Shown: positions 1 to 32,229 of the stretch, piece after piece | Position numbering within the stretch: position 1 is the first letter of the stretch | Layout of the letters: each line of letters starts with the position of its first letter | DNA from: Deltaproteobacteria bacterium | Lineage (GTDB): Bacteria > Myxococcota > Kuafuiibacteriia > Kuafuiibacteriales > Kuafuiibacteriaceae | Assembly (NCBI GenBank): GCA_040218735.1 | Contig: JAVJQW010000037.1 | Location: 1-32,229, forward strand | Length of the DNA stretch: 32,229 nt | Direction of reading: 5' to 3' | Made by a program: the position numbers and the translations under genes | Notes under the pieces: model-generated | Seen by the model: the letters and a program-made list of their open reading frames with translations, nothing else | Database searches by the model: none | Told to the model about the DNA's origin: nothing

Positions 1-786
1 GCGTGCCGGCGCGTCGCCGTGGTGCGCGCGGCGCGGCGGGTGCCCGAGGTCTTCCAGATGATCGCGACCGGCGAGCTGCATATGACCGGCGTCGCGAAGC
101 TCTCCAAGTTCATGAACGACGACAACGCCCACAGCCTCGTCGAGCAGGCGAAGAACAAGTCCAAGGCCGAGGTCGAGATGCTGATCGCTACCGAATTCCC
201 CGGCGCGAAGAGCTCTGACGACCGCGTCGAGGCGGCAACGCCCGACACGTTCGCTTTTCGCTTCGACGGGAGCGCCCAAGCCAAGGCGCTCTTGGATCGA
301 GCCAAAGAGCTCACCCCGCCTGGGACGGACATCGGGGAGATCTTCGAAGCCGCGCTCGCGCTGTACGTGGAGAAGCTGGAGAGGAGGAAGAACGGAAAGA
401 CGAGTCGTCCGCGATCGAGACCCGCCGAAGGTGCACCGGCGGGCGCAGCGTACGTCCCGGCCGCAACGCGCCGCGCGGTGGTCGAACGCGACGGCGCGCA
501 GTGCACGTTCGTGAGCGCGGACGGACGGCGGTGCAGCGAACGGTCGAACCTCGAATTCGATCACGTGGGCGGCCGCGCGTTGGGGGCCAAGAGCGTGGTC
601 GGTGAGCTGCGCTTGCTGTGTCGCGCGCACAACCTTCACGCGGCGCGGGAGGTGTTGGGTCGCGTCTTCATCGATCGGAGGATTCACGAGCGCCGCTCCA
701 CCCGGCCCAGGCAAGACGCGTGTACCGAGCGCCCGCGGCGTGAGGCGCTCCCGACGCAGCCGTCACGCGCGGAGGGCGGCTCGTGA
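1..786 (+). CDS. DUF222-like / HNH endonuclease domain protein, copy 1 (5' end truncated by window)
   Basis: Frame +1 is open from base 1. The C-terminal region RRAVVERDGAQCTF...RCSERSNLEFDHV...LRLLCRAHN is a Zn-binding HNH signature. The protein is near-identical to the gene at 31537. Confidence 0.85.
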   Translation, partial: ACRRVAVVRAARRVPEVFQMIATGELHMTGVAKLSKFMNDDNAHSLVEQAKNKSKAEVEMLIATEFPGAKSSDDRVEAATPDTFAFRFDGSAQAKALLDRAKELTPPGTDIGEIFEAALALYVEKLERRKNGKTSRPRSRPAEGAPAGAAYVPAATRRAVVERDGAQCTFVSADGRRCSERSNLEFDHVGGRALGAKSVVGELRLLCRAHNLHAAREVLGRVFIDRRIHERRSTRPRQDACTERPRREALPTQPSRAEGGS

Positions 787-983
787 GAGCGATACGAGCC
801 GGTGTTCGAGACCGCGGCCCTCCTTCGGAGCACCGCGCTCCGCGGTCCCCGCCTTCGCCAGCCCGGCAACGGCGCACGAGCGACGCATCGCTCCGCAGTG
901 CCGGCGCGCTGCCCTACGTCGAGGCGCCGCTCGCCGCCTGATGGGGGCTCGAGGCAGGCCCGTCCGCTAAGTGAATGGCATTG
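1..983 (+). mobile_element. Right part of putative non-autonomous IS4-like element carrying an HNH gene (copy 1)
   Basis: The HNH gene is followed by ~165 nt of non-coding DNA and then ...TCCGCTAAGTGAATGGCATTG, the reverse complement of the repeat at 30935. Confidence 0.6.
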
Positions 984-984
984 C
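952..984 (-). repeat. Terminal inverted repeat (right end, IS4-like)
   Basis: Its reverse complement GCAATGCCATTCACTTAGCGGA-CGGGCCTGCCT matches 30934-30967 GCAATGCCGTTGACTTAGCGGATCGGGCCCGCCT. The core matches at 20/22; the full alignment matches at 30/33 with one 1-nt gap. Confidence 0.8.
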
Positions 985-1018
985 CTCTAGCCGGGCACCT
1001 GTGCGAGCGCATCGAAGC

Positions 1019-1441
1019 TCACGGGGCGTTGAGCCGGATCTGCAGCGTCACCGGCTCCTCGTTCACCGCGAACTTCGCCTCGTCGAACGTGGGCGGGCCG
1101 AACGTGTGCGCCGGCGCGTTCTTCGAGACGCCCCAGGGCTCCTGCGGCGCGCCGACCCACGAGGAGTCCATCTTCCCGTTGCCGTTCTCGTCGTGCATCA
1201 CCGCGATCGCGTAGGTGCCGGGCGCGACGTCGGAGAAGACACACTGGACGCTGTCCCCCTTCGGCGCGACGAGTTTGCCGACCTTCGCCTTGTCACCGGG
1301 GAACCCATCCCCGTTCACGTAGAGGCCGCAGCGGATCTTGCCCTTCTGCGACTTCACGCCCTCGACCTTCACCGTGATCTCCGCCGCGAAGGCAGGCGTC
1401 GCCACACACAGCGCGAAGGCTGCGAACACTAGCTTCTTCAT
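1019..1441 (-). CDS. DUF2141 domain secreted protein
   Basis: Start re-called at ATG 1441 after AGAGG. Signal peptide MKKLVFAAFALCVATPAFA, then the motif PGTYAIAVMHDENGNGKMD...PQEPWGVSKNA...GPPTFDEAKF. Confidence 0.85.
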   Translation of the reverse strand: MKKLVFAAFALCVATPAFAAEITVKVEGVKSQKGKIRCGLYVNGDGFPGDKAKVGKLVAPKGDSVQCVFSDVAPGTYAIAVMHDENGNGKMDSSWVGAPQEPWGVSKNAPAHTFGPPTFDEAKFAVNEEPVTLQIRLNAP

Positions 1442-1485
1442 TTGTTGATTCCTCTCTCGTTGGGCCCGCGCGAAGCAGGCGGTCA

Positions 1486-2745
1486 TCAGGATTGGGGCGC
1501 CGTCAGCACACCGGCGGCGAGCTGCAAGCGAGCTTGCGCACGACGCACGGCCCAGTCCGCGCGCGCCGCCGCTGCGCGCCGGTCGCGCGACAATGCCTCG
1601 GCCTCCAGCAGATCCGCCGTCGTCACGCGGCCTTCGGCGTACCGGAGGCGCTCGTTCGCCGCGACCGCCTCCGCCTGCGTCAGGCCGCGCTCCGCGACGG
1701 CCTTCGCCGACACCGCGAGCTCGACGTCGCGCCACGCGCGCGTCACTTCCAGCCGCGCGACGCGCTCCAGCTCCGCGAGCTGCGAGGTCACCGCGCGCGC
1801 CTCCGCGGACTTCTCCGCGGCGCGCGCCGGACGCGTGAAGCCCGCGAGCGGCGTCCACACCAGGTTCACCGAGCCGCGGAAGAACACCGTCTCGTCGTAG
1901 ATCGCCGCGTTGTCGACGATCGCCTCGCCGCGCGCCTCCAGATCCGGGAGGTACTCCGCCCACACCGCCCGCTCCGCCTTCGCCAGCGCGTCGAGCGCCG
2001 ACCGCGCCGCGCGGACATCCGGGCGCGCTTCGTAGGCCTGCTCGATCCACGCCTCGCGCCCGCGCGTCTCTGCCGTCGCGGACCCCGACGGTGCCGCGGG
2101 GACGACCGGCTCGTCCTCCCCGATCAACCGTGACAGATCGAGGCTCGTCGCCTCCAACCCCGCGGCGATCCGCTGACCACCGAGCTTCGCCTCGTCGAGC
2201 GCGAGCTCCACACGCAGCAGATCCGCTTCGAGCGCACGGCCCCCGTCGACCATCGCGCGCACCGCGGTCCGGCGCTCTTCCAAAGAGCGCACGAAGGCCG
2301 CGTTCGCCTCCGCCTCCGCGGACAACGCGAGCCACGCGTAGTAGGCGTCGACCACCGCCGCCCGCCGCTCCTGACGCGCGCGCTCCGACTGCGCCCTTGC
2401 GCCCTCCGCCTGAGCCGACGCCGCCGGCGCCGCGAACAACCGCGCCGGCCGGACCAGCGGCACCGTCAGGCGCGCGACCGCCGACAGCTGATCGCGCTGC
2501 CCCAGCTCGAACGCACCGACCGGGGTCGTCAGCGTGAGGTCGCGATCGCGAACGCCGTACCCCGCTTCACCGCCGAGCGTCGGCAACAACGCCGCGCGCC
2601 ACGCGACGCTCGCGCGCGCCTCGGCGGCATCGGCGCGCGCGACGGCGGCGCCCGCTGCGCCCACGTCGGCGGAGCGGCGGAGCGCTTCGTCGAGGGTCAC
2701 CGTCTGCGGCGCCCCCGCGCCGAGGAGAAGAACCAGGCTAAGCAT
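1486..2745 (-). CDS. TolC family outer-membrane efflux protein
   Basis: Signal peptide, two Ala-rich OEP-like repeats (VVDAYY...G...DLLRVE; ERLRYAEGRVTTADLLEAE), and position directly downstream of the RND permease. Confidence 0.85.
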   Translation of the reverse strand: MLSLVLLLGAGAPQTVTLDEALRRSADVGAAGAAVARADAAEARASVAWRAALLPTLGGEAGYGVRDRDLTLTTPVGAFELGQRDQLSAVARLTVPLVRPARLFAAPAASAQAEGARAQSERARQERRAAVVDAYYAWLALSAEAEANAAFVRSLEERRTAVRAMVDGGRALEADLLRVELALDEAKLGGQRIAAGLEATSLDLSRLIGEDEPVVPAAPSGSATAETRGREAWIEQAYEARPDVRAARSALDALAKAERAVWAEYLPDLEARGEAIVDNAAIYDETVFFRGSVNLVWTPLAGFTRPARAAEKSAEARAVTSQLAELERVARLEVTRAWRDVELAVSAKAVAERGLTQAEAVAANERLRYAEGRVTTADLLEAEALSRDRRAAAARADWAVRRAQARLQLAAGVLTAPQS

Positions 2746-5700
2746 GAGCCACGACCTCCTGCGCGGACGAGGTCGCGCGCGGGTTGAACAGGAGCCGGTA
2801 GAGGGCCGGCACCACGAGGAGCGTCAGACCGGTGGACGCGACGAGCCCCGCGATCATCGCGGACGCCATCGGCGGCCACAGCGGCGACGACGAGAACGCG
2901 AGCGGCATCAAGCCGAGCACGGTCGTCGCGCTGGTCAGCAGAATGGGCCGCGTCCGCTCGCGCACCGCGCTGACGAGCGCCGTCTCGACGTCGTCGCCCG
3001 CGGCGCGCCCCGCTTCGATGCGGTCCAGCAGGACGATCGCGTTGTTGACGACGATCCCGATCAGCGCCGACACGCCGAGCACCGACATGAAGCCGAACGG
3101 CTGGTCTCCGATGAGCAGCCCCGGCACGACCCCCGCCGCAGCGAGCGGCACGGTGCTGAGGATGATACCGAGGCGACGGAACGAGTCGAACTCCAACAGC
3201 AACAGCAACACGAGCAACACGATCCCCAGCGGCGCCGCGCTCACGATCGCCGCGTTGGCGTCGCCGCTCCCTTCGGCGTTGCCGCCGAGCTCGACGTCCA
3301 CGCCTTCGATGGTCGCGAGCGTCGGAGCGATCGCGTCGAGCACCCGACTGTACGCGACGCCATCCAACGTCTGCGCCGACACGGTGATCACGCGCCGCCC
3401 GTCGCGGCGGTGGATGACCGCCGGCTGCCACTCGGGCGCGACCGCCGCGAGCGCCGCCATCGGTTGCGCACCGAATGGCGTGAAGACGTCGGTGGCGGCG
3501 AGGTCCATCGGCTCCGTCCGCTCGCCCTCGCCCGTACGCAGAACGAGCGGGACGGGATCGTCGCCGTACCGCAGGTGTCCGAGCGTCAGCCCACGCGTGC
3601 GCGACAATGTCGCGCTCGCGACCGAGGCGCGCGCGGCGCCGCGCCGAACGATTGCGCTGTCCGCGAGGCGGAGGTCGATGCGTGGCGTCCCGAAGCCCTG
3701 GTCGTGACGCACGTTCACCGCGCCGGGCACGGCACGCAGCGCGGCGATGACCTCCTCGGCCGCAGCGAAGCTCCGCTCCAGATCGTTCGAGACGAGCCGC
3801 ACTTCGATCGGCGCGTCGATCGGTGGCCCCTGTTCGAGCGTGCGCGGGATGACCTGTGCGCGAAGGAGGTTGTCACGCGCGAACCGACGGACGTGCGCCT
3901 GCAGCGCCGGGATGACCTCCGGGGAGACGGTGCGCACCACGACGCTCGCCGAGTGCGCGGCGTCAGGGCGCGTGGGGAGGTTGTAGTAGAACTTCGGCGC
4001 CGAGCGACCGACGAAGCTCGCGACCATCTGTACGTCGGGGTGCCCGAGCAGCTCGCGCTCGAGGCGCAGCGCGTAGTCGTCGGTCGTGTCGAGGTGCGTG
4101 CCCTCCGGCATGAGGACCTCCACGACGAGCTGGTCGCGACCCGACGCGGGGAAGAAGGACTTGTCGACCTTCCCCGCCCCGAGGCCGGAGAAGACGAGGA
4201 GGATCCCGGCGGCGGCGAGCACACGCCACGGACGTTCTACACCCAGGCGCGCGATGCGATCCGCGGCGCGGGTCCAGCGGTCGTCGCTCTTGGTCGACGG
4301 CTTCAGCGCGAGCGTCGACAACACCGGCGTGACCAACAGCGCGTAGACGTAGCTGACGACGAGCGTGAGCATGATGACGATCGGGATTGCGCGTGTGAAG
4401 TCGCCGACGTTGCCCTGCGCCGCGGCCATCGGGACGAAGGCGGCGAGCGTGGTGCCCGTCGCGACGCCGAGCGGGACGATCAGCTCGCGCACCGCGAGCG
4501 CGGCGGCGCGGTACGCCGGCACCCCTTCGTCCATCCGAGACTGCACGAGCTCGGCGACGACGATCGCGTTGTCGACGAGCATGCCCAACGCGATCACCAA
4601 CGCCGCCACCGCGATCTGATGGAGCACGCCACCCCCGACCGCGTAGAGGCCGATCGAGGTCAGCGCGACGAGCGGCACCACCGAGGCCACCACCAACCCC
4701 ATGCGCGCCCCCATCAACACGATGAGGACGACCGCGACGATCGCCATGCCGAGCAAGAGCGAACCGAGGAGATCCGAGAGCCGACCTTCGACACGGTCGG
4801 GCTGAAAGCTCATCTCGTGCACCTGCACCGCGACGGGCGTGGCCTGCACCGTCTGCCGCACACGATCGCCGAGCGCGACGACGTCGATGTCCGCCGAGGG
4901 GACGATGCCGACCGAGAGCGCCGGGGCGCCGTCGAAGCGCATGCGCTCACGCGCAGGATCCTCCGCGCCGAACGCGAGCGTAGCGACCTGCGCGAGCGGC
5001 AGCGTCGTCCCGTCGGCGAGACGCACCGGGAACGAAGCGAGGGCCTCGAACCCCTCGAACGCCGAGCCCGTGAAGACGGTCGCGGAGACGCCGTCGACGA
5101 CGAGGCTGCCGCCGGGGATCGTGTGGGTCGCGGCACGGAGCTGCGCCGCGAGGTCTTCGGGGCTCAGCCCCAAGCGACGCGCGGCGGCGGGATCGTAAGT
5201 GACGGTGAGCTGCTCCGAAGCGATGCCGGAGATCTCCACGCGCGACACGCCGGGGAGGCGAACGAGCGCCGACTCCAGGGTCCGCGCGCTCTTCAATAGA
5301 TCGACGGTGGTCGGCGCTCCGGTGAGCGCGAAGACCATCGCCTCCTGGTCCGCCATGATCTCCCGCTGCAGCCGCGCCGGGAGCACCTCCGACGGGAAGT
5401 CGCGACGCGCACGCTCGATGGCGTCCTCGACCTCGTCCCACGCGGTCTCGGTGTCGGTGACACTCCCGCCCAGCTCGATCACCGCGATGGTCACGCCGGT
5501 GCGCGCGTCGGCGCGGATGCGTTTCACTTCGGCGACGCGGAACAGCTGCTCCTCGAGCGGCTCGACCACGAGGCGCTCGACCATCGACGGCGTCGCGCCG
5601 GGGAACGGCACGACCAACACACCGACGCGATCCGCGAGGCGCGGATCCTCTTCGCGCGGCATCGTGACCCACGAGAGGAGTCCGAAGCCGGACATCATGA

Positions 5701-5758
5701 GCGCGACGGTGAGGAGGACACGACGTCGCGCGAGGACACCTTCGACGAGCTTCATCAT
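2738..5758 (-). CDS. RND efflux transporter permease (AcrB/AcrD/AcrF family)
   Basis: 1006 aa with PREEDP, FPGATPSMVERLVVEPLE, LGMLVDNAIVV, GIVVNNAIVLLD and RTRPILLTSATTVLGLMP. Confidence 0.93.
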   Translation of the reverse strand: MMKLVEGVLARRRVLLTVALMMSGFGLLSWVTMPREEDPRLADRVGVLVVPFPGATPSMVERLVVEPLEEQLFRVAEVKRIRADARTGVTIAVIELGGSVTDTETAWDEVEDAIERARRDFPSEVLPARLQREIMADQEAMVFALTGAPTTVDLLKSARTLESALVRLPGVSRVEISGIASEQLTVTYDPAAARRLGLSPEDLAAQLRAATHTIPGGSLVVDGVSATVFTGSAFEGFEALASFPVRLADGTTLPLAQVATLAFGAEDPARERMRFDGAPALSVGIVPSADIDVVALGDRVRQTVQATPVAVQVHEMSFQPDRVEGRLSDLLGSLLLGMAIVAVVLIVLMGARMGLVVASVVPLVALTSIGLYAVGGGVLHQIAVAALVIALGMLVDNAIVVAELVQSRMDEGVPAYRAAALAVRELIVPLGVATGTTLAAFVPMAAAQGNVGDFTRAIPIVIMLTLVVSYVYALLVTPVLSTLALKPSTKSDDRWTRAADRIARLGVERPWRVLAAAGILLVFSGLGAGKVDKSFFPASGRDQLVVEVLMPEGTHLDTTDDYALRLERELLGHPDVQMVASFVGRSAPKFYYNLPTRPDAAHSASVVVRTVSPEVIPALQAHVRRFARDNLLRAQVIPRTLEQGPPIDAPIEVRLVSNDLERSFAAAEEVIAALRAVPGAVNVRHDQGFGTPRIDLRLADSAIVRRGAARASVASATLSRTRGLTLGHLRYGDDPVPLVLRTGEGERTEPMDLAATDVFTPFGAQPMAALAAVAPEWQPAVIHRRDGRRVITVSAQTLDGVAYSRVLDAIAPTLATIEGVDVELGGNAEGSGDANAAIVSAAPLGIVLLVLLLLLEFDSFRRLGIILSTVPLAAAGVVPGLLIGDQPFGFMSVLGVSALIGIVVNNAIVLLDRIEAGRAAGDDVETALVSAVRERTRPILLTSATTVLGLMPLAFSSSPLWPPMASAMIAGLVASTGLTLLVVPALYRLLFNPRATSSAQEVVAHA

Positions 5759-6870
5759 CGCGCGGCCCGCCCTTCGTCGAGGCGACGCTCGACGACGACA
5801 TCGTCGTCGAGGAGCGCGGCGTGACCGGCGACGACGACGCGGTCCCCGGCTGCGACCTCGCCGCGCACCACCGCGCGGTCGCCGACCAGACGACGAACCT
5901 CCACGGGCACCCGGTGCGCCCGCTCGTCCTTCACCACGTAGACGAACGTCCCGCGCCCGACCGGGCTCGTGACCGCGGCACTCGGAACACTCGGCGCGTC
6001 CGCCTCGGGCCGGGCGAGGAACACGTCGAAGTCACGGCCCGCGCCGGTGCCCTCCGGGAACGTGAGGCGTACGGGGAAGAGTCGCCCCGGCCCGTCCGAC
6101 ACCAACCCGCGGGACGCGACGACGACGTCGACCGGCTTCGCCGCCCGGTCGAGCGCGGAGCGCGCGCGGATGTGATCCCCCACCGCGACCGCATCGCGCC
6201 ACGCTGCGGGGAGCCGGAGCTCGGCCTCCGTCGATCCGGCGCCGGCGACCGCGACGATCGGCTGCCCCGCCCCGGTGAGCTCGCCGGCCTCCAGGAACAC
6301 GTCGGTGACGACGCCCGCGAACGGCGCCTTCAACGTCGACTCACGTTGGCGACGCTTGGCCTCTTCGAGCCCCGCGTCGATCTGGTCGAGCTGCGCCTGA
6401 AGGGTGCGGACACCGGACCGCGTCTTCTCGAGCTCCTCGCGCCCCGCGGCCCCCGCCGACGCGAGCCCGACCGAACGCGCCTCGTCGCGCTTCGCCTGGT
6501 CGAGCCGCGCCGCGACCTGCGCCCGCGTCGCGCGCTGCGACGCGACGGCGTTGGCGAACGGGGCGGGATCGAGGCGCGCGATGACCTGCCCCGCGCGCAC
6601 CGCGTCGCCGACCTTCACCGGGCGCGCGACGACGCGCCCCGGCATCGTGAAGCCGACGCGCGCGCGGTCGACGGCCCGGGTCACCACCGCAAACCGGACC
6701 TCGGCCGGTCCAGCGATCTCGACCGCCGCCGTCTCGACGATCGGCTGCACCCGCGGGGGCGCTTCGGCCCGCGAGGACCCGCCGAGGGCCGCCCAGCCGA
6801 GCGCACCCCCGAGGACGCCCGCGATCGAGACACGGCCGAGGAAGGAGGAGAGGAACGTCGCCGTCTTCAT
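5755..6870 (-). CDS. RND efflux periplasmic adaptor (MFP) subunit
   Basis: Lipoyl-hairpin motifs GRVVARPVKVGDAVRAGQVIARLD and LKAPFAGVV. ATG start at 6870 is preferred. It overlaps the RND start by 4 nt. Confidence 0.9.
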   Translation of the reverse strand: MKTATFLSSFLGRVSIAGVLGGALGWAALGGSSRAEAPPRVQPIVETAAVEIAGPAEVRFAVVTRAVDRARVGFTMPGRVVARPVKVGDAVRAGQVIARLDPAPFANAVASQRATRAQVAARLDQAKRDEARSVGLASAGAAGREELEKTRSGVRTLQAQLDQIDAGLEEAKRRQRESTLKAPFAGVVTDVFLEAGELTGAGQPIVAVAGAGSTEAELRLPAAWRDAVAVGDHIRARSALDRAAKPVDVVVASRGLVSDGPGRLFPVRLTFPEGTGAGRDFDVFLARPEADAPSVPSAAVTSPVGRGTFVYVVKDERAHRVPVEVRRLVGDRAVVRGEVAAGDRVVVAGHAALLDDDVVVERRLDEGRAAR

Positions 6871-6930
6871 CTGAACACTAGTAAGTTCCAATCAACTTAC
6901 CGATGTCAAGTTAGTAAGTGGTGGTAAGAT
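6869..6930. promoter_or_regulatory. Probable TetR operator array and divergent promoter region
   Basis: Locally AT-rich. Contains the imperfect palindrome AACTTACCGATGTCAAGTT (6894-6912), the related ATCTGAACACTAGTAAGTT (6869-6887), and the half-site TGGTAAGAT (6922-6930), which also reads as an extended -10 (TGnTAAGAT) toward tetR. Confidence 0.6.
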
Positions 6931-6980
6931 TGAAGCCGGAGGCACGACGTTCCGCTTGGCGGACGGCGACGCGAACGCAT

Positions 6981-7640
6981 ATGCAGGACGAGATGGCGAG
7001 CGGCGGGTCGGCGCGAAAGCCGTATCATCACGGCAACCTGCGCGAGGCGCTGATCGACGGCGCGATCGCGATCATCCAGGAGCAGGACATCGCCGCCGTG
7101 TCGCTCAGGAAGGTCGCGCGGCAGATCGGGGTGACCAACGCCGCGCCCTATCACCACTTCGCGAACAAGACCGCGCTGCTGTCGGCGGTCGCGGCGGAGG
7201 GCTTTCGGGTCCTGGTCGAGCGCGGGACCGCGGCGATCGAGGCCGAGGCCTCACCGCGCGCCCAACTCAATGCGCTGGGCATGACGTACCTGTCCGTCGC
7301 GATCGAGCACCCCGCGCACTACCAGGTGATGTTCCGCAGCGACCTGCATCAGGCCGACTGCGAGGACCTCGAGTGTGTGTCCGGTGATGCGTTCGGGATG
7401 CTCGTCGGCATCATCGATCGGCTCCGGGAAGAGCTCGGCGCCGAGGGGGACGTCCTCCCCGTCACACTCTCCACGTGGTCGATGGTGCACGGCTTCGCGA
7501 CGCTCTGGACGCAGGGCGCGCTGGAGAAGAAGACCGGCATCGAGGACTGGTCGCCGCTCGCGCAACACATCTTGCGCATGCTCGGCGACCTCGTGATGCG
7601 CGAGCTCGAAGCGATGTGCCCCGATTCAGGGCACGAGTAG
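6981..7640 (+). CDS. TetR/AcrR family transcriptional regulator (WHG-type C-terminal domain)
   Basis: YHHGNLREALI...SLRKVARQIGVTNAAPYHHFANKTALL helix-turn-helix and a WSMVHG motif. Divergent from the efflux operon. Start could be 6981 or 6993. Confidence 0.92.
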   Translation: MQDEMASGGSARKPYHHGNLREALIDGAIAIIQEQDIAAVSLRKVARQIGVTNAAPYHHFANKTALLSAVAAEGFRVLVERGTAAIEAEASPRAQLNALGMTYLSVAIEHPAHYQVMFRSDLHQADCEDLECVSGDAFGMLVGIIDRLREELGAEGDVLPVTLSTWSMVHGFATLWTQGALEKKTGIEDWSPLAQHILRMLGDLVMRELEAMCPDSGHE

Positions 7641-8504
7641 AACCGGCGTCTTCGCCAGCGACAACACCCGCATCGCGGTCGATCCGATGAACGCACGGTG
7701 CCAAGCGTTGTGTCCGCTGGCGCCCACGACCACCAGGTCCGCTTCGAGGATCTCCGCGCACTCCAGGATCGCGTTGGCGGGCGGCGCCTTCGCGAACGCG
7801 TCGACGGCCACGTTGCGCACGTCGGCGTCGACGGGCAGCAACGCGCGGATCTTCGCTTCACGCTCGGCGCGCATCTTCTCCTTGTCCTCCTTCGTCGGCA
7901 GACGCGGCAGGATGTCTTCGTCCTCGTCCATCACCACCGGCGGCTCGTACGTCGTCAGCAGCTCCGTGCGCCCGCCGGGCCGCGTGTAGTGCACGGCGGC
8001 TTCGACGACACGCTCGGAGACCGGCGACAGATCGACGCCCGCGACGACGGTTCGGAATTCGACGTCCTTCTTCGTCATCGTCACGACGAGGACCGGCACC
8101 GTCGACACCCGCATCAACGCGCTCGTCACGCTCCCGAACACCGCGCGCCCCAGCGCGCCGTACCCGTGGCTCGCGACGACGATGACGTCCGCACCCGCGT
8201 CCTTCGCCGCCTCCGCGAGGTCACGCGCCGGCAACCCGACCCGCACCTCACGCGTCACTTCGACCTCGGCCGACGTCACCTCCTCCAGCTTGGCCATGGC
8301 CTTCTTCTCTTGCAGCTCGGTCAACGCCGCGGCGTCGCTCGGCGAGAAGCTGTGCGGGTACGGGACGTTGGTCGCGTAGTGCACCACGTGAACGAGGTGC
8401 ACGCGCTCGGCCTTGGTCTCGTGCGCCAGCTTCAGCGCCGTTCGCACCGCGACCTCTCCCAGCTTCGAGAAGTCGCATCCCACGACGATCGTCTTCGGTT
8501 TCAT
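7626..8504 (-). CDS. Tandem-domain universal stress protein
   Basis: Two USP domains: IVVGCDFS...ADVIVVASHGYG...FGSVT and VVAGVDLS...ADLVVVGASG...IGSTA...PVLLV. Confidence 0.92.
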   Translation of the reverse strand: MKPKTIVVGCDFSKLGEVAVRTALKLAHETKAERVHLVHVVHYATNVPYPHSFSPSDAAALTELQEKKAMAKLEEVTSAEVEVTREVRVGLPARDLAEAAKDAGADVIVVASHGYGALGRAVFGSVTSALMRVSTVPVLVVTMTKKDVEFRTVVAGVDLSPVSERVVEAAVHYTRPGGRTELLTTYEPPVVMDEDEDILPRLPTKEDKEKMRAEREAKIRALLPVDADVRNVAVDAFAKAPPANAILECAEILEADLVVVGASGHNAWHRAFIGSTAMRVLSLAKTPVLLVP

Positions 8505-9436
8505 TCGATGACCTCCTCATCTTCGCGCCGCACCACCATGACCGGGACCTCACAGGTCCGCATCACGCGCTCCGCGACGCTCCCGATGGAGAACCGCGCG
8601 AGGCCCGAGCGCCCGTGCGTCCCCATCGCCACCAAGTCGTAACCACCGTTGGCCGCGAATCGACCGATGACTTCGTGCGGCTTGCCGTCCTCGATGTGCA
8701 GATCGGGGAGGCGCTCCTCGAAGTGCCCGGTGAGGAACAAGCCTAGCTCGTCTTCGATCTTCGACTGCGCGTACGCACCGAGCGTCACCGGCTCCTGCCC
8801 CTGCAGCTGCACGAGCATCGACTGCAAACCGTCGATGCCCTCCGCGTGGTGGACGACGTGCAGCAGGTCGACCTCGGCGTCGTGTTTGACGGCGAGTCGA
8901 TTCGCCGCGAAGAACGCCGAGCGAGCGCCCTCGGAGAAGTCGATCGGGACGAGGATCTTCTTCGGCGGGAACCGCGTCGGCCGGTCGGTGTGCGCGCCGA
9001 CGACGATCACCGGCGCCGCAGCCGAGCGCACCACGAGCTCCGCGACGCTCCCCATGAACAGGTGGTCGATACCTGTGCGTCCGTGGGTCCCGAGGATCGC
9101 GAGGTCGTGGTTGGCGAGGTACGCGAGGATCGACTCCACGGGCTCGCCGACCTCGACCTTCGCCGCGTCGCGCATCGCCGGCGGGACCGACATCTCCTCG
9201 AGCAACGCCGCCTGGCGCTCTTCACCTTGTTTGCGAATGTAGTTCTCGAGCGTGACGCCGTCGTGGATGCGCGCGAACTCCATCGCGACCGAAGGCGCGA
9301 TCTCCAGCGGCATCGGGCACGCCGTGAGGATCGTGAGGTCGGCCTCTTCGCGCTGGGCCACGTCCACCGCGTACGCGAGCGCCCGCCGGGAGGCGTTCGA
9401 GAAGTCCACCGGAGCGAGAATCTTGGGCCGTTTCAT
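8501..9436 (-). CDS. Tandem-domain universal stress protein
   Basis: Start re-called at ATG 9436. Two USP domains, each with the GTHGRxG...GSVAE ATP-binding-type motif. Confidence 0.93.
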   Translation of the reverse strand: MKRPKILAPVDFSNASRRALAYAVDVAQREEADLTILTACPMPLEIAPSVAMEFARIHDGVTLENYIRKQGEERQAALLEEMSVPPAMRDAAKVEVGEPVESILAYLANHDLAILGTHGRTGIDHLFMGSVAELVVRSAAAPVIVVGAHTDRPTRFPPKKILVPIDFSEGARSAFFAANRLAVKHDAEVDLLHVVHHAEGIDGLQSMLVQLQGQEPVTLGAYAQSKIEDELGLFLTGHFEERLPDLHIEDGKPHEVIGRFAANGGYDLVAMGTHGRSGLARFSIGSVAERVMRTCEVPVMVVRREDEEVIE

Positions 9437-9448
9437 GCCCGTGTCCTC

Positions 9449-9464
9449 CGCAACGCACGTGCCG
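9449..9464 (-). promoter_or_regulatory. Sigma54 -24/-12 promoter for the usp pair
   Basis: The minus strand reads CGGCAC-GTGCG-TTGCG, matching YGGCAC-N5-TTGC. Confidence 0.65.
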
Positions 9465-9494
9465 GGGCGGGATGCCTCGCCGAACGGGGACCCG

Positions 9495-9543
9495 CGTGAC
9501 CATCGCGCCACGCGACGCGCAGAACCGTCACGCGACCGTAACC
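9495..9543. promoter_or_regulatory. Tandem putative enhancer (UAS) sites
   Basis: CGTCAC-N6-GTAACC (9526-9543) and CGTGAC-N6-GCCACG (9495-9512) are 31 bp apart, and lie 61 and 30 bp from the sigma54 box. Confidence 0.55.
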
Positions 9544-9551
9544 CCGAGAGG

Positions 9552-10655
9552 TCAGTCGTCCTCGACGATCGGCAGGTCGATGTCGAAGCGCGTCCCGACC
9601 CCGACCTCGCTCGCGACGAAGATGGCGCCGCCGTGCTCCTCGACGATGCCGTACACCGTCGACAGCCCGAGACCCGTCCCGCGGTCCGGCGGCTTCGTCG
9701 TGAAGAAGGGCTCGAAGATGTGGTCCTGCGTGGCCTCGTCCATCCCCGCGCCGGTGTCCGAGACGGAGAGTCGGATGCAGGGCGTCGGGTTCCGCAGCGG
9801 CGGGAGCGAGGACACGACGTTCGTCGTTCGTACGGAGATCTTGCCAGCGCCTTCGATCGCGTCGCGCGCGTTGACGACCAGGTTCACGATCACCTGCTCG
9901 AGCTGGTTCGGGTCACCGAAGACGCTGTCGTTGTCCGCCTCCAGCCGCGTCTCCAGCTCGACGTCGTTGGACATCACACGCTCGAGGAGCCGGTCGGCGC
10001 CCGCCACGACGACGTTCAGCGGGAAGCGCTCGCGCTCCGAAGGCGTGCGCCGCGAGAAGTCCAGCAGCTGCCGCGTCAGGTTCGCACCGCGCTCGGCGGC
10101 GGAGCTCGCCTCGGTGAGGAACACCTGCGCCGGCGACGCGTCCTCGATCTTCGCGGCCGCGAACTTCAGGCACCCGCGGATGCCCATGAGGATGTTGTTG
10201 AAGTCGTGCGCGACGCCGGCGGCGAGGGTCCCGATGGCCTCGAGCTTCTGGGACTGACGCAGCTGGGCCTCGAGGTGCCGCCGCTCCGTGATGTCGCGGA
10301 GGATTCCGAAGTACATCCGCTCGCCACCCTCGACGTGCTCGGTCACGCCGAGGTCCACCTCGAACGTCGTCCCGTCCTTCCGGCGCGCGGTCACCTCGCG
10401 CCCGATGCCGATGATCTTGCGAATCCCCGTCGCGTGGTAGTTCGCGAGGTAACCGTCGTGATGCCCGGCGTGCTCGTCGGTCATGAGCACCGAGACGTTC
10501 TCGCCGATCACCTCTTCCGCCGTGTAACCGAACATCCCCTCGGCGGTGCGGTTGAAGCTGAGGACACGACCCGTCGAGTCGATCGTGATGATCGCGTCGA
10601 GGACGCCGTCGAGGATCGTACGGAGCGTCTCCGCGTCGTGCTGATTGGTGGGCAA
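9552..10655 (-). CDS. Soluble FixL-like heme-PAS sensor histidine kinase
   Basis: PAS domain with HHDGYLANY...KIIGIGREV...RRKDG (FixL-type proximal His and distal Arg), HisKA AAGVAHDFNNIL, HATPase NLVVNARDA/DTGAGM/FFTTK/GTGLGL. No TM segment or receiver domain. The TTG start is uncertain. Confidence 0.88.
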   Translation of the reverse strand: MPTNQHDAETLRTILDGVLDAIITIDSTGRVLSFNRTAEGMFGYTAEEVIGENVSVLMTDEHAGHHDGYLANYHATGIRKIIGIGREVTARRKDGTTFEVDLGVTEHVEGGERMYFGILRDITERRHLEAQLRQSQKLEAIGTLAAGVAHDFNNILMGIRGCLKFAAAKIEDASPAQVFLTEASSAAERGANLTRQLLDFSRRTPSERERFPLNVVVAGADRLLERVMSNDVELETRLEADNDSVFGDPNQLEQVIVNLVVNARDAIEGAGKISVRTTNVVSSLPPLRNPTPCIRLSVSDTGAGMDEATQDHIFEPFFTTKPPDRGTGLGLSTVYGIVEEHGGAIFVASEVGVGTRFDIDLPIVEDD

Positions 10656-10679
10656 GGCGCCCGGACCATAGCCGCCCGG

Positions 10680-12041
10680 CTACACGATGCCCAGGGCCCG
10701 ACACTTCTCCCAGAGGTTCTTGCGCGAGATGCCGAGGAGGTCCGCGGCGCGCGACTTCTTCCCTTCGACTGCACGGAGTGCACGTTCGATGTAGGCGCGC
10801 TCGAACTCCTTGATCGCCTGCGACAGCGGCCGCAGCTCACCGTTCTCCTCGTCGTCGCCTTCCTTCGCGCCGCCGAAGTTCGCCGGCAGGTGCTCGAGCG
10901 TGATCGTCTGACCACGCGATAGGACGACGGCCCGCTGAACCACGTGCTCGAGCTCCCGGACGTTGCCGTAGAACGGGTGACTCGCGAGCGCGCCCCAGAC
11001 CTCGGGCGACAGCTCCGGCGGCGTCCGACCGCCCGCGAACCGCTCCAGGTAGAACTCCACGAGCAGCGGCAGGTCGCCGTCGCGCTCGCGCAACGGCGGG
11101 ATGTTCAGGTCGATGCCGTTGAGGCGGTAGTACAGGTCTTCGCGGAACGTACCGACGCTGACGAGCGCCTCCAGATCGCGGTGCGTCGCGGAGAGGACTC
11201 GGACGTCGAGCTTCTTGGGCTCGTCCGTCCCGAGCGGCTCGACGATGCCCTCCTGCAGGACGCGCAGGAGCTTGGCCTGGGCCGTCGGCGGAATCTCGCC
11301 GACCTCGTCCAACATCAGCGTGCCGCCGTCGGCCATGGAGAAGCGCCCCTCGCGACGCTTGACCGCGCCGGTGAACGCTCCCGCCTCGTGCCCGAACAGC
11401 TCGGCCTCGAGCAACGTCTCGGGGAACGCGGCGCAGTTCACCGCGACGAACGGTTTGTCGCGGCGCTCGCTCAGCGCGTGGATGCGCCGTGCGACGAGCT
11501 CCTTACCGGTGCCCGTCTCACCGGTGATCAACACCGGCGCGTCGCTCTGCGCGATCGTGTCGACCATGTCGAGCAACCGCACCATCGAACGCGACCGACC
11601 GATGATCTCGCCACGCGCCGCACCGACGAGCTCGGCGCGCGCCGACGCGAGCTGATGCTGCAAACGCCGCCGCGCCCCGATGCGCTCGATGCGCACCGCG
11701 AGCTCCGACGGATCGAACGGCTTCACGAGGTAGTCACTCGCCCCGAGCTTCAGCGCTTCGACCGCATCCTCGACCGCGCCGAACGCGGTCATCAGGATGA
11801 CGTCGGTGGACGGCGACTCCTCGCGCGTCTTGCGGAACACCTCCATCCCGGTGATGCGCGGCATCCGCACGTCCGTGACCAGGAGGTCGAAGGGCCGTTG
11901 GCGAATCAGCTCGAGCGCCATCGCGCCGTCCTTGGCCTCCGTGACCGCGTGCCCCTCCTCGCGGAGGGTCTCGGACACGGTGAGCCGAATCGTCGGCTCG
12001 TCGTCGGCCACGATGATCTCGAGCGGAATCTTGTCGGCCAT
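10680..12041 (-). CDS. Sigma54-dependent response regulator (NtrC/AtoC/ZraR family)
   Basis: Start re-called at ATG 12041 after AAGGAGG. Receiver (ADDE, TDVRMP, KPF), Walker A GETGTGKE, GAFTGA, Walker B LMLDEV, and a Fis-type HTH. Confidence 0.95.
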   Translation of the reverse strand: MADKIPLEIIVADDEPTIRLTVSETLREEGHAVTEAKDGAMALELIRQRPFDLLVTDVRMPRITGMEVFRKTREESPSTDVILMTAFGAVEDAVEALKLGASDYLVKPFDPSELAVRIERIGARRRLQHQLASARAELVGAARGEIIGRSRSMVRLLDMVDTIAQSDAPVLITGETGTGKELVARRIHALSERRDKPFVAVNCAAFPETLLEAELFGHEAGAFTGAVKRREGRFSMADGGTLMLDEVGEIPPTAQAKLLRVLQEGIVEPLGTDEPKKLDVRVLSATHRDLEALVSVGTFREDLYYRLNGIDLNIPPLRERDGDLPLLVEFYLERFAGGRTPPELSPEVWGALASHPFYGNVRELEHVVQRAVVLSRGQTITLEHLPANFGGAKEGDDEENGELRPLSQAIKEFERAYIERALRAVEGKKSRAADLLGISRKNLWEKCRALGIV

Positions 12042-12072
12042 ACGGCCTCCTTGGTCCGGACTCCGCATCACT

Positions 12073-12489
12073 TCAGTCGCTAGAGACGACATGTTTGACG
12101 AAGTCCGTTTCGGTGAGGATGCCCACGAGTTTGTTGCCTTCGCAGACGGGCAGGCACCCGAATTTCTGTTCGATGAGGGTCCGCCCGGCCGACGCCAGAT
12201 CATCACCCGGCTCCGCGAACTCCGGGTCGGAGTTCATCACCTCGGCGATCTTGATCGTCTCCAGGAGCTGACGCTGCTCGGAGAGCGGCATGTCCTCCAC
12301 CTGCGCCAGGACATGCCGGAGCAGGTCCCGCTCGGTGACGAGGCCGACGAGCGCGTCGTCTTCGTCCACGATGGGCAAGTGCCGGAAGTGCCGCTCCGCC
12401 ATGAGGTCGTACGCCTCGAGGACGGAGTTGTTGGACGTGAGCTTCTCGACGTCCGAGGTCATGAGGTCGGAGACGCTGAGTTGGTTCAT
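12073..12489 (-). CDS. CBS-pair (Bateman) domain protein
   Basis: VSDLMT...RHLPIVD...LVGLVTERDL and VMNS...GCLPV...LVGILTETDF. Confidence 0.9.
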   Translation of the reverse strand: MNQLSVSDLMTSDVEKLTSNNSVLEAYDLMAERHFRHLPIVDEDDALVGLVTERDLLRHVLAQVEDMPLSEQRQLLETIKIAEVMNSDPEFAEPGDDLASAGRTLIEQKFGCLPVCEGNKLVGILTETDFVKHVVSSD

Positions 12490-12502
12490 GTCCGAGCCCG
12501 AC

Positions 12503-12518
12503 TGCATCCCTCGTGCCG
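12503..12518 (-). promoter_or_regulatory. Sigma54 -24/-12 promoter for the CBS-regulator-kinase operon
   Basis: The minus strand reads CGGCAC-GAGGG-ATGCA (GG-N10-GC). Confidence 0.6.
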
Positions 12519-12547
12519 CAGCCCCCGAGCCGCAGCTTTGCCGGCGA

Positions 12548-12596
12548 CGTTACCATGTCGGAACATCGAGCCAAGCGTCGTTACCCCGGCGAACGC
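12548..12596. promoter_or_regulatory. Tandem putative enhancer sites shared by two divergent sigma54 promoters
   Basis: CGTTAC-N6-GGAACA (12548-12565) and CGTTAC-CCCGGC-GAACGC (12579-12596) are 31 bp apart. Confidence 0.6.
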
Positions 12597-12626
12597 ACGG
12601 AACCGAGCGGCCCGGCCGCTTCATCG

Positions 12627-12642
12627 TGGCACACCGGTTGCG
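12627..12642 (+). promoter_or_regulatory. Sigma54 -24/-12 promoter for the USP fusion gene
   Basis: TGGCAC-ACCGG-TTGCG is essentially consensus. The predicted +1 near 12653 precedes GGAGG (12656-12660) and ATG 12669. Confidence 0.85.
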
Positions 12643-12668
12643 AGGCGATCGGTGCGGAGGTGACGACG

Positions 12669-13598
12669 ATGAACGTTCGTCGAATTCTTGTTCCCGTAGA
12701 CTTCTCGATGGCCTCGAAGGACGCGGTACGCGCCGCGCTGACGATCGCCGAGCGCTTCGACGCCGAAGTCGAGCTGCTGCACATGTGGATGCGCATCCCG
12801 GGCCTCGCCTTCGAGTTCGGCGCACAGGTCTCGGTCAACCTCGCGCAGAACGCCGTCGACGGCATGCGCACGTTCGTCCAAGAGCTGGACCTGCCCAACG
12901 ACGCGCGTATCACGACGCGCGTCGCCGAGGGGGAGGCGTGGCCGGCGATCATCGAGCTGTCGAAGTCGGTCGACATGATCGTCATGGGCACGCACGGACG
13001 CACCGGGCTGGACCGCGTCCTGCTCGGCAGCACGGCCGAGCGGGTCATCCGCGAAGCCTCGTGCCCGGTCCTCACGGTTCGCAACGGCGCCGCGACGCCC
13101 CTCCCCCAGGGGGACCTCGCCGAGCCGCGGATCGTGCGCGCGATGGTCGAGGACGACACGGCCCTGAAGACCGCGATCGACGCCCTGCTGAAGGGCGGCT
13201 TCGACGCCGAGGCGCTGAGCGTCGTCGTCGCCGAGGACGACCACGAGGTCGACTTCGCCGCGCTCGACGAGACGAAGGCCAAGGAGGCCGCGACGAGCGG
13301 TGGCCTGCTCGCGGGGACGGTCGGCGGCATCCTCGGCGGGCTCGCGGGCGTCGGCTCGGTCGTCACGACCGGCGGCCTCGCGCTGTTCGTCCTCGGACCG
13401 GCGCTCGGGTTCGCCGCGGTGGGTGGCGCCGTCGGCGGCCTGCTGGGACGCACCGTCCCGGCCGACCGCGCGAAGGTGCTCAAGGCGCAGATCTCCTCGG
13501 GGAGCCGCCTCATCGCGGTCCACGTCGACGGCGACGAGACCGCGAACAAGGCGATGGCCGTCCTCAAGGCGACCGGCGCGGACCTGCTCGACCTGTAG
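12669..13598 (+). CDS. USP domain fused to a C-terminal glycine-zipper / general-stress-protein-like membrane domain
   Basis: N-terminal USP (ILVPVDFS...MGTHGRTG...LGSTAE). The C-terminal part is a beta-alpha-beta unit with a Gly-rich hydrophobic hairpin (GGLLAGTVGGILGGLAG...GGAVGGLLG). Confidence 0.82.
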   Translation: MNVRRILVPVDFSMASKDAVRAALTIAERFDAEVELLHMWMRIPGLAFEFGAQVSVNLAQNAVDGMRTFVQELDLPNDARITTRVAEGEAWPAIIELSKSVDMIVMGTHGRTGLDRVLLGSTAERVIREASCPVLTVRNGAATPLPQGDLAEPRIVRAMVEDDTALKTAIDALLKGGFDAEALSVVVAEDDHEVDFAALDETKAKEAATSGGLLAGTVGGILGGLAGVGSVVTTGGLALFVLGPALGFAAVGGAVGGLLGRTVPADRAKVLKAQISSGSRLIAVHVDGDETANKAMAVLKATGADLLDL

Positions 13599-13672
13599 GC
13601 GATTCACCTGTCGAAAGTGGGCGCGTCTGCGGACGCCCTCGACCCGCGAACGCGGGCGCGCTCACCGCTCAT

Positions 13673-13701
13673 TCGACTCCGCACCAGCAGATCCCTACTC
13701 T
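13673..13701 (+). promoter_or_regulatory. Possible sigma70-type promoter, leaderless or near-leaderless
   Basis: TCGACT-N17-TACTCT ends 8 nt before ATG 13710, with no Shine-Dalgarno sequence. Confidence 0.4.
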
Positions 13702-13709
13702 GCGCCCCG

Positions 13710-14957
13710 ATGACACTCTTCATCGCGGGCGTCCTGATCGCCCTCGTCATCTCGGCGTTGTGTTCGGTGATGGAGGCGACGCTCCTGTCCCTCACTCCGG
13801 CGCAGGTCGCGACGCTCTCTCAGCAACGGCCGCGCATCGGCCGGATCTGGCAGGGCTTCAAGAGCGACGTCGAGCGACCGATCGCGGTCATCCTCTTGCT
13901 GAACACGGCGGCGCACACGATCGGCGCTTCGATCGCCGGCGCGCAGTTCGGCAAGGTCTTCGGCGAAGAGCACCTGTGGATCTTCGCGGGCGTGTTCACG
14001 TTCGTGATGCTCCAGTTCACGGAGATCCTCGCGAAGTCGGTCGGCGTTCGTCTCAATCGGTCCCTCGCCGTCGTCATCGCTCGCCCGCTCCAGCTGTCGG
14101 TGGTCGTCCTCCGTCCGGTGTTGTGGTTCGTCCACCTGATCAACCGGCCGTTCGAACCCAAGCGTGAGGAGGGCGACGAGGAGTCCGCGACGATCGGCGA
14201 GATCCGCGCGCTCGCGAGCCTCGCGAGGATCCGGCACCAGATCAACCCGGAGCAGGAGCGCATCATCGCGACCGCGCCGAAGCTGTCGCAGTACCACGTG
14301 CGCGACATCCAGATCCCGCTGAAGGAGGTCGCGTGGCTGGACTCGACCCAGTCCCTCGCCGACGCCATCACGCACGCCCGGCGCTTCCTCCACACCCGCT
14401 TCCCCGTCTGCCGCGGCGGCGACTACGACGACGTGATCGGCTACGCCAACGTGAAGGAGATGTTGTTCCTGGCGACGGACGAGATCGCCAACACCACCGA
14501 GGCCATCCCGGTGCGATCGGTGCTGCTCGTCCTCGGCGACGACTCCGCGGCGGACCTCTTGAACCGCTTCATCCGCGAGCGCATCCACATCGCGGTCGTG
14601 AAGGACGCCGAGGGCAAGACCACCGGGATCGTGACGTTCGAAGACGTGGTCGAAGAGCTGGTCGGCGACATCCGCGACGAGTTCGATCGACTGCCGCGCC
14701 ACGTCGCGCAGTCGGCGCGCGGGCGCTGGCGGGCCGGCGGCGGTCTTCCGATCGCGCAGCTCGGATCCACGATCGGTGTCGAGCTGCCCGGCGAGCCGGA
14801 CCGACGCCTGACGGCGTGGCTGGAGGAGCGCATCAACGGCCCGATGAACGTCGGCTCCACCGCCGAAGTCTCCGGGTTGCGGTTCACCGTGGGGCGACTG
14901 CGGCGCGGCAGCCTCTACGAGTGCGAGATCCAGCGGCTCGCGCCCGCCGACGCGTGA
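13710..14957 (+). CDS. CNNM/DUF21-CBS-CorC (hemolysin/TlyC-like) membrane protein
   Basis: SALCSVMEATLLS, ILLLNT, FTEILAKSVG (DUF21); CBS pair (HTRFPV, GIVTFEDVVEELVGDIRDEFD); C-terminal CorC-like domain. Confidence 0.88.
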   Translation: MTLFIAGVLIALVISALCSVMEATLLSLTPAQVATLSQQRPRIGRIWQGFKSDVERPIAVILLLNTAAHTIGASIAGAQFGKVFGEEHLWIFAGVFTFVMLQFTEILAKSVGVRLNRSLAVVIARPLQLSVVVLRPVLWFVHLINRPFEPKREEGDEESATIGEIRALASLARIRHQINPEQERIIATAPKLSQYHVRDIQIPLKEVAWLDSTQSLADAITHARRFLHTRFPVCRGGDYDDVIGYANVKEMLFLATDEIANTTEAIPVRSVLLVLGDDSAADLLNRFIRERIHIAVVKDAEGKTTGIVTFEDVVEELVGDIRDEFDRLPRHVAQSARGRWRAGGGLPIAQLGSTIGVELPGEPDRRLTAWLEERINGPMNVGSTAEVSGLRFTVGRLRRGSLYECEIQRLAPADA

Positions 14958-14961
14958 CGGT

Positions 14962-15618
14962 TCACTTCGGCGTCATGTCGCGCGCGGCGGTGTTGCCGTA
15001 GACGACCGCGACGAAGAAGAAGATCCCCGAGACCGCGTTGAACACCGCGATGCCGGGGCCATCGAGCGGCGACGGGTCGACGAAGTTCGCGATCGCCATC
15101 CCCGCGTGGATGCAGAAGAACACCAGGCTGACGAACTGCACCGCGCGGATGCCGATGCGTTGGCCCCACACCGAAGCCGCGAACAGCGTGAGGGTGAGGA
15201 GCAGGTGCCAGCCTGCGGTGTGGATGCCCATCTTCATCGCCCACGCGTCCGCCTGCTCCTCGGCCTTCACGAGGTAGAGCCAGCTCGCCACGAAGCCCGC
15301 GAACGACGCGAGGAGCGCCTGCGTCGCGTGGATCCACGCAGAGCGCGACGGCTTCAGCCGGACGTGGCCGATCTGCGGCACACGTTCGTCGTCGATGTAC
15401 AGCGCGAGCCGATTCGGATCCGGGACGTCACGGTCCGGGAGCTCGAGCCGCACCTCGTGGTCGCGCCACCGACCGACGAGGCTCTCGCGGCGCTCGTCGA
15501 AGTCGACGACGGTCTCGTCGCCGAACTTCACGCAGCCGCGCGAGAACAGGTGGTCACCGAGGAAGCGCGCCTGCACGCCGCCGTCGAGGTTCACCGAGAA
15601 CGGGACTTCGAGACTCAA
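14962..15618 (-). CDS. Hypothetical membrane protein (218 aa, ~4 TM), last gene of the oxidase operon
   Basis: Start re-called at TTG 15618. It follows AGGAGG and overlaps the upstream stop (TTGA). The N-terminal half is soluble and the C-terminal half is hydrophobic. Confidence 0.75.
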   Translation of the reverse strand: MSLEVPFSVNLDGGVQARFLGDHLFSRGCVKFGDETVVDFDERRESLVGRWRDHEVRLELPDRDVPDPNRLALYIDDERVPQIGHVRLKPSRSAWIHATQALLASFAGFVASWLYLVKAEEQADAWAMKMGIHTAGWHLLLTLTLFAASVWGQRIGIRAVQFVSLVFFCIHAGMAIANFVDPSPLDGPGIAVFNAVSGIFFFVAVVYGNTAARDMTPK

Positions 15619-16238
15619 TGGCAACCTCCTTCGTGCACCATCACGAAAGGCCGAACGAACAGCCACACCCCGACCGCGCACCACACGACACCGATCGCCG
15701 CCGCCGGGACGCGCGCCGCGAACCGTTGAATCGCACCGCGGAAGGCCGCGGGCACGAGGAGCGCCGGCAGCGTGGCGACGGAGAACGTGAACATCACCAG
15801 CGCGCCGTCGAGCGGGCGCGCGGTGGCCGCCGCGAGGCCCCACGCGGCCCACAGCAGGCCACACGGCATGAGCCCGGTCAGCAGACCGAGCCCCAGACCG
15901 CGCCGCGGGAGCACCGCGAAGAGCTGCGAGAACGTGTCCTTGCGCGGGAGCTGCAAGAGCCCCTCCCGGCGCCGAAGGAACTGCACGCCGTGCCACACGA
16001 CGACCGCCGCCGCTAGCCACGACGCGAGCACGTGCAGCGGCGCGACGTCGTGCACGACCAGCCCCGCCGCGCCCAGGAGCGCCCCCGCAAACGTGTACGC
16101 GACGCCGCGACCGAGGGCGTACTGCGTGGCGTCGCGCTTCGTCGTGCAACCTGCGGCCGCCAGCGGCCCGCACATGACGGCGCAGTGGAGGCTCCCGACG
16201 AAGCCGAACGCCGCGGCGGCGGTGAGTGTATCGATCAC
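15615..16238 (-). CDS. DsbD_2 / TauE-SafE-like membrane protein (cbb3 assembly-associated)
   Basis: GSLHCAVMCGPL, LGRGVAY and GLMPCGLLW motifs. This family commonly follows ccoI. Confidence 0.85.
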   Translation of the reverse strand: MIDTLTAAAAFGFVGSLHCAVMCGPLAAAGCTTKRDATQYALGRGVAYTFAGALLGAAGLVVHDVAPLHVLASWLAAAVVVWHGVQFLRRREGLLQLPRKDTFSQLFAVLPRRGLGLGLLTGLMPCGLLWAAWGLAAATARPLDGALVMFTFSVATLPALLVPAAFRGAIQRFAARVPAAAIGVVWCAVGVWLFVRPFVMVHEGGCH

Positions 16239-18220
16239 GCGCGTCCCCTCGACGAAGCGACGCCGATCGTCACCAGCGAGGACACCAGCATGCTGATGCC
16301 CGCGAACACCGGGCGCAGGTGCCCCGTGGCGGCGATGGCGAGGAAGACGACGTTGTAGGTCGTCGCGAAGATCAACATGCGGCGAACGGTCCGCATCGTG
16401 TCGCGGGCCTCTTCGATCGCCATCGGCACGAGCGACAGGTCGGTCGACATCAGTTTCACGGACGCGAGGCTCGACGACAGCTCGGAGCCTCCGGGGAGCG
16501 TGATGCCGACCGTCGCCGCGAGCGCGGGCACGTCGTTCACACCATCACCGACCATCGCGACCCGGCCGCCGTATCGCTGCACCCACGCGAGTTTGTCCTC
16601 CGGGGACTGCGACGCCTCGTAGCGAAGTCCCACGGCCTCCGCGACCCGCTGCGCGCGCGGCGCGACGTCGCCGGTGAGGATCGTCGCCTCGACGCCGAGC
16701 GCCCCGAGCCTCGCGACGGCCTCGGCGGCCTCCTCACGGGGACGCTCCTCCACGGTGAAGCGCGCCGCGACCGCGTCGTCGATCTCGAGGACGACGTACT
16801 CGTGGAGCGCTCGGATGCAGACCCTGTGACCCGCGACGTCCACACCTTCGACGCCCTTCCCGATCACGATGCGGTGGTCGGTGAGGTCGGCGGGGAGCAC
16901 GGGCAGGCTCCACGCGAGGAGCGCGCGCCCGACCGGGTGTTTGGTGTCGCGTTCGAGCGCGGCCACGAGCGCGCGGACCTCGACGAGGTCCGCGTCGGAA
17001 CGCACTTCGGTCACCGCGAGCTGGGCGGCCGTCAGCGTGCCGGTCTTGTCGAACGCGACGACCTCGACGTTCGCGAGCCGCTCCAGCGCGTCGGCGCTGC
17101 GGAACAACACACCGCGGCCGAGGAGACGTTCGAGCGTCAGCCACTGAATGAGCGGCGTGGAGATCGCGTAGGTGCAGGGACACGCGACGAGCACGACGGC
17201 GAGCGCGGCCTGCACGCCGTCGCCCCACCCTCGCGTCGCAGCGCCGTAGGCGAGCGCGGAGCCCGCGAGGACGACGACGAGGGGCGTGAGGATCGTCGCG
17301 AGGCGATCCGCGAGCCGCGACGAAGGCGAAGGCTCGCAGGTCAGGCGGCTCGCGAGCGCGCCGAGGCGCTCGAGCGTGGAGTCCCGACTCGTGGCGAGGG
17401 CGCGGCCGACCAACGCGCGGTCGAGCGGCACTGCGCCGGAGGGGACGAACGCGCCGACCTCCAACGTGCGGGGCATGGACTCGCCGGAGAGGATGCCGGT
17501 GTCGACGTCGACCGGGCCTTCGACGAGCTCGAGATCGACGGGGACCTTGCGGTCCGCCGGGACTCGCAGCACCGCGCCCGCCTCGATGCGCGCGGCCATG
17601 ACGGTGCCTCCACCGACGAGCTCGTAGGCGCCGAGCGCGGCCGACTCGGGCGCAACGAGGCGCGCGGCTTGGCTGCGCGCGGTGGACTCGAGGTAGCGAC
17701 CGAGCGTCGCGAGGACGAGCGCGGCGACGGCGCTGTCGAAGTACACGGCGCTCGCCCCGGTCACGAGGTGTCCGACGGAGAGCGCGTAGGCCGCGCCGGA
17801 GCCGATGACGATCAGGGCGGTCATCGACCACGCACCTTTGAGGACGCGCGCCAGAGCGTGGCGCGCGAGTGGGAGGCCACAGAGGATCATCACCGGCGTC
17901 GCGAGGACGGCGGAGGCGTAGCGGTAGAAGGAGCGGAGCCACCCCAGGCCGTCGGCCTCGGTGACGCCGTAGACGTCCTCGGCGTAGAGGAACAGCGCGA
18001 GCATCATCACCGCCATCGAGAGGAGCACCGACATCGTCAGCGCACTCTTGGTGCGCGACGAGTCGACGCTCGCCTCCTCGGCGAGCCGCGCCGCGACTTC
18101 GCAGCCGTAGCAGCAGAAGTCCTCACCGTCCGGGGCGGCGAAGCCGCAGTGCCGGCAGGCGGCGATGTCGACCGCCGGACCCGTGAGCCCGGCGGTCTCG
18201 ATGGCTGCTACCCGCTCCAC
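16235..18220 (-). CDS. ccoI: Cu(I)-type P1B-ATPase, CcoI/FixI-like
   Basis: N-terminal CRHCG...FCCYGC, SGES, ACPC, DKTGT, HP, TGD, GDGVND, and TM YN...P...MxxSS. Located in the cbb3 operon. Confidence 0.85.
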   Translation of the reverse strand: MERVAAIETAGLTGPAVDIAACRHCGFAAPDGEDFCCYGCEVAARLAEEASVDSSRTKSALTMSVLLSMAVMMLALFLYAEDVYGVTEADGLGWLRSFYRYASAVLATPVMILCGLPLARHALARVLKGAWSMTALIVIGSGAAYALSVGHLVTGASAVYFDSAVAALVLATLGRYLESTARSQAARLVAPESAALGAYELVGGGTVMAARIEAGAVLRVPADRKVPVDLELVEGPVDVDTGILSGESMPRTLEVGAFVPSGAVPLDRALVGRALATSRDSTLERLGALASRLTCEPSPSSRLADRLATILTPLVVVLAGSALAYGAATRGWGDGVQAALAVVLVACPCTYAISTPLIQWLTLERLLGRGVLFRSADALERLANVEVVAFDKTGTLTAAQLAVTEVRSDADLVEVRALVAALERDTKHPVGRALLAWSLPVLPADLTDHRIVIGKGVEGVDVAGHRVCIRALHEYVVLEIDDAVAARFTVEERPREEAAEAVARLGALGVEATILTGDVAPRAQRVAEAVGLRYEASQSPEDKLAWVQRYGGRVAMVGDGVNDVPALAATVGITLPGGSELSSSLASVKLMSTDLSLVPMAIEEARDTMRTVRRMLIFATTYNVVFLAIAATGHLRPVFAGISMLVSSLVTIGVASSRGRA

Positions 18221-18399
18221 GCAGAGAAGTCAGGCAACCCGTAGACGACCATGTACGCGACATAGGACGCCAAGAAGACGACCCAGATGAGCGCGACGTA
18301 GAGCGGCACTCCGCCGTTGTCGAACGTCATGTTCGTTCGGTCGGCTTCGTGCTCGGTGAAGTAGTCCTTGTCCTGCTGTTCAGATGCCGAGTCGCTCAT
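18208..18399 (-). CDS. Small single-TM protein resembling the N-terminal anchor of CcoP (FixP_N-like)
   Basis: GGAGGAG RBS. HEADRTNMTFDNGGVPLYVALIW resembles the HExD...DNPxPxWW segment of CcoP N-termini. Confidence 0.65.
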   Translation of the reverse strand: MSDSASEQQDKDYFTEHEADRTNMTFDNGGVPLYVALIWVVFLASYVAYMVVYGLPDFSAWSG

Positions 18400-18682
18400 A
18401 TTGCTCCTCCCGTGCGAGCATTTCGTACTTGGCGCGCTCCATATCCTTGAACTTACCGGTCATGAAGCACCAGACGAGCAGCGAGAGCCACCCGGCCGCG
18501 ATTGCGAAGTAGACGATGATGGGTACGTCGAACGAGCCGGCGAACTCGGGGTTCGACATGGTGAACATGAACTCGGCCACCTTGTAGGCGAACGCGAGGC
18601 CACTGATCACCAGGCCCACGACCATCGACCAGATGATCACCAGGCGCGCCGGACGATCGACGGGGTGTTTACCGAGCCTCAT
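18380..18682 (-). CDS. ccoS: CcoS/FixS-like cbb3 maturation protein with an extra N-terminal TM helix
   Basis: Start at ATG 18682 (ATGA overlap with the ccoO stop). The C-terminal LLVWCFMTGKFKDMERAKYEML matches the W-x3-GQF-x-D-x-E CcoS pattern. Confidence 0.6.
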   Translation of the reverse strand: MRLGKHPVDRPARLVIIWSMVVGLVISGLAFAYKVAEFMFTMSNPEFAGSFDVPIIVYFAIAAGWLSLLVWCFMTGKFKDMERAKYEMLAREEQYERLGI

Positions 18683-19326
18683 TCCGTAGCCTCTTCTTTC
18701 TTGGCCTGAGCTTCTTTGAGCTCCTGGTAGGCGATCTTCTGCGGCGTGGTCCAGCTGCCGAGCCACTGCATGTAAGCGACCATCGCGATCCCGACCTCGT
18801 TCGGCTCCTCACCGTCGAAGAACCAGGTGTACCGCGGCATGATCGACAGCGGCGCGACGAGCTGCGGGTCGTAGAAGTGCGCAACGTGCCAGTCGTTGCC
18901 GCGGCGCCCGGACTCACGAATGAGATCCGGCCCGACGCGGCGCGTCCCGAACAGGTGCGGGAGGAACATCTCGTTCCGGTATTCGTCGGCCCACGAGACC
19001 TTACCGAAGCGGATGTCCTCGTTCGACACCGGACGAATGAACTGCGAGTGGCAGTGCCAGCAGGCCTCACCGATGTACGTGTCGCGGCCGAGGCGGAGCG
19101 CCTTGTGGAACGCCTCCTTCGTCGGTTCACCGTAGTACTTCTTGAACTGCTCCGGATAACGCTTCGACAGATCGATGAAGTCCAGCGAGGGCTCCGGGGC
19201 GATTTCGTCCAGCGTCTTCACCTCGACCTTCGAGAGGTGACTCACGGGCAGATAACCCGTGAGCAGCCCCGCGAACGCGAAGCACCCCAAACCGGCGATG
19301 AGTAGAATTGCAGCGAGTTTCTCCAC
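18679..19326 (-). CDS. ccoO: cbb3-type cytochrome c oxidase subunit II
   Basis: N-terminal TM, GRDTYIGEACWHCHSQFIRP, GTRRVGPDL, WHVAHFYDP, SIMPRY. Confidence 0.9.
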   Translation of the reverse strand: MEKLAAILLIAGLGCFAFAGLLTGYLPVSHLSKVEVKTLDEIAPEPSLDFIDLSKRYPEQFKKYYGEPTKEAFHKALRLGRDTYIGEACWHCHSQFIRPVSNEDIRFGKVSWADEYRNEMFLPHLFGTRRVGPDLIRESGRRGNDWHVAHFYDPQLVAPLSIMPRYTWFFDGEEPNEVGIAMVAYMQWLGSWTTPQKIAYQELKEAQAKKEEATE

Positions 19327-19339
19327 GATACCTCCCCGT

Positions 19340-20704
19340 TCACCCGTTCTTGGGTGCCGGCGACTTCGCCGTTTTCCACATGTTGAAGACCTGCAGGACC
19401 TGGCCGGTGATGATCATGGCCCCCGCGAACGTGCGCCCGTGCCAGAACGGCATCGACGACTGAATCGACTTCTCCCACTGCGCGAGGTCCGCCCAGAGGA
19501 AGCCCTGAACCAGGCCAGCGCCCGTCAGGTCGAGGAACATGAAGACCAGACCGATCGACGACAGCCAGAAGTTCCAGGCGTTGAGCTTGGCGCTCCACCA
19601 CTCCCGGCCCGTCACCTTGGGCCACAGGTACGTGACTCCACCGATCATCCAGAAGCCGAAGACTCCGAACATGACGAGGTGCGCGTGGCCGACCACCCAG
19701 TCGGTGAAGTGGATGATCTTCTGGAACGTGAGCGTCGTGTGGAACGCGCACTGGAAGCAGGTGATGAAGTAGAAGACCATCCCGACGAAGAACCAGCGCA
19801 CCGAGATGTTCGAGCGAAGCAGGTCCCCGCGTCCGCGGAGGGTCATGAAGAAGTTCACGATGACCGTGAAGACGACGAGCTCGACGGCGATGGTCGACAC
19901 CACCGCGCCGTACTGCGCGTACATCGGGATCGGGCTGTAGAAGAAGTGGTGGACGCCGTTGAGCGGGTAGAAGAACGCGAGGCCCCAGAACCCGAGGATC
20001 GACAGCGTGTGGCTCCAGATCGGCTTCTTCAGAAGGACCGGGACGAAGTAGTACATCATGCCCCAACCTAGCGGCGTCACGGAGAGGCCGACCAGGTCGT
20101 GGATGTACATGCCCGTGATCGCCGCCCCGCCGGCGCCGGGGACCAGGTATTGGGGCAGGTAGTTGCCCATGATGTACACGAGCGGCGTCCACACGAGCAT
20201 CGCGCCGAAGTACCAGAGCGACACGTAGAGCTTCTCACCCCGCGTCTTGAACAGCGGCGTCGCCACGTTGACGACGAGCAGAGCGACACCCACCACCGCG
20301 AGGTGGTCGACCCACGTCGGCGTCTCGCCCCACTCGATGGCCTGCGCGTCACCCAGCAGGATGCCGACGGCCGCGAGCAGCACGATGAGTTGCCACGCGC
20401 CGAGGATCAGCCAGCTCAGCTTCTTCGAGGCCACCGGGTGTCCGGTCAGCCTCGGCACCACCCAGTAGAGGATGCCGATGAACATGTTGATGAGGAACCC
20501 GTAGGCGATGGCGTTGGTATGGACCATGCGCCAACGACCCGGCGAGAAGATCTCGATCCCCTCGAGTGGGTTCAGGTCGGTCAAGACCAGGGCGTAGAAG
20601 AACCCGGCGGTGAGTGCGATCAGGAAGAACGACACCCCGCAGGCAAAGTGATACTTGATGATCTCGGCGTAAACGAGCTCACGGTTTGCTGGCTTCTCAG
20701 TCAC
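19340..20704 (-). CDS. ccoN: cbb3-type (C-family) heme-copper oxidase subunit I, divergent
   Basis: All six His ligands are present (RMVHTN, YIHDLVG, GVHH, GHAH), as are the helix VII Tyr (FYPLNGVHH) and EWGE. GTG 20704 after AGGGGG is the preferred start. Confidence 0.9.
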   Translation of the reverse strand: MTEKPANRELVYAEIIKYHFACGVSFFLIALTAGFFYALVLTDLNPLEGIEIFSPGRWRMVHTNAIAYGFLINMFIGILYWVVPRLTGHPVASKKLSWLILGAWQLIVLLAAVGILLGDAQAIEWGETPTWVDHLAVVGVALLVVNVATPLFKTRGEKLYVSLWYFGAMLVWTPLVYIMGNYLPQYLVPGAGGAAITGMYIHDLVGLSVTPLGWGMMYYFVPVLLKKPIWSHTLSILGFWGLAFFYPLNGVHHFFYSPIPMYAQYGAVVSTIAVELVVFTVIVNFFMTLRGRGDLLRSNISVRWFFVGMVFYFITCFQCAFHTTLTFQKIIHFTDWVVGHAHLVMFGVFGFWMIGGVTYLWPKVTGREWWSAKLNAWNFWLSSIGLVFMFLDLTGAGLVQGFLWADLAQWEKSIQSSMPFWHGRTFAGAMIITGQVLQVFNMWKTAKSPAPKNG

Positions 20705-20714
20705 CGTCGACCCC

Positions 20715-21590
20715 CTACTTGTCACTCGCCAGCAGGCGCTTCTTCATCTCGCGACCCTCGGGCGTTCCTCGCCGAAGCGCGATGTCGTTGACGTAATAGG
20801 CGAGGCCCCAGATCTGCTCGGGCTCGAGGCTGCCGGCCCAGGTCGGCATCGCCGTACCGCCGACACCGGCCGCGACCACGCGTGCGATGCTCTCGACCTC
20901 GAAACCCGTCTTGATGCGGTCCTCGAGGAAGTCGGGCGCCTTGATGGCCGCGCCCCAGTTGCTGTCGCGCACCTCGGACTCGAAGAGGTTGGCGCGCAGC
21001 TCCGGCGCCTCCTCACCCTCTTCCTCGTAGAGCTTGGCGATGTTCGCGCGCGACTCGTACGCGGGGTGACACGACCAGCACTTGGCGAGCCCGTAGTACG
21101 CGGCGCGCCCCGCCTCGATGCCCTCCGCGCGGTCCTCGGTGAATGGGTTCTGCCCGGCAGACACCGGCGCTCCAGCCGGATCCTCGGTCCAGTCGGGGTA
21201 GAACGTCTTGATGTACGCGATGATCGCCTTCTTCTCGCGATCCGCCAGCAGGTTGAACTTGGGCATCGCGGTGCCCGTCAACCCGATGTTCAGGACGTGC
21301 ATGTAGTCCTCGTCGCGCGGGGCCGCGCCGCCTTCGACGGAGCCGAACTTGATGCGCCCCACACGGAAGTCGCGTGGCTTCGGATCCAGGAACCGAGCGG
21401 CCGGCCCGTTCCCATCACCCTCTACGCCGTGACATCCGACGCAGTAGTTGTCGTACAGCTGCTTCCCGGTCGTGAGCTGCTTCGCCTCGCGGCTACTCAC
21501 ACCCCGTCCGAGCTCGTCCGGGCCCCAATCATCGGCCCCACAAGCCAGGAACATCGAGGCCGACGCCCCTAAGATCAAAATCCGTTTCAT
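20715..21590 (-). CDS. Diheme c-type cytochrome lipoprotein (probable CcoP substitute)
   Basis: Lipobox-like FLAC; CVGCH...GDGNGPAA...PKPRDF...TAMP and CWSCH...TAMP (two hemes with Met axial candidates). Confidence 0.85.
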   Translation of the reverse strand: MKRILILGASASMFLACGADDWGPDELGRGVSSREAKQLTTGKQLYDNYCVGCHGVEGDGNGPAARFLDPKPRDFRVGRIKFGSVEGGAAPRDEDYMHVLNIGLTGTAMPKFNLLADREKKAIIAYIKTFYPDWTEDPAGAPVSAGQNPFTEDRAEGIEAGRAAYYGLAKCWSCHPAYESRANIAKLYEEEGEEAPELRANLFESEVRDSNWGAAIKAPDFLEDRIKTGFEVESIARVVAAGVGGTAMPTWAGSLEPEQIWGLAYYVNDIALRRGTPEGREMKKRLLASDK

Positions 21591-21598
21591 TCTCGAAA

Positions 21599-23296
21599 TC
21601 ACTCCTCGCCGGTCGGCAGGAAATTCGTCGTTTCACTCGCGGTCACATGGACCTCGTGTTCGGTGCGACGGCCATCTTCATAGAATAAAGTCACCTTCGC
21701 TGCACCCTCCGGTGCCCTCCCGATCTCGAACTCACCGTTGTCATCCGTCCGCTCCACCGGACCCGACGTTCTCACGATGAGCTTCGCGCGCTCTTCCGGG
21801 TGGGTGTCGCAGAAGATGCGGTACTCACCCGGGCGCGGCACTGCGAAGGACTTACCTTCCGCAGAGGCGGGCAACGGGACGTTCTTGAACGTCTGATCGT
21901 CGCCGCTGATATGAAACGTGTGGAGCGTCTCGTCCCGGTTCTCGGGCACGATGCGATCCTTGGCCGCCACCACGTACACGGCACGCGCGTAGCGCGCGTC
22001 CTCGACGACCACGGACCACGTCTTCTTCTTGCCGCGCGGAGCGTCGTCGATGCCGACCAGGACGCCGGCGATCGGCGCACCCTGTGCGTCCTTCACGACG
22101 CCGTGGATCGCTCCGTACGCAACCGGTGCATCGGTGGCCTTCGGCGTCTTCGGCACCTCCGTCGGCGGGGGCGCCGTGGTGGTCGTGGGTGACTTGGCCT
22201 CGCGATCGATCGCGAAGAAGACGGCGCCGCCCACGATCGCGAGCGCGACCGCACCCATCGCGCCGAAGGCCCACTTCGGGAGCGGCTCGGAGGGACCGGC
22301 CTCCTCGGCCGTCATCTGCGCGGGCACCATCGGCTCGGGCTCGGGCTCGGGCGGAACGAAGACGGGCTGCACCGTCGATGCCGCCGGGGTGTCGGAGACG
22401 ATGGGGAGGCTGGCGCGTCCGAAGACGAGCGCCGGCTCCGGCTGCTTCGACGTCACGATCTCACACGCTTCGACGCAGGCGCCGCACCTCAGGCAATGGT
22501 TGTTCTGCGCGAGGCCGTCGATCGCGAACCCACCGATATCGTACTGCAGCTGCACGAGGTCCCGGGCGTCGAGGCCGACGGGACACGCACGGACACACGC
22601 GCCCTCGTCCTGGCACTTGCTCGCGTCGAACTGGATGCCGATCGGGCGCTTCTGCTGGACGACGGAGTAGTACAGACCGATCGGGCAGACCTTCTTGCAG
22701 AAGCTCCAGCCGATCACCCGCGCGAACAACACCGCCGAAGCGCCGAGCGCGACGACGCCCCCCCACGCGATGCCCGCGACCGCCGGCGCCGAGACAAACG
22801 CCGCGGGTGAAGCCCACCACAGCCCCACCGCCCCCGCGAGGGCCATCGCGAAGCCGAGGAAGATGCCGCCCCACAGCAGTCGCCCACGCAGCTTGTTCTG
22901 CGCGACGAAGGTGTCGGCGAGGCGGTTGAGCTGCCCGACTGGGCACCCCCAGCCACAGAACATGCGCCCCGCGACGAGGTTCACCAGGAAGGTCAGGAGA
23001 TAGAACGAGAAGATCGACACCCCCACGGCGACGAGCGCGTCGAGGAGCGGAGCGCCGCGGGTGCGCCACGCGAGGTGGTCACCGAGAAGCAGATCGACCC
23101 GCGCGATCGCGAGCGCAGGGACCACGAGGAGGATGGCGATCGTGATCGTCTGGGTGAAGCCGCGAAGGAGGCGGTACCGATGACGCCGTTTGCCCGTCGC
23201 ACGGAGGATCGTCCGGCGTTTGGGCTCGTATCGCTCCGGTACGGGAAACCTCGTTATTTCGACGACTTCGGTGGAGTCTGAGGCGGGCGCCTGCAT
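21599..23296 (-). CDS. CcoG/NapH-like membrane ferredoxin fused to a C-terminal cupredoxin-like domain
   Basis: GRMFCGWGCP, FCKKVCP, CQDEGACVRACP and CLRCGACVEAC, followed by a TM helix and NRDETLHTFH...GEYRIFCDTHPEE. Confidence 0.8.
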   Translation of the reverse strand: MQAPASDSTEVVEITRFPVPERYEPKRRTILRATGKRRHRYRLLRGFTQTITIAILLVVPALAIARVDLLLGDHLAWRTRGAPLLDALVAVGVSIFSFYLLTFLVNLVAGRMFCGWGCPVGQLNRLADTFVAQNKLRGRLLWGGIFLGFAMALAGAVGLWWASPAAFVSAPAVAGIAWGGVVALGASAVLFARVIGWSFCKKVCPIGLYYSVVQQKRPIGIQFDASKCQDEGACVRACPVGLDARDLVQLQYDIGGFAIDGLAQNNHCLRCGACVEACEIVTSKQPEPALVFGRASLPIVSDTPAASTVQPVFVPPEPEPEPMVPAQMTAEEAGPSEPLPKWAFGAMGAVALAIVGGAVFFAIDREAKSPTTTTAPPPTEVPKTPKATDAPVAYGAIHGVVKDAQGAPIAGVLVGIDDAPRGKKKTWSVVVEDARYARAVYVVAAKDRIVPENRDETLHTFHISGDDQTFKNVPLPASAEGKSFAVPRPGEYRIFCDTHPEERAKLIVRTSGPVERTDDNGEFEIGRAPEGAAKVTLFYEDGRRTEHEVHVTASETTNFLPTGEE

Positions 23297-23311
23297 TCTG
23301 GAGTGCGCCTA

Positions 23312-23327
23312 TGAAACTTCCGTGCCG
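23312..23327 (-). promoter_or_regulatory. Sigma54-like promoter of the oxidase operon (non-consensus -12)
   Basis: The minus strand reads CGGCAC-GGAAG-TTTCA. An A/T tract at 23347-23359 lies between this box and the distal upstream site. Confidence 0.5.
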
Positions 23328-23355
23328 AAGTCACGGCCACGCGTCCTTGTTTTTT

Positions 23356-23405
23356 ATATCCCGTTTGGTGACGCACCACGGAACCGGCGTTACCTCGGCG
23401 TAACG
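23356..23405. promoter_or_regulatory. Tandem putative enhancer sites
   Basis: A perfect palindrome CGTTAC-N6-GTAACG (23388-23405) and CGTCAC-N6-GGATAT on the minus strand (23373-23356) are 32 bp apart. Confidence 0.6.
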
Positions 23406-24778
23406 GGTGCCTCGGAACCCCCGCGCGGAAACGCAGCGTCGCGATCCACCTCGACGGCGACCCCCAGCTCGAGGTCGGCGAGCCACCGCCAGGCGCCGAC
23501 CACCTCGACGCCGCGGTAGTCGCGGTAACCGTCGAGATCGATGCCGCCGTTCCCGCGCACCGCGGCCTGCGCCATCCGCGTCAGGGGCAGCGTCCCCGAC
23601 GGGCGATGTCCGTCGAGGAGGTTGCCGCCGGGATCGAACAGGTGGAGCAGCCCGTGGCTGTCCCAGTCGAGCGGGAGGTCGCCGGCGAGGAGCTCGGCCT
23701 CGAATCGACTCGGCGACAGCATCGTCCCGCGCCGGTCGAACACGTAGCTCTCGAGGCTCGGGTAGGGGCCCGAGCTCGCGACGATGCGATTGAAGTCATC
23801 GACGCGCAACCACAGCGCCACGACCGCGAGGACACGACCACCGTCCTCGACCGGCGCCGCCGCGAGGATGCTCGGACGCACCGTCGCGCCGACCGCGCGC
23901 GGACCGGGCGGAGGGAGGTCGAGCACCGTCGGCGCGGAGACGAGGGCCTCGCCTCGAACCGCGCGCGCGAGGAACGGGTACTGCTCGGGCGGGAGCCGTC
24001 GACCGAGCAGCGCGTCGAGGCGACTCGCGACGATGCGACCGTTCGGAGTGAGGACCAAGAAGTCCGCGAAGGGACACCCGCGGTCGACAACGTGCATGAA
24101 ACCGCGGAGCCGCTCGCGCGCGGACTGCGCTACGTGATCGAGGGTCGCGACCGAGACGAGCTGTTGAACCGACGCCACGACCATCGGCTCCTCGGCCACG
24201 ATGCGAACGGCGTCGAGCTGGTGATGAAACCACATCCGCAGCGCCGCGACCTCTCCACTCAATAGAACGGTGAGCTCACGCTCGAACGCATCACGCGCGT
24301 GGCCCGAGTCCCCCGCACCCACGAGACCGAGGCGCGGCAACGGGGCGGCGATCGCATGCTCGGGCTCCGGACGAAACGCATAGACCGGACACGTCGCGAG
24401 ACGGACGACCTCCGTCACCACGCTCCCGCGGAGGAGACGGTCGAGCATCGTGCGCGCGCGCGTCGGGAGGACGATCAGCTCGGCGTTCTCGCGCGCGGCG
24501 AGCGCGACGATCTCCTGCGCCGGGTCCCCCTGGAGCAGGACGTGTTCGTGAGGGATCGAAGACGCGATCGGGACGGCGCGCCGCAAGGCCTCCAGGCGCT
24601 CGGCGCGACGACCGCCGCGGCGTGCTTCGTCGAGGAGCGGGACGAAGCCCTGCGTGTGCGAGGGCTCGACGTGGACGACGATCAGCGCCGCCCCGAGGTT
24701 GACCGCCTGCTGCATGGCGACCGCCGTCGAGCTGGACGCGTTCGCGCTCAGATCCGTGCAGTAGACCACCTTCTTCAC
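23390..24778 (-). CDS. USP domain fused to a Cache-like sensor domain
   Basis: Start re-called at GTG 24778 (VKKVVYCTDLS...GDPAQEIV...GSVVTEVV). The C-terminus ESYVFDRRGTMLSPSRF...GYRDYRGVEVVGAWRWL...GVAVEVD is dCache-like. Confidence 0.72.
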   Translation of the reverse strand: MKKVVYCTDLSANASSSTAVAMQQAVNLGAALIVVHVEPSHTQGFVPLLDEARRGGRRAERLEALRRAVPIASSIPHEHVLLQGDPAQEIVALAARENAELIVLPTRARTMLDRLLRGSVVTEVVRLATCPVYAFRPEPEHAIAAPLPRLGLVGAGDSGHARDAFERELTVLLSGEVAALRMWFHHQLDAVRIVAEEPMVVASVQQLVSVATLDHVAQSARERLRGFMHVVDRGCPFADFLVLTPNGRIVASRLDALLGRRLPPEQYPFLARAVRGEALVSAPTVLDLPPPGPRAVGATVRPSILAAAPVEDGGRVLAVVALWLRVDDFNRIVASSGPYPSLESYVFDRRGTMLSPSRFEAELLAGDLPLDWDSHGLLHLFDPGGNLLDGHRPSGTLPLTRMAQAAVRGNGGIDLDGYRDYRGVEVVGAWRWLADLELGVAVEVDRDAAFPRGGSEAPVTPR

Positions 24779-24920
24779 GGACCCCAGGATAACCGGTCCC
24801 GAAAGGGGACGGCGGTCACGTTTCGGCGCCCCTGGACGTTTCTGCCCGTGCGGCGCGTTGGGGTACGTCGTGGAAGGAATCGCTCCGGCGGGTACGGACG
24901 TGGTAGCGGTCGCTCCCTGC

Positions 24921-26981
24921 ATGTTGGTTTGCCCGAAATGTGGGTCGACCTATACCCGCGAGCAGGAGCGGTGCGGCCTCGACGGTGACGTCCTTGTCGA
25001 GAGCAACGTCGATCCGCTCGTCGGACGCACGATCGATCGCTACACGATCCGCGACCTGTTGGGCGCCGGCGGGATGGCGAGTGTCTACCGCGCGTCCCAC
25101 GCCTTCCTCGAGCAGGACTTCGCGATCAAGGTCCTCCACGGGCAGTTCGCCGCCGACAAGACGATCGCCCGGCGCTTCGTGCGCGAGGGCAAGACGCTCG
25201 CGCGCATCAAACACCCGAACGTCGTCTCGGTGGCCGACTTCGGCACCACCGCCGAGGGCCTCCTGTTCATGGTGATGGAGTTCGTGGACGGGCGGACGCT
25301 CTCGCGCGCGCTTCGGGAGGACGGACCCTTCCCGCCCGCGCGCACGGCGCACGTCGTGCGCGAGATCGCGCAGGGGCTCGGCGCGGCGCACAAGCGGGGC
25401 TTCGTGCACCGCGACCTCAAACCCGGCAACGTCATCCTTCACACCGAGGCCGGTCACGAGTCACCGAAGATCCTCGACTTCGGTCTGGTGGGGATCCTCG
25501 AATCCGAGGAGCCGCAGACCCAGCTCACGCTCCACGGTCAATTCTTCGGGACGCCGAGTTACATGTCACCCGAGCAGGCGTCCGGCGGAACCGTCGACGA
25601 ACGCTCCGACCTCTACTCGCTCGGCGTCATGATGTACGTGATGCTCACCGGGAGCCCGCCGTTCGACGGTGAGATCCGCGAGCTCGCGTACAAACACATC
25701 TCCGAGGAGCCTCCGCGTCCCCCGCTCCCCTACGCGGGCCTGACGTCGCTCGTGATGGAGCTGCTCGAGAAGTCCCCCGAGGATCGACCGAAGTCGACGG
25801 CGGAGGTCGTGCGCCGCGTCGACGAGCTCGGGCTCGTCACGCACTCCGGACGCCCGACCAAGAAGGGCCTGCTCGCCCGCCGCCCCAAGAAGGCGCCTCC
25901 GACCCTCCCCACGAAGGAGGCCCCGACCCGCTCCGAGCGCCCGATGCTGAGCGAGCCGGTGCTCGCCGAGGAGCGGGACTTCATGACGTCGCCGTCGGAC
26001 TACGGCGACGACGACTCCGTGGAGCTTCAACGCGAGGCGCTCGGGCTACGACGTCACCGGTCGAAGCTGATCGCGTTCGCGCTGATCGCGCTGCTCGGCG
26101 TGGGCGCGTGGCGGTTCGTCGAGAGCGACGCGTTCGCGCTGCGACAGATCCGCGCGTTCTTCTCTTCGGACTACACGCCGAAGAACAGCCCCAAGGTCGA
26201 GCCCATCGAGTCGGAGGAGCGCGCCGAGGTCGAGCCGGAGCGCGCGCCTGATCCGCCGCTCGTCGCGCCGAAGCCGATGAAGCCGAAGGCGCCCGTCGCG
26301 CCGCCCCCGGCGAAGAAACCCACGGCGCCGCCGCCGAGGAAGCCGGCCGTCGTCGAAACGCCTCCGCCTCCGCCTCCGCCTCCACCTCCCGTGGTCGAGG
26401 AAGAGCAAGAAGAGGAGGAGGAGGTCGTCACGGAGATCGCGCTCCCCGAAAAGGAAGAGGCGCCGGTCTCCGGCAAGACGTTCCGCGAGCTCGACATCGC
26501 GCTCGGCTGGGCGCTCAACAGCAAGGGCCTCGCGTGGGCGGACCTCGCGGAGGCGGCGGACGAGGACGCGAAGAACTGGTCGCGCTGGTTCAAGGCCGAG
26601 GGTGACCCGCCCCAGAAGATCCTCGACCAGACGTACACGAACCTCGTGCAGATCGTGGAGCGCATCATCGTCGACGCGGAGCTGCTGAAGCACAAACTCG
26701 ACCGCGCCGAGCGCACGCTCGGGCGCATCCCGCGCGACGCCCGCGGGACGCGACACGCCATGCTCGACAGCCGCCTCTCGGCGCTGCGCCGGGACGTGAA
26801 CAAGACGCCGCTGCCGAAGCGCGCGGTGGACCTCGCCGCGGAGATCACGCTCCTGGAGGCCGACGCCGCCGGAGAGCTCACGAGCGCGACCACGGCGCCC
26901 CCGCCTCCTCCGCCGCCGCCGGTCGAGGAGGACGAGGACGAGACGCCCGAGATCACCGACACTTCGACGTCGGGCGGCTGA
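24921..26981 (+). CDS. Hanks-type Ser/Thr protein kinase with TM helix and Pro/Glu-rich extracytoplasmic region
   Basis: CPKC...C N-terminus, LGAGGMASVY, AIKVL, HRDLKPGN, DFG, GTPSYMSPEQ, DLYSLG; TM segment LIAFALIALLGVGAW. Confidence 0.93.
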   Translation: MLVCPKCGSTYTREQERCGLDGDVLVESNVDPLVGRTIDRYTIRDLLGAGGMASVYRASHAFLEQDFAIKVLHGQFAADKTIARRFVREGKTLARIKHPNVVSVADFGTTAEGLLFMVMEFVDGRTLSRALREDGPFPPARTAHVVREIAQGLGAAHKRGFVHRDLKPGNVILHTEAGHESPKILDFGLVGILESEEPQTQLTLHGQFFGTPSYMSPEQASGGTVDERSDLYSLGVMMYVMLTGSPPFDGEIRELAYKHISEEPPRPPLPYAGLTSLVMELLEKSPEDRPKSTAEVVRRVDELGLVTHSGRPTKKGLLARRPKKAPPTLPTKEAPTRSERPMLSEPVLAEERDFMTSPSDYGDDDSVELQREALGLRRHRSKLIAFALIALLGVGAWRFVESDAFALRQIRAFFSSDYTPKNSPKVEPIESEERAEVEPERAPDPPLVAPKPMKPKAPVAPPPAKKPTAPPPRKPAVVETPPPPPPPPPPVVEEEQEEEEEVVTEIALPEKEEAPVSGKTFRELDIALGWALNSKGLAWADLAEAADEDAKNWSRWFKAEGDPPQKILDQTYTNLVQIVERIIVDAELLKHKLDRAERTLGRIPRDARGTRHAMLDSRLSALRRDVNKTPLPKRAVDLAAEITLLEADAAGELTSATTAPPPPPPPPVEEDEDETPEITDTSTSGG
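26361..26390 (+). repeat. Coding CCTCCG-type microsatellite (poly-Pro)
   Basis: cctccg x3 followed by cctcca and cctccc, encoding a run of ten Pro. Confidence 0.7.
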
Positions 26982-27070
26982 TCGAACCCTTCGCCGCACG
27001 CCGGCACTCCTCGAAGCGCAGCTTGTGCTCCCGTGACGGCCGGGCGCAGGGTGCACGAACGGGGACGCCG

Positions 27071-30000
27071 ATGCGGAACGCCAGACACTCACCTCTCGCG
27101 CGCAGCCGAGGGCTTCGCTGCGGGCTCCTCCTCTTCGCGCTCACGGCGTGTGAGGACACCTTCCCGCTCGCCGGGTTGGCGCCCCCGCCGTGCACCTTCG
27201 ACGCGGCCGGCGGGTTCTGCGGGAGCGGCGCCTGCGAGATCGTCGTGCCGCCCGGCGCGCTCGAGCTCCCGACAACGATCTTCGTGGACGCCGAGGGGGC
27301 CGGCGATATCGGTGTCGATGTGGTCGGGGATCGGCTCTGTCGCGTCGGCCCCGCGGACGTCGTGTTCACCGTGCCCGCCGAGCTGCGCATGGCGATCGCC
27401 GAAGACGAGATCGCCGAGGGCTTCGACCTGTTCGACCTCGTCGGGTTCACCGTGGGAGAAGACGGCGAGCTCACGCGCGCCGCGTCCACGGACGCCCAAC
27501 CCACGTTCCGGCGAATCGCGATCCCCGTCGTCGGCGCCACACGTGCCGGCGCAACGATCGTCCCGAACGACATCGAGCTCGTCGACGAGCTCGGGCGCGT
27601 CGACCTCGACATCACCGACGCCGCGTCCTACCTGCGAAACCTCTCCGCGTTCCCGTTCCGCGGCGTGTTCTTCGACGGCGAGCGGCTGTACGTCGGGAAC
27701 GGCCCACGCGTGTTGGTCTGGGAAGACGGCATCCCGGAGCACGGCCTCGTCCCGCCCGACCTCGTGATCGGCAAACGCGACCTCGAAGACGTCAGCACGA
27801 TCGTCGACGCGGCGAACATCTCCGGGAACGTCGAGGACATCTGGAGCGACGGCGAACGACTCGTCGTGAGCGCCGGTCACCGCGTTCTGATCTGGGAGCG
27901 GCGCCCCACCGAGTCCGGCGCCCCCGCGGACCTCGTGCTCGGTCAGGAGACGTTCAACACCAACGACGCCAACCTCGGCGGCGCGCCCTCCGCGCAGACG
28001 CTGTTCGCCCCCGACGAGCTCACCTCGGACGGCACCCGCTTGATGGTCGCCGACACCGCCAACCACCGCGTGCTCGTCTGGGACACCTTCCCGCGCCTCT
28101 TCGGCCAGCCGGCCGACCGGGTGATCGGGCAACCCGCGTTCGACAGCAACACGCTGCGCGCGGGTGCCATCCCGTTCTACCAACCGCGCGGCGTCTACCT
28201 CGACGCGTCGCGAATCCTGGTGAGCTCGTCGCTCGGCTGCACGTGTGCGTTCGGCCTGGACGCCGACTTCGAGAACGACAACCCGCTGCCGGACTTCACG
28301 GTGGGGATCGAGAACGGCGTGCGGCGCGTGACACCGACCGCGTTCTCCCAACCGTCCGCGATGCACGCCTACGGCGAAGGCGGGCTCGCGCTGCGCGACG
28401 CGAGCGGCGCGCGCGTGAGTTTGTGGCGCACGTTCCCCGAGTCGGACGACCAGGCGCCGGATCTCTACGTCGGCAAGCCGGACGGACGCATCGGCGGGAC
28501 GGCGGTGACCGGTGTGAACGCGTCGTCGATCACCGCGGGCGCGAGCGCGATGGGCGGCGTCTTCGCGGACGAGGAGCGATTGATCGTCGCCGACGAGACG
28601 CGTGTGCTGGTGTGGCGATCGCTCCCCGAGGTGAGCTACGAACCCGCCGACCTGGTGATCGGGCAGCCCGGGAGCACGACCGCCGAGCCAGCGATCGACT
28701 ACGGCGGAATCGCGCGCGACAGCCTCGCCCACCCCCACGGGCTCTACGGTGAAGGCGCGACGATCGCGATCGCGGACCGCTCGAATCACCGCGTCGTCAT
28801 CCGCGACGAGGACCAAACCGTGATCCTCGGCCAGGCCGACGGGGAGAGCTTCCTGGAGAACCGCGGCGACGAGGCACGCGCTGACACGCTGTCCGGTCCC
28901 ACCGACGCGCTGCTCGTCGCGGGGCGCGTCGTGGTCGTCGACTCCGGCAACCACCGCGTGCTCGTGTGGAACACCATCCCCACGACCGACGGCGCCCCCG
29001 CCGACCATGTCATCGGGCAGGCCGACTTCGCGTCGAACGCGCCGAACCGCGGGCGCCCCGACGACGACAAGGACGGGGATCGCGACGCCGACGCCGACAC
29101 GCTGCGCGGCCCGACCCGCGCGTTCGCGGTCGGCGATCGCCTGTACGTCGCGGACACCGAGAACCACCGCGTCCTCGCCTACGACGCCTTCGCCACCGCG
29201 CAGGTCGCGACCGCCGTGATCGGGCAGGCCGACTTCGAAGCCAACGACCCCAACCGCGGCGGTGGCTGGTACGACCGCGACGCGGACACCTTCGCGCTCC
29301 CCGAGGGGCTGTACGTCGACGACGGCGATCTGTACGTCGCCGACCGCGAGAACAACCGCGTGCTGGTGTTCTTCGACGTCGCGACGACCGACGACGTCGC
29401 GGATCTCGTCTTCGGCCAACCCGACTTCACGTCGGACGCCGCGCCGAGCATCGCCGCACCGCCGGCTTCGAACCAAGGGCTCCCGTACAACCCCCCGCAG
29501 CTGACCGCCTCGGCGCTCACGTTGCGACGCCCACGCGACGTGCGGGTCCTCGGCGGCCGCGTGCTCGTCGCCGACGGCGACAACCACCGGGTGCTCGGCT
29601 ACGCGCCGCCGTACGACGCTGCGCCGTTCGAAGCGACCCTGGTGATCGGGCAGGAGGACTTCGAAGCCCACGTCGCCAACGCCGACGGGATCGGCGCGAC
29701 GTCCCTGCAGACCCCCACCGCGCTCGCGACGCGCGACGATCAGCTCCTCGTCGCCGACGCCGGCAACCACCGCGTGTTGGCGTTCCCCGTCGCGTCCCTC
29801 GTCGACGGCACGCGACCGGAAGCGGCGGAGGTTTTCGGGCAGATCGACGCGATCGGCCACGGCATCAACAAGAGCGCACGCTCGCCGGGCCTGCTGTCGA
29901 ACCCGACCGGGGTCGCGCACGACGGAACCCACCTGTGGGTCGTCGACCGCGACCACCACCGCGTCGTCGCGTACGGTGAAGATGGCGAGCCGGCGTTTGC

Positions 30001-30919
30001 GCTCGGGCAGCCGGATCTCTCACGCGGGCTCGCAAACGCCGGCGACGAACCGAGCGCGTCGACGCTCGCGTCGCCGACCGACGTCTACGCCGACGCCGAG
30101 CGGCTGATCGTCGCCGACCGTAACAACCACCGCGTGTTGATCTGGTCGCCGCCCCCCACCCACAACGCCGCCCCCGCGGACGTGGTGATCGGCCAGCGGT
30201 CGTTCGAGACGAACGTCGCCAACGCCGGGCGTGGCATCGAGCTCGCCGGACCCGACGGGCTGAGCGCGCCGGAGGGCATCGACTACGCGGACGGCAAACT
30301 CTACGTCGCCGACACCGGCAACTCCCGCGTCGTGGTGTTCGAGGCGCCGTTCACGAACGCAAGCGCCGCCACCGACGTGTGGTGCCAGACCGGGTTCGCC
30401 GACAACCGTTCGAACCGCGGTCGCGGCGCGCCCGACGCCGACACCTGCGCGGCGCCGCGCGACGTCACACGCGTTGAAGACAGCCTCTACATCGCCGACA
30501 CCCTCAACAACCGCGTCCTCGTCACGGGGCTGACCGGCGGCCCCGCGCACCAGGTGCTCGGGCAACGCGACTTCGTCACCCGCCTCACGCAGCCGGTCAG
30601 CGACTGGGCCTTCGCGAGCCCGGTGTCGGTCGCGTACGACGGCTCCAACCTCCTCGTCAGCGACAGCGGCCACCACCGCGTGCTCGTCTACGCGCTGCTC
30701 CCCGACCAGAACGGCGCCCCGGCGGATCGCGTGATCGGCCAGCGCAGCTTCGAGAGCCCGGTGCCCTCCCCCGAAGCGTCGGGCCTGCGCTCGCCGGGTC
30801 GTGTGGCGCTGGTGCCGCTGGCGTTCAACGACACCCGCGTCTACGTCGCCGACACCCAGAACAACCGCATCGCCGTGTACCGCGGCCTCGCCGCCCTCGG
30901 AGCGCTCACCGGGCAATGA
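27071..30919 (+). CDS. Large NHL-repeat beta-propeller lipoprotein with an N-terminal ZU5-like domain
   Basis: ATG 27071, lipobox LTAC, IVVPPGAL...GP..V.F..P (ZU5-like), and ~18 repeats of VADxxNHRVLxW...ADxVIGQxDF...LxxP. Confidence 0.85.
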   Translation: MRNARHSPLARSRGLRCGLLLFALTACEDTFPLAGLAPPPCTFDAAGGFCGSGACEIVVPPGALELPTTIFVDAEGAGDIGVDVVGDRLCRVGPADVVFTVPAELRMAIAEDEIAEGFDLFDLVGFTVGEDGELTRAASTDAQPTFRRIAIPVVGATRAGATIVPNDIELVDELGRVDLDITDAASYLRNLSAFPFRGVFFDGERLYVGNGPRVLVWEDGIPEHGLVPPDLVIGKRDLEDVSTIVDAANISGNVEDIWSDGERLVVSAGHRVLIWERRPTESGAPADLVLGQETFNTNDANLGGAPSAQTLFAPDELTSDGTRLMVADTANHRVLVWDTFPRLFGQPADRVIGQPAFDSNTLRAGAIPFYQPRGVYLDASRILVSSSLGCTCAFGLDADFENDNPLPDFTVGIENGVRRVTPTAFSQPSAMHAYGEGGLALRDASGARVSLWRTFPESDDQAPDLYVGKPDGRIGGTAVTGVNASSITAGASAMGGVFADEERLIVADETRVLVWRSLPEVSYEPADLVIGQPGSTTAEPAIDYGGIARDSLAHPHGLYGEGATIAIADRSNHRVVIRDEDQTVILGQADGESFLENRGDEARADTLSGPTDALLVAGRVVVVDSGNHRVLVWNTIPTTDGAPADHVIGQADFASNAPNRGRPDDDKDGDRDADADTLRGPTRAFAVGDRLYVADTENHRVLAYDAFATAQVATAVIGQADFEANDPNRGGGWYDRDADTFALPEGLYVDDGDLYVADRENNRVLVFFDVATTDDVADLVFGQPDFTSDAAPSIAAPPASNQGLPYNPPQLTASALTLRRPRDVRVLGGRVLVADGDNHRVLGYAPPYDAAPFEATLVIGQEDFEAHVANADGIGATSLQTPTALATRDDQLLVADAGNHRVLAFPVASLVDGTRPEAAEVFGQIDAIGHGINKSARSPGLLSNPTGVAHDGTHLWVVDRDHHRVVAYGEDGEPAFALGQPDLSRGLANAGDEPSASTLASPTDVYADAERLIVADRNNHRVLIWSPPPTHNAAPADVVIGQRSFETNVANAGRGIELAGPDGLSAPEGIDYADGKLYVADTGNSRVVVFEAPFTNASAATDVWCQTGFADNRSNRGRGAPDADTCAAPRDVTRVEDSLYIADTLNNRVLVTGLTGGPAHQVLGQRDFVTRLTQPVSDWAFASPVSVAYDGSNLLVSDSGHHRVLVYALLPDQNGAPADRVIGQRSFESPVPSPEASGLRSPGRVALVPLAFNDTRVYVADTQNNRIAVYRGLAALGALTGQ

Positions 30920-30933
30920 GCGGGCGCCCACCC

Positions 30934-30967
30934 GCAATGCCGTTGACTTAGCGGATCGGGCCCGCCT
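30934..30967 (+). repeat. Terminal inverted repeat (left end, IS4-like)
   Basis: CAATGCCGTTGACTTAG... is the inverted partner of 952-984 and resembles IS4-subgroup ends (YAATRCC). Confidence 0.8.
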
Positions 30968-30986
30968 GGAAAGGCCGTAGGCGGGC
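30960..30986. other. GC-rich hairpin just inside the left TIR
   Basis: GCCCGCCT-N11-AGGCGGGC forms a perfect 8-bp stem. There is no U-tract, so it is not called a terminator. Confidence 0.45.
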
Positions 30987-31521
30987 ATGACGCGCCCGAC
31001 TCACCTTGGAACGATCGCCCGACACGGCAGTGCCCCGCCGGCCCGCGCGGTCCGCGCTCCATGTTGGCGGAAGGACGGCGGCGAGGCTCCGCTCGCTGGT
31101 CGGCGGCACTCGCAACGATCCCGATGTAGCGCTCGCGGCGCGGCCATCCCCGAGATGGATCTTCGCAACCTCGCACGCGAGTAGCCCACGCCGCCTTCGA
31201 CCCGTTTCACGACACCGATGGATTGCGCGTCGGATGATTGCGCCGGCGGCGGTCGAGGGCTGCGATGGACCGGTGAGGTTCGCCGGCTGGTGAGAGGGAT
31301 GGGCGGTCGCGCAAGTCGAGTTGCAGAAGCGGGTTCTTTTTCTCTCTTGGGGATTGACGGAATTGGAGGCCCTGTCCGGGCTAGCTCTTCGACGAACGCA
31401 GTCCGTTTCGAAGTTTTCGAGCTTGGACGCATCGCCGGACGCTGACGGTCCATGGCGTGCGTCCTCGCACGTCTCAGACCGTCATCCTCGAGTCGTGCCG
31501 AATCGCGTTTCGAGGGCTCGA

Positions 31522-31530
31522 TGATACCTT
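31522..31530 (+). promoter_or_regulatory. Extended -10 element, probably for a leaderless HNH transcript
   Basis: TG-A-TACCTT lies 6 nt before ATG 31537, with no Shine-Dalgarno sequence. Confidence 0.45.
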
Positions 31531-31536
31531 CAATGC

Positions 31537-32229
31537 ATGAGCGCGGACGCTTGCAACCTGTCTTGCATGACCCAGAACGATCTCCTGGGCGGACTTCGTG
31601 AGGCGCTTCGCGCGGAGCTGAAGAGCGGTGTGCAGGCGCTCCGGTTCATGGCGGAGATCGAGCGGCGCAAGCTCTACGTGGAGCGCGGCTTCAGCTCGCT
31701 GTTTCGGCTCTGCGTCGAAGGGCTCGGGCTGACCGAGGACCAAGCGTGCCGGCGCGTCGCCGTGGTGCGCGCGGCGCGGCGGGTGCCCGAGGTCTTCCAG
31801 ATGATCGCGACCGGCGAGCTGCACATGACGGGCGTTGCGAAGCTCTCCAAGTTCATGAACGACGACAACGCCCACAGCCTCGTCGAGCAGGCGAAGAACA
31901 AGTCCAAGGCCGAGGTCGAGATGCTGATCGCTACCGAGTTCCCCGGAGCGAAGAGCAGTGACGATCACGTCGAGGCGGCGACCGCGGAGACGTTCGCCTT
32001 TCGCTTCGACGGGAGCGCCGAAGCGAAGGCGCTCTTGGATCGAGCCAAGGAGCTCACCCCGCCTGGGACGGACATCGGGGAGATCTTCGAAGCCGCGCTC
32101 GCGCTATACGTCGAGAGGCTGGAGAAGCGGAAGAATGGAAAGACGAGTCGTCCGCGATCGAAACCCGCCGAGGATGCGCCGGCGGGCGCAGCGTACGTCC
32201 CGACTGCAACGCGGCGTGCAGTGGTCGAG
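31537..32229 (+). CDS. DUF222-like / HNH endonuclease domain protein, copy 2 (3' end truncated; missing from ORF track)
   Basis: MSADACNLSCMTQNDLL...AEIERRKLYVERGFSSLFRLCVEGLGLTEDQACRRVAVVRAARRVP. Bases 31744-32229 align without gaps to 1-486. Alternative start at 31567. Confidence 0.88.
   Translation, partial: MSADACNLSCMTQNDLLGGLREALRAELKSGVQALRFMAEIERRKLYVERGFSSLFRLCVEGLGLTEDQACRRVAVVRAARRVPEVFQMIATGELHMTGVAKLSKFMNDDNAHSLVEQAKNKSKAEVEMLIATEFPGAKSSDDHVEAATAETFAFRFDGSAEAKALLDRAKELTPPGTDIGEIFEAALALYVERLEKRKNGKTSRPRSKPAEDAPAGAAYVPTATRRAVVE

Follow-up and report, generated by a model that had tools for sequence, protein, structure and literature searches.

A multicopy HNH nuclease gene between IS4-type inverted repeats: a probable mobile insertion cassette in a myxobacterium-like genome

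Introduction

Bacterial insertion sequences with IS4-family ends can reportedly travel without their transposase: MIC231, a group of mobile insertion cassettes from IS231 (IS4 family), is said to have been found in Bacillus cereus by Chen et al. (1999) and De Palmenaer et al. (2004). These cassettes reportedly have IS4-family ends, no transposase and one or more passenger genes, depend on a transposase acting in trans, and duplicate about one helical turn of target DNA. The element described here resembles them in its ends, passenger gene, missing transposase and target duplication, and probably also in its dependence on a transposase in trans. It differs in its origin, which is in the IS4 subgroup and, unlike theirs, outside the IS231 subgroup, in being present in ~30 copies in a single genome of a myxobacterium-like host, and in its cargo, a nuclease under purifying selection whose cognate transposase was not found in the host genome.

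For the IS4 subgroup itself, Table 1 of PMC2266710 gives the end signature -AATR--------WTW----, with a relaxed first base, and the same source lists direct repeats of 10-13 bp, a total length between 1,400 and 1,650 bp and marked target specificity in some members. Measured against these tabulated traits, our element shares with E. coli IS4 and its subgroup the end signature, the variable first base, the size of the direct repeats and, with some members, a marked choice of target, but it lacks a DDE/YREK transposase and is 1,795 bp long.

A second likeness is to the ISC elements that encode IscB, a Cas9-like protein with an HNH domain, and that are described as non-autonomous transposons in PMC4810608. 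In the terms of that description, both are non-autonomous transposons with a single gene for an HNH-domain nuclease, mobilised, in our case probably, by the transposase of another element. ISC elements are nevertheless of the IS200/IS605 kind, without inverted repeats or target duplication and with an HUH transposase, and IscB combines RuvC with a guide RNA, whereas our element has inverted repeats, a 10-bp duplication, no RuvC and no Rfam RNA. It does not show the feature set of the IS200/IS605-type nuclease carriers (ISC/IscB, TnpB), which combine a RuvC domain and a guide RNA with subterminal hairpins and have neither inverted repeats nor a duplication.

The cargo itself recalls the REP13E12 repeats of Mycobacterium tuberculosis, reportedly described by Gordon et al. 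(1999), which are likewise multicopy repeats of ~1.4-1.8 kb; in their ORF an N-terminal domain of the DUF222 type is followed by an HNH motif. Our full-text literature search returned only mentions of REP13E12/DUF222/HNH repeats in M. tuberculosis (PMC10589994); neither HNH cassettes with IS4 ends nor the myxobacterial family were described in the texts it found, and no IS4-type ends were reported for REP13E12 in the literature searched.

Results

The stretch of DNA that we analysed (the window) is the entire 32,229-bp contig C53 of genome G000, an 11.6-Mb assembly in 70 contigs (68.8% G+C, 96.5% complete). Its first 485 and last 485 bases (the latter aligned as 31744-32228) are direct repeats, 93% identical. 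Between them lies a pair of inverted repeats, GCAATGCCGTTGACTTAGCGGA at 30934-30955 and GCAATGCCATTCACTTAGCGGA as the reverse complement of 963-984, which agree at 20 of 22 positions and continue with weaker likeness, broken by one gap, to ~35 nt. With up to 3 mismatches the 22-mer occurs at 33 sites in G000 and its reversed control at none, so the repeat is not a product of chance. An earlier, sequence-only reading of the window had noticed this repeat (30934-30967 and 952-984), had placed it ~570 nt upstream of one partial HNH gene and ~165 nt downstream of another, and had joined the two halves into a unit of ~1,790 bp without a DDE ORF. All of this held up. In fact, from the left repeat it is ~570-600 nt to the first codon of the copy 2 ORF (ATG at 31537 or 31567), the ORF of copy 1 stops 166 nt before the right repeat, and an unbroken copy at G000:C33:76228-78022 is 1,795 bp long with a single real ORF and no DDE transposase. 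The features of the two half copies are collected in Table 1.

Table 1. Parts of the two half copies that bound the window
Feature	Position	Strand	Basis
Copy 1 HNH ORF, 3' part	1..786	+	ORF list; open at contig start, stop at 784-786
Copy 1 nuclease motif CX9C...DH...CXXHN	within 1..786	+	invariant residues in family alignment
Copy 1, 3' non-coding segment	787..947	+	aligns with element positions ~1602-1765 in all copies
Copy 1 right terminal inverted repeat	948..983	-	IS4-type core CAATGCCATTCACTTAGCGGA at 963-983
Copy 1 target-site duplication, 10 bp	984..993	+	CCTCTAGCCG; same 10-mer at G000:C58:541-550
Copy 2 flank, expected 10-bp duplication	30925..30934	+	CGCCCACCCG; without the usual YTAR
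Copy 2 left terminal inverted repeat	30935..30969	+	core CAATGCCGTTGACTTAGCGGA at 30935-30955
Copy 2, 5' non-coding segment	30970..31566	+	T-rich/TTGACGG motif at ~31330-31400
Copy 2 HNH ORF, 5' part	31567..32229	+	start picked from homologue alignment, alternative ATG 31537; runs off contig end; codes for the ParB/KorB-like helical N-terminal domain

With the complete copy as BLAST query, G000 contains 61 fragments of the element, 30 of which touch a contig end. There are 20 recognisable left ends and 21 right ends, hence at least 21 copies, and the true number is probably ~30. The 1,795-bp element is the main repeat breaking the G000 assembly, and the window is simply the DNA bounded by two half copies. 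The copies are old, with nearest-neighbour identities of 82-96% and a single pair at 98.9% over 446 nt. Homology stops sharply at the inverted repeats. The flanks are unrelated from copy to copy, which argues against simple homing, by repair between homologous flanks, in this genome. In support of the sequence-only reading, every assessable repeat pair encloses an HNH gene or a deleted form of it. The deleted form lacks element positions 652-1471, and the same junction (651|1472) is common to fragments on C5 and C57, which have different flanks, and is also present on C49. Because a derivative without the ORF sits at two loci at least, the ORF is not needed in cis for movement, and this argues for action in trans.

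Which transposase could act on such ends? In the element end, CAATGCCGTTSACTTAGCGG, bases 2-5 are AATG and bases 14-16 are TTA, and both ends follow the pattern CAATGCC(N7)TTA, in agreement with the IS4-subgroup signature as tabulated in PMC2266710; the 10-bp duplication falls within the 10-13 bp given there. In E. coli K-12 (NC_000913.3, 4502090-4503515) the annotated IS4 has the ends TAATGCCGATCAGTTAAGGATCAG and TAATGCCAGTCAGTTAAGCAAC and a 12-bp duplication. The IS4 end given in the sequence-only reading, TAATGCCGATCAGTTAAG, is correct and is present there, and by eye ~18 of 25 positions are alike between this IS4 and our element. In public genomes the 19-mer end was found in more than 113 stretches from several phyla. 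An InsG-like transposase directly adjoins it in 20 of the 80 loci that were kept, and an HNH match was seen in 2 of the 80, neither of them inside the repeat. Complete insertion sequences of 1,452-1,496 bp with both ends are present in Anaeromyxobacteraceae, Myxococcaceae, Kofleriaceae and Hyphomicrobium records. The same ends bound a 1.8-kb element in G023 that retains a C-terminal remnant of InsG (37% identity, E 2e-13) and has a Y1-transposase-like ORF, a similar element in G032, and a miniature element of only 49 bp in G001, a genome of the same genus as G000. Thus, the IS lineage with these ends has repeatedly yielded non-autonomous derivatives.

Inside our element, InsG and two fragments, used as tblastn queries, had no match below E 0.18; in place of the single DDE/YREK transposase ORF of the IS4 subgroup, the sole ORF under selection encodes the HNH protein. 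No IS4-type transposase was found in G000 as a whole, at 96.5% completeness, and an unassembled copy is possible. PF13006 has 0 matches in the whole genome. The two matches to PF01609 are IS701-like and IS1182-like genes, both with other ends, and five full-length myxobacterial IS4 transposases matched nothing in G000 better than E 0.023. A search of G001 with a transposase fragment as query found nothing either. The intact IS4 transposase with matching ends that the sequence-only reading had hoped for is therefore present in other genomes, though none was found in G000 itself. Its first alternative, a non-autonomous IS4-derived cassette moved in trans, is supported because such intact transposases with the same ends exist elsewhere.

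The complete C33 copy, which lies between two convergent genes, is flanked by CCGCTAGCGC and CCGCTAACGC, a 10-bp duplication with 9 of 10 positions matching. The half copies on C32 and C45 pair through the perfect 10-mer GGATTAGCCG (10/10), and the half copy on C58 pairs with window copy 1 through another, CCTCTAGCCG (10/10). A partner matching at 9 or more of 10 positions was found for only 3 of the 20 left ends. End pairing favoured matches, and with 420 possible pairs a rough estimate gives ~0.3 perfect matches by chance; for these reasons synteny was tested in G001, and the main support for the pairing comes from the C33 copy together with this synteny. In contig C922 of G001 the C58 flank and the flank that begins at window position 991 lie 32 nt apart with no element between them, and a second empty site, on C1005, is the counterpart of the C33 copy. 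The sequence-only reading had foreseen a duplication particular to each copy and had named empty sites in relatives as a check. The full copy on C18 is an exception to the former, with flanks that match at 3 of 10 positions. As for the outer ends expected beyond the two borders of the window, that of copy 1 was located (C58:1-540, with its own duplication), while none of 35 right-hand fragments proved to be the partner end of copy 2; the flank of copy 2 also lacks YTAR.

At 25 of 41 ends, positions -7 to -4 read YTAR, a motif whose genome-wide frequency is 0.00037 per position. The target consensus is the near-palindrome GGN-YTAR-NCC, and the 10-bp duplication is centred on YTAR. In both cases that were checked, the TAG of the target is the stop codon of the neighbouring gene; targets would lie mostly at gene ends because TAG and TAA are rare in a genome of 69% G+C. 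We also considered an IS630- or IS5-type TA/CTAG duplication, in which the flank would read as YTAG followed by three variable bases, and rejected it since the three bases belong to the 10-bp direct repeat. PF13358 has no match over cut-off in G000.

These observations bear on the idea that nothing has moved at all, and that the copies are a dispersed gene family created by segmental duplication or an artefact of assembly. The age and divergence of the copies would suit it, as would the many copies at contig ends, a mark of unreliable assembly. Yet the homology ends sharply at the repeats between unrelated flanks, 10-bp duplications are present, and the empty sites in G001 contradict a non-mobile origin, so we give this idea next to no credence.

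The sole gene of the element encodes a protein of 320-330 amino acids. The window protein has no Pfam match but matches PHROG HNH families (E 8e-5). Among 40 aligned relatives, PF01844 is matched by 24, and C237, C247, H257, C276, H279 and N280 are invariant. DUF222 (PF02720) is reached by only 3 of the 40 at E <= 0.01 (best 4.5e-4) and not by the window protein, a difference from REP13E12. The confidently predicted structure (pLDDT 90.6) contains a domain that aligns over 75 residues with GVE2 HNH (Z 7.2, rmsd 3.1; fold matches from VIA-align 2). The family thus combines the DH...N...H/N motif, the zinc cysteines and, in the model, the beta-beta-alpha metal-finger fold of HNH nucleases. In the same model, an N-terminal helical domain resembles the DNA-binding domains of ParB/KorB at a middling Z of 5.7-6.7, and residues 150-203 may form a ribbon-helix-helix (Z 4.5-4.9). 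Foldseek with this model found no match in the PDB at E <= 0.001, and the PADLOC defence-system models did not match the window protein. Likeness to the IscB model was weak (E 0.0024; 17 bits, where the cut-off is 175) and confined to the HNH part of that model.

The non-coding parts proved less eloquent. The idea that the 5' 600 nt encode a further protein was considered and rejected, as substitutions there show no codon periodicity (424/399/434). Consensus folding of 19 copies gave z scores down to -12.8 against column shuffles at element positions ~222-424, on both strands, and the folded stems are GC-rich palindromes in which compensatory changes are all but missing. The 3' segment has a mean pairwise distance of 0.119. 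Rfam had no match on the element, a scan of the element for sigma-70 promoters and terminators found nothing, and nhmmer profiles of the 5' and 3' non-coding parts found none in 55 related loci, even at E 10.

The HNH family reaches far beyond this genome. Of 301 sampled genomes of the phylum, 61 have it, in multiple copies; in one family 38 of 40 do. G003 has copies that are ~98% identical; no IS4-type end was matched there, and the copies have ragged left borders without a visible inverted repeat. The complete genome G133 has at least 14 copies, and all 14 examined are units of 1,653-1,878 bp bounded by a different, 17-nt repeat with (GGGGTC)n arrays on both flanks. G001 has one homologue (49% identity) without IS4 ends, and by eye it shares with copy 2 of the window a short upstream T-rich/TTGACGG motif. 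The sequence-only reading had supposed that IS4 ends might explain why this family is so often multicopy; this part fails, since related genomes hold many copies with other ends.

Because the family is multicopy and repeat-bounded elsewhere without IS4 ends, it may have a means of spread of its own. It is possible, if rather unlikely, that the DUF222-like/HNH gene, together with the region upstream of it, forms a selfish unit that multiplies in many myxobacterial genomes without a DDE transposase and that in G000 has additionally been captured between IS4 ends; different lineages would then have different end repeats and targets. If so, the protein would define an undescribed, nuclease-driven class of bacterial mobile element, and the selection on all ~30 copies in G000 would reflect that activity.

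A more radical version makes the DUF222-like/HNH protein the mobility enzyme of the G000 element too: it would recognise the repeats and make the staggered cut, and the likeness to IS4 would be secondary. We regard this as very unlikely. It would account for the lack of a DDE partner in G000, for the repeat pairs of another type in G133, 14 of 14 of which enclose only this family, and for an N-terminal domain resembling that of ParB/KorB; but such ends and a 10-bp duplication are what marks DDE transposition of the IS4 family, by the traits tabulated in PMC2266710, the same end sequence flanks InsG-like transposases in 20 of the 80 public loci, and the repeats in G000 are conserved no better than the neutral level.

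What has selection kept? Over the part covered, 32 of 45 ORF fragments are intact and 13 are disrupted. In a set of 25 chosen copies, which includes three with single frameshifts, the median dN/dS is 0.18 at a median dS of 0.24 (218 pairs). These pairs differ 3,089, 2,785 and 9,949 times at codon positions 1, 2 and 3. The distances at the three codon positions are 0.059, 0.053 and 0.197, and changes unique to one copy have a pN/pS of 0.38. The catalytic and zinc residues are kept in all copies that cover them (27/27 to 31/31), except for D256 at 28/29 (D256G). With differences of 0.14-0.18 in the inverted repeats and 0.12-0.14 in the non-coding parts, these regions come close to the 0.197 seen at third positions. 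The cargo ORF is under purifying selection, then, and the inverted repeats drift almost neutrally. In fact, the 19-mer that is conserved across phyla is still matched by only 11 of the 41 ends in G000. Taken together, the constraint on the ORF, the drift of the repeats and the few intact ends indicate that the nuclease is kept while the signals for transposition decay.

If the ORF were no more than a passenger on dead cassettes, it would be expected to decay; that it is kept speaks against the cassette explanation.

The nuclease might even assist its carrier, as in the second alternative of the sequence-only reading. Nucleases of IS200/IS605 elements are reported to cut empty or excised sites, whereupon repair copies the element back. 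By analogy, a DDE transposase would have cut and pasted the G000 cassette while the HNH nuclease promoted its persistence or spread, for example by cutting empty or excised sites so that repair might copy the cassette back. This overlaps with the cassette explanation; what the cargo does is the sole difference between them. The contrast between ORF and repeats speaks for it, as do the preserved catalytic and zinc residues (bar the one D256G), the joining of predicted DNA-binding folds to a nuclease in one protein, and the multicopy state of the family in the phylum. On the other hand, the empty sites have only a degenerate 10-bp motif in common, the derivative without the ORF has multiplied too, and near-identical copies that would indicate current activity are missing. 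We judge such assistance unlikely.

Discussion

We propose as the likely explanation that the G000 element is a non-autonomous derivative of the IS4 subgroup, a mobile insertion cassette mobilised in trans by an IS4-type transposase. It has what defines such cassettes: inverted repeats of the IS type, no transposase, a passenger gene, and its own duplications at many sites. The sequence-only reading had put it forward as a candidate undescribed element; its kind is not new, for passenger cassettes with IS4-family ends and no transposase are reportedly already in print as MIC231.

How would it work? The cassette would have kept two IS4-type inverted repeats of ~21-35 nt, between which the DDE transposase would have been replaced by one gene for a putative DNA-binding HNH nuclease together with that gene's upstream region. 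Copies would have been cut and pasted by an InsG-like (IS4-type) transposase supplied in trans, presumably through a 10-bp staggered cut at the near-palindromic GGN-YTAR-NCC. The cassette family is now probably largely stranded, with copies that differ by 4-12% and repeats whose decay is close to neutral. By contrast, selection has kept the nuclease gene in working order.

The finding has a practical side. With 30 of 140 contig ends inside the element, the poor assembly of G000 is explained, and matching 10-bp duplications allow contigs to be joined, C58 with C53 and C32 with C45. It also indicates that transposase-less cassettes arise from the IS4 subgroup too, outside Bacillus, and can reach ~30 copies. 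The cargo, an HNH nuclease, is unusual, and the vehicle is a known kind of hitch-hiking element. An intact nuclease on decaying, transposase-less cassettes serves either the host or its own persistence, and a cassette with defined ends and a defined 10-bp target is a simple handle on the role of this widespread nuclease.

Target and neighbours of the HNH cassette

In G000, the genome that carries the window, the 10-bp duplication made by the HNH cassette is centred on YTAR, a tetranucleotide that is very scarce there (0.037% of positions, whole genome), and at each of the two insertion sites that were checked, a flanking gene has the duplicated TAG as its stop codon. Several HNH cassettes adjoin a second repeat of ~80 bp, probably because insertion of this repeat regenerates the GGCCTAGG target. 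The repeat has 16 matches in G000, all outside the window, with the terminus ...CTCGCGAAGCGAGGGACCGTTATGGCC and CTAG at either side.

Across the whole genome, we found only two DDE_Tnp_1 genes, one IS701-like and one IS1182/IS5-like (see table). Elsewhere in G000 lies a lone IS4-like end, CAATGCCGATCTCTTAGCG..., which is preceded by CTAGCCTAGCCTAG and followed by unusually A+T-rich DNA; neither a partner end within 3.5 kb nor any transposase similarity was found.

Positions of elements, genes and repeats
Feature	Genome position	Locus position
IS701-like DDE_Tnp_1 gene, 449 aa	G000:C36:7345-8694	L049:922-2271
22-nt inverted repeats, IS701-like element		L049:778-799 and 2251-2272
IS1182/IS5-like DDE_Tnp_1 gene, 490 aa	G000:C57:105-1577	L050
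~80-bp repeat (example)	G000:C46:148640-148721	
Lone IS4-like end	G000:C54:102465	
1.8-kb element, IS4-type ends same as HNH cassette	G023:C90:75912-77734	L112:513-2335
Element like that of L112, same ends	G032:C226	L116
49-bp miniature element, hardly more than two IS4-type ends	G001:C794	L113:4693-4741

Other cargo, other boundaries

The 1.8-kb element of L112 is a further derivative with cargo from the IS lineage of the HNH cassette: it holds a C-terminal remnant of InsG, and the catalytic core is replaced by an ORF resembling an IS200-like Y1 transposase, whose Pfam match (E 2e-4) falls narrowly short of the cut-off.

The HNH family itself also occurs with other boundaries. At 14 loci of G133:C1 (L131-L144), it forms units of 1,653-1,878 bp that end in a 17-nt inverted repeat, TTCATTCGTCACATCCC / GTCATTCATCACATCGG, which differs from the IS4-type end and occurs 39 times in the complete genome versus 0 for the control; both flanks carry direct (GGGGTC)n arrays, which vary in length. 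At the six loci of G003 (L087-L092), no IS4-type end was found, left boundaries are ragged and the right boundary terminates in CTA(R). These copies share ~98% identity among themselves, suggesting recent spread.
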